From: a virus
Taxonomy: Duplodnaviria > Caudoviricetes
Virus record (IMG/VR): IMGVR_UViG_3300036793_000172
Location: 26,808 to 90,807 of that record
Reading direction: 5' to 3' (one strand)
DNA length: 64,000 nt
Every line of letters starts with the position of its first letter. The first letter of the stretch is position 1. Shown here piece after piece: positions 1-64,000 of the stretch. A model generated the notes under the pieces. The model had not been told where the DNA came from. It saw only the letters and a program-made list of their open reading frames with translations, and searched no databases. Both the position numbers and the translations under genes were made by a program.

Positions 1-440
1 GCCAGGGCTCCGACGGTAATCGTGTCGTTGTCGGAGATGTCGACCACGGTGCAGTTGTGGTAGTTCTTCCCGCGCGGACGGCCACCGCCCGGAGGCTGGA
101 TCACCGTCTGGCAGGTCACGTACGCGGGGTTCGCGGCCAGCACCTGGAACACGTCCACGATGTTGCTGGTGCCTGCCAGGCCGAACAGCTGCTCCCACAC
201 CCACGTGTTCCACAGCTCGCGGATGGTGAGGTTCAGCGTGCCGCCCGCGAGCACGCGGGAAGTCGCGATCTCGATGGGGTGGCGCTCGCCCAGAGGCTGA
301 ATGAACTGGTACCCCTGACCGGCGTCGGAGAAAGCGCGCTGGCCGCTGTCCTCGACGCCTTCGAGGAAGGCGATCGGGTGTCCGTTGTACGAGAACGTGG
401 TAAAACCGCTGCCGACTACGCGGACCTGAGTATTGGGCAT
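1..440 (-). CDS. Tail tube protein (3' end runs off the window)
   Basis: Not in the ORF track. ATG at 440 after AGGAG; reads MPNTQVRVVGSGFTTFSYNGHPIAFLEGV...LTIRELWN...YHNCTVVDI; directly downstream of the sheath gene. Confidence 0.8.
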   Translation of the reverse strand, partial: MPNTQVRVVGSGFTTFSYNGHPIAFLEGVEDSGQRAFSDAGQGYQFIQPLGERHPIEIATSRVLAGGTLNLTIRELWNTWVWEQLFGLAGTSNIVDVFQVLAANPAYVTCQTVIQPPGGGRPRGKNYHNCTVVDISDNDTITVGAL

Positions 441-456
441 TGTTCAGCTGCTCCTA

Positions 457-1953
457 TCAGGCCGCAGTGCTTGTGCTGGTGAGGTCGGTGGAACCGCTCG
501 TGGTGTCGACGGTGAAGTTGACCAGGATGTAGTTCAACGGCCACGTCGGCTTGTAGGCGAACATGACCTCGATGACCGTCGGGTCACCCGAGGGCGGGTT
601 CTGTTCGCGCACTGCGAGGTTGTTGTAGTCGTTGATGACCCCCGTCGACTTCGCTGTCTCCAGCGCGCCGGACACGATGGACTTCACCGACAAGGCGGTG
701 TTGTCGTCGATCGGGATACCGATCAGCCCGGCCGACTGCAACGAGTCTTCGAGCAGGTTGTATAGCGAGTCCTGCGCCCGGACCAGCGAGATCTCGCGGG
801 TGAGCACGCCGCCCGCGTAGTTGGTCGTCAGACCGTGCCGGATGATCAGGGCGCCGTTGCGGGCCACCTCGGTCACCGTGACGCCCGCCGAGGCGAGCGT
901 GTTCTTGTTCGGGGTCGTGAGGGCCTGCTGGACGGTTGTCGGGATCCCGCTGAAGCCCGCGAGGTACTTGCGGGTGAGCGGCATCTGCGGTGTCTGCCGG
1001 GCCAGCACGCCCGCGTAGGCGGCAGCCAGGTAGAAGCCGTCCAGAGTGGACGTGGAGTTGGTGTAGCCGTTGTAGTAATTCAGCTGATTCGGCCACGCCA
1101 GCACGATGCGCTTGGACGCAACGGACGCCAGGGTCACCACATCCGACGTGGCGGCCACGACCGACTGGTCGAAGCCGACGATCGCCATCCGCAGTGCTCG
1201 GTTGTTCGCGTCGGCCAGCAGGGCCGCGTTCAGGGTGGCGAGCATGCCACCCAGCGCCGACAGGCTGGTGATGCCGTCCCAGAGGGGCACGACCACGTTC
1301 ACCGAGGTGTTCGAGCCCGCGAGGAGCTGGTACGCCTGGGCGAACTGGTTCGCCACGGTTCCCTGGGTCGTGTCGAGCGCGATGGCGTAAATCCGTTGCG
1401 CGCCGTTCTGGATTGCCACCTGCGCGGCCATCGAGAGCGGGCTCACCAGGTTGCCGGTGGCCGGGTCGAGCGCCGGTCCGTAGGTGTCCTGGAAGGACGC
1501 GAAGTCCTCGAAGTAGTTGAGCGAGTGGTAGTTCACGTCTGTGTACTTATACGTGACGGTCACCTGGGGGAAGCCGACCTCGATCGCGCCGCCAGACGAC
1601 TTGGTGATCGTCGTGACCGACTTGTCGACGCCCGCCGTGGTGTCGGTGGTGATCGAGTAGTCGTGGGGGACCGACGTGTCGTCCTTGACGAACGTGTGCG
1701 GGATGCTCTGCCCGCTCGCATTCGGGTCGGTGACGTACCCGGTGACCACGATGGAGGCCGCGTTGATGCCCTTCTGCGTCAGCACGGCTGACGTGGTGGA
1801 CGCGAACGACACCGTCTCGGAGAACGTGTGGTAACCCACCCCGGAGCCGATCAGGCAGATGACCGTTGGATCAATGCCCACCGGCACGAGCGTGGGCGTA
1901 GCGCCCGCGTCCACGTACACGTCAGGCGGCACATAGCTGGCGAAGTCGACCAA
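457..1953 (-). CDS. Tail sheath protein
   Basis: 498 aa; sheath-type N-terminus (YVPPDVYV) and C-terminus (IIRHGLTT...ISLVRAQD...FAYKPTWPLNYILVNF). Confidence 0.9.
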   Translation of the reverse strand: MVDFASYVPPDVYVDAGATPTLVPVGIDPTVICLIGSGVGYHTFSETVSFASTTSAVLTQKGINAASIVVTGYVTDPNASGQSIPHTFVKDDTSVPHDYSITTDTTAGVDKSVTTITKSSGGAIEVGFPQVTVTYKYTDVNYHSLNYFEDFASFQDTYGPALDPATGNLVSPLSMAAQVAIQNGAQRIYAIALDTTQGTVANQFAQAYQLLAGSNTSVNVVVPLWDGITSLSALGGMLATLNAALLADANNRALRMAIVGFDQSVVAATSDVVTLASVASKRIVLAWPNQLNYYNGYTNSTSTLDGFYLAAAYAGVLARQTPQMPLTRKYLAGFSGIPTTVQQALTTPNKNTLASAGVTVTEVARNGALIIRHGLTTNYAGGVLTREISLVRAQDSLYNLLEDSLQSAGLIGIPIDDNTALSVKSIVSGALETAKSTGVINDYNNLAVREQNPPSGDPTVIEVMFAYKPTWPLNYILVNFTVDTTSGSTDLTSTSTAA

Positions 1954-2027
1954 TGTGATGCAGCCCCTTCGTGGATACGCTGAACGCCTTCATCTCTTCA
2001 GGGCAGATCAGCGCGAAGGCACAGGCT

Positions 2028-2705
2028 TCAGACCCAACCGGCCTGCGTGCGCTCCCAATCTCCTGGTGTGGGCGGGACCGTGGTCGAACCGGGCTCATCC
2101 GGGAACTTCGGGGCCGGGGAGCCGTCCAGGTAGTTGATAAACGTGACTGCCGACAAGGGAACCAGCGTCGCTGTGTTCGGGTCGCCGACGAATTCGCCGA
2201 TCAGGTCGAATGACAAGGATTTCTCGTAGATGATCTCGTCCGTTCCCCACGGGGTGCCCATGGCGGCCGAGTCGCCGAAGGGCCGCAGGTCGTCGAAGTT
2301 CGCGTTCATCCCGATGAAGTCGTTGTTCTCGATCTTGTCGCGGAAGACCTGGAGGTTCTGGTTCTCCTCGCCGAAGGCGAAGACGCGCACCACCTCGTCG
2401 TAGAGCCGGTCGCGCTCCAGCGAGGACAGCGCGCTCACGGTGATGGTGACGGTTCCCTTGAAACGCCAACGGTGCACGGGGGTGAAGGTGTTGTTCGAGT
2501 TGTGCACATACTCGACGTGACCGATCCCGGCCGTCACCAGCTCGTCGTTGTCCTCGTACTGGATCCACAGGCCCGGGTAGTCGGCCTGCTTGACCGGGTA
2601 TTCGATCGAGATGTTCACGGCTCGGAAATCCGGCTCTGGGTAGGTCGTGGTGAAGACCGAGCGCAACGCTTCGGTGACGGCGCTTTTAAGAGGTACAAGG
2701 TAGAT
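2028..2705 (-). CDS. Tail completion/neck protein (start uncertain)
   Basis: Frame is open upstream of the TTG at 2666 to an ATC at 2705, 9 nt after GGAGG; position just before the sheath gene. Confidence 0.65.
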   Translation of the reverse strand: MYLVPLKSAVTEALRSVFTTTYPEPDFRAVNISIEYPVKQADYPGLWIQYEDNDELVTAGIGHVEYVHNSNNTFTPVHRWRFKGTVTITVSALSSLERDRLYDEVVRVFAFGEENQNLQVFRDKIENNDFIGMNANFDDLRPFGDSAAMGTPWGTDEIIYEKSLSFDLIGEFVGDPNTATLVPLSAVTFINYLDGSPAPKFPDEPGSTTVPPTPGDWERTQAGWV

Positions 2706-2721
2706 GGCGACTGCCCTCCTT

Positions 2722-3456
2722 TCAGGACGAGATCTTCAATCCCTTGCGCTTCGCAAGGGAATCCCACTCGGCCCCGTCGCAGGCGTAGACCGTCTGAAGA
2801 AGGAAACCAGACTCGAAGGCCGTGCGGGAGATCGCGGAGTTGATGTACTGGCTCGCGTGCAGGCCCGGGTGCCGCCAGCGGACACCCACGTTCCCGGCCC
2901 CGATCTGGCCGCCGACGAGTCCCCGGGGCGTGTTGGGTGCTCCGGCTACCCGGCGGCTGATGCGCCCGGGAGCGCCCGGGTAGGAGGCCACGGTGGTGGT
3001 CGTCTCCATGGCACCGGTGACGGGGTTCTTCCGGCGCGTGATCTTGCGCTGGCCGATCTTGGCGGCCTTGCGGAAGATGAGCACCTGCACCCGGCCGTCG
3101 TCGGTGGTGCGGACCCGCGTCTTGGGGTTCTTCGCCCGGATCGAGCCGTCATCGTCGGACACCCACATCGGGATGGTCTTGCCCGCGAGGTTCCTCATGG
3201 TGAAGGGCTTCGTGCCGCGTTCCTGGAACCATGTCCAGAAGTCAGGGAAATACACCCCGAAGAACCCCTGCCCGTAGACGGGCAGGAGCCGGTTCGCGGT
3301 CGCGCCGGTGACGCGGGGCATCATCTGCCGGGCGGCGTACACCGCGTTGATCGCCATGTAGCGCGCGGACATCGCATCCAGCTCTTCGAGGAGCATGACC
3401 ATCCGGTCCGGCGTTCCCGCGCCGAACTGGAGCTGGGGTGCGATGAGGTCAGGCAC
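2722..3456 (-). CDS. Putative neck/tail completion protein
   Basis: 244 aa, basic; start overlaps the upstream stop; located in the neck block. Confidence 0.65.
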   Translation of the reverse strand: MPDLIAPQLQFGAGTPDRMVMLLEELDAMSARYMAINAVYAARQMMPRVTGATANRLLPVYGQGFFGVYFPDFWTWFQERGTKPFTMRNLAGKTIPMWVSDDDGSIRAKNPKTRVRTTDDGRVQVLIFRKAAKIGQRKITRRKNPVTGAMETTTTVASYPGAPGRISRRVAGAPNTPRGLVGGQIGAGNVGVRWRHPGLHASQYINSAISRTAFESGFLLQTVYACDGAEWDSLAKRKGLKISS

Positions 3457-3676
3457 GGTCGATGTCCTGGCCGTTCAGCCACGGGTCGACCTGATCCTCT
3501 TCGAGCAGCTGCACGGTGAAGTTACCGTCGGGCCAGTGGATGCCGACCCATCGCTTCTCGGGGCTGTAGTGCTGCACGGTGGGCTGCAAGTGGTACGCGG
3601 TGTCCGGGACCGGCATGACCAGCCGCTCGGGCGCGTTCGGCAACCTGAGCGACCGTGGCCGGTGTGAGTTCTCCAT
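3449..3676 (-). CDS. Hypothetical protein
   Basis: 75 aa, GGAG SD, packed between neighbours. Confidence 0.65.
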   Translation of the reverse strand: MENSHRPRSLRLPNAPERLVMPVPDTAYHLQPTVQHYSPEKRWVGIHWPDGNFTVQLLEEDQVDPWLNGQDIDRA

Positions 3677-3683
3677 CGCTCTC

Positions 3684-4418
3684 CTAGTCGAGCAGGCTCG
3701 GGGGGATCAGCGGGCCGTTGATCACTTCCACGTCGGTGAAGGTACGCGGCTCGTACCCGGTGCGGGTCAGGATCTCGGTGACCGCCGAGGAATCAACCGG
3801 CGGCAACAGGAACGCAACGGTGCCGTGTTCCTCGTACCGGGCTTCGATCTTGTGATAGGTCAGCGAGGTCTGGATCTGCTCGGGGTGCCGGAAGCCGGTG
3901 CGCAGCGTGACCCGCGAGGGGGAGTCCGGCACCCGCCAGCGGGATCCGTCGGCGCGGAGGATGAAGTCGCCCTTGCGCATCCGGAAGTCCCATGTGGTCT
4001 CTACCGACACTCGCTCAGGGTGCACGACACCGCGCGCGACGAGTTCTTCCTTCTCGTCGAGGTCGGCCCAGATGGACGGACGGACGATCTTCGCGCGGAT
4101 GCCGCCCTCGAAGGTGGTGCCGTAGCAGTCCGGGCACTCGTTCTGGGTGGGCTGGTTGTACACGTCGGCGATGCGGTGCTGGACCGTACCCGTTGTGCCG
4201 TAACAACGTTGGCACCGTCCGACCAGTCCGTCCTGGAGGTCGATCAACGACCACATGAGCACGAACATCGAGTACTCGCCCACCTGGTACAAGGCTTGCG
4301 CGTGACGCATGCGCTCCTGGGTCGTCGCCCAATCCTCCTTCTGCCGCAACCACAAGGAGTCGCTGTCGACCGGATCGATGTCGCTGATCGAACTCGGTCG
4401 TTGAATCGGAAAGGGCAT
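3684..4418 (-). CDS. Putative head-tail connector protein with Zn-ribbon
   Basis: 244 aa; CQRC and CPDC pairs; neck block position. Confidence 0.65.
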   Translation of the reverse strand: MPFPIQRPSSISDIDPVDSDSLWLRQKEDWATTQERMRHAQALYQVGEYSMFVLMWSLIDLQDGLVGRCQRCYGTTGTVQHRIADVYNQPTQNECPDCYGTTFEGGIRAKIVRPSIWADLDEKEELVARGVVHPERVSVETTWDFRMRKGDFILRADGSRWRVPDSPSRVTLRTGFRHPEQIQTSLTYHKIEARYEEHGTVAFLLPPVDSSAVTEILTRTGYEPRTFTDVEVINGPLIPPSLLD

Positions 4419-4429
4419 GATCCCTCCTT

Positions 4430-6682
4430 TCAGTACAGTTCAGCCCAGATCCGGAATCGCCACGGAACGATGACCCCGGCACCCGGAGCAGTGTTGTTGA
4501 CGTTCTCGAAAAGGTTACTGGCCTGGGCAGAAATCACCGCCGTGTCTCCCGAGAATCCCGAGAGACAGAACCCGAGACCAGTCCGCCCTTGGTAGTTGAT
4601 GACCTCGGTGGCCCCGACGAACAGGCTGGCCACGGCCGAAGCGGGATAGGAAACGGCCAGTACCACCACGTACCCGGCTGGAATCCACACCGGCGCACCA
4701 GACAGGCCAGTGTCAATCAGAGCGCTTGCGATGGGGGATGTTCCACTGCTGCCCACCACGACAGCGGTGGCGCTAGTCGGATCTCCGGAACGCCAGCCAA
4801 AGGTGGTCCCTGACGACACAACTCCCAGTTTGGCTGGATCCGCGCCCGCCAAAACGGTCCACTGTCGAGCTGGTGCGGTGCCGGTGAAACTGCCTGTGGC
4901 AAAACGGAAGCCGTAGTAGTAGCGGCCAGGAGAAACGTCCAAGACCGTCCACATCGTGCCCGCGTTGGTGAGGCTCGGCGAACCAGAGGTAGCCAGAACA
5001 CGTGGCATCGACTGCACCGGGGGTTCGCCGACCGGGCGATACGACGGCATCGCGATCGGCATCATCTGCCGACCGTAAATCACGGGCTCCAGCTGTTGAG
5101 CTGTATAGACGGCTTGAACTGTCGCAGAGAAAGTATTTGGATGCGCACCATCGGCCGTGTAGATGGTGGCTCCCGCGCCTGGGTTCCATTTCCAGCTCGT
5201 CTGTGGGTCAGCGATGAGCGCACGCCAGTCGACAAGCCCATCGAGAGGATGACCGCGCTGCCCAACCTTGGCCGTACTGCCGTCCGGGATCGTGATCGAG
5301 GCGCCGGACTGAGAAAGCCACATCGAAATCTGGCCGTACACGCTGGTCAAGTACGACGCGTCGTCGGTCGGGTTCTGGGTTGTGTTGACCGCGCCCGCGT
5401 TGGTGAACCGGGACTGATTCGCCGTGGTGGCCCAAGCGTCCGAGCTGGCCGAGAGTGGAGTGGGGTAGCCCGAGTAGACGGGGGTGCCCGTAGCGCCGAG
5501 CATCGTCCACATTGTCTGCATGGCCGACTTCACCTGTGCCACAGTGAGGTTGGCGTTGATGTCGTTCATGGCCAGGTTGGTGATCACACCGCTGCACCGG
5601 GCAACGACGGACATCTGCCAGGGTGCGTTGTCCGGCACGTAGCAGCCCGCACGGTTGCCGCCCTGGGCGATGCGCCACCAGCTGTGTCCGTCGACTGACC
5701 TCGGGAAGATCCCGGCTGGTTCGCCGTCGCGGCAGTCCCCACCCGTGCCCTGCACAAGCGAGTCGCCGAACAAGGCGACGCACCGCTTGGTCGGGATGTT
5801 CCCGGTGATCGCCGTGGCGAACGGGATCTTCATCCAAGAGGATGCCGTCGTAGAGTTCGCTGTGGTGGTGTTGCCGTTCGTCTGCGTGGTGACGCCGGTG
5901 TCGCACAGAGCCGAGCCGACGGCCGGAAGGCTCGTCGAAGTGGAGTCCAGCACCCAATCCACAAAGGGCGCTGTGTTGCTCGCTCCGCTGGCTCCTGCGT
6001 ACGGCAGGTACCCGGTGGCCGATCCGGTGTCGAAGCCGCCCAGGATGGCAATGCAGTCGCCCTGGCGGGTCTTCTCCAGCAGCGGGATCGGCCGGGACTT
6101 GCGGTAGTCGCCTGCGGCAAACACCACCGTGCCGCTGGTGTCGGTCTGGGTGTCCCAGTTGACCACGTACCGGTTCACCTGGCGCCAGTACGCGGAACCA
6201 GTAGCCGGGGTCTGCCCGGTCCCGGCCTGGATGCACACCCAACTCGATCCGCCGGAGGTCACCTGGTCGAGCAATGCGTACGCAGTGCCCGACGCATAGG
6301 CCGTGGAGCTGGACACCAAGCGCGGGTTTCCCGCCGGGTACTCGATGGTCATGCGAGCAGTGACGCTCTGCTGTCCGGCGATCTCGCAGGATGCGTTGCC
6401 CGCCTGCGGTGTGTTGCTCGTCCAGATGTTCGCCCACTCGACCTGGAGCGTGTCCGCACCGGAGGCGATCACCCGGAGGAGCTTGCGCGTCTGGCGGCAG
6501 CGGGTCTGGATCAGCCCGGCCGTCGCCGTCGCACCGCCGTTGCCGTTGAAGTGGGTTCCATTGGCCACGGGGAGGAACGTCTTCGCCTGTGCGTCCACGT
6601 ACTGTCTCGTGACCGCTTGCAGCGCGGTCGCCGGATCAGCGGGCAACTGCACGGGCCCACCGAACTGCATCGGTGTCGTCAC
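4430..6682 (-). CDS. Virion-associated SGNH/GDSL esterase with CBM5/12-like module
   Basis: SGNH blocks ALFGDSL, QGG, NLAMND, DGAHP; AYxSGTAY..DQVT..GSSWVC....G.TP......YW resembles a chitin-binding module. Confidence 0.75.
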   Translation of the reverse strand: MTTPMQFGGPVQLPADPATALQAVTRQYVDAQAKTFLPVANGTHFNGNGGATATAGLIQTRCRQTRKLLRVIASGADTLQVEWANIWTSNTPQAGNASCEIAGQQSVTARMTIEYPAGNPRLVSSSTAYASGTAYALLDQVTSGGSSWVCIQAGTGQTPATGSAYWRQVNRYVVNWDTQTDTSGTVVFAAGDYRKSRPIPLLEKTRQGDCIAILGGFDTGSATGYLPYAGASGASNTAPFVDWVLDSTSTSLPAVGSALCDTGVTTQTNGNTTTANSTTASSWMKIPFATAITGNIPTKRCVALFGDSLVQGTGGDCRDGEPAGIFPRSVDGHSWWRIAQGGNRAGCYVPDNAPWQMSVVARCSGVITNLAMNDINANLTVAQVKSAMQTMWTMLGATGTPVYSGYPTPLSASSDAWATTANQSRFTNAGAVNTTQNPTDDASYLTSVYGQISMWLSQSGASITIPDGSTAKVGQRGHPLDGLVDWRALIADPQTSWKWNPGAGATIYTADGAHPNTFSATVQAVYTAQQLEPVIYGRQMMPIAMPSYRPVGEPPVQSMPRVLATSGSPSLTNAGTMWTVLDVSPGRYYYGFRFATGSFTGTAPARQWTVLAGADPAKLGVVSSGTTFGWRSGDPTSATAVVVGSSGTSPIASALIDTGLSGAPVWIPAGYVVVLAVSYPASAVASLFVGATEVINYQGRTGLGFCLSGFSGDTAVISAQASNLFENVNNTAPGAGVIVPWRFRIWAELY

Positions 6683-6716
6683 GTCATCCTCCTAGTCTCC
6701 GCGCCAATTGCCTTTC

Positions 6717-7013
6717 TCAGGCAGCTACCTTCACGTAAGTGAAGTGCCACATGATGACGACAGGCTCGGTGAATCCTTCGGCGCAGGTGAAGTCCGCGTA
6801 GAACTTATTGGTGAAGTACGTGGTGTCGTCGATGTAAGCCTTGGTCACAAAAACCTTGTCAGGGCGCGGGTTTTCGATGCCCCATGAGACGAACAACGTC
6901 TGTCCGGGGCAGTCCAGCTCATAGCTGTTGTCCTGACCGGGGGTGACCGTCTGAGGCGTCGCCGTGTTGTCCAACTCGAACCCGACACCGAACGGCAGAT
7001 TCTTGACTACCAT
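6717..7013 (-). CDS. Small beta-rich protein, probable paralogue of 7716-8006
   Basis: 98 aa; shares SWG and terminal WxFxxxKV pattern with 7716-8006. Confidence 0.65.
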   Translation of the reverse strand: MVVKNLPFGVGFELDNTATPQTVTPGQDNSYELDCPGQTLFVSWGIENPRPDKVFVTKAYIDDTTYFTNKFYADFTCAEGFTEPVVIMWHFTYVKVAA

Positions 7014-7024
7014 GTGACTCCCTC

Positions 7025-7714
7025 TCAGAAGAACGCGAAGAACCCGCTGGTGTCAACGGGTGTGCTGGTGCTGGGGACGGGGGTCGACATCCAGGTGGAG
7101 ATGCTGGCCGACTCGTCGGTGTTGAAGTAGCGGACGTCGTCGACCACGCCAGGGCCGATACTGCTGACGCCGGAGATGTTCATGCCCGCGACGACGAAGT
7201 TAGTCGTACTGGCCAGCGTTCCAGTGTTGGCCAGGATCGCCACCTGAGTGCCGTCCTTGAACAATTTCAAATTGGTGCCGTCGAAGGTGAGAGCCACGTG
7301 AGACCAGGTGCCGACCGTGAGCGCGGTTCCGTTGACGGCAACCAGGCCGCCAAGCCGCGCGTCCCCCTGAAGGACGTTCGACGTGGAGAAGTCACCTCGC
7401 TGACACCAGATGGCGAAGTCAGTCGAGCCGCTGGTCTGCATGGCCCCGCAGATCAGTTGCGCGTCGCCCGCTGGCAGCGAGGAGGGTTTGATCCACGCCA
7501 TTACCGTGCACGTGGCCCCCGAAACGGCAGGGACGGTACCGCTGGCGCCCGTGGTGTTGGTGCCGAGGCTGTTCTGGAAACCCGCGTTCGTGTGCCCGGA
7601 CGCCGTGTAGCTGCCACTGCCGACGGTGAGCGTGTGGCTGTTGCCGGAGTCGTCGACAATCGTCGTGCCGGACCCGGCGTCAAAGCTGTACGCAGCCAGC
7701 GGTGTTCCGGGCAT
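7025..7714 (-). CDS. LamG/concanavalin A-like domain virion protein
   Basis: AYSFDAGSGT...TVMAWIKP...WSHVALTFDGTNLKLFKDG...DDVRYF. Confidence 0.85.
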   Translation of the reverse strand: MPGTPLAAYSFDAGSGTTIVDDSGNSHTLTVGSGSYTASGHTNAGFQNSLGTNTTGASGTVPAVSGATCTVMAWIKPSSLPAGDAQLICGAMQTSGSTDFAIWCQRGDFSTSNVLQGDARLGGLVAVNGTALTVGTWSHVALTFDGTNLKLFKDGTQVAILANTGTLASTTNFVVAGMNISGVSSIGPGVVDDVRYFNTDESASISTWMSTPVPSTSTPVDTSGFFAFF

Positions 7715-7715
7715 C

Positions 7716-8006
7716 TCAGCCCACCTTGAGCAAGACGAAAGTCCAAGTCAGCGAAACGTCCTGGTCAGCGTAACTAAGGCTTCGGAACACTCCCCAAAAG
7801 GCGTTGTTGTCATTGATGGTCGCGTTCCGGATGTGCACTTCCGGCCATCCACCCCTCACGCCCCAGGAGAGAATCTTGTGTCCCTCCGGCGGTGTGTAAA
7901 TGTAATCGTCCACGTCGCCGTTGCTGCCATTGGCCGGGATCGACCGAGTAACAGTGTCATAGACCAGTTCCGGGTCCACACTGGCGTCAATGGTGATCTT
8001 CGACAT
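7716..8006 (-). CDS. Small beta-rich protein
   Basis: 96 aa; SWG and WTFVLLKV; visibly more AT-rich than its neighbours. Confidence 0.65.
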   Translation of the reverse strand: MSKITIDASVDPELVYDTVTRSIPANGSNGDVDDYIYTPPEGHKILSWGVRGGWPEVHIRNATINDNNAFWGVFRSLSYADQDVSLTWTFVLLKVG

Positions 8007-8015
8007 TCACTTCTC

Positions 8016-8660
8016 CTAGAATCCCTTAGACAGCGCGATGACGTACCACTTCGAAGTCGTGGAGTTGTAGACCGCGCCGAGCATGTCCCTTTTGGACGCC
8101 GTGGTCGTCAGGGTGACCGAGGGGATCGTGGTGCCCAGCGCGAAGGCCGTGTCGAGGGTGATGGTGCGTGAACCGGTGGCGTCCTGGATCAGTTCCCAGA
8201 TGATCTTCTGGCCGTCGACTGGGTTGGTCGGGTTGCCCAGAGTCCGGTTGCCGCCGAGCGTTACGCGAAAGTAGTTGCCCAGGGAGGCATTCGTGGCAAC
8301 CGTTGCCGCGTCGGTAAGGGTTACCGGTGGGGGCTGGTAACCACCAGCGGAGAGGCCTCCCTCGATCCGTACCGTGTACTGCCCGGACGTGGGGGCCGTG
8401 GTGAAGGTCAGCGTCGCGGTGTTCGCCGTCGTCGCCTGGTTCGGCACGACGACTTCGTTGCCCGACGTATCCCTGACGGTGACCATGATCGCCGACGTGT
8501 TGAGGTTGTGAGTGACGACAGCCGAGGTCGAGCCGGAAGGCACCGTTCCCGTGTAGACAGCGACAAGCCGCGTATCGACGTACTGCTTGGTCGAATAGTC
8601 CAGCGCCACGGCTGGATCCAGCGGTGCTTGCTTCCGCGAAATCGCGACCCTTGTCGCCAT
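8016..8660 (-). CDS. Fibre/decoration-type structural protein
   Basis: THNL module plus DA..GNYFRVTLGGNRTLGNPTN..DGQ..IWELIQDATGSRT domain. Confidence 0.7.
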   Translation of the reverse strand: MATRVAISRKQAPLDPAVALDYSTKQYVDTRLVAVYTGTVPSGSTSAVVTHNLNTSAIMVTVRDTSGNEVVVPNQATTANTATLTFTTAPTSGQYTVRIEGGLSAGGYQPPPVTLTDAATVATNASLGNYFRVTLGGNRTLGNPTNPVDGQKIIWELIQDATGSRTITLDTAFALGTTIPSVTLTTTASKRDMLGAVYNSTTSKWYVIALSKGF

Positions 8661-9577
8661 CAGATCACCTTCTGGACGACCACCGTGTACTCGCCGGAAG
8701 CCATGGCGATGTCCGGTGTGATGCCGATGGTGGTGGTGGTGTCGCGGGTGATGTAGACCTCGACCTCATCGTAGGGAGAAGCGGTGCGGTACACCGCCAC
8801 CGTGATCGCCTTCGAGCCGAGACCGTGCGTCACAGTCCACGTGTTGCCCGCCGTCACGACCGGGCTCGTGGTCGTGTAGCCCGTGTCGTTGTCCGCCGAC
8901 GCCGCCGGGTTGAGGAAGACGAACGTGCCGGTCGTCGTGCCGAGGGTGAACGAGTCGTTCGAGAGGATCGCCAGCTGGTTGTCGAACGAGCCCTGCTGCA
9001 CGACCCACATCGAGCCCGGCGACGCCAGGGCCGTGGTGTTCCAGTTCGAGGCGTAAGCCATGGCCGCACCGGCGGCAGTCCACACGCGCGGGCCGTTCTC
9101 TGCACCGGTGGTCTGCCCGGTCAGCAGGAACACATCACCGGCCGTCGGCGTCACGCCGTCGATGGTGGCCGGGGCCGAGGTGACCGAAACGTTCGACGCT
9201 GTCGCGGCCCGGACCTTGCCCTTGAACACGAGGCCCGCCGACAGGGCGGCGACGGCGTTGTCCACGTAGTTCTTCGTGGACGCGTCCTGCGCGCTGCTCG
9301 GGTCGAGCAGACCGGTGATCTTCTGGCTGTTCCAGGCGACGGCGCTGGTCGGCGCCGCGAATTGGTCGAGCCGCTTGGACTGGATCGCGGTGTCCCAGTC
9401 GTTGATCGCCGTGTGGTCTGTCGTCGTCGATCCACGGTTCGCCAGCGACGCGCCAAAGGCGGCGGCGGCGTCGACTTGCTGCTTGGTGGCTCCGTCAGTG
9501 GTGGACGAACCGTCGGCCATGTTGACGACCTTCAGCCCTCCCATGTCCTTCTGGGAGATTGCCTTCTTCGCTGTCAT
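8660..9577 (-). CDS. Fibre/decoration-type structural protein
   Basis: KITGLLDPSSAQDASTKNYVD fibre motif, KVRAAT..NV..IDGV motif, C-terminal THGL module. Confidence 0.7.
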   Translation of the reverse strand: MTAKKAISQKDMGGLKVVNMADGSSTTDGATKQQVDAAAAFGASLANRGSTTTDHTAINDWDTAIQSKRLDQFAAPTSAVAWNSQKITGLLDPSSAQDASTKNYVDNAVAALSAGLVFKGKVRAATASNVSVTSAPATIDGVTPTAGDVFLLTGQTTGAENGPRVWTAAGAAMAYASNWNTTALASPGSMWVVQQGSFDNQLAILSNDSFTLGTTTGTFVFLNPAASADNDTGYTTTSPVVTAGNTWTVTHGLGSKAITVAVYRTASPYDEVEVYITRDTTTTIGITPDIAMASGEYTVVVQKVI

Positions 9578-9581
9578 CGGC

Positions 9582-10094
9582 TCATCCTCCGATTAGGGCC
9601 ACGCCAGCGATGGGCGAGTCCGTAGTGATCGACAAATTGTTGACGTCCACGTGGCTGACGATGAACTCATCCCACTGGATCAGGTAGTCCGCGCTGAAGA
9701 CGCTCACGGCTGCCGGACGCCTGCCGAGGTTGTGAGTGACGGTCCATACGGTCTGGGCGATCGTCTGCGTGTGCACGTAGCTGCCGCTGCCCCCTCCGCC
9801 GCCCCCAGCGACGATCTGAGCGAACAACGGCATGGGCACGTCCGTAGTGCCCACCACGCGCCCGTAGAGCCGTACAGAGTCATCTGGGCCCAGGAACTCG
9901 GGGATCAGTCCATTGGCCGTGTAGACGGTCGAGTTGGCGATCGCCGTCCCGCTCGGTGTCTGGATGCTGGCGAGGGTGGTGCCCGTGGAGTCGGTGAAGA
10001 TCTGGATCCCGGTGGCGGGTGGGGTCAACACAGGCTCGTACGGCCCCTGCAAAACCAAGGCCGTACGGTCAATCGGGAAGAGATTGCGTGCCAC
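9582..10094 (-). CDS. Structural protein with THNL module
   Basis: 170 aa; YVHTQTIAQTVWTVTHNLG. Confidence 0.7.
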   Translation of the reverse strand: MARNLFPIDRTALVLQGPYEPVLTPPATGIQIFTDSTGTTLASIQTPSGTAIANSTVYTANGLIPEFLGPDDSVRLYGRVVGTTDVPMPLFAQIVAGGGGGGSGSYVHTQTIAQTVWTVTHNLGRRPAAVSVFSADYLIQWDEFIVSHVDVNNLSITTDSPIAGVALIGG

Positions 10095-10103
10095 CCGGCC
10101 TCC

Positions 10104-10967
10104 TTAGTACCAGCGCGCGTAGAAGCGGGGGCGGCCCGGAAGTCCACCGGCGTAACGGGTGGGGCCGTACCGGCCGTACACGCCACCGCCGACCAGGACC
10201 GCTGGCTTGCCGAGGCCCATGTTCCGGATCTTGAAGGTGTCGAGCTGCGACTTCAGCAAATCCTGTTCATCTGCAAGGATTTGTCCCCACCGGTCGAGGT
10301 AGTCGCGCCGGTCGAGGCGGGTCACTTCGCCGCCCATGAACATCGGCTGTTCCACATAGGACCGGCGCAGGTGCTTGAGCACCTCGACGTACAGGGCCTG
10401 TTCGAGGAGAGCGCCCCACATCTGGATCGGGAAGGACGCGCCGCCGTCGCCGTCGATCGTGTACGTCTGGTACGGCTGCGCCCGGGTGTTCAGGATCCCC
10501 ACGGCCACGGTGAGCAGCTGGGAGATCCGGCCCCGGGTGAAGTGCGACTGGAAGTACGTCTGGAGGTTCGGGCCGCCGTTGGGCGAGTCGAACATGTCCG
10601 CGAAGCGGATCCACACACTCTCCACGATCAACTTCATCCCGGGCGCGAGCGCGGCATAGTCGGGGCTGAACGGGCCGATGATGACGAACGACTTCTGGAA
10701 GTCGGCCGTGCCGCTCACCGCGTAGTCCCACTCAAGCTGCATCGGCGAGGTCTGCTCGGTTTCCGCCGAAGTCAGCGTCACCTCGTAGGTGCCCACGTCG
10801 ACCCGCGTCGCGGCCCGGGTGAAGACGACCGCGTTGGTGTCCTCATTGGTCATCGTCACGGTGACCGTGTTGCTGTCCGGATCGCCAGGGACGCCGTGGA
10901 CGTACACGACCATGCCCAGTACGGGGTTGTCGTACTGGTTCACGAAAGTCCGGTCCGGCGGCGTCAT
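10104..10967 (-). CDS. Putative head-to-tail adaptor
   Basis: 287 aa from MTPPDRTF; the track start is extended into the upstream gene. Confidence 0.65.
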   Translation of the reverse strand: MTPPDRTFVNQYDNPVLGMVVYVHGVPGDPDSNTVTVTMTNEDTNAVVFTRAATRVDVGTYEVTLTSAETEQTSPMQLEWDYAVSGTADFQKSFVIIGPFSPDYAALAPGMKLIVESVWIRFADMFDSPNGGPNLQTYFQSHFTRGRISQLLTVAVGILNTRAQPYQTYTIDGDGGASFPIQMWGALLEQALYVEVLKHLRRSYVEQPMFMGGEVTRLDRRDYLDRWGQILADEQDLLKSQLDTFKIRNMGLGKPAVLVGGGVYGRYGPTRYAGGLPGRPRFYARWY

Positions 10968-10971
10968 GGCG

Positions 10972-11649
10972 TCAGACCTCGAAGATGGCGATGAACGGGC
11001 TCCAGATGGCCGACGTGCCGCCACCCTGGCCCGAGCCGACGATGGCCGGGTCCTGGGCGCGGACGCGCAGCTGGAAGTTGACCGACTGCTGGGTCGAGGA
11101 CGCGCCCCGGATGTACCAGTACGCGCCAGCGGTCGGCGGGTTTCCGGCGACGACTCCGTATGACGAGCCGGTGAACCGCTGCTCCATCACCGAGGACGAG
11201 TTCTCGATGAAGTTCAGGGTCACCTGGTTCGCGTGATCGTTGGCCACGTACTGCCAGCGGGTCATCACCAGACACGCCCGGCCGCCGGGGATCATCGCGG
11301 TGACCTGAACCGCGACCGGCGCGGCCGTCCAGTTGACCTGGGTGGCGTTGACCTGGGTGGCGTTGATGGCCGAGGCCAGCAGACCGTAGTTGCCGAACCG
11401 CTGCCACACGCCCGCGACGGACGAGGACGGCTGGTTCCAGATCCACATGATGTTCAGGTCGGCCTGCCACACGAAGCGGCCGTGGTTGACGGCGCTCCAC
11501 CCGGTGGGCAGCGACGCGTAGTTCGCTACGACCTGCACGCCTGGGACGTTGTCCAGCTTGGTGAACGTGTCGCTGAAGTCCGTGGTGGTGAACGGGTCCG
11601 TTCCCACCGGGTTCATCAGCGCGAGGTTGGGGGTCTTGCTCGCTGTCAT
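10972..11649 (-). CDS. Putative structural protein
   Basis: MTASKTPNLALMNP N-terminus typical of virion fibre-like proteins; NATQV tandem duplication. Confidence 0.65.
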   Translation of the reverse strand: MTASKTPNLALMNPVGTDPFTTTDFSDTFTKLDNVPGVQVVANYASLPTGWSAVNHGRFVWQADLNIMWIWNQPSSSVAGVWQRFGNYGLLASAINATQVNATQVNWTAAPVAVQVTAMIPGGRACLVMTRWQYVANDHANQVTLNFIENSSSVMEQRFTGSSYGVVAGNPPTAGAYWYIRGASSTQQSVNFQLRVRAQDPAIVGSGQGGGTSAIWSPFIAIFEV

Positions 11650-11703
11650 CCAACTTCCCTAAGCGTGACGCCCTCACGGGCTGAGTGGTGAGCAGGAGGC
11701 GAA

Positions 11704-11734
11704 CCGGGCAGGGAAGGGAGTAGAACCTGCCCGG
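11704..11734. terminator. Intergenic hairpin
   Basis: CCGGGCAGG / CCTGCCCGG 9-bp inverted repeat. Confidence 0.45.
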
Positions 11735-11759
11735 CTCGCAACCCGTTGCCCTCCGGGAA

Positions 11760-12371
11760 TTACTTACCGGCGGAGGTCTTCTCTTCCTCGGCGTCCTCGC
11801 CCTTCGGCGCGGTCGCCACGTTGCCGTCGGCGTCGGTCGCCGCTGCGCGCTGCTCAGCGGTCATGCCACCCACGACGATCTTGTTGGTCTTCAGGTCGTC
11901 GAGCTTGGCCGCCAGGTCCTTGCGGGCCTCGTCGGCGGTCAGGTTCTCTTCCGGCAGAGTGACGAGGCTGGAATCGACCTCGGTGTCGTTCGGGTCGAGC
12001 GCCCGGGCCGCAAGGGCGAGCGCCTGCGCGCGGCCCACGTCGAACACCGGCGACACCTCGCGGATGTTCTGGTGCGCTGCACCGGCGGTGTCCGAGGTGT
12101 CGAGGGTGCCGTACTGGAAGTGCGGGTTCGGACGGTAGTCCTCGTTCTCCCGGTAGCCGCCGTACTCGACGTAGTCCGACACGTCGGCGTTGACGCCCAG
12201 GCGGGCGAAGTCGCTCTTCTCCTCGGGCTTGTCGGCGTTGGAGTTCACCGCCGGGGCGGTGTCCGTCTTCGACGCCGTGTCGGTGGTCGATGCGGGGGCC
12301 GTGGATGGAGCGGTTTCCGTCTTGGCGGCGGTGGCCGAAGTGTCCTCGGTCTTGGGTGCTGGCTGGGTCAT
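11760..12371 (-). CDS. Hypothetical acidic low-complexity protein
   Basis: 203 aa, AAGGAG SD. Confidence 0.75.
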   Translation of the reverse strand: MTQPAPKTEDTSATAAKTETAPSTAPASTTDTASKTDTAPAVNSNADKPEEKSDFARLGVNADVSDYVEYGGYRENEDYRPNPHFQYGTLDTSDTAGAAHQNIREVSPVFDVGRAQALALAARALDPNDTEVDSSLVTLPEENLTADEARKDLAAKLDDLKTNKIVVGGMTAEQRAAATDADGNVATAPKGEDAEEEKTSAGK

Positions 12372-12432
12372 CGTTCCGAATCTCCTTGTCGTTCCTTGAT
12401 CTCGACCACCGTCGATGCAGGGGCCGACGCGT

Positions 12433-13035
12433 TCAGTTCAGCTCGCGCTCACGGTCGGTTACCCGAACGCGACGCCAGATCACTTCCTGACGGCCGCCGA
12501 TCATGCGGTCTGTGTGCTCAGGGGTGAACTGGCTCTTGAGGTAGACGTGCTTCGGGCACAGCGGCGGGATCTGGTCCTGCTTGGTCGCCTTGACCGACAC
12601 GGGCTCTTCGCACAGGCCCGGGTTCGGTCCGCGCCCGGCGGGGCCGATGCACTTCACCATGAGGGTGTCGTTGTCCTGCGGACGCTCGACCGCCTCGTCG
12701 CTGGCCTTGCGGCGCTGGTCTTCCCGGGCCTGCCACGAGTCGCGGTGCTTGTTGAGGATGGCCTTGATCTCGTCGTCGGCTTCCTCAACCTCGAACACGC
12801 CGCGCGTGAGGGCACGCTGGAACTGGACGTTGTTCAGGACTGGTTCCGGCACGGGCTGCACGTCGAGGCCGTCGGGGTGCCCTGCACCCTCCCAGGTGAC
12901 CTCGCTGCCGCTCTCCTTGTCGGAGAAGACAGTGGGGCCGCTCTGCTTGTTGCGGATCATGGTAAGCGCCATGAGTAGTGTCCCTTCGATCGGTAGTGGT
13001 CCCTTCACTTCTTCGTCCGCCTCTATGGAGGTCAC
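12433..13035 (-). CDS. Hypothetical protein following the capsid gene
   Basis: 200 aa or less (start uncertain); C-terminal C/C/C/H cluster. Confidence 0.7.
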   Translation of the reverse strand: MTSIEADEEVKGPLPIEGTLLMALTMIRNKQSGPTVFSDKESGSEVTWEGAGHPDGLDVQPVPEPVLNNVQFQRALTRGVFEVEEADDEIKAILNKHRDSWQAREDQRRKASDEAVERPQDNDTLMVKCIGPAGRGPNPGLCEEPVSVKATKQDQIPPLCPKHVYLKSQFTPEHTDRMIGGRQEVIWRRVRVTDRERELN

Positions 13036-13047
13036 GACAGGAAGGGG

Positions 13048-13100
13048 TAAAAGAATGCGGCCCCCGACCCATTACGAAAATGGTTCAAGGACCGCATTCT
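13048..13100 (-). terminator. Probable terminator after major capsid gene
   Basis: AGAATGCGG / CCGCATTCT stem followed by a T-run on the minus strand. Confidence 0.45.
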
Positions 13101-13140
13101 AAAATCGTTTCCCAAGGCTAAGCCTTCGAGGCGATGACCC

Positions 13141-14130
13141 CTACGACTTAGAGATGGTTGCAATTCCGCGAGGATTCAAGATCAACATCGACACCATTTC
13201 ATCGAAGACCCAGCCCTTCCAGAACGCGTCCACGTGGTGGTTCTCTTCCACGTCGAGCGAGTAGAGGACGGGGAACACGCCGAGGAAGTTCGGCTCCGGC
13301 GTCAGGAAGATCGTGCCCTGCGGCACGATGATCGAACGCTGGATCTGGAACTCGCCGAACGTCGTGATGGTCTCACCGGCGACGACGCGGTCCTTGAACG
13401 CCCAACCCGTGGTGTTGATGTCCCACCGGAAGAAGTCCCGGTAGTCCATCGGGTTCACGAGCAGACGGGCCGACTGGAGTTCGTGCATGTCGGTCTGGGC
13501 CACGGCCGTGTACAGCGAGGCCGGGGTGAAGTACCCCGATGCCTCGGTGATGGTGTGGTCCGGGGTGACGATGTGGTCCGGCCGAGTCGCGTAGTCGTTG
13601 ACTGCGGACTGGAGCAGGACCATCAGGCGGGAGTCTTCCTGCTTGAGGATCGCCTGCTTGGTCTCGTCCTGGGCCTGCTCAACCGCGTTGATGCGGAGGT
13701 AGAACAGGTCCTCCTTGCGGATCGCTGGCTGCGAGGCGATGCGGAAGAACCGCACCGGAACGCGCTTGCCCTCGAACGGGGTGATGCGAACTTCACCCTC
13801 GTGACCGGACATGATGTACGCCTGGCCGAGGTCGTCCCACACGTCGTACTCGACCGGGGTGCCCGGCGTGACCGGGTCCTCGATGAGCACGTTGCGGGTG
13901 ATGCCCTGGTAGCGCAGCTTCAGCTGGATCGGGCCGATCATGCCGACGCCGAGGCGCTTGATCCCGTTGGTGTCGTCCGACAGGATCAAGGCCATCTTCT
14001 TGACCTTGGCTTCGTGCGTGAGGGCTTGTCCGCCCTCCTTGCGCGCGATGATTCCGGCGACGTAGTCGTCCGACTTCTTCGCGACGCGACCACCGAGGCC
14101 ACCACCTGGGGCGAGAGTCATCTGGCTCAT
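13141..14130 (-). CDS. Major capsid protein
   Basis: 329 aa, HK97-like size; follows scaffold and decoration genes; LRYQGITRNVLIEDP, GWVFDEMVSMLILNPRG. Confidence 0.9.
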   Translation of the reverse strand: MSQMTLAPGGGLGGRVAKKSDDYVAGIIARKEGGQALTHEAKVKKMALILSDDTNGIKRLGVGMIGPIQLKLRYQGITRNVLIEDPVTPGTPVEYDVWDDLGQAYIMSGHEGEVRITPFEGKRVPVRFFRIASQPAIRKEDLFYLRINAVEQAQDETKQAILKQEDSRLMVLLQSAVNDYATRPDHIVTPDHTITEASGYFTPASLYTAVAQTDMHELQSARLLVNPMDYRDFFRWDINTTGWAFKDRVVAGETITTFGEFQIQRSIIVPQGTIFLTPEPNFLGVFPVLYSLDVEENHHVDAFWKGWVFDEMVSMLILNPRGIATISKS

Positions 14131-14156
14131 GTAAGTCTTTTTCCTCTCTCGCTCGA

Positions 14157-14666
14157 TCAGACGGTGCCCTGGAGGCCGCCGACGACGATCTTGGTCGACG
14201 AGACGACCTTGATCAGTCGGGCGACGGGGCGGGTGGAAGCACCGGAAGCACCAGCCGGGACGAGCTTGCCTCGGTTGGCGCCAGTGGTGCTGGCATACAC
14301 CAGCGAAATCGTGCCGTTGGTCGGCTCCACCCAGGTCAGGGTGCTGTCGAACGCCGGAGCGAGGATCTCGAACTCAGCGGACGGGTCAAGCGTCCACACT
14401 GCCATCGCGTTCACACCCTGCTCGGTGATCTCGTCGATGCCGTCGCCGCCGATGTAGTTCGCGCACAGACCATACGGAACGCCCGTACCGTCGAGCAGCG
14501 ACACATTCTCGCCGACCGTCTTCATCATCGCCATGCCCGGGTAAATCTGAACCGAGTAGTCCCACGCTGGATCAAGGAACTGGCTCTTCGGGGTGGCCTG
14601 GGCAAATGCGTAGAGTGGTCGGATCGTCCTCTTGATGTAGGACTTCCCGAGAGGAACTCGAAGCAC
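14157..14666 (-). CDS. Capsid decoration protein
   Basis: 169 aa beta-rich protein immediately upstream of the MCP gene. Confidence 0.7.
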   Translation of the reverse strand: MLRVPLGKSYIKRTIRPLYAFAQATPKSQFLDPAWDYSVQIYPGMAMMKTVGENVSLLDGTGVPYGLCANYIGGDGIDEITEQGVNAMAVWTLDPSAEFEILAPAFDSTLTWVEPTNGTISLVYASTTGANRGKLVPAGASGASTRPVARLIKVVSSTKIVVGGLQGTV

Positions 14667-14810
14667 GTGCAGCCCTCCTTCGGCTAACAGGGGTTGGAGG
14701 GCCCCGTTGCCGGGAAGCGTCCCTCTCCTTCACGCCTTCCGCGCTCTCATCAGGGGTTGAACAGGCTAGAAACCAATTCTGGGAATGACGTTCAGACGCT
14801 GGACGGCGGG

Positions 14811-14857
14811 GCTATACCACACATATGGCCAACACACAGGTTCCCGACGTAAGGTGA
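14811..14857 (+). promoter_or_regulatory. Putative leaderless promoter with 10-codon uORF (MANTQVPDVR)
   Basis: GCTATACCACACATATG; the uORF ends in AAGGTGA, 4 nt before ATG 14862. Confidence 0.4.
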
Positions 14858-14861
14858 CGGC

Positions 14862-15446
14862 ATGCCCCGAGACCTTTCCGTGCAGCGCGAACGTGCCCTC
14901 GGCGATGCTCTGCACCTTTACAACGGTCAAGCATTTGATGGCGCGGTAGAACGGGAGGGTTCCGAGGTAGCTACGCAAGCACTGCTGGGAACCGCAGACG
15001 CCATCTTCCGATGGTTGACTGGGCCAGTCAGTTTCCACATCCGGTTCGGTGAAGTCTTCAAGCAGGACGGCACGCCGACCGGGCGACAAATCGGAGGACA
15101 CCCCATGCAGCTTCACGACGACGAGCAGGTCACCTTGTCCGTTTCGGTGGCCGACGCCAAGGGCGCGGCCATCTCTGACGACCCGTCGACCACGACCGAC
15201 GACCTTCAGTGGTCGGTGGCCGACCAGGGTGTGGCCACCCTTCAGGTAAGCGCGGACACCCGCTCCTGCACCGTGGTCGCGGGCACGGTGGGTTCCACTG
15301 TGGTCACCATTCAGCTGGGTTCGCTCTCGGCCACCGAGGCCATCGACGTGGTCCCGGGCAGCGCGGCGCTGATCACCATCTCGGAGGGCACCCCGGAGCC
15401 GCAGTCTTCGGCCACCCCTCCGGCGTCGGGCACCGCGTCCGTCTGA
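14862..15446 (+). CDS. Ig-like domain protein, with internal in-frame start at 15105
   Basis: C-terminal 113 aa (LQWSVADQGVATLQVSADTRSCTVVAG) Ig-like; GGAGG before Met82; ends at a convergent terminator. Confidence 0.75.
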   Translation: MPRDLSVQRERALGDALHLYNGQAFDGAVEREGSEVATQALLGTADAIFRWLTGPVSFHIRFGEVFKQDGTPTGRQIGGHPMQLHDDEQVTLSVSVADAKGAAISDDPSTTTDDLQWSVADQGVATLQVSADTRSCTVVAGTVGSTVVTIQLGSLSATEAIDVVPGSAALITISEGTPEPQSSATPPASGTASV

Positions 15447-15459
15447 GCCTGAACGGAAG

Positions 15460-15496
15460 AAAGCCCCGGGACCATGGCAGCAGGGTCCCGGGGCTT
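15460..15496. terminator. Bidirectional terminator
   Basis: Perfect 14-bp inverted repeat AAAGCCCCGGGACC / GGTCCCGGGGCTTT between convergent genes. Confidence 0.85.
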
Positions 15497-15510
15497 TCGC
15501 TTGTGCGCGA

Positions 15511-16401
15511 TCAGAGGAAGATGTCCTCGGCGCTTCCGTCGTCCACCACACTGGAGGTGGTCTGGATGCTCTGCATGGACGGTGCCTGGCGGGCACCGGC
15601 CGTACGCGGCACCAGACGCGGGTTGCGCTGGGGGTTCCTCTTGGCCGCCGTGCGGACGTTCTCCAGGGTCGCGATCTCCTGCTCGATCGACTCGGTGGTG
15701 CGCGACGCGTCCTTCTCGATCGACGCGCCGAGCGCGAGGTCCGAGTCGGCGTCGGCGATACCGGCCTGGATCTGCAAGCGCGCCAGGCGGATCGCCGCGA
15801 AGGGACGAGAGGTGTCGTCCTTCTTGGACGAGGTCCGCTGGGCGTTGGCGAAGTCACCCTGGAGCGGGAACGCGGTGTTGGGCACCATCGGGTTGCCCAC
15901 CCGCACGTCGGACTCGGTCTTGACCTCCGAGAGCGGGCGCGGGTTCTGTGTGCCGTCCACCGGCGCGGTCACGTCCACCAGCTCGTGGAACGCGGGTGCG
16001 CCGATGTCCTGGCCCGGGGTGTAGACCGTGGTGGTCGCGTCGGCGGCCACGTCGTTGGTCGATCCCGGCACCAGGCCCGGGGTCTGCACGTTGCCCATGG
16101 CCTCAGGCGCTTCGGCCTCCTGAGTGGACTGTGTCGCCGGGACGGCCGGAGGCTCAGGCACCGGCTGGGCCGGGTTCTGCGCGTCCGCCTGCTTGGTCAT
16201 CGCGGTGACGACCTTGCCCTCGACGCCAGCAAGCTGGCTGAGGTGGCGCAGGCCGAGCCCGAAGCGGTTGATCTGCTCCTGCTGCACCTGGGTCACGTTG
16301 ATCAGTGCGGCGACCCGGGCCGCGAGGCGACCGTTGTCCTCGCGCAACTGGGCAATCTCGTTCTGCTGCTCGGCGAGAGCGGCAATTGCTGGTCGTGCCA
16401 T
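15511..16401 (-). CDS. Scaffolding protein
   Basis: 296 aa; coiled-coil N-terminus; between protease and capsid genes. Confidence 0.7.
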   Translation of the reverse strand: MARPAIAALAEQQNEIAQLREDNGRLAARVAALINVTQVQQEQINRFGLGLRHLSQLAGVEGKVVTAMTKQADAQNPAQPVPEPPAVPATQSTQEAEAPEAMGNVQTPGLVPGSTNDVAADATTTVYTPGQDIGAPAFHELVDVTAPVDGTQNPRPLSEVKTESDVRVGNPMVPNTAFPLQGDFANAQRTSSKKDDTSRPFAAIRLARLQIQAGIADADSDLALGASIEKDASRTTESIEQEIATLENVRTAAKRNPQRNPRLVPRTAGARQAPSMQSIQTTSSVVDDGSAEDIFL

Positions 16402-16444
16402 GGTCTACTCTTCTCCTTCAACCACAATTTTTCTTGTCGTACTG

Positions 16445-19084
16445 TCACTTCTTCTTGGCGAACGGGTTGCTCTTGACAGGCTTCTTCTTGTCGTCGCCCG
16501 CGTCGTCGTCGGTGTCCTTGTCCGGATCCGAGTCGTCGTCCCCGTCGTCATCCGGGTCGGCGAGATCGCGCGGGTCGACCGGGCCCGGGTCGTCCTTGCC
16601 TGGAGGCGCCTGCTCCTCGTCGTCGGGGACGCCGTCACCGTCCTGGTCCTCGTCGCCCTCCGGCGGGGCTCCCTGCTCGCCGTAGGCGCCTTCCGCGTCC
16701 TGAGCGGGCACCAGGACGCCCTTGCCGCACGCCGGGCACACATCACCCTCGGCGGCCTCTCCGCCGCCCTCCATGCCCTCCTGCTGGGTCATGGGGTCGC
16801 TCGACGCCATCGGGTCGGAACCGGCCTGCGGGTCATCGGTGTCGACGGTGGTCGGCTCGGCCCCGCCGAACTCGGTTCCGCAGTTGTCGCACACCAGGTC
16901 CGGCTGCACGTCCATGCCCGGGTCGTTCGGGTCCGGGACGATCGAGTCGTCGTAGTCCTGCTGCTGCTGGCGCAGGTCGATCTGCTTGGCCTTGTCCAGG
17001 TCGGGGTCCTGGAACATCTTCGGTGGCGCGACGAACCCGCACACGGGGCAGGCGTTGCCGTCCCAGGCGTCGTCTTCGCCGCAGACGGGGCAGTTCTCCT
17101 CGCGGAGGGTGTCCACGTCGGCGGGCGCCTTCGTCTCGCCGTAGGCCGTGTGACGGCTCGCCTGGTACCCGGTGCCCGGCTGCCGGTAGTTCATCTCCGG
17201 GAGCTTCTGCTTGCGGAAGTCTTCCCACTTCTGCTCGGAGTTGCTGCGCGACTTCTCGCGGCCGACGTTGAGCTGGTAGTTGGTGCCCTTGCTCTCGGTC
17301 TTCTCCCGCTCGCTCTTCTGGTTCAGCCGCTGCTGCGCCAGCCATGTGACCGCCTGCACCTGGTGCCCCGCGATCGGCTGGCCCTCCTTCTCGGAGATCT
17401 GGCGCGCGGCCTCGTGGTAGTGACTCACCACGTGGTCGTAGTTGCGGCGGTTGAGGGATCCGTCCTTGCGCTTGGTACCGGCCAGCGGTGCCTTCGAGTA
17501 GTCCTCGTCCGACATGCGGTGCCCAGCGGCCACTGACAAGGCGTGCCGGTCGACGACCACGTGCGGCACCGTCGGATCCTTGTCGCCGCCGTGCTCGATC
17601 AGGTGCGCGAAGTCGCGGATCTTGGGTCCAGAGAGCACGTCGTTGTAGTTCGCGCCCTTCAAGACCTTGTCGGCGTTGTTCTTCTGACTCTCCGAGGCGA
17701 GGATGCCGCCGCCCTTGCCGCCGATGCCCTTATGCCCGTCCAGGACTCGCGCGGCGTTGTGCATGTTGGCGACCCACGGCGTCTGCGGCGAGTAGATCGC
17801 GAGCATCCCGGCAGCAAGGTGGTTGTCTCCGTGCGGGTGCCGGAGGTCGTGCGGCTCCTGGGGCTCGGGCTCAGAGAATTCCTTGCCAGCAGACAAAGCC
17901 TTTGACTTGCGCGTCTCGTGCGCTGCGAGCTGGCGGTGGTAGTCGGCGCTCTCGTCGAGCTTCTCCGGACGCACCGGGGCGAGCTTGGAGATGCTCTTCG
18001 CGATGTTGTGCGCGTCCTTGTACCAGGTCTTGCCGGATGCCTTCTCGTCGTCGGTCGCCTGGTTCCACATCTTCACGATGTTGTCGTGGTGCACCGGGTG
18101 CGCCTGGAACCACGGGTGGTCTTCCACCTTGTCGTACTTCGCGGCCTCGGCCTGGAGCGCGGCTTCACGGTGCGCCTCGTGCCAGGTGTGGCCGCAGCCG
18201 AAGCACTCGGCGTTGCCCCGGGTATCGGCGATGGTGTCCTTGCACCGGCAGGCGAGGCACTGCGACGCCTGCACGAACTTCAGCGATGCCCAGCGCGATT
18301 CCGGCGACGGAGCCGGGAGACGGCGCGGCGGCTCGGGAGTAGTCCATTGCGGACCCGGGTCGATCTGGCGTGCAGCTGTCCGGCGGGTCGAAGTCATCGC
18401 GAGATGGTCAAGGCCGGGACCCAGCTCCGGCTTGCCCAGGAAGTACGCGGTCGGATCAGCCGGGGGCTCGACCAAGAGCGAGTTCTCGAAGAACCTCAGC
18501 CCGTAGCAGGTCTCCCGGATCAGGGTGCCGACCTTTCGACCGGAACCCGTTACCCTGTAATGGGTTTTGCCCTTCATTCCGGGCACGTGCGCGCAGTACT
18601 CCAGCGGCGTGGTGGCCTTGCGGTTGCACACCGAGCAGATCGAGTAGGCCACGTCCACGCCCATCGACGTGCGCTCGATATGTCCGAGGATGATCGCCTT
18701 CGCCAGCTTCGGGTATTTGAGCCCGTCGACCTCCATGAGGCCCTCGACCCACGTGTCCGGCGTGCCGTCGGGGTTGCGGTCCTCGTGCAGGGCCGCGTCG
18801 ATGATGAGCCCGCGCATGCGCCGGTGGTCGTCGTTGTGGTGGTTGACGAACACGGGCTTGCCGATGAAGGTGCGATAGCCCTTTGCGATCTCCTCGGCCG
18901 GGAACTCGTCGAAGTTGTCATTGCAACGGGAGCTGATCATCCGCGAGCGGACGTACAGCATCCCGTGCTTCGGGGTGTAGCTGAACTCATGCCGATGGGC
19001 GACGCGGGCGTTGGCCGGAAGCTCCACGCCGGACCCGTCACTCCAGTTGGCGCTCAGGATCTCCGCCGTGGCGAACTTCAGCAC
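16445..19084 (-). CDS. Capsid maturation protease fused to HhH-GPD-like domain and Zn-ribbons
   Basis: N-terminal protease (FIGKPVFVNHHN, TSMG..VAYSICSVC, FFENSLLVEPPADP); central GPK...VVVDRH...QAVTW domain; acidic C-terminus. Confidence 0.85.
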   Translation of the reverse strand: MLKFATAEILSANWSDGSGVELPANARVAHRHEFSYTPKHGMLYVRSRMISSRCNDNFDEFPAEEIAKGYRTFIGKPVFVNHHNDDHRRMRGLIIDAALHEDRNPDGTPDTWVEGLMEVDGLKYPKLAKAIILGHIERTSMGVDVAYSICSVCNRKATTPLEYCAHVPGMKGKTHYRVTGSGRKVGTLIRETCYGLRFFENSLLVEPPADPTAYFLGKPELGPGLDHLAMTSTRRTAARQIDPGPQWTTPEPPRRLPAPSPESRWASLKFVQASQCLACRCKDTIADTRGNAECFGCGHTWHEAHREAALQAEAAKYDKVEDHPWFQAHPVHHDNIVKMWNQATDDEKASGKTWYKDAHNIAKSISKLAPVRPEKLDESADYHRQLAAHETRKSKALSAGKEFSEPEPQEPHDLRHPHGDNHLAAGMLAIYSPQTPWVANMHNAARVLDGHKGIGGKGGGILASESQKNNADKVLKGANYNDVLSGPKIRDFAHLIEHGGDKDPTVPHVVVDRHALSVAAGHRMSDEDYSKAPLAGTKRKDGSLNRRNYDHVVSHYHEAARQISEKEGQPIAGHQVQAVTWLAQQRLNQKSEREKTESKGTNYQLNVGREKSRSNSEQKWEDFRKQKLPEMNYRQPGTGYQASRHTAYGETKAPADVDTLREENCPVCGEDDAWDGNACPVCGFVAPPKMFQDPDLDKAKQIDLRQQQQDYDDSIVPDPNDPGMDVQPDLVCDNCGTEFGGAEPTTVDTDDPQAGSDPMASSDPMTQQEGMEGGGEAAEGDVCPACGKGVLVPAQDAEGAYGEQGAPPEGDEDQDGDGVPDDEEQAPPGKDDPGPVDPRDLADPDDDGDDDSDPDKDTDDDAGDDKKKPVKSNPFAKKK

Positions 19085-19112
19085 CGCTACCTCACCTCAC
19101 ACATGCCGCTGC

Positions 19113-19124
19113 CTCTATCCCTTC
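19113..19124 (-). promoter_or_regulatory. Candidate late-promoter motif GAAGGGATAGAG
   Basis: Exact copy at 36826-36837; both precede head genes. Confidence 0.45.
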
Positions 19125-19151
19125 AATGGGTGTGAAACGCATTCCGACAGT

Positions 19152-19334
19152 TCACTTGAAGGACGTGAGGTAGCCGTCATGCTCTTCCCAATAAACCTTG
19201 TCACGTGTTCCGCGACGGGTTTTGAGGTACCGCCGGATCTCCGTGACGGTGACGCCGGAGAGCAGGCGACGACCGTTGCGGAGGAGGTCGTAACGGTCGT
19301 CGCCCTGACGTTCGAGCATCCAGGTGTCGCTCAT
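19152..19334 (-). CDS. Hypothetical protein
   Basis: 60 aa MSDTWMLER...; ATGA overlap with upstream stop. Confidence 0.65.
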
Positions 19335-20206
19335 GTAGTCGGCGGGCTGGTGGTGGGCGTCTGCTCGCACCGGAGGTACGTCGGGCCGGTCGGGTTGCCC
19401 AGTGCGTCGGTGTCCTGGTGCTGCTGGGCCGTGTAGCCGTCCGGGCACGTCGGTCCGGGCTGTCCCTGCGCGCCTTGCTGGCCGGTGGCACCCGTCGCTC
19501 CTGTGGCTCCGGTGTCGCCCTTCACGCCCTGCTGTCCCTGGGCGCCAGTCGCGCCGGTCGCACCCGTATCGCCCTTCACGCCCTGCCCCCCCGTATCACC
19601 TTTTGGGCCAGTCACCGGCGGAGGAATCAACGGTTTGATCAAGTCGGTGAGGTGTTGATCCGACGGGGGCGCGGGGATGAGCGGTTTGATGATCGCCAGA
19701 AGTTCTTCCGTCGTTGGCGTATGGCCGTTCTGCGGCGGATTCTCGGTGATAACCTGGCGAATGAGAGCACGTAGTTGATCGTCAGTAGGGGTAAGACCCG
19801 GGGTGCCGGAAGGGCCGACAGGGCCCGGGGCGGGAACGGTGGCGACCGGTTTCCCGCCCAGTGCACGCACCTGGTTCTCCAGGGCGTTGCCGTCTCCCTG
19901 CACCTTCGACAACTGGGCTTCGAGCGAGTTGATGTGGCTCTGGTTGTCGGCCGTGGTGCTCTGGATCGCCGTGGTGCGGGCGAACGAGAACACCACGGCG
20001 ATGATGAGAGCACCGAGGACCATCAAGCCAGCGATGCGCCAGCGGCGATCGGTGCGGTCCATCTTGCGCAGGTCGGCGTCACGTGCCTCGATCTGATCCA
20101 TCAGGTGCGCAGCACGAGCGCTGACGCGGTACCCGTCGTCACGTTCCACAACGGGGGAGAAGCGGCCGTCTTCCAGGCTTTCTGTCTCAGGTTCGGTGTG
20201 CCGCAT
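19331..20206 (-). CDS. Membrane-anchored coiled-coil protein with collagen-like repeats
   Basis: One TM segment, coiled coil, Gly-X-Y run ([22 protein letters not shown]...). Confidence 0.8.
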
Positions 20207-20209
20207 GAT

Positions 20210-20560
20210 TTACTCCGGGACCACAGGGGCCCGTGGGGGGATCGGAATATCGTGTCGTACGAGCAGCCGTTCTAGTGTCGCACTCCAAGTGGCCTCCCGC
20301 TCATAAGCCTGTCGCATGACTTCTCGGTTCGTCCGGGCTTCCACGGCGTCGAGCCGGGCCTCCCGGGCGTCCTTCTGGGCTTCTTCGCGCTCGGCGAGCA
20401 TGCGCGCGTTGTCGTCTTTGAGGGCCTTATAGTCGTCCTGGCGTACTTCACGCAAGTGCAGGCGCTTCTGATTGCGTGCGTCGTAGATCGTCTTGAGGAG
20501 CGTTCCGCCGACGAGGGCGACGATCACACTGCCGATGATCTGCCAGACTTCAGGAGTCAT
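20210..20560 (-). CDS. Membrane protein (N-terminal TM plus coiled coil)
   Basis: MTPEVWQIIGSVIVALVGG. Confidence 0.7.
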   Translation of the reverse strand: MTPEVWQIIGSVIVALVGGTLLKTIYDARNQKRLHLREVRQDDYKALKDDNARMLAEREEAQKDAREARLDAVEARTNREVMRQAYEREATWSATLERLLVRHDIPIPPRAPVVPE

Positions 20561-20966
20561 CGCTATCATCACCCCCGTCGCGGAAAAGGTAATTGACAGT
20601 CCGGTAGCGCTCAAGCACCCAGCCGCCACTCGCCAAGATCAAACACACGATGACGATGGTTCCGGACACCGAGGCGACCTGGCTGGAGAACATCTTCCAG
20701 ACCAGCGCCGCCGCGTAGATGGTGGTGCCGCCCATGATCATCGGAAGCCCCAGTTGCTCGTAAAAGGGGCGATCAGTCGTCACGGCGATCAGCGAGAGCG
20801 CGCCGCCGATGACGAGAAAAGCAAACCTAATCGTGTTAGGCCATTCCGGGTCTGTGAACGTCGCGGAAGGCGGGGGAGAGATCAATCCCACGACCCCCGC
20901 CAAGATCAGCAAGACGTAAATGCCGCCCTGGATCCACCGCGACGCCCTGCCAACCCTGGTGATCAC
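20550..20966 (-). CDS. Multi-pass membrane protein (holin-like)
   Basis: About four hydrophobic segments in 138 aa. Confidence 0.65.
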   Translation of the reverse strand: MITRVGRASRWIQGGIYVLLILAGVVGLISPPPSATFTDPEWPNTIRFAFLVIGGALSLIAVTTDRPFYEQLGLPMIMGGTTIYAAALVWKMFSSQVASVSGTIVIVCLILASGGWVLERYRTVNYLFRDGGDDSDDS

Positions 20967-21128
20967 TTAATGCCCGAATCCAGTCACCCCGATGAGCAGA
21001 GCAACGGTGACGAGGATGACGGACAGTTGCAGCAGGATGTGGCGGCGGTACTCCGTGGTGTACCACAGGAGCAGGTCGAGACCCGCCAAAATCAGTGCGA
21101 CGATGACAAGAATATTTCCGATGGTCAT
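20967..21128 (-). CDS. Small two-TM membrane protein
   Basis: Not in the ORF track; MTIGNILVIVALILAGLDLLLW...GFGH, AGGAG SD. Confidence 0.65.
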   Translation of the reverse strand: MTIGNILVIVALILAGLDLLLWYTTEYRRHILLQLSVILVTVALLIGVTGFGH

Positions 21129-21140
21129 GACCATTCTCCT

Positions 21141-21560
21141 CTAACCGTTGATGGTCGGGAATTGTGCCAAGATGCCCTTTACCGCGACCTGGATGTCATC
21201 ATCGCTCAACTCGACGGTGGGGTCATCATTGAATTTCCGCATCAGGGCTTTGAACCCGACGAGGTGTTGGGGTGTGTCGTAGTCCTCGACGAAATCGTGC
21301 TGGTCGATCGTGTCCTGGACGACCTTCTTGTCCAGCGTGTTCGGCATGACCCACAGCGTGCCGTCAGTGGAGAACGGCACCTCGGTCACGAGCGTCGCCA
21401 TGCAGTTCTCGCCAGCGGCCTTGCTCAGCTCGCTCTGGAACTGCACGAGGCCGATCTTCTTGTCGACCTCGAAGCTCAGCGCACCGGGCCACGGCTCGTA
21501 AGGCTGATCGGCGTCGGCTGCCTGCGGGGCCTCTTCCGGCTCCGTTTCCACGCTGCTCAT
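21141..21560 (-). CDS. Hypothetical protein
   Basis: 139 aa, GGGAG SD. Confidence 0.7.
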   Translation of the reverse strand: MSSVETEPEEAPQAADADQPYEPWPGALSFEVDKKIGLVQFQSELSKAAGENCMATLVTEVPFSTDGTLWVMPNTLDKKVVQDTIDQHDFVEDYDTPQHLVGFKALMRKFNDDPTVELSDDDIQVAVKGILAQFPTING

Positions 21561-21571
21561 ATTTCTCCCTA

Positions 21572-24500
21572 TTACATAAACAGTTCTTCAGGGTCCTCGG
21601 AATCCATTCCAAGGGCCTTACTGAGGGCTTCGTAGTGGGTGCCCTCGATCTTGAGATCGCCGAAGTTGCGGGCTCGGGCGCCGTCGCGGGCACCCTCGTT
21701 GATCAGGTCCTGCTGCTCGGCGAAGTCGAAGTCACGCAGGGCGGACTTCTGCAAACCCTTGTCCTGTGCCAAGTAGGCCCGCGCCGAGGCGGTGAAGTCG
21801 AAGCTCACGTCGTTCCCTTCCTGCTTCGCCGGGGTGGCCCCGGTCATGATCCCTTGCGCGGCGGCCGTGGCCTGGAAGCTGGCCACGATGTCGCCGACCG
21901 AGCCGGTGAACTGGTTCGGTGTGGCCGAGCCCTCGTCGGCGTCGATCGAGGAGGCGGTCTCCGGCGGCTGGTACTGCGCGATCGGGTTGTCCGGCACCGG
22001 GTCCTCGGCGCCACCGTCCGTGGACGGCAGTGCGGGCTCCGGCTCCTCGTGCAAGGTCCCGTAGTAGCCCATGGAGTCGTAGGAGTCCGACGAGAGCAGG
22101 TTGGTCGGCACCTCGTCCTCGTTGTTCCAGCTCTTCGGGTCCTCGCTGGTGGCGAAGCCGGTCGAGCCGGGGTTCTGCGAGTTCGAGTGCAGGGGCGCGG
22201 CGTAGGGGAAACCGGGCTGGTCGTCCTCGCCCTGCAACGGCGACCACGAGTCGTGCGCGGCCGTCTTCTGCTCACCCGCCTTGGCGATCTCGTTCCACGG
22301 CGCCGACTTCATTTCCTTACGGAGCGCAGGGTTTTTCTTCGCGTGGTCGATGTCCCACCACGCGGCCTGCTCGTGGCAGTCGCCCTTGGGGTCGTCCGGG
22401 TTGGGGATGACCCTGCCATCCTTCATGGACAAGTCCTTTTCGGACGGGATAACCACCACGTGGCCTTGGTACACACCGTTCGGGGAAGTCCAGGTGTGGT
22501 GGACCACGCCGCCCTCGGGGAACTTCTGGCCGACCTCCTCTTCCCACTCGCGGACGGCCGCGTGCAGGCTCGTGGTGTCGCCCTCCTCGTGGTGACCGCC
22601 GGGCAGCTCCCACGTGCCGCGCGCCGGGTCCTTCTCGTCGTCGAGCCCGCGCTGGAGCATGAGGATGCGGCCCGTGTCGGCGGCCTTCAGTGCGACGCCG
22701 GAGACGGTGGGGCCGTCCTTCTTGGCCGCGAGCACCGGGCCCAGCTCGTCAACGTCCACCAGACCCATCTCGTCATCGAGGCCTCCGGTGTGCAACGAAC
22801 TGGTGTCGGAGATGCCGCCGGACATCATCGGGCCCATGTCCGGGTTCTGATCCGAGACCGGGTCGGCCGTGTGCCCTTGACCGTCCTCGGCGACCTGTCC
22901 CGTGCCGCCGCAGTGGCCGCAGCCCCAACCGGCGCACTGCGGGCAGTTGGTAAGCGGCAGCCCGATCCAGGAGGGGATGCCGTAGCCGAAGTCGGGCGCG
23001 TGCCGCCGGGTGTCGTTGGTCTTGTGGTGCTTGCGCCGTTCGTCGTCGATGACCGAGCCGATGAAGCCGATGGCGTGGCCACAGTGCGAGCACTTGTGCT
23101 TCTCGATGGCCTCTTCGGTCAGCGTGCCGCCGCAGTACGGGCACTTGCGGCGGTGCTCTTCGTCCTCTTCCTCGGCGACCATCTGCAAAGCGGCCGAGTG
23201 CGTGAGCCCGTACGCCATAAGGATCTTCATGACATCGGCGGGATCGTCGTCGTTGTCGAGCATCGCGCTCGCGATCGTCGACAAGGGACTGTCGGAGATG
23301 CCGGGCACCTCGTCCGGCTCGTGCGCCTCGCCGAAGACGAGAGCCCCGAGCTTGATCTCCCGGCCGAACATGCCCCGGCTCTGCGCCTCGTACATCAGCG
23401 CGAGCGAGTGCGAGCACTGGCGGCCGTGGAACCGCAGCCGGTCCCAGGCCCAGTCGCCCCACTTGCAGTCGCACGACCAGTCAGCGATCTTGAAGGTGCC
23501 GGGCCGGTAGGTGATGTAGTTCTGGTACGCGCCGTGGTCGCCCTGGACCTCACCGGCCAGCCCCTCGGTGGTGGCGACCTTGATGTTCACCTTGCCCTCG
23601 CGGCGGATGCGCTTGGCCTTGTTGCGCACGTCCGTCCAGCTCGCGACGACCTGGAACCGGAACTCCTCGTCCTTGCGGGCGGTGCGCAGCATCAGGGCCG
23701 CTGCCTCAGGTGCGATCTGAGGCCTTTGCGACCGTCCCCGACGTGCGTAGTCGTCCATTGCCTTCTGACGACGCTCCTGGCGCTCCTCGGGTGTCTCCTG
23801 GGGCTTCTGCTGCTTCGGGGCACGCGGAGGGGACGGGTACGGGCAGTACCTGTCCGTGCAGTACTTGGTCTTGACGCCGTCCGGATGGTCGGTGGTCTCC
23901 AGGTGCTCCCTGATCTGGCTCTTGAGGAACTGCCGGTTCTCCTCGTGCTGGCGGGCCAGCTCCTCATCGGACACCGCATCGGCGTGACCGGAGCCGCCGC
24001 AGGCCTCACACGTTTCCCGGCGCATCCGGTAGGCGTCCGGGTCCTCCTCCGGGTGAACGCCCGGCTTCTCCTGGTAGTCCGGGTTCTCTTCTTCAATGTC
24101 GTAGTGGCCGTTGCCCTCGCACTCCGGGCACGGACCGGCGGGGATCGCGCTCTCGTGCCGCAGCGACGCGCGGTAGAAGGTGCTCTCCGCCAGGTTCCGT
24201 TGCAGCTGCGTCGGCCGGTAGAGGTCCTTCTTGTCGGCGTTGTCCGGGTGGTCGAGGTCGAGCTTCGGGTCGCCCGGGTCCTGGTAGCTGTTCCACCACT
24301 TCTGCCCGGCTGGCGACCGGCCGCCGTGGTCGAACATGTGGGTCGGGTGCTGACGCCGCAGCTCGTCCTGCATGGCGCTGCCGTAGCCCTTGCCCCGGCT
24401 CTCCTCGTCATAGACCTTCATGTCGTGGATGGCCAGGGCCGGGTGGGCTGGGTCGCCGGGCTTGGTCTTGGAGTAGTAGATCGTCCCCGCGACTCCGGAC

Positions 24501-26167
24501 CCGTGATTGGGCCCCTGATGCGGACCGTTGTGGATCTTGAAGAGGTGGTGCGACCAGCCCGGGTGAGTCTCTTCGCCTTCCTCGTGCCAGGGGTCGGCAC
24601 GGCCCTCCCAGACCGGGTGGTCGTTGCCGGGTCCCACGGCGTTGTAAGTGGTGAAGTCGACCCCCGTGGGCGGCTCGGGGTGATTGCGCGACGGCATGGC
24701 GAGCTTCGAGCTGAGTTGACCGTCCATTTTGGATCCCTTGGCGCTCATCAAGGCTTGTGGACCCGGCTCGGAGATCGGGCACACCTGCTGCTCCCACCGG
24801 GTTGTCCATGGGCACGCACCACGGTTCTGAGGGACAGCCAACAGCGTGTTGTTGCGGTCGTTCGGGAAGGTGCACTGCGCCATGCGGCGCCACGTGCACC
24901 AGTCGGGTCCATCGCTTGCTGCCGTCCGGCTGGTACCCGCGTCCCGGGACATCTCGGTCAGCGTGCACACGCCGTCGTCGTGGTGGCGGATCGCGTGATC
25001 GCGGTCGTGGTCCGGGAAGTCGCAATCGGTCGCCATCCCATACCGGGCGCCGTGCTTCTGCAACGTGCCGTGCACGTCGTAACCGGTGTCCTCGTCGTAG
25101 TGCGGGAAACCGTGCTTGTCCGCATCGTAGACGAGCGCCTGCACGGGTTCCTTACGCAGCAACGCGGACGCGGTGCGGTGGTGGCCTTCGACGGCGAAGA
25201 GGTTGTTCTCGTGCTTGACGAACATCGGGTGGTGCGTGCCGGGGTAGCTCTGCCCGACCTCGGTGACGCCGTGCTCTTTCACGTGCTGCACATCATCGCC
25301 GGGGTTCTGCACGTACCTGTTCACATGCTTGTCCACCACGTACGGCTGGGTCGCGTACACGTGGTGCTTGGACAAGTCGACATTCCGGACTTCGCCCCTG
25401 TCGCGCCAATCCTGGTAATCGTTCTCGTTGTGGTTGGACAGCATGTGGTAGAGGCCCTCGTGATGAGCGACCGGCTTGATGTCGTTTTCCTTATCCTGCT
25501 TGGCTTTCTCGTACGCCTCGCCGTGGCGCTCGTGGTATCCCGAGGGGTAGTCGTCGTAGTCCTCGTAATGCCCGCGCTCGTACGTGTTCGGATCCGGTGC
25601 CGTGTCGTCCCACAGGTTCTCGTCGAAGCCGCCCTCGGGATGGCGACTGCCGTACAGGGCCCGGTCCTCTTCCTTGTGAAACTCGTGCTGACCCTCGTAG
25701 CCCTCGACGTAACCGGCGAAGCCAGCGTGCTTCACCGGCGTCAGCGTGTGCAGACGGCTGAAGTGCTGCTCGCCGGTGCGGTGGTCGTGGCCGAACCGGG
25801 TCAGCAGCGCGTGCGTCTCCGGGTCGGTGAGCTTCGAGATGCGGTCGTTGTTCGGCCGGGCAAGCGGGTCGTACACGGTCGCACCCGCGCCGCCGACGCC
25901 GCCGGAGCGGGGGTCGGCGTCCGGCTTCGGGTGGTTCGAGGGGTCGCCGATCAGCTCCGGCGTCCACTGTGCGCCGTCGTGCGCGGACATGGTGCCGCCG
26001 CACGCGGTGCACGTTGCCTGCCGGACCTTGCCGTTATCGGTCAGGTCGGTGAAGTCGTTCGCTCCGCAGTAGGAGCACGACGCGGGCTGCTCCTTGTTCG
26101 GCAGGACGGCCTCGGCTGGACCCGTGTTGTCCTGCTCCAACGCGAACTTGCGGAAGTTGAAGCCCAT
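21572..26167 (-). CDS. Polyvalent head-region protein (ParB-like, GNAT, Zn fingers, SWIM, NUDIX)
   Basis: VEGHHR (about 25180), RGKGYG (about 24390), CDCKW...CSHSL (about 23410-23475), GGHHEEGD...AAVREWEEEVG (about 22530-22605). Confidence 0.85.
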   Translation of the reverse strand: MGFNFRKFALEQDNTGPAEAVLPNKEQPASCSYCGANDFTDLTDNGKVRQATCTACGGTMSAHDGAQWTPELIGDPSNHPKPDADPRSGGVGGAGATVYDPLARPNNDRISKLTDPETHALLTRFGHDHRTGEQHFSRLHTLTPVKHAGFAGYVEGYEGQHEFHKEEDRALYGSRHPEGGFDENLWDDTAPDPNTYERGHYEDYDDYPSGYHERHGEAYEKAKQDKENDIKPVAHHEGLYHMLSNHNENDYQDWRDRGEVRNVDLSKHHVYATQPYVVDKHVNRYVQNPGDDVQHVKEHGVTEVGQSYPGTHHPMFVKHENNLFAVEGHHRTASALLRKEPVQALVYDADKHGFPHYDEDTGYDVHGTLQKHGARYGMATDCDFPDHDRDHAIRHHDDGVCTLTEMSRDAGTSRTAASDGPDWCTWRRMAQCTFPNDRNNTLLAVPQNRGACPWTTRWEQQVCPISEPGPQALMSAKGSKMDGQLSSKLAMPSRNHPEPPTGVDFTTYNAVGPGNDHPVWEGRADPWHEEGEETHPGWSHHLFKIHNGPHQGPNHGSGVAGTIYYSKTKPGDPAHPALAIHDMKVYDEESRGKGYGSAMQDELRRQHPTHMFDHGGRSPAGQKWWNSYQDPGDPKLDLDHPDNADKKDLYRPTQLQRNLAESTFYRASLRHESAIPAGPCPECEGNGHYDIEEENPDYQEKPGVHPEEDPDAYRMRRETCEACGGSGHADAVSDEELARQHEENRQFLKSQIREHLETTDHPDGVKTKYCTDRYCPYPSPPRAPKQQKPQETPEERQERRQKAMDDYARRGRSQRPQIAPEAAALMLRTARKDEEFRFQVVASWTDVRNKAKRIRREGKVNIKVATTEGLAGEVQGDHGAYQNYITYRPGTFKIADWSCDCKWGDWAWDRLRFHGRQCSHSLALMYEAQSRGMFGREIKLGALVFGEAHEPDEVPGISDSPLSTIASAMLDNDDDPADVMKILMAYGLTHSAALQMVAEEEDEEHRRKCPYCGGTLTEEAIEKHKCSHCGHAIGFIGSVIDDERRKHHKTNDTRRHAPDFGYGIPSWIGLPLTNCPQCAGWGCGHCGGTGQVAEDGQGHTADPVSDQNPDMGPMMSGGISDTSSLHTGGLDDEMGLVDVDELGPVLAAKKDGPTVSGVALKAADTGRILMLQRGLDDEKDPARGTWELPGGHHEEGDTTSLHAAVREWEEEVGQKFPEGGVVHHTWTSPNGVYQGHVVVIPSEKDLSMKDGRVIPNPDDPKGDCHEQAAWWDIDHAKKNPALRKEMKSAPWNEIAKAGEQKTAAHDSWSPLQGEDDQPGFPYAAPLHSNSQNPGSTGFATSEDPKSWNNEDEVPTNLLSSDSYDSMGYYGTLHEEPEPALPSTDGGAEDPVPDNPIAQYQPPETASSIDADEGSATPNQFTGSVGDIVASFQATAAAQGIMTGATPAKQEGNDVSFDFTASARAYLAQDKGLQKSALRDFDFAEQQDLINEGARDGARARNFGDLKIEGTHYEALSKALGMDSEDPEELFM

Positions 26168-26168
26168 C

Positions 26169-27086
26169 TCAGAAGGCCTTCTCGGGGAACCGGTGTGTTG
26201 CTAGACTACACACATGATCAACCTTGCCAAGGTCGGCAGCCGTGGCCCCCGGAAGTCGATCGAGGACCGCTTCTGGAGCAAGGTGACTCGCGCAGGTGAG
26301 ACAGATTGCTGGCTGTGGACCGGTGCGACTACCCGCCTCGGATACGGCAATTTTTGGGATGGCACCTACACCGCCCGAGGTCGCCCACGCATGGTCGAGG
26401 CTCACCGCTGGGCCTACTCCCACTTCGTGGTTCCGCCCGGCGAGATGCACGTGCGACACGCCTGCGACGTTCGTGCCTGCGTGAACTTCACGGCACACCT
26501 GCTGCTGGGGACGATCGGAGATAACATTCGCGATCGCGAGGAGCGAGGACGCGGGGTAATCCCTGACAACCGAGGCTTTGCCCGAGGCAAGGGCGCGAAG
26601 CTCACTGCGGATCAAGTCCGCGCCATCCGCGCCGCCAGCACCGGCGCTTGGGGTGAGCAAGGCCGATTGGCGACGGAGTTCGGAGTTTCCCGCCAGATGA
26701 TCGGAAGCATCCTCAGCGGGCGACGCTGGGTTGAGTGATGCCCGGACCTGACGAGCAGGATCGGGACGATCGAACAACACGGTTCCGAGTTCTTCATAGT
26801 CGTCCGACGCGAGATGATGCTCGCTCGCGGTCGTCTGCGCGGCCGTACTCAGCTGGGACGCGACGTAGGAGCCGCCGCCCATGCCGTCGTCGAGCACGAC
26901 CTGGTACTCCTCGGCCCCGGGCCACGGTCCGTCGAACACCGCCTCGACGGTGCCGAGGATGCCGTCAACGGTCATCACCCGCTGCGTCGGCTTGAAGTCC
27001 CAGTAGTCTTCCGAACTCACTCCACCGGTCTTCTGCACGCCGAGAGTGTCGTGGGCGATCCGGGTGTGCCGACCGCTGAAGTTCAT
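26169..27086 (-). CDS. SH3/KOW-like head-region protein whose frame stays open through the antisense HNH gene
   Basis: ATG after GAGGAGG; QRVMTVDGILGTVEAV...YQVVLDDG; stop 1 nt before ATG of the polyvalent gene. Confidence 0.7.
   Translation of the reverse strand: MNFSGRHTRIAHDTLGVQKTGGVSSEDYWDFKPTQRVMTVDGILGTVEAVFDGPWPGAEEYQVVLDDGMGGGSYVASQLSTAAQTTASEHHLASDDYEELGTVLFDRPDPARQVRASLNPASPAEDASDHLAGNSELRRQSALLTPSAGAGGADGADLIRSELRALASGKASVVRDYPASSLLAIANVISDRPQQQVCREVHAGTNVAGVSHVHLAGRNHEVGVGPAVSLDHAWATSGGVGAIPKIAVSEAGSRTGPQPAICLTCASHLAPEAVLDRLPGATAADLGKVDHVCSLATHRFPEKAF
26199..26216 (+). promoter_or_regulatory. Leaderless promoter of the HNH gene
   Basis: TG-C-TAGACT extended -10, 6 nt before ATG; no SD; GTGTGT/ACACAC inverted repeat flanks the -10. 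Confidence 0.6.
26214..26738 (+). CDS. HNH homing endonuclease with C-terminal HTH
   Basis: RFWSKV...CWLWTGA...GYG...AHRWAY...VRHACDVRACVN...HLLLGT..DN. Confidence 0.9.
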   Translation: MINLAKVGSRGPRKSIEDRFWSKVTRAGETDCWLWTGATTRLGYGNFWDGTYTARGRPRMVEAHRWAYSHFVVPPGEMHVRHACDVRACVNFTAHLLLGTIGDNIRDREERGRGVIPDNRGFARGKGAKLTADQVRAIRAASTGAWGEQGRLATEFGVSRQMIGSILSGRRWVE

Positions 27087-27124
27087 GGCTGCCTCCTCGC
27101 TTCTTAGATCGGCATTTCCGGGTC

Positions 27125-27361
27125 TCAGGCAGGCCCTGCGCAACCTTTCTCGTCCTCGACGGCATCCACTACCGCCTGGGCGAGATCGATCGTGAACTGG
27201 ACCGGCTTGCCCAGCAGCGAGCGGGAGGTCACGCAGACCTCGATGCCCGCGCGGAGGATGTCCCGCACGGGTCCGCGCAGTGTGGCCGGTTCGATCACGT
27301 CGAGGTGCGCCAGGGCCGCCGACATCAGCGACGAGGCGCTGCGTGGGGAGTGCTCGTTCAT
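27125..27361 (-). CDS. Hypothetical protein
   Basis: 78 aa, ATGA overlap with the portal stop. Confidence 0.65.
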   Translation of the reverse strand: MNEHSPRSASSLMSAALAHLDVIEPATLRGPVRDILRAGIEVCVTSRSLLGKPVQFTIDLAQAVVDAVEDEKGCAGPA

Positions 27362-29541
27362 GCGGTCTCCTCGTCCCATTCGGCCTTCCACTGCTCGTCG
27401 CGGGGCACGTGGACGTGACGGCGCATCCCGGCGTGCTTCGGACCGCCGAAGCGGCCGGTCGGCCGGTAGTCCTCCGGTCGCTTCTCCTCCGAGTTGTCCG
27501 GCGGCGTGAAGTGCTCGGCCGTCGCCTCACGGATCTGGCCGTAGGCGTAGCGGAAACCGGCGGTCTTGCGGGAGGCCGGTTTCGGCATGGTGGCGCGCTG
27601 CTCGTCGGACTCGGCCGGTCGCTGATCGCCGGGGTTCTGCCCTTGCGGCGGAGGCATGAGGATCACCTGTCCTTGTCCGGTCGCCTGGTCGGTCGGGGTA
27701 CCACCCTCGGTGTCCTGGTCGGTGTTGGCCAGGTCGTCCGGTGTCGGCGCGAGCGCGGGGTTGTCCGGCGGCACGGCACCGAGGGCCGGGATGGCCGCGT
27801 CCTGCCCGGCCATCTCCTCGCTCTGCGGCTTCATCGCCTTCGGCTGGAAGTCCTGCTTCAGGTCGTCCGGGATCGGCAGGTTCTGGTCCCGCAGCGCCAG
27901 GTAGGTCTCGCGGCGGGTCTCCTGCTCGGCGATCGCCAGCGCCACCTGCTCGGCCTTGCGGACTTCGAGCATGTCGTCGAAGTCGATGCCGGTGTTCTCC
28001 AGCCGGTTGTGGTACGGGACCGGCACGCCGCTCATGTTGAGCGATTCGAGGAACTGGCGCTCCATCTGCTCGTCGGCGAGGTTCATGGTGGCGAACTTCA
28101 GCTCCGGCACGAGTAGCTTCGGCTGCTCCACGATGCGCTGCTCGCCGGTCTCCTCGTCGACCTCCAGGACCTCTTCCATCTTCACGTATCGCTTGCCGCC
28201 GCGCTCCTCGTAGTCCCAGTGCTCCTGGGCCTCGGCCACAATGGACGCCCGGTCCTGGAAGAAGTCGGAGATCTGGCGCTGGTAGTGGGTCAGCAGTTGC
28301 GTGACGATGTCGCGGTTCAGGGCGTCGGCCGCGTACGTCTCGCCCTGGTCGGCTCCCTGGAGGACGGTGCGGGAAAGACCGAACACCTGGAGGATGCGGT
28401 CCTCGATGCGCTCGAAGTCGGCCGTCAGGTCGGGCATGTTCTCCCGCCCGAACACGGGCGCCATGTCGGTGGCGAAGTGCGAGGTGAGCACCCGGAAGTC
28501 ACCGGCCAGGGCCGCGTCCATCGACTCCTCGAAGTCCAGCAGATCGTCGGGCGTGGGGATCCACGGCGAGTCGGTGCCGAGATCACTTGCCGATGCGCCA
28601 AGCTTTACGAGGATCAGTGGCGTGTAGAGCCGGTCGGCGATCGCGTCGAGTGCCGAGTTGAGCATCTCCTCCTGAAGGATCGCGCGGAAGCCGCGCATCA
28701 GGATCGGCAGACCGCGCTTGTGGAACGTGTCGCCCTTGAACTTGATCTGCTTCAGCAGCATGTTCGAGACCGGCATGAGGGCGTCCTCGCCCGCGTACGC
28801 GGTCAGCTCGGGGTAGTTCTGGACGAGCGCGTTGTACTCCCACACCGGCTGGCGGTCCTGGAGGACCTTGCGCAGCGTCTCGGGCAGGCGGATGAGGAAG
28901 CGCGGGTCCTTGAGGAACGGCGACTTCTCCACGTTCACGTCGTCGGGGTTGAGCAGTTCGTCGTCTTCCCAGACGCCAAGGGTTTCGTTGAACGAGCCGA
29001 GCGGCCACGCCTCGCCGGTGATCCAGTACTCACGGCCGACGTCGATCAGGTAGTTGCGGTAGTCGAGCTGATCGAAGAACAGGTCCTCGTAGAAGCCCTT
29101 GATCTGGTCGTCCTTGCAGTCGACCTCGATGCCCTGCAAGGGGAACTTCGTGAAGATGTCGATGCACGCCGCGACGATCGGGTGCGTCAGGTACAGCAGG
29201 CGGCAGAACTGCCTGATCTTCCTGAGTTCGTCCTCTTTGGTCACGTCGAACGGCAGGTTGTTCTGCCGCCAGTAGAACATCGGGTCGCGAGGGCGGCCGG
29301 TCGCGAACGACACGTTGGCCGTCTGCGTCCCGGTCGCACCCGAGCCTGCCGCCGTGCGGCGCATCCCGAGGCGCTGCTTGCGCATGCGCGTCATGACCTC
29401 GGCGCTGTTGTCCTTCGCCGCGTTGCCGATGTTCGGCAAGGACACGCCGGTCTTCGGCATCCTCCTCGCCTCGGACACCGACTGGTTCAGGATCAGTCCA
29501 CCGGCGCGACGCCTGCGGTCGTTGACCTCGAAATCCGCCAC
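27358..29541 (-). CDS. Portal protein
   Basis: 727 aa; HPIVAACIDIFTKFP, EAWPLG, RGLPILMR, RILQVFGL; upstream of the protease/scaffold/MCP block. Confidence 0.85.
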   Translation of the reverse strand: MADFEVNDRRRRAGGLILNQSVSEARRMPKTGVSLPNIGNAAKDNSAEVMTRMRKQRLGMRRTAAGSGATGTQTANVSFATGRPRDPMFYWRQNNLPFDVTKEDELRKIRQFCRLLYLTHPIVAACIDIFTKFPLQGIEVDCKDDQIKGFYEDLFFDQLDYRNYLIDVGREYWITGEAWPLGSFNETLGVWEDDELLNPDDVNVEKSPFLKDPRFLIRLPETLRKVLQDRQPVWEYNALVQNYPELTAYAGEDALMPVSNMLLKQIKFKGDTFHKRGLPILMRGFRAILQEEMLNSALDAIADRLYTPLILVKLGASASDLGTDSPWIPTPDDLLDFEESMDAALAGDFRVLTSHFATDMAPVFGRENMPDLTADFERIEDRILQVFGLSRTVLQGADQGETYAADALNRDIVTQLLTHYQRQISDFFQDRASIVAEAQEHWDYEERGGKRYVKMEEVLEVDEETGEQRIVEQPKLLVPELKFATMNLADEQMERQFLESLNMSGVPVPYHNRLENTGIDFDDMLEVRKAEQVALAIAEQETRRETYLALRDQNLPIPDDLKQDFQPKAMKPQSEEMAGQDAAIPALGAVPPDNPALAPTPDDLANTDQDTEGGTPTDQATGQGQVILMPPPQGQNPGDQRPAESDEQRATMPKPASRKTAGFRYAYGQIREATAEHFTPPDNSEEKRPEDYRPTGRFGGPKHAGMRRHVHVPRDEQWKAEWDEETA

Positions 29542-29553
29542 GCCTACTCCCTA

Positions 29554-29736
29554 TTACTCTGTGGCGGGCTCTTCCGCCACCGTTTCGTCGTCGGCCTTCT
29601 TCAGCACTCCCCAGGAGATGAGCTTATCGACGTGGGTCTGATCCCTGGGTGTTTCGTAAGGGATTTCGACCTGCGAGCCGATCTCGTGCCTGCCTTCGGG
29701 GGAAATCCAGTTGTCCGTCACAATAAATTGCGCCAT
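29554..29736 (-). CDS. Hypothetical protein
   Basis: 60 aa, coupled to upstream stop. Confidence 0.65.
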   Translation of the reverse strand: MAQFIVTDNWISPEGRHEIGSQVEIPYETPRDQTHVDKLISWGVLKKADDETVAEEPATE

Positions 29737-31622
29737 CAGAATCCATTCTCCTCGCGGATCTTCGTCAGGACTGCCTGCGGGTCGCTGGCGTGGGCAAGCG
29801 CGAGATGGCGCACGTACCGGTCCTCGTCGAGCATCGCGCCGGAAACCGTGCGGTACAACAAGGATTTCTTCGCGAACGGGTTGCCGTCGTCGGAGTCGTC
29901 GCCGCCGTCATCCTCGTCGGGTGGGGCCTGCCCTGGCGGCTGCTCCTGGTCGTCCGGAACCCCGTCACCATCCTGATCGGCATTCGGGTCAACCGGTTGC
30001 CCAGCGGCCGGATCACCCGGATCCTGACCAGGCCACTGTGGACCCATACCCGGCACCTGCACCGGCATACCATTAATGGTTTGCGGGAAGGCAGGGTATT
30101 GCGGCTGAACCTGCACGGTGAAGCAGGCCGAGCAGAATTGGCATTCGATCGTGCCGTCATTGCGCGCCAGCACCTGACCGGATCCGCAGAAGGGGCAGTG
30201 GAACACCACTTCGGCGTCGCCGGAGTCGTGCGCCATGATCACGATGCGCGGCATGCCCTGGGCGATGGCGCGGGCCACCTTGGAGTGTCCGGCGCCGCTC
30301 CAGCCAACCCGGAGGGCGATGCGCTCGTTGTTGCCCAATGTGGAGTGCAGTCCGTCCACATAGCCCTGGTAGAAGTGCTCCGGGTGCGGCGAGCTGTCGT
30401 GGGCACTGTCCATCTCGGACAAGTCCGCGTTGTCAATGTCGGTCGCGTGCTTCTCCCCGAGCAAATGCCCGTGGTGCCACTCCTGCTCTTCCGGCGGCAG
30501 GTCGTCAAAGGACTGACCCCGGGAGTGCTTGATCCAGTCCTGGGAGGTGAGCTTGCGCTCGACCCCGGCGCCGGAGTGCTCTCCCCGGCCGAAGTAAGCG
30601 TCGTGCTCTTCCTGGCCACCGACGATGCCCGGCTGCTCGAACCGGCGCTGCTGTGCGTCCTGGGCGCGGCGGAACTCGTCCCAGTCGGCCGCATAGTGCG
30701 GGTTGTAGGTGGTGGTGTTCGCGCTGGTGGTGCCGTTCGTGGTGGTGGTGATGTACGTCGGGCAGTACGTGTGGATGTCCGGGGCGTACCACCGTCCGGC
30801 GTTCCAGTGGCCGTTGGCGCTGGCCGTGTGCCGGTACTGGCCGAGGTCGTGCGCCATCTCGTGCATGTGCTGCGGAAGGATGCCGATCTTCTGGTCGCCG
30901 AACTCGCCGTTCAGGTGCAGGAACGCGTTCTGCCCCCGGGTCTCGCTGGTCATCGCCGGGCGCGCGTGCGGGGAGAACATCTTCGAGTGCGCCGCGAAGG
31001 CCGCCTCCTCGCCGTGGGCGTCGAAGCCACGGCCGGTGGCAGCGTGGCCGAACGCGTCGTGCACCGCGCGGAACTTGTCGTTGTCGTCGTCGGAGAAGAA
31101 CGGGTGGCTGCCGGTGCTAGCGGTCTTCAGCACCTTGATGCGCTTGTTGTCGCGCAGATCCGACACCATCTCGTGGACGTTCTTGTACGGGTCGTAGTCC
31201 ACCGGGTGGACCTTGATTCCCATGCGGTTCGTCAAGTGATCGTACTGCTGGTTGACTTCGTCGCCCATGCGGTGGAAAGCAGGCACGGCCTTGTCATCCC
31301 AGTCGGGCAGCTTCTGGTACGCCCGGCCGATCGTCTTCAGGTCGTGGGCGTTGGTGCGCACGTCGGCGTAGCTGTGGTCGTGCGGGTCGCCCAGGCCGAC
31401 GTTGCGGTTGTAGGCGCGGGCACCCTCGATGATGTTGTGCACGCCCTCGAAGGGCGCGTTGTGCACGTGGTGGTCCTCGCGCCCGACAGCCTCGGCACGT
31501 TCGTCCTGAATGTGCTGGGGAAGGATGAGCGCACCGTGGTGCACGGGCAGACGGCGGCCGTTCGAGGTGTGGTACACCCCGAACTTCTGCTTCTGCCACA
31601 ACTCGTGCGGGTGGTTCTCCAC
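29736..31622 (-). CDS. Multidomain head-region protein with zincin-like domain and Zn-ribbon
   Basis: FRAVHDAFGH...GEEAA...ETRGQN; CPFCGS...CQFC. Confidence 0.8.
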   Translation of the reverse strand: MENHPHELWQKQKFGVYHTSNGRRLPVHHGALILPQHIQDERAEAVGREDHHVHNAPFEGVHNIIEGARAYNRNVGLGDPHDHSYADVRTNAHDLKTIGRAYQKLPDWDDKAVPAFHRMGDEVNQQYDHLTNRMGIKVHPVDYDPYKNVHEMVSDLRDNKRIKVLKTASTGSHPFFSDDDNDKFRAVHDAFGHAATGRGFDAHGEEAAFAAHSKMFSPHARPAMTSETRGQNAFLHLNGEFGDQKIGILPQHMHEMAHDLGQYRHTASANGHWNAGRWYAPDIHTYCPTYITTTTNGTTSANTTTYNPHYAADWDEFRRAQDAQQRRFEQPGIVGGQEEHDAYFGRGEHSGAGVERKLTSQDWIKHSRGQSFDDLPPEEQEWHHGHLLGEKHATDIDNADLSEMDSAHDSSPHPEHFYQGYVDGLHSTLGNNERIALRVGWSGAGHSKVARAIAQGMPRIVIMAHDSGDAEVVFHCPFCGSGQVLARNDGTIECQFCSACFTVQVQPQYPAFPQTINGMPVQVPGMGPQWPGQDPGDPAAGQPVDPNADQDGDGVPDDQEQPPGQAPPDEDDGGDDSDDGNPFAKKSLLYRTVSGAMLDEDRYVRHLALAHASDPQAVLTKIREENGF

Positions 31623-31678
31623 TTGCTACTCTCCCAGCGGCTCGGTCATCGCCATTTCACGGTGGTGGTGATCTTCCC

Positions 31679-31719
31679 GGCCGTCCCCGGAAGATGTCGT
31701 CCAGCTTCCCGGGACGGCC
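31679..31719. terminator. Intergenic hairpin
   Basis: GGCCGTCCCCGGAAG / CTTCCCGGGACGGCC, near-perfect 15-bp stem. Confidence 0.55.
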
Positions 31720-31723
31720 ACCC

Positions 31724-32224
31724 TTATTCCTCGTCCTCCGGCCCGTACACGTCGTGCAGGAGCACGCGTGAGGCCAGCGTCACCAGCTCACTCGCCTCGT
31801 CCTCATCGAGCTGACCGAGCACCTCGCGCAGGGACGACTCCTGGCGGATGCGTTCCTCCACGAAGGACTGGGCCTCTTCGGCGATCGCCTGGAAGTTGGC
31901 GGTGTAGCCCGAACTGGCCAGCATGGTCAGCACGCCCAGGCTGCCGTCGGTGTCGTAGGCCTGGCGGGCGCTCGTGTGCGGGACGGGCCCGACTTCGAGT
32001 GAGTCCTCCAAGCCGTCCTGGACAGCCGCGTATTTCTTGCTTGCTGGCAAGACTTCCGCGCCCAGACTCTGGATCGTCACCTCACCTCGGCGACTGCCGT
32101 CCAGCCACTGCACGTGCCCGGTGTTGGTGCTCGCGAAGGCGAGCAGGCGGCCGTGATCGCCGAGGGAAAGGCCCTGATGGCCGCCGCCGACGTAACTCAC
32201 GGCCTGGCCCTCGTAGAAATTCAC
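31724..32224 (-). CDS. Hypothetical protein
   Basis: GTG start after GGAGG, overlapping upstream stop; 166 aa. Confidence 0.7.
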   Translation of the reverse strand: MNFYEGQAVSYVGGGHQGLSLGDHGRLLAFASTNTGHVQWLDGSRRGEVTIQSLGAEVLPASKKYAAVQDGLEDSLEVGPVPHTSARQAYDTDGSLGVLTMLASSGYTANFQAIAEEAQSFVEERIRQESSLREVLGQLDEDEASELVTLASRVLLHDVYGPEDEE

Positions 32225-33051
32225 TATGCCTCCGGGTACCTGCGCACGGTGTTCCGGGCCAGGGCCACGACTTCGCGTGGTGTGAGGCCCGGATTCTGCT
32301 GAGCCACCGAGGTGGCCACACTGACAAGACGACCGGCCCGGGTGGTGCGGCTGGCCGACTTGTAGCTGCGCTTGTTCGGCCTGAAGCCGGTGGGCGGGTG
32401 GTACGGGTCGATCTCCGGGTGCCGGTCGATGTCGGCCAGTGGGCCGCAGCTCGGGCAGTTCCACCAGCCGTTGCCGTTGGCCGCCACTACCAGGTTGGTG
32501 TCCTGGGTGCGGCACCGGAAGTTCGGGCAGGCGGCTCCGCGCAGCACGAGCGGGTTCGAGGCCTGCTTACTGCCGATGAACGGGACCTTCGTCTGCGTGG
32601 ACGGGTAGTTGTGCCGCGCCACGGCGGGCGGGTCCACGTCGGTAGTGGGCGTCATGAAGCCGGTGCCGCCGCACTCGCGGCACTTGGTCTTGTCCTGAAG
32701 GTCGTAACCGGAACCGTGGCACACGGGGCAACGCTTCGGGCCCATGTGCGGGTCGTCGGAGTTCGCCATCGGATTCACGCCCGGCATCGGTCCCTTGTAG
32801 ACATCCCACCCGGGGATCTCCGAGCCGACGGGGCCGGGGTCGGTGTACGCCTGCTTCGTCATGAAGTCGACGAACTCCGGCTCAGGCTGGGCCAGCGCGG
32901 CGGACACCTGGAAGATGCGCTGCTGCTGGGCCTTGTCGCCCGGGTCGAACAGGTCGATGTCCTGGGATCCGCAGTCGCAGCGGAGACCGGCGGTTACCCT
33001 CTCGACCGCGCCGTGTCCGGCGCAGGACCAGCAGAAGAGGTCGGTCGTCAT
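32224..33051 (-). CDS. Multi-Zn-finger protein
   Basis: CWSC, CDC, DnaJ-like CPVCHGSG/CRECGGTG, CPNFRC/CPSC. Confidence 0.75.
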   Translation of the reverse strand: MTTDLFCWSCAGHGAVERVTAGLRCDCGSQDIDLFDPGDKAQQQRIFQVSAALAQPEPEFVDFMTKQAYTDPGPVGSEIPGWDVYKGPMPGVNPMANSDDPHMGPKRCPVCHGSGYDLQDKTKCRECGGTGFMTPTTDVDPPAVARHNYPSTQTKVPFIGSKQASNPLVLRGAACPNFRCRTQDTNLVVAANGNGWWNCPSCGPLADIDRHPEIDPYHPPTGFRPNKRSYKSASRTTRAGRLVSVATSVAQQNPGLTPREVVALARNTVRRYPEA

Positions 33052-35021
33052 CAGTCTTCGTCCTCCTCATCCTGCTGCTGTGGGCGGAGACCGCCACCGT
33101 CGGAAGTGGTTTGCCGGATCGGCTCTTGCGCCCGTTGCGGCGTGTTCACGTTGCGGTCTTCCATGCGCTGGCGGGGCGCCTGGTTGATCTGGCCCTCCCA
33201 CGTGCGCTCGTTGAACTCGTCGCCGACGCCGGTCGGGTTGAACATGTCGGGCCGGTCGCGGGTCTGCTCGGCGACCCGGTACACGCCCTGGAACGGGTTC
33301 GGCGCTGCCATGCCCGCACCCATCCCCGCTCCTGCGCCTCCGCCACCGGCGGGGCTGTTCGGGAAGGGGCTCGACGACACCGACGGGTTGGGGATCGTCA
33401 TCGGCTGCATGGGCGGCATGGCTTCCGCGCCGGGGCCGCCCTGCTGCATCGACGGCGGGGGAGTCGGCGTGCTGCTGCCGCCGGTCGAGTCGCCCGGGTT
33501 CGGACCCGTATCCGTCGAGGATGCGTCCGCGTAATGGGCGGCTGCCTCACGGTCGCCGAACGACGAGTGCTTCGACATCTCCATCGCGCGGAAGGACGCC
33601 TTCGCCTTTTCCTCGGAGTCGTGGTGCGAAAGGACCTTGCCGGTGCCCTTCTGCGTGACCACCCAGCCCTCGCCGTCGGGATTCGGCTTCACGTACTGAT
33701 AGTCGGCCGTCTTGGCCGCGTAGTAGCCGGGCCCGAAGGGGTTGGTCGTCTGGCGCTTCGGCTTGGCCGAGCCAGGAGGGGCCGGTGCGGGTGCGCGGCG
33801 CAAGTTCTCCGGCGCGATGTAGGTGTGACCCACCTCGGAGTCCCGGTGCTTCACGCCCACCCAGATGTCGCCATTCGCGTCGTCACCGGGCTCGGTGACG
33901 TGATCGACCTTGCCGACATACCCGGCGGGCACGTCAATGCCCATGTCCGGGTCATGGTGGTCGTGGAGAACCTTGACGTATTCGCCCTTCTGCAAGGGCT
34001 TGCGCGCACCGGAGTAGTGCAGCCGCTGCATCCGCTCCTGCACCCACGGGTGGTCGCCCGGCAGGCGCGGATGGTGGTCCTGGTCTCCTTCGAGGTGCTT
34101 CCACTCGTTCCCGTGCCGGTACACGGGCCGGTTGCAGTCGTAGCAGGCGCCGACGTTCGACCGCTTCCGGTCGGCCACCTCGTTGGGGTCGGGGGTGGTG
34201 ACGTAGCCGCCGCGCGCTTCCTTGGTGTTCAGGCCGTTCTCGTTCGAGTACGAATGCCCGTCGCCCTCGGTGCCGGTCGACTGCACCGGCGGCACCGCGC
34301 CGAAGTAGTCGACGCGCTCGTTCGCCTCGGGCAGGGAGACATCCGCCGGGAAGCCCGCCTGCTGGTCTCCAGCGGCGCCTTCCTCACCCCCGGCGAAGTA
34401 GAAAGGGTTCGGACCGGTTCCGGTCTGCACTCCTTCGTCCTCGTAGCCGACGGCGGCGCTCTTGGTGTTGCCCGGGTTCTGGTACGGGCCGAAGTTCATC
34501 GGCCGGTTCACCCAGAAGTCGGGCTGCTCCTGCCACTGCGACGGCTGCATGGGGAACTCGCCCTGCATCGGGTTCACCGGGTCGCCGCCGGTCGGGTGCT
34601 GCGGGTAGGTGCCCGTCTGGCCCGTCTCCGGCCCCTGCTCCTGCTCACCGCTCGGGTAGTAGGGATTGCCGGGTGTCTCGTCGGCCGCCGACTGGACGGT
34701 GATCCACTGGCCCGAGGCCTCGTGGAAGAACTGCATCGGCTCGGCGGCGGCTTCGGCTGCCTCGGCCGCAGCGCGGGCTTCGGCGTAGATCCCGTAGTCC
34801 TCACGGAAGGACGAGACGACTTCGTCACGCAGGATCTCGTGGGCGACCCGGGCCTCGATCTGGTCCATGGTCAACGCGAGACGGTGTTCGAACTCCCGCT
34901 CGGTCTGCGCCAGGGCGAGGAACGGCCAGAGGTTCGCCGTGGCCATCTTGGCGACGCCGAGGTCCAGCGCGTGGTGCTCCTCCTCGGCGTCCCGCGAGGC
35001 TTCCAGCCAGAGACTTGTCAT
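33051..35021 (-). CDS. Modular Pro/Gly-rich head-region protein
   Basis: 656 aa; CYDC motif, SH3-like segment, small WVVTQKGTGKVLSHH domain. Confidence 0.75.
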   Translation of the reverse strand: MTSLWLEASRDAEEEHHALDLGVAKMATANLWPFLALAQTEREFEHRLALTMDQIEARVAHEILRDEVVSSFREDYGIYAEARAAAEAAEAAAEPMQFFHEASGQWITVQSAADETPGNPYYPSGEQEQGPETGQTGTYPQHPTGGDPVNPMQGEFPMQPSQWQEQPDFWVNRPMNFGPYQNPGNTKSAAVGYEDEGVQTGTGPNPFYFAGGEEGAAGDQQAGFPADVSLPEANERVDYFGAVPPVQSTGTEGDGHSYSNENGLNTKEARGGYVTTPDPNEVADRKRSNVGACYDCNRPVYRHGNEWKHLEGDQDHHPRLPGDHPWVQERMQRLHYSGARKPLQKGEYVKVLHDHHDPDMGIDVPAGYVGKVDHVTEPGDDANGDIWVGVKHRDSEVGHTYIAPENLRRAPAPAPPGSAKPKRQTTNPFGPGYYAAKTADYQYVKPNPDGEGWVVTQKGTGKVLSHHDSEEKAKASFRAMEMSKHSSFGDREAAAHYADASSTDTGPNPGDSTGGSSTPTPPPSMQQGGPGAEAMPPMQPMTIPNPSVSSSPFPNSPAGGGGAGAGMGAGMAAPNPFQGVYRVAEQTRDRPDMFNPTGVGDEFNERTWEGQINQAPRQRMEDRNVNTPQRAQEPIRQTTSDGGGLRPQQQDEEDED

Positions 35022-35036
35022 TGCGTCCTTCTTCGC

Positions 35037-35351
35037 TTACGGGTTGCGGAGGGTGGTCTTGTCCTCGTCCGGGCCCTCGACGTGGGGTACCGGCTGACGA
35101 CGGTGGTCGGATCGGTCCTGCGGGTCCTTCCACAGCGGGTCGGACGTGACCGGGTCTCCGAAGGGCTCAGAGCCGTTGTAAGGCGCTGGGCCGCCGGGGG
35201 TGGCTGGATCCATGCCATCGGTGCTGGGGGGCAGCGCAGGAGGCGTTGGGCGGCCATCAGGGCTGCCGTCGGCCATGTTGGTCGTGTCCATCGACATGTC
35301 CGACGACAGGCTGCCCTCGGCGAGGACCTTGAACGCAGCGCGGAAGTCCAT
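35037..35351 (-). CDS. Hypothetical Pro-rich protein
   Basis: MDFRAAFKV start after AAGGAGG; 104 aa. Confidence 0.65.
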   Translation of the reverse strand: MDFRAAFKVLAEGSLSSDMSMDTTNMADGSPDGRPTPPALPPSTDGMDPATPGGPAPYNGSEPFGDPVTSDPLWKDPQDRSDHRRQPVPHVEGPDEDKTTLRNP

Positions 35352-35377
35352 CAGGCCCTCCTTTCCCCGACAGTCCC

Positions 35378-36793
35378 TCAGCGACCCTGGGTGCGCAGGA
35401 ACGCCTGGCGCTGGGCGATGAACTGCTGCGCCTTCGCGATCTCCGGGTCCACGGCCGACTGCTTGCCGTTCACTGGCGGGTTCGGGAACGCCGGTCCCGC
35501 CGGTGCCTGGGTGCTCTGCTGACGGCCACCCATGTCCATCTGCGCGGGCTGGCCCGGCTGCCACTGGCTCGGGTTGTTGGTCTCGTCGTCGGCTTCCATC
35601 GCGCCGTACGGCTTCACCGCGCGGTCGCCCTGGTCGCCGCCGTAGCCGTAGACCGGGTCAGGCTGGCCCAAGTTCGAGGAGGGCGCGTTGCCGCCGTCCT
35701 GCTGTCCCGGGCCGTAGCCACCGGCGCCCATATCACCGGCCCAGCCGGAGTCGTCGTAACCGGCCATCACGCGGCGGTAGGCGGCCTCGGCGGCGGCCTT
35801 GCGCTGCGACGCCTGCGACGCGAGCGGGCTCTTCGCGTTGCGCTCCTGCACCTGCTGCTCGGTCTCGTTGATCGCCTGCGGGATCAGCTTGGGGTCCATC
35901 ACCCACGGGAACGCGACCTCAGCCGGAAGAGGTGTCGGCGCGATCTTGGTGTCGGAAGGGTCGACCACCTGCTGGATCTCCGGCAGGCCCGAGTACGCCT
36001 GCTTCGGGAGCTGCGGGGCCTGACGCACGGCCACCCGACCGTGGCCCCCGCAAGTCGGGCACTGTGCGTGCTGCATGGACGCCGATCCTTTCTTCTGGTT
36101 CGCGTCGCCGTTGTCGGCGTCGGCGGTGGAGTTGGTCACGCCGAGACCCGGGTCGTTCTCCGGCGTCACGTCAGAAGCACCCGACGACGGCGCGCCATCC
36201 AGCTCTTGCAGCTGTGGTGCGCGCTCGGAGGTCGTGGCGGTTTCGGGGAGGGCGTTCTCGTAGTTGCCGGTGGGGAACACGTCGAACGTGCCGCCCCCGG
36301 CTTCCGGCAGGGCGTCGGCGACCTTGATGGTGCCGGACTTCACCTCACGGGCGTGCAGAGCGGCCACGTGGGAGAAGAACAGGTCCTCGGCGACATCGGC
36401 GTCCTCGCCGAACTTGCCGGAGATCTTGCGGGCGACACCCTTGGCCTGCTCGGTGAACTCGGCCGGGTGTTCCTTGACGAGTGACGCGGTTTTCCCGTAC
36501 CAGAGGGAAGCCTGGGCGAGGATCTCGTGCTCGTTGGCGCGCAGGTCCGTGCCGGTGTCGATGTCGCCAAGCCAGTCGGTGGCGGCGGTGTGGTGCTCGT
36601 GCACCCGGACCGGGACAAGGTGATCACGCACGACGGCATCGGCAAGGTCGAGTTCGTTGGCCGCTGCCGCCGTGCGGACGTTCGCCGCGCGGATCGCGCT
36701 GGCTTCGTTCACCAGACGTGTCGCCTCGGCCAGGGACACGCCAGGCTTTGCCGCCTCGGCCATGAGCCGGTGGGCATCGTGGGATGTGGGCAT
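35378..36793 (-). CDS. First gene of the virion block, head-region protein
   Basis: MPTSHDAH start after AGGAG; CPTCGG; low-complexity C-terminus. Confidence 0.75.
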   Translation of the reverse strand: MPTSHDAHRLMAEAAKPGVSLAEATRLVNEASAIRAANVRTAAAANELDLADAVVRDHLVPVRVHEHHTAATDWLGDIDTGTDLRANEHEILAQASLWYGKTASLVKEHPAEFTEQAKGVARKISGKFGEDADVAEDLFFSHVAALHAREVKSGTIKVADALPEAGGGTFDVFPTGNYENALPETATTSERAPQLQELDGAPSSGASDVTPENDPGLGVTNSTADADNGDANQKKGSASMQHAQCPTCGGHGRVAVRQAPQLPKQAYSGLPEIQQVVDPSDTKIAPTPLPAEVAFPWVMDPKLIPQAINETEQQVQERNAKSPLASQASQRKAAAEAAYRRVMAGYDDSGWAGDMGAGGYGPGQQDGGNAPSSNLGQPDPVYGYGGDQGDRAVKPYGAMEADDETNNPSQWQPGQPAQMDMGGRQQSTQAPAGPAFPNPPVNGKQSAVDPEIAKAQQFIAQRQAFLRTQGR

Positions 36794-36818
36794 CGCTGCG
36801 GTCTCCTGAACTGTTGGC

Positions 36819-36846
36819 GTCCGCTCTCTATCCCTTCGGAGCGGAC
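36819..36846 (-). promoter_or_regulatory. Candidate late-promoter motif inside an 8-bp hairpin
   Basis: GTCCGCTC / GAGCGGAC stem with GAAGGGATAGAG across the loop, at the accessory/virion boundary. Confidence 0.45.
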
Positions 36847-36865
36847 CTGCAACAGCCAACAGGAA

Positions 36866-37108
36866 CTAGCGAGAACCGGTCCTGTCGTGCAGACGTAATG
36901 CCATTTCGTGAATGCGTTTCTCTGCGTCATTCTGAGAATGCGATTTATCGTCATTCCACAGAGGATTGGGCCAGTCGATGTACTCGTCGAGGTCGTCGGA
37001 GAACCCCGTGCAGAGACGATGCGGCCCGGCGGGCCGATCGCAGATGATCTCGGCCTCGCAGGGCTTCCCGTTGCCGCAGCGCTTCAGCGCATCCATGCCA
37101 TCGATCAC
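36866..37108 (-). CDS. Hypothetical Cys-containing protein
   Basis: GTGA overlap with upstream stop. Confidence 0.6.
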   Translation of the reverse strand: MIDGMDALKRCGNGKPCEAEIICDRPAGPHRLCTGFSDDLDEYIDWPNPLWNDDKSHSQNDAEKRIHEMALRLHDRTGSR

Positions 37109-37416
37109 TTCCCCTTGTCGTTCCACCAACCTTTTGCCTGCTTCAGCTCCGCCATCTTCGCGCCGATCTTCGCGGCGAACTCCTCGTCGTCCTGGTACCG
37201 GCTGCGCAGTGCTTGCTCGATCTCGTCGAGCAACGCGAACTCCCAGTCTTCTTCGGGGTCGATCGCGCTGCACTGCTGGGTGATCGCCTGACCGCCGATG
37301 CCCCGGCCGCGCCGGGAGGTGTTGCCGTACGTCGGGTGCATCTGCCACTGCAACAGAGACAGCAGCACCGCGAACTCATCCGTACTCGGACCAGGACCAG
37401 ATTCCGACGTAGTCAT
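37105..37416 (-). CDS. Hypothetical protein
   Basis: 103 aa ORF in a packed operon. Confidence 0.6.
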   Translation of the reverse strand: MTTSESGPGPSTDEFAVLLSLLQWQMHPTYGNTSRRGRGIGGQAITQQCSAIDPEEDWEFALLDEIEQALRSRYQDDEEFAAKIGAKMAELKQAKGWWNDKGK

Positions 37417-37651
37417 ACCGGTTGCCTTCCGCCTTGGGGTCGAGCCTGTAGTGATAGTGCGCCGCCGGTACCGGGCGCGGTGGCGTGAGGGGCGCGTGCG
37501 GCCACATCGGCTGGATCACCTTGCGGTCGGTGATCAGCAGCTCCTCGGCGAGGAACAACTGGTCGCCCGGTCCGAGCGACCGGAAGCCGGTCATCGTGAA
37601 CAACAGGCCGTCCATGGGACCGCCGAAGAGGACGCCCACCTCACGCTCCAT
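37376..37651 (-). CDS. Hypothetical protein
   Basis: VLFGGPMDG motif; GAGGAGG SD. Confidence 0.65.
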   Translation of the reverse strand: MEREVGVLFGGPMDGLLFTMTGFRSLGPGDQLFLAEELLITDRKVIQPMWPHAPLTPPRPVPAAHYHYRLDPKAEGNRYDYVGIWSWSEYG

Positions 37652-37662
37652 AGAGCACCTCC

Positions 37663-37857
37663 TCACGAGCTGACACGGGATGCCTTCCATGTCGCGCCGA
37701 GCCACACTACGGCGCCGAAGGCCATGGGGATGAAGAAGAGCGGATCCACGTAGCTGCCGAGCAACCCGCCGATCATCGTGAGCAAGTAGCCGAACACGCC
37801 CACTACGAAGCACAGCCGCAGCGTCCGCCGCCGAACGGACTGCCACCTAACGGCCAC
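37663..37857 (-). CDS. Small membrane protein
   Basis: Two hydrophobic segments. Confidence 0.6.
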   Translation of the reverse strand: MAVRWQSVRRRTLRLCFVVGVFGYLLTMIGGLLGSYVDPLFFIPMAFGAVVWLGATWKASRVSS

Positions 37858-38113
37858 CGATCCTCCTGGAGTTCTTGTCGATCCACGGGCCGAACATCAT
37901 CCTGATCGCGCCGCACCGGCACCGGTCCACCGGCACGTGCCCGGTTGTCGTCGTACCGCGCGTCTGCGCGGTGCAGAAGTGCCATCGCCACGGACGCTTG
38001 GCCTGGTGCCACGGGACGCCGTCGAGATGCTCGGTGATGCCGTTCTCGTCCTTGATCCAGTTTGGCTCATCGGTGAAGCCCGGGTCGAGGAAATCCTCAA
38101 GATCAGCCATCAC
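37847..38113 (-). CDS. Hypothetical protein
   Basis: AAGGAG SD; RCRCG motif. Confidence 0.65.
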   Translation of the reverse strand: MMADLEDFLDPGFTDEPNWIKDENGITEHLDGVPWHQAKRPWRWHFCTAQTRGTTTTGHVPVDRCRCGAIRMMFGPWIDKNSRRIGGR

Positions 38114-38549
38114 GATTCTCCTTCGGCAACCGCAGCGACTTGACCTGTTCGGTGATGGCCTTCAGCGCGGGATCCGGCGGAGTCGGCGAAGCGCCCGGCA
38201 ACAGCTCGATGCCGATCATCTGCCCGTCGCTCCGCCAGTCGATGTTGGCGACGACCTCCTGCGTCTGCGCCACATCGTCCCGCCGCAGCCGGACGTAGAA
38301 CGCGTGCGCCTCCTCGTCGTGCTCGACGGCGACTCCCTCGGCGATGTCACGCAGGACCATGCCCCGGATGTAGCCGAGCATGAAGACACCGTGCTCGTCG
38401 TTCTTCAGCGTGGACATGATGTGCCGCACGAAGTCGAACAGCGCGGGTGAGTAGTGCTGCGCCTGGGTCGCGTACTGCTCGAAGTGCTTCCTCGTGTCTT
38501 CGTACTGGAGATGGAATTCCGCTTCAGTCCATCTTGGCTCGGTGCTCAT
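38103..38549 (-). CDS. Hypothetical protein
   Basis: C-terminal HDEEAHAFYVRL...GQMIGIELL segment. Confidence 0.65.
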   Translation of the reverse strand: MSTEPRWTEAEFHLQYEDTRKHFEQYATQAQHYSPALFDFVRHIMSTLKNDEHGVFMLGYIRGMVLRDIAEGVAVEHDEEAHAFYVRLRRDDVAQTQEVVANIDWRSDGQMIGIELLPGASPTPPDPALKAITEQVKSLRLPKENRDG

Positions 38550-38803
38550 GCCTTCACCCCGAAGTGGTGTCCGATGCTCCATTGTGGAATGCGTTCCTGG
38601 AGCAGCTTCACTTGATACCTCGACAACCGCACCACGTACGTGCTGTCCTCGTCCGCCTCGATCTGGAACCAGATGCCGTTCAGGGCCTGATCGAAGCTGT
38701 AGTTGCCCATGGTGGCCTTGGAGACCGAGCCGATGAGCTTGAGCAGCCCCTCGGCGTCGACCCGCACCTTCAGCGGCTTGGGGCCGCGCGTGAACAGGCC
38801 CAT
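38546..38803 (-). CDS. Hypothetical protein
   Basis: Coupled start/stop overlaps. Confidence 0.65.
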   Translation of the reverse strand: MGLFTRGPKPLKVRVDAEGLLKLIGSVSKATMGNYSFDQALNGIWFQIEADEDSTYVVRLSRYQVKLLQERIPQWSIGHHFGVKA

Positions 38804-38979
38804 CAGCTCTTGTCCTTCGGCGGCTCGTACAGCGGGCCGCCCACGTTCTTCTTGATCGCCTCGCTGAGCTTCTTCGCGCCCTCGTCGGTGATCTCGCCGT
38901 GCTTGCCGCCCTTCTTCGTGGACGGGTTCATCCGGTCCTCGAAGTGGGTCTTGTTCTTGTCTTCCTTCTTGCCGCTCAT
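38803..38979 (-). CDS. Small Lys-rich protein
   Basis: MSGKKEDKNK..., ATGA overlap. Confidence 0.6.
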   Translation of the reverse strand: MSGKKEDKNKTHFEDRMNPSTKKGGKHGEITDEGAKKLSEAIKKNVGGPLYEPPKDKS

Positions 38980-39128
38980 CGCCGACGTCCCTTCTCTCGT
39001 TGAATCACGTGCCCCGTCCAGGCGTCGGACAGGGCGTAATGCCATTTGCCGTTGCGGGTGAACCTGAAGCGCCAGCCGACACGGACCGGGACGCCACCCG
39101 GGAAGTAGTTCACCGATTCGATCTTCAC
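38976..39128 (-). CDS. Hypothetical protein
   Basis: GTGA overlap; 50 aa. Confidence 0.55.
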   Translation of the reverse strand: MKIESVNYFPGGVPVRVGWRFRFTRNGKWHYALSDAWTGHVIQREKGRRR

Positions 39129-39427
39129 TTGTTGCCTTCGATCTTGTGTTCCTGCTTGTGCTCCGCCCACTTCGAAGGCCTGTCATCGGAGTTGTCGTAG
39201 TCGGAGAAGCTGTGGCCGCACAAGCAGTTCACCCACATTCCGAACGAGCCCATGAACGAGCTGTGGTAGCCGTGCGGGATGGTGCCGCCTCCATCGCACA
39301 TTGCGGATCGGACCAGCAGTGTGTGACGGCCGTGGTCCCGATCACCCTTCTTGCATTCAGGGATCTTCGCCACGAGGAAACCTGCTTCCCTCAGCAGCGC
39401 GATCGCCGCCTTGATCTCGTCGCTCAT
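39125..39427 (-). CDS. Hypothetical Cys/His protein
   Basis: MSDEIK start; CLCGH motif. Confidence 0.6.
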   Translation of the reverse strand: MSDEIKAAIALLREAGFLVAKIPECKKGDRDHGRHTLLVRSAMCDGGGTIPHGYHSSFMGSFGMWVNCLCGHSFSDYDNSDDRPSKWAEHKQEHKIEGNK

Positions 39428-39582
39428 TTGGGCGCCACTCCCGTCTTCACGTACAGGGTGAAGATGTGCGCGATACGGAGCACCTGCTCGGTGTAGTAAT
39501 CGCGCCCCTTCGACACCTGTACCGACTGTTCGATCGCCCACATCCTGAGCGCCCTCTCCTCGGCCTCTGTCATCTCAGCCAT
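39424..39582 (-). CDS. Hypothetical protein
   Basis: Not in the ORF track; MAEMTEAEERALRMWAIEQ...GVAPK. Confidence 0.55.
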   Translation of the reverse strand: MAEMTEAEERALRMWAIEQSVQVSKGRDYYTEQVLRIAHIFTLYVKTGVAPK

Positions 39583-40048
39583 CGATATCCCTCTTCTTCA
39601 GCGAGTCGAGGTGCTCATCCATCTCGGCGCGCAGCTCAGCGATCCTGCCGTCGGCGATCATCTGCACCCGGCGCGGTGCCTCGCCGGGCTCGTAAGCGGC
39701 GTTGTCGTCGCAGTCGGAGCAGTAGTACTCCTTGCCGCCGGAGAACATCGAGTAAATGGTGTTCGTGCCGCCGCACATGCCGCAGTGGTGCTTGCCGTCG
39801 CCCGGCTCGGGCTTGCGTTCCGGCTCCGGCGAGTCCGTCCACAACGAGTCGTCGCCCGCGACTTCCAGGATCTTCGCGATCTCCTTGTCGGTGGCGGGCG
39901 TCATGTCCTCCACGTACGCCGCGATCCGGCGCAAGTCGTCCTGCACTTCGGTGGAGGCCCCGCCGCGCTGCTGATCCCGGTGATCGAGCCAATCGGCCAG
40001 CAGGCGCAGCTTCATCGCGTCTCCGGCGAGGGGTCCCTGATCAGCCAT
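39575..40048 (-). CDS. Hypothetical protein with Zn-ribbon
   Basis: CGMCGG...YYCSDC. Confidence 0.65.
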   Translation of the reverse strand: MADQGPLAGDAMKLRLLADWLDHRDQQRGGASTEVQDDLRRIAAYVEDMTPATDKEIAKILEVAGDDSLWTDSPEPERKPEPGDGKHHCGMCGGTNTIYSMFSGGKEYYCSDCDDNAAYEPGEAPRRVQMIADGRIAELRAEMDEHLDSLKKRDIDG

Positions 40049-40469
40049 CGTCCTTCACCACCTTCACCACGTCGAAGGTGTGCGCGCCGCGTTCGCGGCC
40101 TGATCGGTTGCTGCGCAAGGTAAGCCCGGTCGTCGCGCCCTTGCCGACGACGGTCCAGAGAATGCTTCCGCTCGTGAAGTGCACGGTGTCGCCGATGTCG
40201 AAGTCGTTGACCGGGTTGTGATAGGCGGGAAGCGGTTTCGGAGGCACGAGGATCCCCTCTCGGTAGACGACGAGTTGCTCGTCGGTGTAAGCGACCAGGT
40301 CTGAGACCTCAAGTCGGACGTAGGTGTTGTCGCGGGTGTACACGGCCGCGTCCCACTGCATGCCCGCCCACATGTAGCGGAAGCGGCCGGGACCGACGCG
40401 TTCCCGCGCCCACTGGGTGATGGTGTAGCCGGTGGCGCTGGTGCCGTCCCAGCGTTGCGAGTCCTCCAT
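40041..40469 (-). CDS. Hypothetical protein with SH3-like C-terminus
   Basis: FDIGDTVHFTSGSILWTVV. Confidence 0.6.
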   Translation of the reverse strand: MEDSQRWDGTSATGYTITQWARERVGPGRFRYMWAGMQWDAAVYTRDNTYVRLEVSDLVAYTDEQLVVYREGILVPPKPLPAYHNPVNDFDIGDTVHFTSGSILWTVVGKGATTGLTLRSNRSGRERGAHTFDVVKVVKDDG

Positions 40470-40572
40470 CAGCGGTGCGGACAGCTGCCGGTGTGGTCGC
40501 CCCACATACCGCCGCACGTCTGGCATTTGCCGTTCGGATTCATGATGCCTCCTCTCGATCTTCGTTGGTTGT

Positions 40573-40782
40573 TCAACACGTACACCGTGCCGTCGCGCGC
40601 AGGCAGCCGTGACAGCGCAGTGTGTAGCCGTCCTCGTCGTACGCGCCCCGGTAGGTGGTCCACTTCCCGCACGGGCACCGCTCCTTGCGCGGCTTCTCGC
40701 GCGGGACGACGATGATGCAGTCGTCACCATCGGGCCGGAGGCATTCGCCCGCGCGGACACACGCCACGCATGGGTCACTCAC
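40573..40782 (-). CDS. Cys-rich small protein
   Basis: Nine Cys in 69 aa. Confidence 0.55.
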   Translation of the reverse strand: MSDPCVACVRAGECLRPDGDDCIIVVPREKPRKERCPCGKWTTYRGAYDEDGYTLRCHGCLRATARCTC

Positions 40783-41170
40783 GACGCTTCTCCGGGACGA
40801 AACCCGCGCAGTTCTTGGTGCACTCGTCGCACGCGCCGTTGTAGTCGTTCAGGTGCCGGGCGCGGAGGTGGCCGCAGAAGTCGCACAGCTCGATCGCACG
40901 GCCCATGGGCGAGTAGGGCCGACCGTTCGAGCCGAAGTTCATGACCTTCCACACCTCGTCCGGCGCGGGCACGTACACGATGGGCCAATGCATCACGTCC
41001 ACGTCGGTGTCGGTCTCCATCGGCCCGTAGACGTCGATGATGTGCCACTTGGCGTCTTCGCCCATCTGGTCAAGGAGGATCGCGTGAGCGAAGCCCTCAG
41101 GGGCACGACGGACGGTCCCGTGCGGAAGCTTGTTCGCCGCGTCGACCGTGAGGGTGGGATTGGTGATCAT
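40775..41170 (-). CDS. Hypothetical protein with C-terminal Cys/His finger
   Basis: CDFCGH...H...C..C...C. Confidence 0.65.
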   Translation of the reverse strand: MITNPTLTVDAANKLPHGTVRRAPEGFAHAILLDQMGEDAKWHIIDVYGPMETDTDVDVMHWPIVYVPAPDEVWKVMNFGSNGRPYSPMGRAIELCDFCGHLRARHLNDYNGACDECTKNCAGFVPEKRRE

Positions 41171-41412
41171 GCGCCCTCCTCTCCGAGGTCGCCGAGGATG
41201 GTGATGATCCGCAGCACGTCCTCGCGCTCGGGGCAGTCGTTGATCAACTGCTCTTCCATTTTGAGGGCGATCTTCAGGGCCCCGTCGATCCGCACACGCA
41301 ACTCCTGCGCGGTCGCGTCGGCACCGTTCGCCGCCAACCGTGAGTTCTCCACGGTGAGCGCCTCAACCCGCTCACGCAACTGACGGATGCGCTCGGTTCG
41401 GGGCACGCTCAC
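41167..41412 (-). CDS. Coiled-coil protein
   Basis: Heptad pattern, coupled overlaps. Confidence 0.65.
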   Translation of the reverse strand: MSVPRTERIRQLRERVEALTVENSRLAANGADATAQELRVRIDGALKIALKMEEQLINDCPEREDVLRIITILGDLGEEGA

Positions 41413-41825
41413 TCCTCATCCTCAGCGAACGCCATGAGCAGCTTCTCCAGCTGGCTCGGCAAACGCTCGGGATCGTCGGGCAGCTCGTCGAAGCCGGTCA
41501 CCTCGGCGTTGAACCACGTGCCGCACTTCGTGCAGAAGCCGCACCCGTTGCGGAAGTGCCGACGCTCGAAGGGGCCGTGCTGCGGAGCGGCCGGGCACGA
41601 AGCCATCTCCAGCACCTTCAGCCAGCAGACCTTCTCCGCCTGGGCGAGTGTCTCGCCCTCGCCACGGAGGAACGTGCCCTTCGGGAACGCCTCCACGAAC
41701 GCGGTCGTGTAGTTCGGCTCGCCCTCGGGTGTGATCACGAGGCCGCTCTTGCCGCCTTGCACCAGCATCCACACCGGCCACGCGTATTGCATCTCGTGGT
41801 CGGTGTTCTGAATCAGTCTGGTCAT
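41409..41825 (-). CDS. Hypothetical protein
   Basis: GGGAGG SD; GFCTKCG. Confidence 0.7.
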   Translation of the reverse strand: MTRLIQNTDHEMQYAWPVWMLVQGGKSGLVITPEGEPNYTTAFVEAFPKGTFLRGEGETLAQAEKVCWLKVLEMASCPAAPQHGPFERRHFRNGCGFCTKCGTWFNAEVTGFDELPDDPERLPSQLEKLLMAFAEDEE

Positions 41826-41840
41826 GCGATACCTCCCTTG

Positions 41841-41871
41841 CGTCTTGTCAAGGTTAACCGGGCTGTCAAGG
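41841..41871 (-). promoter_or_regulatory. Tandem CCTTGACA boxes 18 bp apart (promoter-like)
   Basis: Copies at 41846-41853 and 41864-41871; no good -10 at 17 bp. Confidence 0.35.
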
Positions 41872-42198
41872 CTTCCTCAGACCCAGTAGTCGCAGGTCGT
41901 CCAGGAAGGGGGCGGGCTCGACCGTCAGGAACGGGATACGCTCGGCCACCTTGGGCTCGAAGGGCGGGTCGGCTTCCAGCGTCACCCAGAACCGTTCACC
42001 GATGAGCGTCATCGCGTTCTCCGCTGTGATCGACTTGTCTTGGCTCTTGAGCAACCTGCTGCCCTGGGTTAGGAAGGCTCGGCGGCCGGAGATCTGAGGC
42101 ATCACGATCCACACCCGCACGGGGTCGAGATCGTTCCTGTCCAGGAAGATCTCTTCCCAGTCGACCGAGATCACGCGGAGCAGTCTGCGTACGGTCAT
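41866..42198 (-). CDS. Hypothetical protein
   Basis: ATGA overlap. Confidence 0.6.
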   Translation of the reverse strand: MTVRRLLRVISVDWEEIFLDRNDLDPVRVWIVMPQISGRRAFLTQGSRLLKSQDKSITAENAMTLIGERFWVTLEADPPFEPKVAERIPFLTVEPAPFLDDLRLLGLRKP

Positions 42199-42467
42199 CC
42201 CCACTCCTCCGGGTCGTCGCGGTTCGCGAGGTAGCGCTCGCGCTTCTCCTCTTCGCTCTCCGACGGCGTCTCCTTCGCCTCACACTCACGGCATCGCCAC
42301 TTGGCATCGGATTCGCCCAGTTCTTTGACGATCAACCGGTCGGACTCCCCACACACCTCGCACGTGCCCAGGAAGTCACTCGGGGTGACGTCTATGCCGA
42401 TGCCGTCGAGGGCCTTGATCCACGACTGAATCGTGGCGTGGTCTTCTTCCTTGCCCATGCGCCTCAC
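42195..42467 (-). CDS. Zn-ribbon protein
   Basis: CEVCG...WRCREC. Confidence 0.6.
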   Translation of the reverse strand: MRRMGKEEDHATIQSWIKALDGIGIDVTPSDFLGTCEVCGESDRLIVKELGESDAKWRCRECEAKETPSESEEEKRERYLANRDDPEEWG

Positions 42468-42955
42468 TCCTCCCTCGGGTCGGCGGCATAGCTGCTGCCC
42501 TCTTGGCCGGGCTCGTTCGAGCCGTGGCACACGTTGCGGTGGTCGGTGGCGGCCGGGCATCGCTTGTTGCCGCACACGCGGCACAGGTGCATCCGGAGGC
42601 GCACGCGCATCAACGGGCTTTCCTCGTCGCCCGGCTCCGGCATCGGCGGGCGCTTCTCGGCGGGCGGCTTGCCGCTGATGAACTCGGCCCACGTTGGCTC
42701 GTACGGCATTTCGCACGCGGTGCACGGGCATCCGTCCGGGTTCGAGTACCAGCCGTCCGGGTAGGGCTTACGGTCCCGGCGGACGTTGCTCTCGCACACC
42801 TCCACCGGGTGCATGCGCTTCGCCGGGACCGCGTGGGACTCGTGGCACGACGCTTCGCAACCGTCGTCGCACTCGGTGGGGCACGTGTAGCCGGGGCTGC
42901 CCGACTCGCCCGTCCGGCGCGGCGAGCGGCGACGGTGGATGGGCTCTTCGGTCAC
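42464..42955 (-). CDS. Cys/His-rich protein
   Basis: Multiple Cys clusters; LCRVCGNKRCP.ATDH. Confidence 0.65.
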   Translation of the reverse strand: MTEEPIHRRRSPRRTGESGSPGYTCPTECDDGCEASCHESHAVPAKRMHPVEVCESNVRRDRKPYPDGWYSNPDGCPCTACEMPYEPTWAEFISGKPPAEKRPPMPEPGDEESPLMRVRLRMHLCRVCGNKRCPAATDHRNVCHGSNEPGQEGSSYAADPREE

Positions 42956-43152
42956 GGCAATTCTCCCTTCATTTCCCGGACGACGTGGCTGAGCCTCGTG
43001 ACGGCGCTGGTGATCTGACTAAGGAGTCGTGCAAGGTTGGTGGTCATTCCGTAGACGGTGCGATGGTATTCCTTGTGCTTCTCCGCCATAGAGTTCTCGA
43101 CTACCGCACCGCATTCGTCGCAGGCAGAAAGCTGGCTGGAATTAAGGATCAT
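42952..43152 (-). CDS. Hypothetical protein
   Basis: CDECG...HKEYH. Confidence 0.6.
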   Translation of the reverse strand: MILNSSQLSACDECGAVVENSMAEKHKEYHRTVYGMTTNLARLLSQITSAVTRLSHVVREMKGELP

Positions 43153-43595
43153 GGCCGCTCCACTTCCCCGAAGTCGTTGCCGTCGATGGGCTGGGTGAGT
43201 TGGTCGGCGAGCTGCTTGTCGCGCAGGACGATCGCGGTCTTTTCCCACGACAGCAACGTTTCACGCTTCTTCGCGTCGCTCATCTCACCCTGGCGCACGG
43301 ACTCCAGGTCGTCGGCGAGCGTGCCGAAGTCGTCGCGCAAGGATTCCTCGGCATGTGCCGCATCCACCCGGGCAAGCACCTGCCGGTCCACGACGGGACC
43401 GACGATGCGGTTCATGATCTCCCTCGCCGTGATGCGCTTGTCGGCGATGCCCTCGAACTCCACCAGCAGCAGAACGATGGACTCCTCCACGCTCGCGCTC
43501 AGTTCGAGAAGCGTGAGGTGGACGGCGCAGAGACCGTCGTGCACCTCTTCCTGCGGGCACGGTTTTCCGGCCGTCATGTAGATGCAAGGGCTCAT
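43149..43595 (-). CDS. Hypothetical protein
   Basis: ATGA overlap; N-terminal Cys/His finger. Confidence 0.6.
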   Translation of the reverse strand: MSPCIYMTAGKPCPQEEVHDGLCAVHLTLLELSASVEESIVLLLVEFEGIADKRITAREIMNRIVGPVVDRQVLARVDAAHAEESLRDDFGTLADDLESVRQGEMSDAKKRETLLSWEKTAIVLRDKQLADQLTQPIDGNDFGEVERP

Positions 43596-44053
43596 GGCTT
43601 GGCCTCCTGTTCCTTGGCCTGCTCGGCGTCGATCCACCGGTCGGTCTCCCACCGGGCGAGGTCCTTGGTGCCGTACGTGAAGATCGACGACTTCCAGTGG
43701 TTCCAGAAGGCCACGGCCACGTCGTGGTAGCTTCCGTCCTCAATGGACGGTCGTGCGCCGATGAGGAACGCTTCGATCATCTCGATCACACGCTCGTCGG
43801 AGAAACCGATGATCCACGAGCTTTCGATCGTCGTCTCCAGCTGCTTGATGTAGTGCATCGTCACGTCGGTCGCCGCTCCGCCCTCCGGGCCGAGAAGCGC
43901 CGACAGGAACGCGATCACGTCCTGGTCGCGCTGGTGCTGGCGGGCGAGTTCGTGGTTGCGGGCTCGGTACTTCGCGAGCAGGTTCTTCGCCGTCGTCAAA
44001 CGGTCACGCAGGTAGACGGCGCGCGCGAGAAGCCGATCTTCTTTCTCCGTCAA
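43592..44053 (-). CDS. Hypothetical coiled-coil protein
   Basis: TTGA overlap, GAGGAGG SD. Confidence 0.6.
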   Translation of the reverse strand: MTEKEDRLLARAVYLRDRLTTAKNLLAKYRARNHELARQHQRDQDVIAFLSALLGPEGGAATDVTMHYIKQLETTIESSWIIGFSDERVIEMIEAFLIGARPSIEDGSYHDVAVAFWNHWKSSIFTYGTKDLARWETDRWIDAEQAKEQEAKP

Positions 44054-44271
44054 CGGTTCCTCCTCGTCTTGATCCGGGCCTCCACGGCCACGTCGACCCG
44101 GCTCACCATCGCGAGAAGCTCCCAGATCGCCACGAGCGACGGGCCGGTGATGGAGAACGGTGCGCCCATCGCCTTCCCGACCATCGTGTACCGGCCGTTG
44201 TCGGCCCTGGTGACCGTGGTGGTGTAGCCGTAGCGGCGTTTGACCAGCCACGCGTAGAGCCGCAGTCGCAT
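44050..44271 (-). CDS. Hypothetical basic protein
   Basis: First gene after the 44309-44337 promoter. Confidence 0.65.
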   Translation of the reverse strand: MRLRLYAWLVKRRYGYTTTVTRADNGRYTMVGKAMGAPFSITGPSLVAIWELLAMVSRVDVAVEARIKTRRNR

Positions 44272-44282
44272 CAGGGCCTCCC

Positions 44283-44337
44283 TCGTTCAGGTTTGTGAGC
44301 AAGCTCTTATTGTCCCACAAACCTGAACGAAAGACAA
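44283..44337 (-). promoter_or_regulatory. Promoter TTGTCT-N17-GACAAT overlapped by a perfect 15-bp inverted repeat
   Basis: Arms at 44283-44297 and 44316-44330. Confidence 0.7.
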
Positions 44338-44339
44338 GG

Positions 44340-46481
44340 TTACTCTCGCTTCTTTCCGCAGCCCGAGCAGTACGTTTCGTCCTCGTAGTGGAACGTCGCC
44401 GGACCGGCAGGACAGGTGCACCAACCCGGCTTGACGAGCGTCGCCACCCGCGACTTCACGAACTGCTCGTTCTCGCTCAGACCGGCCAGCGGGTAGAGCG
44501 TGGTCTCCTCGGAGTGGATCCCGAAGGTGCGTGCGATCCACTCACGGGACCGGCCCACACGCCCCTGCTTGGTCTGGTTGTCCGCGAGCGCGTTGCTCAT
44601 CGAGTCGGACATGACGAACTGGTCGTAGCGGATCTCCCACCACGCGTCCCGGGTACGGTCCTCGATCTTGCGGGCTCGGCCGGTGGCCTTCACCGAGCCG
44701 CGTTCGATGGTCTCGAAGGTGATCGGCGCGCGTTCCGCCTCGGTCGTTTCCGGCGGAGTCTCCTCGGTGCTGAACGTGACCGTGATCTTCTGCTCGCCCG
44801 ACTGCACCTGCATCTCCGGCGCAGACTCGTCCATGACCATGACTCGTCCGCGCAACACCTCGTCCACCGTGGTCAACGGCGGCCCGAGCACACGGTCACC
44901 ATCACCGTCGCTGGCCTCGACGATCTCACGCAGGGGACCCCACGAGCGGAGGATGTATTCGAGGTTGTCGTATTCGTCCTCGTCACCCTCGACGACCTTC
45001 TCCTCGAACTCCTTGATCGCGTCGTCTTCGCTCTCAATGTCCCAGTCGGAGGTCATGTACGTGCCGCTCAGGAGCACCCATTCGTCGTTGTCCTTGTCCT
45101 GGAACCAGCGCAGCTTCGTGCCCAGGGGAGTCGTCTTCGGCGTCTCTGCGGGCGTCTCAGGGGCCGGAACGGGCTTCTCCTCGCGGACGACGAGGCGACC
45201 GCGCTGTCCCCATACCCTGCGGTCTTCGCGGTTGTCGAAGTAGATCTTCGCCGCCCCCCGCTCGCCACCACCGTGGTCGGCCGCGAACCACCGGTCGTCT
45301 TCGTACTCGTACCACGTCTTGCTGCCGACGCCGGGACGAGCCTTCAACGGTTTGATGTGCTCGACCGAGTCGGTGACACGGTTTTTTCTCTCAACCATGG
45401 CACGCAGGGAGTCCTCCACGTCGACAGGCTGGTCTTCGACCAAGCCCAAGTCTTCCTGCTTACGGCCGTACCAGGGGGACGCACGGTTCTCGAAGTAGAG
45501 CTGCGCTGCGACACGCTCGTCGCCATCGCCCTGCGAGTTGAGCCACCGGTTTTCCTCGTACTCGTACCAGGTCTTGCCCTGGCGGTCCTGGCGGGCACGC
45601 AACGGCATGATGTTGTCCACCGACTCGGCGTCGGCATTGACCCTGGCAATGATGCGTCGCTGGTCCTCGGGCACGTCCTTGACGACGGAAGCAGCGGGCG
45701 TGCCCTCGACCTTGGCGACGGGGTTGATCACGTCCACGAAGTCGATGCTCTCGGTCGTACGGCCGAAGCTGCTCCGATCTTCACGGTGCTCAAGATAGTT
45801 CTCGGCCGCCCTGGTCGGCTCACCGCAGAACCACCGGTTCTCCTCGAACTCGCACCACTCCACGCCATGGCGGTCCGTACGACGAGCCATGGGTGCGACA
45901 TCCCGGATCCTCATCGCCTGACGGTTCGCTTCCTCGATGGCCTTGCGGATGGAGTCGGCCAGCCGATGGCGCATGGCTTCCAGGTCGGCCTCGTGGGCGG
46001 TGGGCTGCACGGGCTCCTCCTCGGACTTCAACGCGGTCGGACGAGGCAGCCGACGCTCGGCCCTCGGCTCCTCGAAGAACGGGACCTCGCTGGGGCGGAA
46101 GTACTCGACCGACACACACCGCCACCGCTTGAGGAAACCCTCGTCGAGAGCGCCGCCGTAATGCCTTCCGTGGTCGACGGACTCACGGGTGGCACCGTCG
46201 CGGTTGCTGTGGCCGAAGACGACGTGGAACGGGCGCGTCTCCGTGGCGATCTCGTGCCCCGGGTGATCGCCGTTGCGGACGACGAAGTTGCGCAACGTCA
46301 CGTGCTGCCCGTCGTGGGGGCGCAGCGGGCCCGCCAAGGACTCCAAGGCCTCCTTGCGGATCCCGCGAAGATCGCCTTCGCCGTAGCTGTTGGACGCGTC
46401 GATGAAGCTGTGCTGTTTGATGAACTGGTCGGGCGTCACCTCCCACCAGATCTCGCCGTTCTTGTCGCGGTAGGGGTTCAT
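44340..46481 (-). CDS. Internally repeated 713-aa protein
   Basis: Three W(Y/C)E(Y/F)E(E/D)(N/D)RW...AA..Y.E(N/H)R units; terminal WWE(V/I)..DQF units. Confidence 0.8.
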   Translation of the reverse strand: MNPYRDKNGEIWWEVTPDQFIKQHSFIDASNSYGEGDLRGIRKEALESLAGPLRPHDGQHVTLRNFVVRNGDHPGHEIATETRPFHVVFGHSNRDGATRESVDHGRHYGGALDEGFLKRWRCVSVEYFRPSEVPFFEEPRAERRLPRPTALKSEEEPVQPTAHEADLEAMRHRLADSIRKAIEEANRQAMRIRDVAPMARRTDRHGVEWCEFEENRWFCGEPTRAAENYLEHREDRSSFGRTTESIDFVDVINPVAKVEGTPAASVVKDVPEDQRRIIARVNADAESVDNIMPLRARQDRQGKTWYEYEENRWLNSQGDGDERVAAQLYFENRASPWYGRKQEDLGLVEDQPVDVEDSLRAMVERKNRVTDSVEHIKPLKARPGVGSKTWYEYEDDRWFAADHGGGERGAAKIYFDNREDRRVWGQRGRLVVREEKPVPAPETPAETPKTTPLGTKLRWFQDKDNDEWVLLSGTYMTSDWDIESEDDAIKEFEEKVVEGDEDEYDNLEYILRSWGPLREIVEASDGDGDRVLGPPLTTVDEVLRGRVMVMDESAPEMQVQSGEQKITVTFSTEETPPETTEAERAPITFETIERGSVKATGRARKIEDRTRDAWWEIRYDQFVMSDSMSNALADNQTKQGRVGRSREWIARTFGIHSEETTLYPLAGLSENEQFVKSRVATLVKPGWCTCPAGPATFHYEDETYCSGCGKKRE

Positions 46482-46525
46482 GAGGCCTCCTGGGGGTCAG
46501 GGCGGATGGGTGTCGTAACTCTTGC

Positions 46526-46554
46526 ATACTGTCAGGGATTCTTGAAGATCACAA
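46526..46554 (-). promoter_or_regulatory. Early promoter TTGTGA-N17-CAGTAT
   Basis: Extended TG before -10; intergenic. Confidence 0.6.
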
Positions 46555-46567
46555 GGGCCGGGCACAA

Positions 46568-46603
46568 CACTGCCCCGGTCGTATCGGGGCGACCGGGGCA
46601 GTG
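46568..46603 (-). terminator. Terminator
   Basis: CACTGCCCCGGTCG / CGACCGGGGCAGTG perfect 14-bp stem. Confidence 0.8.
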
Positions 46604-46615
46604 AAGATCAAACGG

Positions 46616-46738
46616 TCAGCGTCTCCGGCGGGAGACGCGGTTCACCAGCACCAGCGCGGCGCAGCAGAGGACCACGAAGGCCATCCACACGCCGAAGAGG
46701 ATGACGATGGTCCAGGCGATAACGGTGGTCGTGGTCAT
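46616..46738 (-). CDS. Small membrane peptide
   Basis: 40 aa, one TM followed by RRRR. Confidence 0.55.
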   Translation of the reverse strand: MTTTTVIAWTIVILFGVWMAFVVLCCAALVLVNRVSRRRR

Positions 46739-47049
46739 CAGTCCTCGTAGCTCAGTTCGTCGATCTCGTGCTTCTTGCGGCGGATCGCCTTACGCGACTC
46801 GTTCAGCATTGCTTCCCAGAAGCAGGCAGTGCCGATTCCACCGATACTGCCGAATATGGAGGGGACTACCACTCCAGCGGCGGCATCCCCATGTATGAAT
46901 GCAGCGCCGCAGACGATCCCGATGATGCTCGCTACGCCAAGGGCGCCGGTGAAGTTGCGGATGCGCTTCTCCCGCTTGGCCACAATCTCGAACTCGTCGA
47001 GGTGGTGCATCAGCTCACGCCATTTGCGGCCGCCGACTTGTGCGCTCAC
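46738..47049 (-). CDS. Membrane protein
   Basis: Two TM segments; GTGA overlap. Confidence 0.6.
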   Translation of the reverse strand: MSAQVGGRKWRELMHHLDEFEIVAKREKRIRNFTGALGVASIIGIVCGAAFIHGDAAAGVVVPSIFGSIGGIGTACFWEAMLNESRKAIRRKKHEIDELSYED

Positions 47050-47336
47050 GCGACACCCCACGCCCGGCGCAGGATCGCCTGAATGCGGTTGGTGGTCCGG
47101 CTGAAGCTCTGCTGCACCACGTAGCGCTTGCCGTCGGTGGTGATCCACCCGACCGGCGTGGGGTAGCTGAAGACCACGTAACGCACGTCGGCGGCCTTGA
47201 GCTTCTCCCACTCGTTCTGGTCGAGCCGTCCGCCGTCGACAAGGAACGGGTCGACGCGCGCCGACGCGGACGAACCGTCGAAGGCGTGCTCGTAGTGGAT
47301 CGCGGTCTCGATCTGCGAGTAGTTGAGCTGCGCCAT
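47046..47336 (-). CDS. Hypothetical protein
   Basis: YVVFSYPTPVGW...FSRTTNRIQ. Confidence 0.65.
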   Translation of the reverse strand: MAQLNYSQIETAIHYEHAFDGSSASARVDPFLVDGGRLDQNEWEKLKAADVRYVVFSYPTPVGWITTDGKRYVVQQSFSRTTNRIQAILRRAWGVA

Positions 47337-47338
47337 GA

Positions 47339-47695
47339 TCAGACCTCCTCGGGGTCGACGGGAAGCCCGCACGACTCGTCGCCGTAGACGCGGCATTCGT
47401 CGCAGCCGGTGGAGGTCAAGCACTGCCGAGAGGTGTGGCAGAGGCACTGCTCGTTCGGCTTCTCCGCCTGCGGCGTGGCCGAGCGCAGCTCCACGAGTGC
47501 CCGCGTCGCGTGCGGGTGGGCGCCGAAGACGTACGTGTGATCGTCGTCGTAGGCACGGACCTCGACCCAGCCGCTGTCGGCGTCGACCTCGGTGACGACG
47601 CCCTCGTGGGTGAACGTGAACGGCGAGCCATCCTCGTTGGTCAAGCCGGGGATGAAGACGGTCCACTCGACCTTGTCGAACCGCGTGAACTGCAT
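47339..47695 (-). CDS. SH3-like protein with Cys-rich tail
   Basis: GGAGG SD; GVVTEVDADSGWVEV. Confidence 0.65.
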   Translation of the reverse strand: MQFTRFDKVEWTVFIPGLTNEDGSPFTFTHEGVVTEVDADSGWVEVRAYDDDHTYVFGAHPHATRALVELRSATPQAEKPNEQCLCHTSRQCLTSTGCDECRVYGDESCGLPVDPEEV

Positions 47696-47732
47696 GACTG
47701 CCTCCAAGGGGGCGGGGAAGTGCGACAGGGAT

Positions 47733-47761
47733 ATCGTCTCAAATACCTGGCTTGTTGTCAA
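47733..47761 (-). promoter_or_regulatory. Early promoter TTGACA-N17-GACGAT
   Basis: Canonical -35, extended TG. Confidence 0.7.
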
Positions 47762-47764
47762 GGA

Positions 47765-48001
47765 TTAATCAGTCCACGTTCGGTAGACTTCGCGGCCGTA
47801 GTGCAACAGCACATGCTGGCCTCGGTGACCCTTGCGCCGGTCGCAGCCACCGAACCACTGGTTGTTCCTCGCGTCGCAGGTGAACCAGATCGCGTCCCAG
47901 TACCTGATCACGTCGCCGCGCTCGCAGTTGTCGAACTCCCGGCGTCGAGTCGCGCCGGTGACGCGCCGAATGGTCCGGACGACGAGGGAGGAGAACGTCA
48001 T
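47765..48001 (-). CDS. Hypothetical protein
   Basis: ATGA overlap. Confidence 0.55.
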   Translation of the reverse strand: MTFSSLVVRTIRRVTGATRRREFDNCERGDVIRYWDAIWFTCDARNNQWFGGCDRRKGHRGQHVLLHYGREVYRTWTD

Positions 48002-48168
48002 GCGCGCACCCGCCGGGCTTTGAGCGTGTTGGTCACAACGAGCATGAGCGCCAAGATCGTCAAGCTGACCGCTTTCGGCTGCGCAGTCAGGAAGGACAAG
48101 CCGTAGGCGTGCACGAACCACTTGACCACGGCCACGCCGATGAACAGGGCAGTGAGCTGAGTGATCAT
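47998..48168 (-). CDS. Small membrane protein
   Basis: Two hydrophobic segments. Confidence 0.55.
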   Translation of the reverse strand: MITQLTALFIGVAVVKWFVHAYGLSFLTAQPKAVSLTILALMLVVTNTLKARRVRA

Positions 48169-48392
48169 CGGCGTGCCCTCCTCGCCCGCCGAATGCACCA
48201 GCCGACGCTTCGGGCAAGCGGGTCGAGCAGGAACAGCCCGCCGAGGAAGACGATGGCGCCCCAACGGACCAGCGAGTGCGGCAACGCGCCGATCATCACC
48301 AGGACCGCGCCGATGAAGCAGAGACCCAACCAGACGATGAAGCAGATCACTTCCACGCGGTCGCGGAGCGGCGTCTGCCGCCACGCGGTCAC
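48165..48392 (-). CDS. Small membrane protein
   Basis: Two TM segments; GTGA overlap. Confidence 0.55.
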   Translation of the reverse strand: MTAWRQTPLRDRVEVICFIVWLGLCFIGAVLVMIGALPHSLVRWGAIVFLGGLFLLDPLARSVGWCIRRARRARR

Positions 48393-48701
48393 GACTTGTC
48401 CCTTTCCGCGAAAAGCATGAGACCCAGACCGAACGCGAGACCGATCCCGGCTCCGCCGACGACGGCGATCACGCGGTTGGATCCCGGGTGCATGAACGCG
48501 TAGGCGGTCATGATGATCCCGAAGCACAGCACGGCGAACGCGACGCTGATCTGAAGCCACTGGCGGAGAACGCGGGCTCGCTGGATGAGCCGTTCCCGGG
48601 CCTGAGAGGCCCTTTCCGCGTCGACAGCCTCCTGCTTGAGGATTTCCCTCCCACAGCAGGAGCGCGGCCGTCACCTCGGCTTCTGACTGCTCTTCATACA
48701 T
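48389..48701 (-). pseudogene. Membrane protein gene with an apparent 1-nt frameshift near 48647
   Basis: MYEEQ...LLWE continues sensibly only in the +1 frame (EILKQEAVDAER...two TMs...DKS*); that frame has no own start. Confidence 0.5.
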
Positions 48702-48703
48702 GA

Positions 48704-48931
48704 TCATTCCTCCTCGGTGGGGGTGGTTGTCGGGTTGCCGATCTCGCCGCGTTCGTCGCGGCGGGCGTAGCGGTAGAGGAAGCCAACGACAAGCCCGGTC
48801 ATCACCAGCTCGACGCCCGGCAGGAGCATGTAGAACCAAGTGGCGTTGCCGAGCAGGAACGAGACGATCTGGACCAGGATCAACGCAATGAGCACGACGC
48901 CGGTGATCAGGATCTTCGTCGAGAGCTTCAC
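48704..48931 (-). CDS. Membrane protein
   Basis: Two TM segments. Confidence 0.65.
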   Translation of the reverse strand: MKLSTKILITGVVLIALILVQIVSFLLGNATWFYMLLPGVELVMTGLVVGFLYRYARRDERGEIGNPTTTPTEEE

Positions 48932-48933
48932 GG

Positions 48934-49272
48934 CTACTCCTCAGTAAGTAGTGCTGCGTCGAGACGACGGCCGTCGAGAACCGCCTGGGCCTCGGTCAGC
49001 TCAGCCAGCTCCTTGGTGCGGATGACCTTGGCATGCCACCGGTGGACGGCGGCGAACCGGCGCAGTTCCTCCAAGAGCTTTTCCACGGCCTTAATGCCCC
49101 CGTACGAGTCGATCAACCGCGTGTACTCGTGCTCGATCGCGTCTTCCCAGCCGTGGATCACGTCCTCGGCGCGTGAAGCCGCTCCCAAGTGCGCGTTGAT
49201 GCGTTGCCTCGTGCACATGATGTCGATGGTCAACACGATGGCGGACGCCTTGAGCGGATCCTCTGCGGTCAT
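48934..49272 (-). CDS. Hypothetical protein
   Basis: GGAGG SD, MTAEDPLK start. Confidence 0.6.
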   Translation of the reverse strand: MTAEDPLKASAIVLTIDIMCTRQRINAHLGAASRAEDVIHGWEDAIEHEYTRLIDSYGGIKAVEKLLEELRRFAAVHRWHAKVIRTKELAELTEAQAVLDGRRLDAALLTEE

Positions 49273-49326
49273 GGGCTTCCTCCGGGATGCAAGGGGCCGG
49301 GCCTCCCGGAAGAGAGACCCGGCCCA

Positions 49327-49355
49327 AGCGTGACGTATCAGTGTCACCTTGTCAA
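49327..49355 (-). promoter_or_regulatory. Early promoter TTGACA-N17-CACGCT
   Basis: Canonical -35; hairpin in leader. Confidence 0.65.
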
Positions 49356-49360
49356 GGATT

Positions 49361-50131
49361 TCAGCAGTTGCTCCACAGAGCCGAGACCCACGACCACCAC
49401 ATGCCGTACTCGGCGATGTTGCCCGCGTCATTCTGATGGATGCCGTCGGTGTACCAGGTGGACGGGTTCGGCTGCGGGGTCGCGGTCGCCGGGGGGATGT
49501 ACTGGCGCAAGTCGACCAGCGCGTTGCCCTTCGCGACGGCCGTGTTGTAGATGACGCTCGCGTACTGCGCCCACGTGTACTTCTGCGGCACGTTGCCCGA
49601 GTCAACCGACTGGACCCACTTCAGCTCGGCGTAGATCGACATCAGGATCACGGCGTTCGGGGTCGCGGCCTTGATGTTGTCGATCAGCGTGTTCAGGTTG
49701 GTCTGGAACACGGCCGGGTCCTTCTGGCTCCAGTACTCGTTGCCGCCCACGTCGAGCAGCACGAGGGTGGGCTTCTTCACGGCGATGTCCGCGACGGCGG
49801 CCGTGGTGTCGGTGAACCGGCCACCGGGGAGGAAGTCGCTCGCCAACGAGCCGTTGTGGGCGTAGTTGGAGACGTTGGTGGACCACTGCGAGTGCACCGA
49901 GTTGGCGAAGCGCGTGGCCCACCCGTACGTGGTCGGGTTGTAGGTCTGCGCACCGGACGGGTAGCCGGTGGTGGCGTAGCCGGTTTCGGCGCTGGTGCCG
50001 ACGATGGCCAGCTGCGTCTTGGTCGCGCAGTACGGCGGCGGGGTCTGGGCGCTGGCCGAGGTGGCGGTGAAGCCCACTCCGACCGAGGTGAAGGCAAGCA
50101 GGCTGACTGCGAGTGCGGTGCGGATCTTCAT
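49361..50131 (-). CDS. Secreted SGNH/GDSL hydrolase
   Basis: Signal peptide ending ASA-Q; IVGTS, NGS, GGNE, DGIH blocks. Confidence 0.8.
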   Translation of the reverse strand: MKIRTALAVSLLAFTSVGVGFTATSASAQTPPPYCATKTQLAIVGTSAETGYATTGYPSGAQTYNPTTYGWATRFANSVHSQWSTNVSNYAHNGSLASDFLPGGRFTDTTAAVADIAVKKPTLVLLDVGGNEYWSQKDPAVFQTNLNTLIDNIKAATPNAVILMSIYAELKWVQSVDSGNVPQKYTWAQYASVIYNTAVAKGNALVDLRQYIPPATATPQPNPSTWYTDGIHQNDAGNIAEYGMWWSWVSALWSNC

Positions 50132-50173
50132 GGGCTTCATCCTCCGATGGGGTTGTGGGTAACGCGAGCGGTG

Positions 50174-50455
50174 TTACTTGAGCTTGCCCTGGGCCATCTG
50201 CCCAGCGGCCCGCCAGCACGTGCGGCCAGCGGCAGTAAGGCGGGCGCCGCTCGGGCGCTTCGCGAGCACCAGCCCGGTCAGCGACAACACCGAGGCGACG
50301 AGCACCGTGGCGGCCGTGATGGACGCCAGCAGCGTGATGACGATGACGGCGGCGAAGAGCTTCACGAGCCCGGCCAGGCAACCCGCGCTGCCCCGGCCGT
50401 TCAGGCGTTTGGAGACCCGTACCGGGCCGAGGCCGAAGCCGATGGAAATTCCCAT
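50174..50455 (-). CDS. Membrane protein
   Basis: MGISIGFGLGPVRVS N-terminus then a TM stretch. Confidence 0.65.
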   Translation of the reverse strand: MGISIGFGLGPVRVSKRLNGRGSAGCLAGLVKLFAAVIVITLLASITAATVLVASVLSLTGLVLAKRPSGARLTAAGRTCWRAAGQMAQGKLK

Positions 50456-50471
50456 GATTCCTCCGTGGGGG

Positions 50472-50852
50472 TCAGCTGGTGAGAGTGAAGCCGGAGTAGG
50501 AGGCGATGATGCCGTCTTCCCACAGGATGTTGTCCCGGAGACCGACGCTGATGCCGACCTGGGACCGGTCGGGCACGTCCGTGAACTCGAAGTCCAAGAC
50601 GCGTTCCTCGGCGGTGGAAGTCGGGTCGAGCGTCGCGAACGCGGTGCTCAAGACCCCGTGCGGCGTCACGTCCCCGTCCCACAAGGTCGCGACCAAGCCC
50701 GGCGTGAACTCGCCGTCGCCGGTGCACGCGGGATCGACGCAATGCACGGTGAGCGTGGCCTTGACCGAGTGCGTGGGGTGGGCGGGCGTGGCGCACGCGG
50801 CCAGCCCCACTCCGGTGGCGGCGAGGAGGAGGGCGAGCAGCGTCGTCTTCAT
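50472..50852 (-). CDS. Lipoprotein
   Basis: MKTTLLALLLAATGVGLAA-C lipobox. Confidence 0.75.
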   Translation of the reverse strand: MKTTLLALLLAATGVGLAACATPAHPTHSVKATLTVHCVDPACTGDGEFTPGLVATLWDGDVTPHGVLSTAFATLDPTSTAEERVLDFEFTDVPDRSQVGISVGLRDNILWEDGIIASYSGFTLTS

Positions 50853-50854
50853 GA

Positions 50855-50932
50855 TCAGCGCGCCTTCGCGAAGAGCACGTACCCGACGATGCCCGCGAGC
50901 ACGACCAGGCCGTAGATCAGGGGCACGGGCAT
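50855..50932 (-). CDS. 25-aa membrane peptide
   Basis: GGAGGAG SD; MPVPLIYGLVVLAGIVGYVLFAKAR. Confidence 0.5.
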   Translation of the reverse strand: MPVPLIYGLVVLAGIVGYVLFAKAR

Positions 50933-51030
50933 GTCTCCTCCAAGGGGGATCTTGCTTCTGCGATGAGGCCATCGTCAGCGGGGTCACTGTTCCCCGGACG
51001 CCCCCGGAGGGGCGTTTCGGCCTAGGTGGG

Positions 51031-51279
51031 TCAGGCTCCGACGGCCATCTCCTGGCGGTGCTCCAGGTCCATCGCGGCGATCTGGGAGCAGCAGAAGCGG
51101 ACGTGATCCACGGTCGCGTGGCGGATGACGGCGGTCGGGTCGTCGCTGTTGCGGCGGACGATGGTCGAGCACTCCGCGCAGACGATGCCGGTGATGGTCG
51201 CCTGGGGCAGGCCCCAGTACTCCTCGCGAAGGGCCTCGACGGTGGTGGCTTCGCTGGCGGGGATCGGGTTGCTGAACAT
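51031..51279 (-). CDS. Zn-finger-like protein
   Basis: CAEC...H...H. Confidence 0.6.
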   Translation of the reverse strand: MFSNPIPASEATTVEALREEYWGLPQATITGIVCAECSTIVRRNSDDPTAVIRHATVDHVRFCCSQIAAMDLEHRQEMAVGA

Positions 51280-51317
51280 CGGGGCCTCCGGGATGTGGTG
51301 GTTTGCTGCTGGTTCCC

Positions 51318-51346
51318 AGTCTGCCAAAGGGTTGCGCACGTGTCAA
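51318..51346 (-). promoter_or_regulatory. Early promoter TTGACA-N17-CAGACT
   Basis: Canonical -35, extended TG. Confidence 0.75.
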
Positions 51347-51376
51347 GGGTTTTTGAGCAGGGTGTACCCGAACGGA

Positions 51377-51703
51377 TCAGCGAGGGTCGATCGGCCGTTC
51401 GAGGCCGAGTTCCCGGAGTTCGGGCAGCTCCTCGAACCAGGCGAGACGGAGGTCGTGGACCAGCACTTCGCGGCGGTAGCTGAGCGGGCCCAAGCGGTGC
51501 AGGCGAGGCACCGTGACCTTCTCCGCGAGCAGCGCGTCAAGGGCCACGTACGGCTCCTGCTTGTACGGGCGTTCCTGACGCGACCAGGCACCGAGCTTGT
51601 CGGCCAGGTCGCCGGGGAACACAGGCCACTCGTACTTGGCCGCGATCTCGACGGCTGCCTTCACCAGCTCGGGGTCGAACTTCATGCTCAACGCGCGGTC
51701 CAT
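51377..51703 (-). CDS. Hypothetical protein
   Basis: CCCCCACGGAGG leader. Confidence 0.65.
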   Translation of the reverse strand: MDRALSMKFDPELVKAAVEIAAKYEWPVFPGDLADKLGAWSRQERPYKQEPYVALDALLAEKVTVPRLHRLGPLSYRREVLVHDLRLAWFEELPELRELGLERPIDPR

Positions 51704-51731
51704 GCCGTCTCCTCCGTGGGGGAACGCAGAA

Positions 51732-51757
51732 GGCGGGGCGCCGGTTGACGCCCCGCC
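51732..51757 (-). terminator. Terminator-like hairpin
   Basis: GGCGGGGCG / CGCCCCGCC. Confidence 0.55.
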
Positions 51758-51766
51758 GGGGGTGGA

Positions 51767-52069
51767 TCAGATGCGGTTGCCGTGCGAGTCGCAGCAGCCG
51801 CACTCCAGGATGGTCGGCGCGGCCTTCCAGTTGGTCAGGAACTCCGCGTCGGCGACCGGGTTCTCCGAGCTGCTGCCGAAGGCGACGCCCTGGTCCGAGT
51901 TGATCCGCCAGAAGCCGCCGTGCTTGCGGGTGGCGGCGCGGTGGTCCTCGCGCAGCTCCTCCAGCGTGTCCTGACCGAACTCACCGCTGTACATCGTCTT
52001 GGTCTTCCAGGCCTTGGCGTCCTCGTCGAAGCGCTGGAGCGTGACGTAGGTGAGGGTGGTGGCGGTCAT
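51767..52069 (-). CDS. Hypothetical protein
   Basis: CCCCCACGGAGG leader. Confidence 0.7.
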   Translation of the reverse strand: MTATTLTYVTLQRFDEDAKAWKTKTMYSGEFGQDTLEELREDHRAATRKHGGFWRINSDQGVAFGSSSENPVADAEFLTNWKAAPTILECGCCDSHGNRI

Positions 52070-52106
52070 GGCTTCCTCCGTGGGGGCGTCCGTTGCTGAC
52101 CCCTCA

Positions 52107-52135
52107 AGACTGCCTTATGGCTGTCGTGATGTCAA
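52107..52135 (-). promoter_or_regulatory. Early promoter TTGACA-N17-CAGTCT
   Basis: Canonical -35. Confidence 0.75.
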
Positions 52136-52220
52136 GGGTTTAAGGCACAGCTGTACCCGGATGGCCTACGTCTTCACCTCGTTTCGTCAGGGATGCATGA
52201 TCCATATGCAGTAGTGACAA

Positions 52221-52259
52221 TAAAAGGGGCGACCAGGCGATCTACGCCTGGTCGCCCCT
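52221..52259 (-). terminator. Intrinsic terminator
   Basis: 15-bp perfect stem AGGGGCGACCAGGCG / CGCCTGGTCGCCCCT followed by a T-run. Confidence 0.85.
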
Positions 52260-52291
52260 GGGGTGAGATGGGTTTTCGTCAGGTTGTTTCG

Positions 52292-52741
52292 TCACACGTT
52301 CGGTGTGCCGTCGAGAATGGCCTGCATCTGGATGCGGGTGACGCCCGGAGACATCAGCCGGGTCTGCTGACGCGTCGGGAGGTTCGCCACCTTGCCCACC
52401 ATGTCGGCCATGTACTCAAGTGACGTGGTGATCGGCTGGGAAAGGAGGACTGAGCGGGCCTCTGCGTGCCCACGCGCCACGTGCTGGTGCGCTGGGTGCC
52501 CGTAGACGATCGAGGACGCCACAAGCTGAATGAGCCGCTGCTCCAGCCGATCCACGACGGGGTCGCCAGTCGGCGCGGGGATGGTGATCCGCTCGGGCAG
52601 CTCAAGCGTGATCTCGCCCTGGTGGTACTTCTCGAAGAGGCGGTGCACCTCGTCGATGTGGCCCTTCACCGCCCAGGAGCAACCGGCGCATTTCCCGCGA
52701 GAGAAATGGCCGGTGCCCTCGGCGATCAGCTCATGCGTCAT
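52292..52741 (-). CDS. Hypothetical protein
   Basis: KCAGCSW...H motif. Confidence 0.65.
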   Translation of the reverse strand: MTHELIAEGTGHFSRGKCAGCSWAVKGHIDEVHRLFEKYHQGEITLELPERITIPAPTGDPVVDRLEQRLIQLVASSIVYGHPAHQHVARGHAEARSVLLSQPITTSLEYMADMVGKVANLPTRQQTRLMSPGVTRIQMQAILDGTPNV

Positions 52742-52927
52742 TCAGTCGTCCTCGGGGTGTGGATCCGGGTCGTCCCAGCCCATGCCGTGCTGGGGCTCGT
52801 TTTCCTTCGGCTGGATGAAGATGGGCGTCTTGCCGTAGTCCTCCTTCTGCCGTGCGTCCATGCCCGTGTGGGTCCGGCATGGGAGGTTGTTCCCGCAGTG
52901 GCAGCTGGGAGTGATCTTTTTCGCCAA
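52742..52927 (-). CDS. Small Cys/His protein
   Basis: Probable TTG start; CHCG...CRTH. Confidence 0.45.
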   Translation of the reverse strand: MAKKITPSCHCGNNLPCRTHTGMDARQKEDYGKTPIFIQPKENEPQHGMGWDDPDPHPEDD

Positions 52928-52944
52928 GAGTTCTTGATCTTCCT

Positions 52945-53352
52945 TCAGTCGCTGAGGTCGGCGGGCAGAGTCAGCTGGCCGTTGGTCAGGATGTGGCCGA
53001 GGCTCCACAGGTCGAAGCGGGTGTTGGTGCTGTCGAAGAGGTTCCTGACCTGGTCGGAAGGGTCCCGACCAGCAGGCACGCCCAGCTCTTCGAGCGCCAC
53101 CTCGCTCACGGGAACGTACCGGCCGTCCTTGACGACGATCGACCACTCTTCCCCGCCGGGCAAATCAGGCGTGGTGTGCGCGTTCCCGGGCTCCCATCCG
53201 GTCAGCAGCGCGATGTGCCCGGCCAGGCACGCGGTGGTGCCACACGAGGAACGCGTGCCCCACGTGTCCTGGTCCCACTCCTCGGGGTAAGCCTCGATGT
53301 GGTCGAGGGCCTTCTGGAGCAACGGCACGTTCGAGATCAGTGGTTCGCGCAC
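52945..53352 (-). CDS. WxQxxW/CGTxxCxAG family paralogue 4
   Basis: NVPLLQKALDHI...WDQDTW...CGTTACLAGH. Confidence 0.75.
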   Translation of the reverse strand: MREPLISNVPLLQKALDHIEAYPEEWDQDTWGTRSSCGTTACLAGHIALLTGWEPGNAHTTPDLPGGEEWSIVVKDGRYVPVSEVALEELGVPAGRDPSDQVRNLFDSTNTRFDLWSLGHILTNGQLTLPADLSD

Positions 53353-53354
53353 GC

Positions 53355-53819
53355 CTACACCTCCACCGGAAGGTCTTCGGGCACCTGGATCTCGCCGTTG
53401 GTCATCGTGCTCGCCATGGTCCACAGCGTGGACAGCGAGTTGCCGCCGGAGAACAGCAGCTGCGAGTTCTCCTCGTCGAGGTTCATCAGCTCCCGGGCGG
53501 CGGACCGGACGAACCGGCCTTCACCCTCAGGCGAGGTGACCATGTACGCGGTGGAGCCGAAGTCGCTCACGAAGAAAGGCTTGTATCCGGCCTGCATCGC
53601 GACCGTGCCCGCAAGACAGCAGACGGTGCCGCACGAGTCCGTGCGGATCCACTCCTCCTGGTTCCACTCCTCCGGATGGGCAGTGATGTGTTCCAGCGCC
53701 TTGCGCAGCACCGGGACATCCACCGGGCCCAGCGTCTCGGGTTCCTTGTGATTCAGCAGCAGCTCGTGCCGCCGAGCGTCGGCGATCAGCCGAAGTTCGG
53801 TTTCGTCTTTGGTCTCCAT
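53355..53819 (-). CDS. WxQxxW/CGTxxCxAG family paralogue 3
   Basis: DVPVLRKALEHI...WNQEEW...CGTVCCLAG. Confidence 0.75.
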   Translation of the reverse strand: METKDETELRLIADARRHELLLNHKEPETLGPVDVPVLRKALEHITAHPEEWNQEEWIRTDSCGTVCCLAGTVAMQAGYKPFFVSDFGSTAYMVTSPEGEGRFVRSAARELMNLDEENSQLLFSGGNSLSTLWTMASTMTNGEIQVPEDLPVEV

Positions 53820-54334
53820 CAGACCAGCTCCTTCTGCTTGGCGGCCACGGCCACCGGGACGGTGTCGGTGACCTTGACCGTGATGGGCGACGTCGACCGG
53901 CTGGCCAACTCGCTGATCTTCGCCTTGGTGATCGCGCCGCCGGTGACCTCGGCGACGCGGCTCCACGCGTTCATGTTGGACGAGTGGAAGAGCCGATCGG
54001 CCTGGCAGTCGCACAAGCCCAGTTCCCTGGCCGCATAGGAACCCACGGGCATGTCGTTCTGGGTGTCAGGGTCGGCCACGCCGACCAGCGCCCCGTAGTT
54101 CCAGTACTGCTTCGCGCCCTGCACCACGGCCGTGTGACCGGCGATGCAGTAGGTGGTGCCGCACTCAGTGGGTCCCGGGCCGGGGTCGTCAGCCACGCCG
54201 AGGCCTTCGGTGTGGACACCCCAGCTGTCCTGATCCCACGTGTCCGGCGACCGGTAGACGCGCACCATCACCTTGGTGAGCAGCGGCAAGTTGATGTCGG
54301 TGGGGAAGCCACAGTTCTCGCACGTCTCGGTCAT
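53819..54334 (-). CDS. WxQxxW/CGTxxCxAG family paralogue 2
   Basis: NLPLLTKV...WDQDSW...CGTTYCIAGH. Confidence 0.75.
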   Translation of the reverse strand: MTETCENCGFPTDINLPLLTKVMVRVYRSPDTWDQDSWGVHTEGLGVADDPGPGPTECGTTYCIAGHTAVVQGAKQYWNYGALVGVADPDTQNDMPVGSYAARELGLCDCQADRLFHSSNMNAWSRVAEVTGGAITKAKISELASRSTSPITVKVTDTVPVAVAAKQKELV

Positions 54335-54819
54335 GCGGGCACGTCCTCTCGCTGCTCGGCGGGCTTGGGCGCGGTGCCGGAAAGCAGTGCCCGGTCCTCC
54401 TCGGCGACCAGGGCGGCGATCTTCTCCTTGGTCACCTGGCCCTCGGTGAGGTCGGCGACGAGGTCCCACGCGGCGTCGCCCTTCCGCACGTTGAACAGGG
54501 CCTTGCTCTGCGCGTGGTTCAGACCCAGGACCTGGCGCCCGTAGACGGACGTGTAGTGCACCTCGCCGTCCGGCGTGCGCACCATGTCCATGAAGTGGAG
54601 CGTGGTCACGTGGGCACCGAACTCGTCCCGGACACTGTTCGCCGTCCAGATGGGTTCGGCTCCGGCGAGGATGACCGCGTGACCTGCGAAGCAGTGGCTG
54701 GACTTGCAGGCCTCGTCAGCGGGCTGCCTGCCCCACTGCGTCTGGTCCCACGTGTTGGGGTCCCGGTACACCTGGACCATCACCTTGCGGAACAAGTCCA
54801 CATTCACCGTATTAGTCAT
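54331..54819 (-). CDS. WxQxxW/CGTxxCxAG family paralogue 1
   Basis: NVDLFRKV...WDQTQW...CKSSHCFAGH. Confidence 0.75.
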   Translation of the reverse strand: MTNTVNVDLFRKVMVQVYRDPNTWDQTQWGRQPADEACKSSHCFAGHAVILAGAEPIWTANSVRDEFGAHVTTLHFMDMVRTPDGEVHYTSVYGRQVLGLNHAQSKALFNVRKGDAAWDLVADLTEGQVTKEKIAALVAEEDRALLSGTAPKPAEQREDVPA

Positions 54820-54907
54820 GGGTAGAAATCCCCTTTCGGAAAGTGGATTCAGTAATTGTTTAGTATGAATGCGCTGAATGGGTTCGATACCGTATTGCTC
54901 TACGCCG

Positions 54908-54936
54908 AGTAGATCTGATCAGTTGGCTTGTGTCAA
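54908..54936 (-). promoter_or_regulatory. Early promoter TTGACA-N17-TCTACT with long AT-rich leader
   Basis: Canonical -35; -10 less typical. Confidence 0.55.
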
Positions 54937-55505
54937 GAGTTGTTTCCGAAGACCGTCGACCACCAACGCGAGGTGCCCGGCGCCGGTGCCGGTTGGAGCG
55001 GGTTGACGCCGAGGGCCTTGTGTTCGGCGTAGGTGGTCGGCTTGGGGTCGTCGGGGTAGACGAGTGTCCTGCCCGCCCTGAGGGAGAAGGGATCTGGCGC
55101 CTCATCCGGGTCCACCAGCTCGACCGGGAGGCCCGTCGCGTTGGCTCGGCGCTTCGCGTCCTTGAACAGCTCGTTCCGGCGGTTCCTGGCCGCCTCGTTC
55201 CGGAGCTTGGTCTCTTCCTTGTCCCGGCGCAGCCGCGTCAACACGGGTCCGTTCTCGTCTTCCGGCAACGACACGTCGCTCGTCGGCATGATCGTCAAGG
55301 AGTTGCTGCGGTCGGGAACCCACACCACGGACAGGGTGGGGCCCCAGGTGAGCATCACGGCCTTGCCCAGCTTGTAGCGATCCATCTGTTGGTGTCCGCC
55401 GCCGGGCATCAGCAAGCTTCGCGGATCACCCCGGTCCTCCAGGTAGATCACGGCTGTACCGTTGGGGATGGGCGTGGGTGCAGTGTCCGCCGGTTCAGTG
55501 GTCAT
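54933..55505 (-). CDS. Hypothetical protein
   Basis: ATGA overlap; SH3-like N-terminus then coiled coil. Confidence 0.6.
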   Translation of the reverse strand: MTTEPADTAPTPIPNGTAVIYLEDRGDPRSLLMPGGGHQQMDRYKLGKAVMLTWGPTLSVVWVPDRSNSLTIMPTSDVSLPEDENGPVLTRLRRDKEETKLRNEAARNRRNELFKDAKRRANATGLPVELVDPDEAPDPFSLRAGRTLVYPDDPKPTTYAEHKALGVNPLQPAPAPGTSRWWSTVFGNNS

Positions 55506-55789
55506 GGCTGGTATCCCTTCGGCAGTAGGAGTTCTCCGTCTCGTTCGCGGAGGTAGATGTGGTCGTAGTGGATGATCTCCAGGTCCGGGTAGTAGATCCG
55601 GCGAAGGTCCATCGCCACGTCCAGGTTCGAGTTGCATTGGGCGCGGATGCGGCGACCGAAGTGGTAGAAGGCGATTCCCTTGTCGGGGTGCACGATCCAC
55701 CAGCAGCCGTCGAAGTGGTGGATAGTGCCTCCGGGCGGGTTCACCAGGAGGATCGCGGGCACGTAGACGCGCTTGACCTGGGGGATCAT
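55502..55789 (-). CDS. Hypothetical protein
   Basis: ATGA overlap. Confidence 0.6.
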   Translation of the reverse strand: MIPQVKRVYVPAILLVNPPGGTIHHFDGCWWIVHPDKGIAFYHFGRRIRAQCNSNLDVAMDLRRIYYPDLEIIHYDHIYLRERDGELLLPKGYQP

Positions 55790-56010
55790 GATGACGAGTT
55801 CGCGTAGAAGTAGCCGCACCAGAAGTGCGCGAAGCACTTGTCCTCGGCGGAGAGGCCCGCGTCGATCGCGATCCGCTGCTGCGCCTTCGCCGTGGCGTCC
55901 GCGTCGTTGACCGGGTAGCGCACGACCTCGTTCTCGGTGTGCTCCTCGTAGAGGACCACGTCGTTGCCGATCTGCTGGATCAGGTACTGCTCACTGGGCA
56001 GCCGGGCCAT
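55786..56010 (-). CDS. Hypothetical protein
   Basis: YLIQQIGNDVVLYEE...FAHFWCGYFYA. Confidence 0.65.
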   Translation of the reverse strand: MARLPSEQYLIQQIGNDVVLYEEHTENEVVRYPVNDADATAKAQQRIAIDAGLSAEDKCFAHFWCGYFYANSSS

Positions 56011-57001
56011 CGGGTACCCCCTCTCGCAGGAACACCTTCAGGGTTCGGCGGTCGTCCTGGTAGGAGACACTGACGTTGAAGACCGGGTTGAGAACGAGCC
56101 TCCGGCCGTCTTGGTCGATGACCTCGAAGCGGGTCACGTTCGCGGCCGGGTTCGAGTCATGATCCGCTGAGCGCTCAGCCAGGTCCGGGCTGCCGGACAC
56201 CAGACCAACCAACCCGGACCGTCGAGTCAGTCGGCTGTCCCGAACCGCGCGGCGCTCGTCGTCCGTGGGGTCCCGGAACTGGACGTCGGAGACCTCTTCC
56301 TCGTTCTCGTTGAACTGCTCAGGGTCGGCCGCGAGGGCATCGGCCACGGCCGTCACTCGGTCGGCGTCGGACTCGATGACCAACCCGATGGGCGACAGGC
56401 CTTCTTCGGCGCGGCGCTCGTTGGCGGCGGCGACCTTCGCCTCGACCTCGGCCGGGATGTCGCGCGCTTGGGCCTCTTCGAACGCAGCGGCGAACTCGGG
56501 GTTCTTCTTGGCGTCGTCCAGGTATTCCTGGAACTCGTCGCGGGCCGCCTCCGGGAACAGGTCCGCCACGTCGATGGTTTCCCGTTCGGTCAGGTACGCC
56601 CAGAAGCCGTGACCACAGGACGGGCACGTCACGCGGTTGTCGTCGTCGCGGGCCGGGGCGTCGTCGTTCAGGTGTTCGCTGCCGGACCTGAACCCTAGGG
56701 CTGGAGGTTCAGGCGCCGGGGTGCGGTCGAGGATGGCACGGAACCGATCGAGGATCCAGTCCAAACCATGGTCACGCACCCATCGCATCCCGTTGCCTTC
56801 CCAACGGTCCAGCTCGGTAGTGAGCGCACGGATCCGAGGGTCTTCACTGACCGGGGCGAGCTGGGCAGACTCGTCGAGCAACGCAGGGTTGCCGCAGGGG
56901 TTGTCGTAGGGTTCGACCTTCGCGGTGTAGAGCGTGCCGTCGATCTGGACGAACAGGCCCAGCGTCGGGTGCCAACGAAGATCAGGCATCTGCTCGGTCA
57001 T
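55991..57001 (-). CDS. Mosaic hypothetical protein
   Basis: 336 aa; CPSCGH; C-terminal VTRFEVID...SYQDD.RTLKVF segment. Confidence 0.65.
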   Translation of the reverse strand: MTEQMPDLRWHPTLGLFVQIDGTLYTAKVEPYDNPCGNPALLDESAQLAPVSEDPRIRALTTELDRWEGNGMRWVRDHGLDWILDRFRAILDRTPAPEPPALGFRSGSEHLNDDAPARDDDNRVTCPSCGHGFWAYLTERETIDVADLFPEAARDEFQEYLDDAKKNPEFAAAFEEAQARDIPAEVEAKVAAANERRAEEGLSPIGLVIESDADRVTAVADALAADPEQFNENEEEVSDVQFRDPTDDERRAVRDSRLTRRSGLVGLVSGSPDLAERSADHDSNPAANVTRFEVIDQDGRRLVLNPVFNVSVSYQDDRRTLKVFLREGVPDGPAAQ

Positions 57002-57633
57002 CGGCTTGCCTTCCGAAGGATGTTTTCGATCATGTCGAGGACTTCGTCGTCGAACGGCTTGCGCCCGAAACCCGTCTGCACCACATTCCGTGAAGCCAAC
57101 GCCGCATGAAGTTCCAAGATCAAGGGATCATCGACACCGAGGAACGTCCGCACGCTTCCCATGCGCTTGGACAAGGTTCCTCCCTCGGATTCGAGGTGTT
57201 CCTTGATCTTCGCGATGCGGGGGCCTTCGTCGATGTGGGAAAGTGCTTGTGCCGCAAGCGCATTGCCCGGCCACTCGTCATCAGGCCCGGCGCCGATCGC
57301 GTCGAGGATCATGCGCTGCAATCTCTCGATCTGCCGGGCATTGAAGTCGCGCGTCTGCACGGCCATGCTGGCCAGCCCCGCCACCTCTTCCTCAAGGGCG
57401 TTCGCCCGTGCCAACGCCTCGTCACGCTGCTCCACGAGCCTGTGCCCGGCGCGCTGGGCATCGTTGCGCTGGGAGATGACGGCGCGGACCGCACGGCGCG
57501 TCTGAGACGGGTCCATGCCCTCAAAGGACGAGTCATCCAAGGCGCTCTGTACTTCGCGCAACACTTCGCTCAGTTCCGCCTTCAGGCGGTCGTTCTCGCC
57601 TTCGAGGCTCGCGATGTATTCCTCGGTGCTCAT
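56998..57633 (-). CDS. Coiled-coil protein
   Basis: Long heptad region. Confidence 0.65.
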   Translation of the reverse strand: MSTEEYIASLEGENDRLKAELSEVLREVQSALDDSSFEGMDPSQTRRAVRAVISQRNDAQRAGHRLVEQRDEALARANALEEEVAGLASMAVQTRDFNARQIERLQRMILDAIGAGPDDEWPGNALAAQALSHIDEGPRIAKIKEHLESEGGTLSKRMGSVRTFLGVDDPLILELHAALASRNVVQTGFGRKPFDDEVLDMIENILRKASR

Positions 57634-58124
57634 CAGTCAGCCTCCACAGTGGACTCGGTCACGGCGAGGAACAGCTCGTGGATCTTCGCGTGGGTTTCGC
57701 CGTACTGGTCATTCCACTCGTCGATCTGTTCCTGCGTGCGGCGATCAGGGCTGTGGTAGTCGCCCCGGCGGAGTCGTTCCATCCACAAGAACATCGGCTG
57801 CTGCTTGCGCTTACGAGCCGCGAACAACGGCGAGATGTAGCCCTCCCAGTAGTTCGAGCCGATCTCCTTCAAGTCGGCGATCGTGTCCTTCAACAACGGC
57901 AAGTCCTCGGGGAGGATGTCCTCGCCGTCGGCCACGCCCCAGCCGAACGTGTCGCTGCACAGCAGCCAGAACGTCGGGTAGTCGACGTACACGGGCTTGT
58001 GCGGGTTGTACGGAGTCGCGTGGAAGTGCCAGTACAGCTCGTCCTCGATGTCCAGCTCGCGGAAGGTCTTCAAGATCTCGACCACGTAGTCCCACCGCTC
58101 ATGGGCCGGTTCGGTGCACGTCAT
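57633..58124 (-). CDS. Hypothetical protein
   Basis: CSDTFGWGVADGEDI motif. Confidence 0.65.
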   Translation of the reverse strand: MTCTEPAHERWDYVVEILKTFRELDIEDELYWHFHATPYNPHKPVYVDYPTFWLLCSDTFGWGVADGEDILPEDLPLLKDTIADLKEIGSNYWEGYISPLFAARKRKQQPMFLWMERLRRGDYHSPDRRTQEQIDEWNDQYGETHAKIHELFLAVTESTVEAD

Positions 58125-58596
58125 CCTTCTCAACCTCCTTACGGGGCAAGTGTTTGCGCAGGTTCGACACGAGAGACAGGTCCTTGTCCACTGGGTAGCC
58201 GCGACGCGTGAGGAGCGTGAGCACGTCGTTGATCTCGCCGATGAACTTGTCGTTCTCCTCAATCAGGTCCTGGCGCGACTCGGTCATCGCCGTGAGCGCG
58301 GCACGTGCCAGTCGCCGGTAGTCCTCTTTGGCGTAGTCCTCGACCTTCTCCCAGTCGGAGAGGGGGAAATCGGCATGTCGCTCGGCCTCGGCGTGCCACA
58401 TGGCGCGCGCAACGTGCTCGACCTCGTCCGGCAGCGTCCCGCCTTGGAAGATCTTCAGGGCCGCTCGGGCACTGGCCTGGTACGCGATGATGCCCACCTT
58501 GAAGTCGCGTTCGCCGAGCGGTTCGCCCCAGACCACTTCGTGATGTGTATTGGCGATCGCGCGGGCGACGCGGTCGATCAGCAAGTCGTCCGTCAT
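58099..58596 (-). CDS. Hypothetical protein with two VARA...Y...ARAAL units
   Basis: Internal duplication visible in the translation. Confidence 0.65.
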   Translation of the reverse strand: MTDDLLIDRVARAIANTHHEVVWGEPLGERDFKVGIIAYQASARAALKIFQGGTLPDEVEHVARAMWHAEAERHADFPLSDWEKVEDYAKEDYRRLARAALTAMTESRQDLIEENDKFIGEINDVLTLLTRRGYPVDKDLSLVSNLRKHLPRKEVEKDDVHRTGP

Positions 58597-58994
58597 GCGT
58601 CCTCCTCGTCGTACGCGAGAAGCGGGATGGGGCCGGTGATCTCCTCGGGCTTTTCGGCGTGGTCGACGCGCACGCTCTCCACCTTGATCGTCTCGGCCGG
58701 GCGCTTCCACGACAGCTCGTAGTCGCCCGGCAGGTCCACGTCCGTGTCGAGGGCCCAGTCGTCCCGTACGGCGTTCTTCTCGTCGGCGAGGACCTTGGCC
58801 TCGATCTCGGCCGCGTTCGCGTCAGCGGCGTCCTGGACGGCCTTCTCGACCTCGTCCATGAACGGCTGGAACTCGGGTGTGGTGAAGTCCGGCAGGTCCT
58901 CGTGCTTGAGCAGCGCCATCACGGCGTTGAACTCGGGCAGGGCCTCGGCGGGGGCGTTCACGACGCGGGGCAACGTGTGCTGCTTGACGGGCAT
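58593..58994 (-). CDS. Acidic hypothetical protein
   Basis: GAGGAG SD. Confidence 0.65.
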   Translation of the reverse strand: MPVKQHTLPRVVNAPAEALPEFNAVMALLKHEDLPDFTTPEFQPFMDEVEKAVQDAADANAAEIEAKVLADEKNAVRDDWALDTDVDLPGDYELSWKRPAETIKVESVRVDHAEKPEEITGPIPLLAYDEEDA

Positions 58995-59014
58995 GCTGGT
59001 CTCCTCAGTAATGA

Positions 59015-59302
59015 TCAGTGAAGGCGAAGGTGTTCGGGCATCAGTCCGCATACGACGAGCGATTGCCAGAGAACCGGCTGGTCACCGAACCGCTCGCGCG
59101 CAGCCAGCCGGAGTGGCAGGTTCGACACGACGTACATGTTCTCCGGTCGGGTGCCCAACGCCTTCGCCGTCTCGATCTTGGCGTTGGCGATCACGTCGGC
59201 CAGGTCGACACCGGTCACCGTGACCGACACCTCGCTGGTGATCTCGTCCTCGTAGGACGGCGGCCCGTCGGGGTTCTCCTCCTTGGGCTTCCTACTCGTC
59301 AT
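59015..59302 (-). CDS. Hypothetical protein
   Basis: Packed operon. Confidence 0.6.
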   Translation of the reverse strand: MTSRKPKEENPDGPPSYEDEITSEVSVTVTGVDLADVIANAKIETAKALGTRPENMYVVSNLPLRLAARERFGDQPVLWQSLVVCGLMPEHLRLH

Positions 59303-59570
59303 TGCGGGCCCCGAACTGGCGCAGGAGCCGGTTGTGCGCGAACACCGCGTGCTGAGCCGAGTGGGGCGTGTGGTGCGTCGCCACGGGGATGTCCTGCTCG
59401 CGGTCGCCGGACGGGTGCTCGGCGTACACGTGGATGTTGTAGTGCGTGCCCACGCGCCAGGGCAGTTCCGTCACGTCCAGCTCGGACACGGCCGGGATGC
59501 CGTTCTTGAAGGCCTCCTCCAGCTTCGCCGGGTCCTCGTCGTCCTCGTAGAATTCGCCCGCGCGGATCAC
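59292..59570 (-). CDS. Hypothetical protein
   Basis: LPWRVGTH...IHVYA...AVFAHN. Confidence 0.6.
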   Translation of the reverse strand: MIRAGEFYEDDEDPAKLEEAFKNGIPAVSELDVTELPWRVGTHYNIHVYAEHPSGDREQDIPVATHHTPHSAQHAVFAHNRLLRQFGARNDE

Positions 59571-59890
59571 TCGTCGTCCTCTCCGAGCGAAGCCCCGCCA
59601 CCGACACACTCGCCGTCGACCTTCGCGGCCAGCTCTGCGGCCTTGGCGTGGATCTTCTCCATGGAGTCGTCGTCCCAGCTGAACCCGGGCGCGTGGGCGA
59701 TCACCGTGCTGGTGGTCGTGCGCGGCGTGTAGGGCGGCACCTTGGGGTTGCCGTAGACGAACGGGACGCCCGCCTTGTAGTGGAAGACATCCGTCTTGTC
59801 GTCCACCGTCCAGCCCTCGGCCCGGCAGAGCTTGATCAGCTCCGTGGCGGCTTCCTCGGACGGCACATCGAAATCAAGATCACGGATCAT
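59567..59890 (-). CDS. Hypothetical protein
   Basis: GAAGGAGG SD. Confidence 0.6.
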   Translation of the reverse strand: MIRDLDFDVPSEEAATELIKLCRAEGWTVDDKTDVFHYKAGVPFVYGNPKVPPYTPRTTTSTVIAHAPGFSWDDDSMEKIHAKAAELAAKVDGECVGGGASLGEDDE

Positions 59891-60369
59891 CGCTGCCTCC
59901 TTCTCCGGGCGCGCATGCGCCGCGTGTACTCGGGTCCATAGGGATTGCTGATCATGGTGCGTTCCGCCGCCGTGTAGTGGCCTCGGGAACCCTTGTCGCA
60001 CGGGCACAGAACCGGCCCCCACGCCACGCCTGTGGAGGTGCAGCAGCGCGGGCAGTAGAGGATCGTGCAGCAGCCGTACTGGCACTGACGGCGGATCTCG
60101 TCCACGTCGTCAGGGGCCCCGCAGCAGTCGCGCGACTTCACCGGGATCGGACCTGGACAGCCGTAGCCCTTGCTCATGTCGAAGCCAGGCCCGAAGAAGT
60201 GCGAGAAGCCGGAGCAGTCGCACGTGGCTCTCTCGATGTACACGCCGGTGGCGGTGATCTCGGCGACCTGCTCCTCGGTCAGCCACCGGCGGTGGATACC
60301 CACCGACGCGGGTCGGCGCTCCTCGACGAAGTACTCGACGGTGACGGTGTAGTCCGTGTCCTCAGCCAC
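59887..60369 (-). CDS. Cys-rich protein
   Basis: More than ten Cys in clusters. Confidence 0.6.
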   Translation of the reverse strand: MAEDTDYTVTVEYFVEERRPASVGIHRRWLTEEQVAEITATGVYIERATCDCSGFSHFFGPGFDMSKGYGCPGPIPVKSRDCCGAPDDVDEIRRQCQYGCCTILYCPRCCTSTGVAWGPVLCPCDKGSRGHYTAAERTMISNPYGPEYTRRMRARRRRQR

Positions 60370-60973
60370 CCATGGCCTCCCGGTTCATCTCTTCGATCTG
60401 CTCGGGCGTGAGGTCCCAGAACCGGTAAGTCTCCGAGCTGGGCTTGTGGATGAGACCGGTGCCGTAACCGTTCCGGTTCAGCTCCTGAACCTTGGCGATC
60501 TTCACGGGTCCGAAGGTGCCCTGCGCGTTGGTCATCGACAGTGCCACGGTGCCGGTCTCGGGGTCGGTCGTGCCCTGATCGCGCAAGGCGATGCGGATCG
60601 CCATCTCGGCAATGTTCGCAGCGTCTCCGTAGTCGGCGCCGTCCTCGACGCGCGTGAAGATCAGGATCGGCACGTCGTACGGGCTGACGTTGCCCTTGAG
60701 CTTCGCGATCTCCGCCTTCAGCGCCTCGTTCTCGGCCTTCAGGTCCTGGAGCGTGACCGACTCGGCGAGCAGGGCGTCGCGGGCGGTCTCATCACTGCGG
60801 GCCAGGAACGCAGTCAACTCCGAGATCTCGTCCGCACACTGCTCGCACCCGTTGTTCTTCGGATACTTCGGCATCTCGCCGTCCCGGACCACGGGGCAGT
60901 TCTGGGACAAGTCGTACTTGCACCCGTGCACCGGGCAACAGTGGGAGATGTGCACCTCTTGAGTGGTCACCAC
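60362..60973 (-). CDS. Hypothetical protein
   Basis: HCCPVHGCKY N-terminus, coiled coil. Confidence 0.65.
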   Translation of the reverse strand: MVTTQEVHISHCCPVHGCKYDLSQNCPVVRDGEMPKYPKNNGCEQCADEISELTAFLARSDETARDALLAESVTLQDLKAENEALKAEIAKLKGNVSPYDVPILIFTRVEDGADYGDAANIAEMAIRIALRDQGTTDPETGTVALSMTNAQGTFGPVKIAKVQELNRNGYGTGLIHKPSSETYRFWDLTPEQIEEMNREAMGG

Positions 60974-61134
60974 GCCTCACGGCGAAGGTCCGCCTTGCCC
61001 CACTGGCGCTCGCGCTTGTTGGCCTTGCGCTTGATCTTGGCGATCTGGCCCGACTTCCAGCGCAGCAGCGGGCGCGACTTCCGGCTGAAGGCGTCGGCCT
61101 CGTCACCGTCGATGGCGATGCGCTTCTCGATCAT
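60967..61134 (-). CDS. Small basic protein
   Basis: Not in the ORF track; MIEKRIAIDGDEADAFSR...KRKANKRER, strong SD. Confidence 0.65.
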   Translation of the reverse strand: MIEKRIAIDGDEADAFSRKSRPLLRWKSGQIAKIKRKANKRERQWGKADLRREAW

Positions 61135-61167
61135 GGGGTCCTCCTCCGTGGGGGGTGGTCAGGTTCC

Positions 61168-61196
61168 ATCCTGGAGTATGGGTGACTGTTTGTCAA
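61168..61196 (-). promoter_or_regulatory. Early promoter TTGACA-N17-CAGGAT
   Basis: Canonical -35. Confidence 0.7.
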
Positions 61197-61411
61197 GGGT
61201 TTTGATGGGTCCACACATCGAACTCGTAGCCGTAGAAGGTCTCTACGAGCCCGTCGGCCTTCGCGGTGATCTCGATGCCCGGGAACTGCTCGAAGGCCTC
61301 CAGGACGTTCAGGAGCCGCCGGAGGCCGTCCAAGGTATCGGCCTTGATGATCAGCGTGGCGGTCGGCTTCTTCGGCGGCTCGTCGGTGTCGTCGCGCATG
61401 AACTGGGGCAT
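61193..61411 (-). CDS. Hypothetical protein
   Basis: MPQFMRDD start after AGGAG. Confidence 0.55.
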   Translation of the reverse strand: MPQFMRDDTDEPPKKPTATLIIKADTLDGLRRLLNVLEAFEQFPGIEITAKADGLVETFYGYEFDVWTHQNP

Positions 61412-61475
61412 GATCTTTTCCTCTCCTGGAACGAGAAAACGGCGGACAGGTTGCCCCATCCGCCGCTCTCGTCGA

Positions 61476-63107
61476 TCAGTCTTCCCAGGGCCACGTCCCG
61501 GCCTGCCCGGCCTCAAGCAACTTGATCTGCTTGAAGGTCTGGTCCGTCACGCCGCCGATCTCGTACCGATTCTTGCCGGACGGGATCATGGCCTGCGCGT
61601 ACCCGGCCAGGTTGAACGCGTACATCGGCACGGTCGCGGGGATCGCGTCGGTGACGTTGCCGGTGCCCCAGTAGTTGCCACCGCCGAAGGTCTGGCCGTC
61701 GGTGAAGATCACCACGCGGTCGTGCTTCGCGTAGGTCTTCGTGACCGCCTTGGCGGTCTGGGTGCCGTAGCCGACCGAACCCGACTTGGCCGTGAAGCGC
61801 TCGACCTCACGCAGCACCGAGGCGCCGGGCTTGATCGTGTGCTTGAACTGGTCGTCGGCGAACCCGTACAGGTCCACCGCCTCGCCCTTCTTCGCCAACG
61901 CGACGGCGAAGAGCGCGCCCATCTCCATCATGGTCATCTGCGAGCGCTCCGAGGGGCGACCCTCCATCGAGCCCGAGGTGTCCACGAGGATCAGCGTGCG
62001 CCCACCCAGCTCCGGGATGTTCTGGGTGGACAGGTCCAGGGCCGCCTCCAACGCCGGGGCGTAGGTGACGCTGTCCAGGGCCTTGTACGCGCTCAGGAAG
62101 CGATACGGGAACTGGCGCGACCGAGCCACCTGGGCCGGGTCCTCCAGCTTCGCAGCGACCGCCTGAGCGGCCGGACGGGCGATGCCAGCCTGGTCGAAGT
62201 TGCGGAGGTTCCGCAGCGTCGCCATGTACGGCATCGTCGGGATGACGCTCTCCCAGAAGGACGCGTCCAGCGTGCCGCCGAGCCAGCTCGACAGCCACTC
62301 CCAGGTGACGCCCGCACGCTTGAGCAGGTCACCCTGCTCGTTGCTGGCCAGGAACTCGCGACGCTTGTCGGCGGGGACCGCCTGAAGCTCGGCGCGGGCG
62401 TTGACCATCTCCAGCAGCGGGTACTGCTTGTCGCCGTCCTTGCCGCGACGGCGGTCGACGAGCCAGCCGTAGAGCTGCTCCTGCTTCTCGGTCGCCGAGG
62501 TTGCGTGCACGAGCTGCACCACGTCGCCGAAGCGCACCGACTTGCCCGCCGTGTCGTACTTCAGCGCCGAGTACTCGCTGTAGATCTTCGCGAGGGCGTT
62601 GTCGATGCCACGCTTGAGCGGCTTCGGCAGCTTCACCGTCTCGTCGCCGTAGTGCTGCTTCCAGTAGGCGAGCAGCTCTCCGGCCTCGTCGGCACGCTGA
62701 AGAACCGACGACACCAGCTCGCTGTTGGTCGGCCCGGCCAGCTCGGTGCCCGGGTTCGCGGCCACGTAGCTGAGGCGCGCCTTCACACCCTCGGCCACGG
62801 CCACCAGCGGCGCGGAACGCATGTTGCCCTCCGAGCGCAGCCACGCGACGAACTTGGCGAACCACTCAGGCTCGTTCACCGCGACGGTGCGGGCGAGCGT
62901 GGCGAAGCGGTTGTCGCGGTCGTCCGCCTTCTCGTAGAAGGTGTCCTCCCCGACGAAGTTGCCCACGCCGAGCAGGAACAGCTCCGAGAGATTGTCGCGC
63001 TTGTACGCCGGGGCTCCCTCGTAGGTGACGGTGTCCGGCGTGGTGGAAACGGTCTTGATGACGGCGCGGGACCGGGTGCTGGTCTTCGCCTGCGAGAACT
63101 TTGCCAT
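61476..63107 (-). CDS. rsr: Ro60-related TROVE-VWA RNA-binding protein
   Basis: TYEGAPAY...ELFLLGV..FVGEDTFYE, LRSEGNMRS, KRG...A...Y....LKYD, MPYMATLRNLRN, LILVDTSGSM MIDAS, DRVVIFTDGQ. Confidence 0.95.
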   Translation of the reverse strand: MAKFSQAKTSTRSRAVIKTVSTTPDTVTYEGAPAYKRDNLSELFLLGVGNFVGEDTFYEKADDRDNRFATLARTVAVNEPEWFAKFVAWLRSEGNMRSAPLVAVAEGVKARLSYVAANPGTELAGPTNSELVSSVLQRADEAGELLAYWKQHYGDETVKLPKPLKRGIDNALAKIYSEYSALKYDTAGKSVRFGDVVQLVHATSATEKQEQLYGWLVDRRRGKDGDKQYPLLEMVNARAELQAVPADKRREFLASNEQGDLLKRAGVTWEWLSSWLGGTLDASFWESVIPTMPYMATLRNLRNFDQAGIARPAAQAVAAKLEDPAQVARSRQFPYRFLSAYKALDSVTYAPALEAALDLSTQNIPELGGRTLILVDTSGSMEGRPSERSQMTMMEMGALFAVALAKKGEAVDLYGFADDQFKHTIKPGASVLREVERFTAKSGSVGYGTQTAKAVTKTYAKHDRVVIFTDGQTFGGGNYWGTGNVTDAIPATVPMYAFNLAGYAQAMIPSGKNRYEIGGVTDQTFKQIKLLEAGQAGTWPWED

Positions 63108-63152
63108 GAGGCACTCCCCTTTCGGTAAGGGGGAAACCCGCTCCTGGTGGGT

Positions 63153-63276
63153 GACGGCGAGAAAGGGTCGCTCAGTGGAGGTAACTAGCGCCATGCCATC
63201 CCCGAAGGGATGCCCGGAATCGAACCGGGTTGTTCATTTTCTAGATGAAGTATCCACTGTGCTGCGCACCGCCGTC
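63153..63276 (-). ncRNA. yrlA: YrlA-like Y RNA with permuted tRNA-like domain
   Basis: 7-bp terminal stem GACGGCG/CGCCGTC; inner CAGTGGA/TCCACTG; T-arm CCCGG-TTCGATT-CCGGG; UUCG-capped CATCCC/GGGATG stem; directly upstream of rsr. Confidence 0.8.
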
Positions 63277-63292
63277 TCCCGAAGGAGTCGAG

Positions 63293-63368
63293 CCTCCCGA
63301 GAATGAATCGAGTGTGGACTGTTGAGGGTTACGAATCCTGAAGTAACCACACTCTGCGCACCGGGAGG
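63293..63368 (-). ncRNA. Second, short Y-RNA-like element without tRNA domain
   Basis: CCTCCCG/CGGGAGG terminal stem; AGTGTGG/CCACACT; shares CGGTGCGCAG...GG(A/T)TACTTC with the first element. Confidence 0.7.
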
Positions 63369-63374
63369 TACACG

Positions 63375-63447
63375 CTGCCCTGCCAGGCCTCGAACCTGGA
63401 ACCTCCGGTACCAAAGACCGGCGCGCTTCCTCTTGCGCTACAGGGCA
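63375..63447 (-). tRNA. tRNA-Gln(TTG)
   Basis: Acceptor TGCCCTG/CAGGGCA; anticodon arm CCGGT-CTTTGGT-ACCGG; T-loop TTCGAGG; no encoded CCA. Confidence 0.9.
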
Positions 63448-63454
63448 ATCTGAA

Positions 63455-63610
63455 CTACTCGCGGGGTGAGATACGAACCTCTGTCCCACCCTGTGAAGGA
63501 GCTTCAATCAGCTCCGGGCTGTTCTGTGCGAACTTGATCTGTGCGTCGCTGTGCGACTCGGCTTGCACCGTCCACTCTGTCCGGACGGTCTTGACGATCT
63601 TGTATTCCAC
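63455..63610 (-). CDS. Small hypothetical protein between tRNAs
   Basis: GTG after GGAGG; MEYKIVKTVRTEWTVQAES. Confidence 0.6.
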   Translation of the reverse strand: MEYKIVKTVRTEWTVQAESHSDAQIKFAQNSPELIEAPSQGGTEVRISPRE

Positions 63611-63636
63611 AGTTCCTCCACTACAGAACGTTTGAG

Positions 63637-63710
63637 CTGCCCACCCACGATTCGAACGTGGAACCTTCGGCACCAGAGGCCGACGCTACTGCCAGTTGAG
63701 CTAGTGGGCA
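63637..63710 (-). tRNA. tRNA-Gln(CTG)
   Basis: Acceptor TGCCCAC/GTGGGCA; anticodon arm TCGGC-CTCTGGT-GCCGA; T-loop TTCGAAT; no CCA. Confidence 0.9.
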
Positions 63711-63721
63711 CCGAGCACCGC

Positions 63722-63805
63722 TTACTCAGCGGGTGGTGGCGGAGGTGGGGGTGGCGGAGGCCATTTTCTCGGTCCAGTGGGCCACGTAGGGTTGGGCATG
63801 GGCAT
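63722..63805 (-). CDS. 27-aa poly-proline peptide
   Basis: GAAGGAGG SD; MPMPNPTWPTGPRKW-P10-AE. Confidence 0.6.
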   Translation of the reverse strand: MPMPNPTWPTGPRKWPPPPPPPPPPAE

Positions 63806-63825
63806 TCCTCCTTCGGTTGAAACAG

Positions 63826-63900
63826 CTCTCCGGGCAGGACTCGAACCTGCGACATCTCGATTAACAGTCGAGCGTTCTTGCCGAACTGAACTACCGGAGA
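63826..63900 (-). tRNA. tRNA-Asn(GTT)
   Basis: Acceptor TCTCCGG/CCGGAGA; anticodon arm CTCGA-CTGTTAA-TCGAG; T-loop TTCGAGT; no CCA. Confidence 0.95.
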
Positions 63901-64000
63901 TTAAGGCGGGAAGCATGCGTGCCAAGGAGCCTCCCCACAAGGGAATCTCCCCGGTCCTCTAGTTCTAGTGCGCACCAGCGAGAGGCATACCCTCAATGGT

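Follow-up and report, generated by a model that had tools for sequence, protein, structure and literature searches.

In this study, we analysed a 64,000-nucleotide stretch of viral DNA (the window; positions 26,808 to 90,807 of IMG/VR record IMGVR_UViG_3300036793_000172) and, within it, a 1531-codon open frame on the minus strand (21572..26167), whose product we call P0001. With a probability of roughly 60%, we read P0001 as a polyvalent cargo protein of the head module, which the phage would pack into its capsid and discharge into the next host along with the DNA. The gene is genuine, and its virus is a large uncultured phage of actinobacteria. The source record is a 90.8-kb fragment of a ~150-kb virus; because it is only about 59% complete, genes outside it could change this reading.

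A genuine gene of nine modules

The first-pass annotation had taken the open frame for a real gene, and its coding-type base composition (GC of 0.65/0.45/0.89 at codon positions 1/2/3, with neighbouring genes alike), a GAGAAGG ribosome site ahead of the ATG and more than 170 metagenomic relatives (clusters at 90% identity) bear this out. Its MGFNFR start is the N-terminus in the closest relatives too, the gene ends in TAA TAG, and the whole protein carries a net charge of -99. A 1554-aa ORF on the opposite strand (21635-26299, plus) was rejected as a shadow on its V/R/L/G-rich composition. The gene and its modules are as follows.

21572..26167, minus strand: whole 1531-aa gene, stop included; open frame, coding-type GC3 of 0.89, >170 homologues
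25856..26107, minus strand: module 1, residues 21-104, a conserved-frame module with the N-terminal Zn ribbon C31xxC34...C53xxC56
24938..25840, minus strand: module 2, residues 110-410 (core 252-358), ParB/sulfiredoxin-like by AF2 fold and invariant motif
24722..24937, minus strand: module 3, residues 411-482, four-cysteine motif (C424, C432, C452, C464)
24188..24715, minus strand: module 4, residues 485-660, GNAT acetyltransferase by fold and acetyl-CoA motif R591-x-x-G594-x-G596
23768..24178, minus strand: module 5, residues 664-800, two DnaJ-type CxxCxGxG motifs (C680, C720) and a basic helical linker
23348..23710, minus strand: module 6, residues 820-940, SWIM-type zinc finger (C899xC901...C918xH920), core of the conserved frame
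22778..23290, minus strand: module 7, residues 960-1130, helical linker and Zn ribbons, by motifs
22268..22750, minus strand: module 8, residues 1140-1300, Nudix hydrolase by Pfam PF00293, with R1206, E1207, E1210 and E1211 intact
21575..22270, minus strand: module 9, residues 1300-1531, acidic low-complexity stretch, then a conserved ~100-aa C-terminal tail

When motif positions were mapped along the protein, all domains named in the first-pass annotation were found, in the order it gave. No other ORF of the window was found to share a module with P0001 as an internal paralogue, and PADLOC returned a generic Nudix match only.

Three enzyme domains

The Nudix domain identified earlier holds: PF00293 matches residues 1163-1281 with E 1.6e-13 (51.3 bits; cut-off 21.1), and the catalytic REWEEE is preserved. 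Within the Nudix box, G1191...R1206-E-W-E-E-E-V-G1213, the residues G1191, R1206, E1207, E1210, E1211 and G1213 are invariant among 41 aligned relatives. The box departs from GX5EX7REUXEEXGU in an invariant Asp1197 for the first Glu, in a spacer of 8 residues where the canonical one has 7, and in a Gln at the final position. Its sequence-nearest solved structures are NTP or RNA 5'-pyrophosphohydrolases of the MutT/RppH type rather than enzymes specific for signals or ADP-ribose. The activities suggested in the first-pass annotation for the three enzyme domains (nucleotide-signal hydrolysis, protein acetylation and nucleic-acid processing) are accordingly conjectural.

The GNAT domain, likewise supported, is recognised by its fold, by its RGKGYG motif and by homologous segments of relatives that score above the Pfam cut-off. 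An AlphaFold (AF2) model of residues 483-665 (pLDDT 82) gave at least 500 Foldseek matches, and every listed one was a GNAT-fold acetyltransferase or a GNAT-containing complex (best E 1.5e-3, prob 0.69-1.0). Pfam found no GNAT match at E≤1 in P0001 itself; in the relative P0005, the homologous segment (53% identical) scores 25.9 bits for PF00583 against a cut-off of 20.7, and in P0014 (homologous segment 44% identical) the PF00583 total of 44.8 bits comes from two stretches, one of them in that segment. The motifs lie at 580 (IHDMKV), 591 (RGKGYG) and 618 (SPAGQKWW), and G594 of the RxxGxG motif is invariant across relatives.

The ParB-like domain proposed earlier holds at the level of fold and of an invariant GHHR, but not at that of sequence profiles. 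Its motifs are YATQ at 271, EGHHR at 327 and YDADKHG at 347, and G328, H330 and R331 of E327-G-H-H-R331 are invariant even when free-standing homologues (116-350 aa) are included. With an AF2 model of residues 105-405 (pLDDT 83), the Foldseek matches in the PDB were exclusively Srx, ParB, SerK, SbnI, Noc, KorB and PadC (E 0.013-1.5, prob up to 0.93), and the named matches in BFVD were mostly ParB/Sulfiredoxin phage proteins (best E 4.7e-4; prob 0.97-1.0 for the top eight). VIA of the model gave Z 4.1 and rmsd 4.5 over 81 aligned residues; its wide alignment, at Z ~4, was mixed with unrelated helical matches. Among the sequence searches, Pfam gave no ParB-type match on P0001, the PDB gave no match to a profile of 27 ParB-like homologues and nothing meaningful for residues 105-405, and ParBc_2 appeared below threshold (E 0.011) on one free-standing homologue only. 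For residues 245-405, the Protein Atlas returned a viral cluster (score 0.89) of whose members 26% have ParB_N, which we treat as a lead only. Weak matches of the free-standing homologues to PF23719 'VapB-like' (E 0.002-0.075) had no relevant counterpart in the literature we searched. With moderate confidence, the model and the GHHR motif, rather than any sequence profile, place module 2 in the ParB/sulfiredoxin superfamily. The module represents a phage family of its own, which carries no annotation and includes free-standing proteins.

Degenerate catalytic residues, which were looked for by alignment, are absent: the motifs of all three enzyme domains are conserved. With their catalytic or cofactor motifs kept, the three enzymes look active.

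A conserved frame and variable modules

Comparison of domain content over the relatives, suggested in the first-pass annotation, revealed a conserved frame with cargo modules that vary in presence and order. Loci of relatives were recovered with an alignment query, whereas a single-protein query found none; module presence was counted over 119 relatives and residue invariance over the 41 that were aligned. The fixed frame consists of the N-terminal Zn ribbon (94/119), the SWIM domain (118/119), the Nudix domain and the C-terminal tail (with the acidic stretch, 114/119). Frame modules are found in 94-118 of the 119 relatives, in contrast to 18-59 for cargo modules, which are gained, duplicated or reordered from relative to relative. 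The four-cysteine module, which has no PDB or Pfam match (Pfam HiPIP, considered as a candidate, matched neither P0001 nor the 41 relatives), occurs in 59 relatives, often elsewhere in the chain; module 7, with its Zn ribbons (C1009xxC...C1026xxC and C1075xxCxGxG-C1083xxCxGxG), in 35; and module 5 in 18, the Pfam DnaJ_CXXCXGXG family matching in 2 relatives. Five relatives carry two ParB-like copies, and others add an Arr-type ADP-ribosyltransferase, extra GNATs or ParBc. Close relatives whose cargo modules differ have capsid genes that are 77-88% identical. That module order differs between relatives had been missed in the first-pass annotation.

SWIM domains in general are nucleic-acid- or protein-binding modules. 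The one proposed here keeps an invariant CxC...CxH (C899, C901, C918 and H920 in all 41 relatives), and its Pfam score is borderline: PF04434 reaches 16.4 bits by hmmscan on the whole protein against a cut-off of 19.6, and 21.8 bits in a six-frame genome search whose control also matches in 14/14 genomes. At E≤0.05, just 2 of the 41 relatives match the Pfam family. The module matches PHROG 2940 (E 8e-32), and its core is common to 230 cultured actinophage records.

At the other end of the frame, residues 1300-1531, whose acidic region is also Pro/Ser-rich, have no match among protein families, in the Protein Atlas or in the PDB. The C-terminal tail is a candidate loading signal; a predicted complex of the portal with the tail (alignment A3 residues 625-731) scored 0.00, which speaks neither for nor against portal binding.

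A slot in the head module

The gene lies among those of the phage head, and four genes around it were mapped as follows.

26739..27086, minus strand: upstream gene 'up117', ~116 aa, matching residues 1-112 of fused relatives by BLAST
26214..26738, plus strand: antisense HNH endonuclease gene, of typical HNH sequence; HNH_3 stays below the Pfam cut-off at E 0.0012
27358..29541, minus strand: portal gene (PHROG 2833 portal, E 1.5e-146)
16445..19084, minus strand: 879-aa prohead protease fusion (PHROG 18299 head maturation protease, E 2e-20; DUF7178)

The order in the window is 628-aa protein, portal, up117, P0001, 139-aa gene, protease fusion, 296-aa protein and major capsid protein. Its visible parts are found again at each of the 16 IMG/VR loci that carry full-length relatives, 9 of which have the portal upstream and 12 the protease fusion downstream. 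Up117 invariably has the portal gene on one side and the polyvalent gene on the other. In 50 of 119 relatives it is fused to the polyvalent protein as its N-terminal domain, and the junction there (...RPDPGK|MTF...) corresponds to ...RPDPARQVRA / MGFNFR... in the window. This membership of the 26739-27086 gene in the same protein had also been overlooked earlier. A PDB sequence search with the upstream domain gave nothing meaningful. In this window, the HNH gene splits up117 from the 1531-aa gene; none of the 16 full-length relatives has an HNH gene at this junction.

The MuF domain (Pfam PF04233) had no match at E≤1 in P0001, in its record, in Tonenili or in 4 relatives of 94-100% completeness. 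Homology of the frame to MuF was rejected, since hhalign against the MuF alignment gave a probability of 0.3.

Proposed function and alternatives

In the reading we prefer, P0001 would be expressed late, in company with the portal and the prohead protease, enter the procapsid, and be discharged with the DNA into the next host cell. Its carrier frame would comprise the small upstream domain, which has a gene of its own in this window, as well as the N-terminal Zn ribbon, the SWIM domain and the C-terminal tail; it probably provides loading, and possibly contacts with the DNA end or the portal, and would take the slot that MuF has in other phages without being related to it. Strung on this frame would be three enzyme cassettes that phages also encode as free-standing genes: a ParB/sulfiredoxin-like module that would bind NTP or act as a nuclease, a RimI-like GNAT acetyltransferase and a MutT/RppH-like Nudix pyrophosphohydrolase. 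We infer that P0001 is packaged and injected, that its early targets would be nucleotides, RNA caps or proteins of the host, and that it may counter host defence; the conservation of the SWIM domain and the tail suggests that these two parts serve in loading. The proposed packaging and injection are well supported by context, because the slot is shared with Bixzunavirus and the nearest outside Nudix relatives are fused to head proteins. Delivery with the genome, as put forward in the first-pass annotation, accordingly has its backing in the portal-protease slot, the head-fused Nudix clade (11/11) and the Bixzunavirus orthologues in the slot. No virion proteomics for any orthologue (E3, Myrna, Bixzunavirus) was found in the searchable literature.

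The capsid may instead hold separate small enzymes rather than one 170-kDa protein, with P0001 a polyprotein that the prohead protease cuts at [R/K/H]-T-A linkers between modules, a tentative alternative to which we give clearly less weight than to a single cargo protein. P0001 has 5 copies of the tripeptide where 1.2 are expected (P = 0.007), and four of them are at module borders (residues 414, 828, 1099 and 1301). It is also found behind the protease domain in the 879-aa protein (at residue 235) and behind the N-terminal domain in the 628-aa protein (at residue 265). Across the family, 534 occurrences stand against 154 expected, with seven control tripeptides at 0.6-1.1x expectation, but part of this excess comes from conserved motifs of the C-terminal tail and the ParB-like active site, which are not linkers. 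The border motifs are, moreover, conserved just in part across the alignment, and the extended sequence context is weak. We also count on the side of cleavage that P1 DdrB is processed prior to head incorporation (PMC5512222).

It is unlikely that P0001 stays behind as a structural or head-assembly protein, with a frame that helps to assemble the procapsid or the portal, or handles DNA ends within the capsid, and enzymes that act late in the producing cell. A position in the head module would suit assembly factors equally, SWIM domains generally bind nucleic acid or protein, and the Bixzunavirus orthologue has no Pfam-recognisable enzyme domain, only LysM. However, the free swapping of cargo at 77-88% capsid-gene identity is the pattern of conflict effectors and not of assembly parts, and a peptidoglycan-binding LysM and a portal/MuF-fused Nudix make most sense on entry (PMC9503650). 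Less probable still is a late cytoplasmic multi-enzyme that never associates with the particle and whose gene merely sits in the late operon: the capsid association of P0001 does come from context, but the tight coupling to portal and protease genes is conserved across divergent lineages, 50 relatives are fused with the portal-adjacent upstream domain, and the Nudix clade is covalently joined to head proteins.

Returning to the head-loaded cargo protein, we speculate, with considerable reserve, that the frame represents an undescribed, MuF-independent head-loading system of Bixzunavirus-like actinophages, whose cassettes (the new ParB/Srx-like family, GNAT, ART, Nudix and LysM) are shuffled and maybe released by the protease at [R/K/H]-T-A. 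If true, this would be a natural plug-and-play system of protein delivery into mycobacteria and their relatives. To our knowledge, head-packaged effectors are predicted to be widespread and have hardly been tested beyond P1, T4 and a few MuF toxins. Orthologues exist in cultivable phages of Mycobacterium smegmatis, and the loading frame is therefore genetically testable. Identifying the part that loads the capsid would explain how enzymes are delivered into actinobacterial hosts, and would offer a handle on any action of Nudix, GNAT and ParB-like domains against host defences.

Comparison with known systems

Polyvalent proteins are defined as single chains of two to fifteen effector-type domains that are unrelated to one another; they are encoded by phages, beside virion genes, or by conjugative elements, and are packaged in the virion and delivered to the recipient (PMC5512222). 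The label given to P0001 in the first-pass annotation fits this definition in domain variety, with Nudix, GNAT, ParB/Srx-like and Zn modules in one ORF, and in gene context, between the portal and the prohead protease of an IMG/VR virus. Like the published proteins (PMC5512222), it combines a ParB/Srx-type domain and a RimI-like GNAT among several unrelated effector domains, lies in a virion-gene neighbourhood, and shows modular gain, loss and reordering. Unlike them, it has a frame of Zn ribbon, SWIM, Nudix and tail, and the hub domains described in that work (MPTase, ArdC-N, MuF, SNF2, methylase) all went without a Pfam match in it. The paper that described polyvalent proteins (Iyer, Burroughs, Anand, de Souza, Aravind 2017) mentions SWIM once, in another context, and Nudix once (PMC5512222).

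P1 DarB and DdrB, T4 Alt and internal proteins are established cases of head-packed enzymes injected with the DNA (PMC5512222, PMC9503650). The parallel with P1 DarB drawn earlier is apt as a theme but does not extend to domains: DarB is a methylase-helicase that has no domain in common with P0001, in which neither Pfam, NCBIfam nor PHROG matched a DarB-type N6A methylase or SF2 helicase. Nor did P0001 show MuF or any further hub domain known from polyvalent proteins. As for P1 DdrB, the ParB-like module of P0001 is placed by its fold at superfamily level, short of the DdrB-like ParB family.

For Nudix domains of this kind, Iyer et al. 2022 (PMC9503650) described fusions to MuF, portal and capsid protease. 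In Arthrobacter phage Sonali, gp3 is a portal-Nudix-MuF protein, whose Nudix is 47% identical to that of P0001 with shared flanking motifs; among ten sampled IMG/VR Nudix relatives from outside the family, eight are fused to Phage_portal (three of them also to MuF) and the remaining two to a prohead serine protease, so that all 11 outside relatives examined are covalently fused to portal, MuF or prohead protease. These head-fused proteins (PMC9503650) share with P0001 the Nudix clade, the head-module context and the inferred packaging and injection. In contrast to Sonali gp3 and its like, P0001 carries its Nudix in a separate protein downstream of the portal, with a conserved frame of its own and additional enzymes. 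MuF/SPP1 gp7 and the MuF-fused effectors also lie directly downstream of the portal and act as a carrier for variable enzymatic domains, a resemblance in position and function only, as SPP1 gp7 and MuF have no sequence or profile similarity to P0001.

The cluster C mycobacteriophages of Bixzunavirus have in the same genome slot a protein (for example Tonenili gp250 or Myrna gp96) with homologous SWIM and tail. Tonenili gp250, a 1267-aa 'LysM-like' protein, matches P0001 at 40% identity both in the SWIM domain (E 1e-18) and in the C-terminal tail (E 3e-12). The Bixzunavirus proteins differ in their cargo, which is LysM, with no Nudix, GNAT, ParB-like module or N-terminal Zn ribbon detected. Head-packed enzyme cargo is a known strategy, and P0001 belongs to a previously undescribed protein family.

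Architecture of the 1531-aa protein

The protein under study, P0001, is encoded on the minus strand (21572..26167) by 1531 uninterrupted codons, with a ribosome site (GAGAAGG) upstream of its ATG and a TAA TAG end, the ATG of the next gene following 9 bases on; its codon-position GC (0.65/0.45/0.89, in a window of 65% GC) is like that of the other minus-strand genes. We take the start to be correct because the nearest relatives likewise begin with MGFNFR. An overlapping plus-strand ORF of 1554 aa, whose translation is rich in Val, Arg, Leu and Gly, was rejected as a shadow. In the translated ORF, every feature named by the first-pass annotation was located, in the order claimed:

Motifs of P0001, by residue
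C31xxC...C53xxC: N-terminal Zn ribbon
271 (YATQ) and 327 (EGHHR): ParB-like motifs
411-482: 4-Cys stretch
580 (IHDMKV), 591 (RGKGYG) and 618 (SPAGQKWW): GNAT motifs
680/720 and 1075/1083: CxxCxGxG motifs
899-920: SWIM signature, CxC...CxH
1191-1214: Nudix box
after the Nudix box: acidic tail

P0001 is a member of the Nudix superfamily, as had been proposed: PF00293 matches residues 1163-1281 above the Pfam cut-off (E 1.6e-13), PHROG 1198 and NCBIfam give the same call, and the catalytic residues are not degenerate, with R1206, E1207, E1210, E1211 and G1213 invariant across 41 aligned relatives. The box deviates in having an invariant Asp for its first Glu and a spacer one residue longer than canonical. 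The solved proteins closest to it in sequence are of the BdRppH, MutT, NudB and NudG types, with no ADP-ribose pyrophosphatase among them. The annotated SWIM domain was likewise recovered, C899, C901, C918 and H920 being invariant in the same 41 relatives, with a borderline Pfam score for P0001 (16.4 and 21.8 bits under two scoring settings, versus a cut-off of 19.6).

The remaining two enzyme-like assignments are carried in part by structural models. Pfam gave no GNAT match in P0001 itself, yet residues 488-660 are 53% and 44% identical to segments of two relatives, P0005 and P0014, that both pass PF00583, and a second GNAT of P0014 matches residues 578-628. The AlphaFold model of residues 483-665 (pLDDT 82) retrieved at least 500 PDB chains, those listed, RimI and Hpa2 among the highest-ranked, being acetyltransferases of GNAT fold or complexes that contain a GNAT; the segment has the acetyl-CoA motif RxxGxG, whose G594 is invariant among relatives. 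By modelled fold and motif, P0001 thus belongs to the GNAT superfamily, in line with the earlier reading.

The ParB-like module went undetected by every sequence profile searched. Its AlphaFold model (residues 105-405; pLDDT 83, pTM 0.82) matched only the ParB/Srx superfamily in the PDB (best E 0.013; sulfiredoxin, ParB, SerK, SbnI, Noc, KorB and PadC) and, among viral models, mostly "ParB/Sulfiredoxin" phage proteins (best E 4.7e-4, prob 1.0), with a VIA Z of ~4 over model residues 148-254. PMFV...EGHHRTASALL, a strand-hairpin-helix segment, is laid out as in classical ParB, with G, H and R invariant. The ParB-like claim is therefore borne out by predicted fold and motif, which place P0001 in the ParB/Srx superfamily. 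An exhaustive search also found free-standing homologues of 116-350 aa, so the module is a phage gene family of its own. Over the GHHR region, 4 of 10 such homologues of residues 252-360 (P0248, P0262, P0267 and P0272) gave sub-threshold matches (E 0.002-0.075) to PF23719, "Antitoxin VapB-like", and an actinobacterial VapB cluster is also among the Atlas entries for the module.

A conserved frame with variable cargo

One search returned 171 relatives of P0001 (845-2680 aa, most on contigs of up to ~150 kb), all but one of which carry the Nudix domain. Mapping P0001 onto 119 of them separated a conserved frame from enzyme and Zn modules that vary as cargo.

Modules of P0001 among 119 relatives
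Frame: N-terminal Zn ribbon, 94
Frame: SWIM, 118
Frame: Nudix, 118
Frame: C-terminal region, 114
Cargo: ParB-like, 36
Cargo: 4-Cys, 59
Cargo: GNAT, 19
Cargo: DnaJ-type Zn, 18
Cargo: further Zn ribbons, 35

Cargo modules are ordered differently from one relative to the next, five relatives have two ParB-like copies, and others add an Arr-type ADP-ribosyltransferase, additional GNATs, ParBc or inteins. Such gain, loss and reordering of modules is behavior described for polyvalent proteins (PMC5512222).

Two side observations concern insertions. The closest relatives (P0003, P0004, P0006 and P0007; residues 1-290) carry an insertion of ~280 residues that separates their MGFNFR start from the Zn ribbon, with candidate GNAT-like (PGAGSA) and ART-like (HRGF...) motifs seen by eye. 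Inteins/LAGLIDADG elements (PF14890, PF14528 and PF05203) break the polyvalent protein in P0048 and P0069 and the portal in P0164, P0201, P0203 and P0221.

Position in the head module and predicted packaging

The window is the final 64 kb of a 90,807-bp IMG/VR virus record of 59% estimated completeness. Its head genes run in this order:

Gene order around P0001
minus: 628-aa protein
minus: portal (PHROG 2833, E 1.5e-146)
26739-27086, minus: 116-aa gene (upstream domain)
26214-26738, plus: antisense HNH endonuclease
21572-26167, minus: P0001
minus: small genes
16445-19084, minus: 879-aa prohead-protease fusion

A 329-aa protein beyond the protease fusion, 77-88% identical in most relatives, is probably the major capsid protein. 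Among the genes visible in retrieved flanks, the same order holds at 16/16 IMG/VR loci with full-length relatives, the portal being visible in 9 and the protease fusion in 12. The 879-aa protease carries DUF7178 (PF23802, E 1e-29) after its protease domain, and the ~270 bases between the portal stop and the upstream-domain gene (27087-27357) are without a convincing gene, which is unusual in a tightly packed operon.

The 116-aa gene, absent from the first-pass annotation, has its homologue in residues 1-112 of the protein in 50 of the 119 relatives, where it forms one chain with the Zn ribbon (junction ...RPDPGK-MTF...); here, as in the closest relatives, the gene stands alone, and the main protein begins at the corresponding Met. 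This fusion suggests that the 116-aa product and P0001 most likely act together. In this genome alone, an antisense HNH gene sits exactly at the upstream-domain/P0001 junction; such cassettes seem directed at inter-domain junctions in head genes. No stop codon closes the 116-aa gene itself: its frame (26169-27086, minus) continues opposite the HNH gene for ~190 more codons, up to a TGA 1 base before the P0001 ATG. GC3 of this run-on is non-coding-like (0.64, versus 0.81 in the upstream domain), and, since antisense frames often stay open at 65% GC, the run-on may be due to chance. At a relative's locus (L010:16451-16975), an HNH gene 35% identical to this one lies antisense between the two halves of the protease-fusion gene.

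Judged from sequence and gene order, packaging into the head is the best reading of the fate of P0001; a search of the literature yielded no virion proteomics. An alignment-based scan of IMG/VR found 64 more loci matching the Nudix part only, nearly all within ORFs of 650-1900 aa. Eight of 10 sampled were portal fusions (3 with MuF too) and two were prohead-protease fusions, which is the published pattern of head-packaged Nudix proteins (PMC9503650).

The tripeptide [RKH]-T-A may be a maturation cleavage motif of head-module proteins. P0001 contains five (1.2 expected, P = 0.007), four at module borders; others come after the N-terminal domain in the protease fusion (residue 235) and in the 628-aa protein (residue 265), and the head-module proteins of 16445-36859 have 15 in six proteins (~3.7 expected). 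Family-wide, 534 were observed versus 154 expected (control tripeptides, 0.6-1.1x expectation), an excess that comes partly from conserved intra-domain motifs and has weak extended context. We consider cleavage of P0001 at these sites to be a tentative and rather unlikely proposal.

Comparison with known systems

The polyvalent-protein designation holds in that P0001 fits the descriptive definition (PMC5512222), the likeness being a multidomain chain with modules shuffled between relatives; with P1 DarB it has the general theme in common and nothing else. Injected head enzymes are an already known idea (PMC5512222, PMC9503650). P0001 is not a MuF protein: profile comparison found its frame unrelated to MuF, no MuF is recognizable in Tonenili (a cultured mycobacteriophage), in the present record or in four relatives with 94-100% completeness, and the frame occupies the MuF slot by position only. 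In gp3 of Arthrobacter phage Sonali, a Nudix domain 47% identical to that of P0001 has the portal domain on one side and MuF on the other, whereas in our phage it belongs to a separate 1531-aa protein. The P0001-type frame appears to be undescribed, and so does its occurrence with other cargo in cultured Bixzunaviruses; the same appears true of the split-or-fused upstream domain and the free-standing ParB/Srx-like family. In Tonenili, the slot homologous to that of the protease fusion is taken by a protein of 1236 aa that has a Phage_L5_gp82 domain. This phage's 1267-aa "LysM-like" protein fills the slot between the portal and capsid genes, as P0001 does, and has in common with it the SWIM domain and the last ~100 residues, but not the enzymes.
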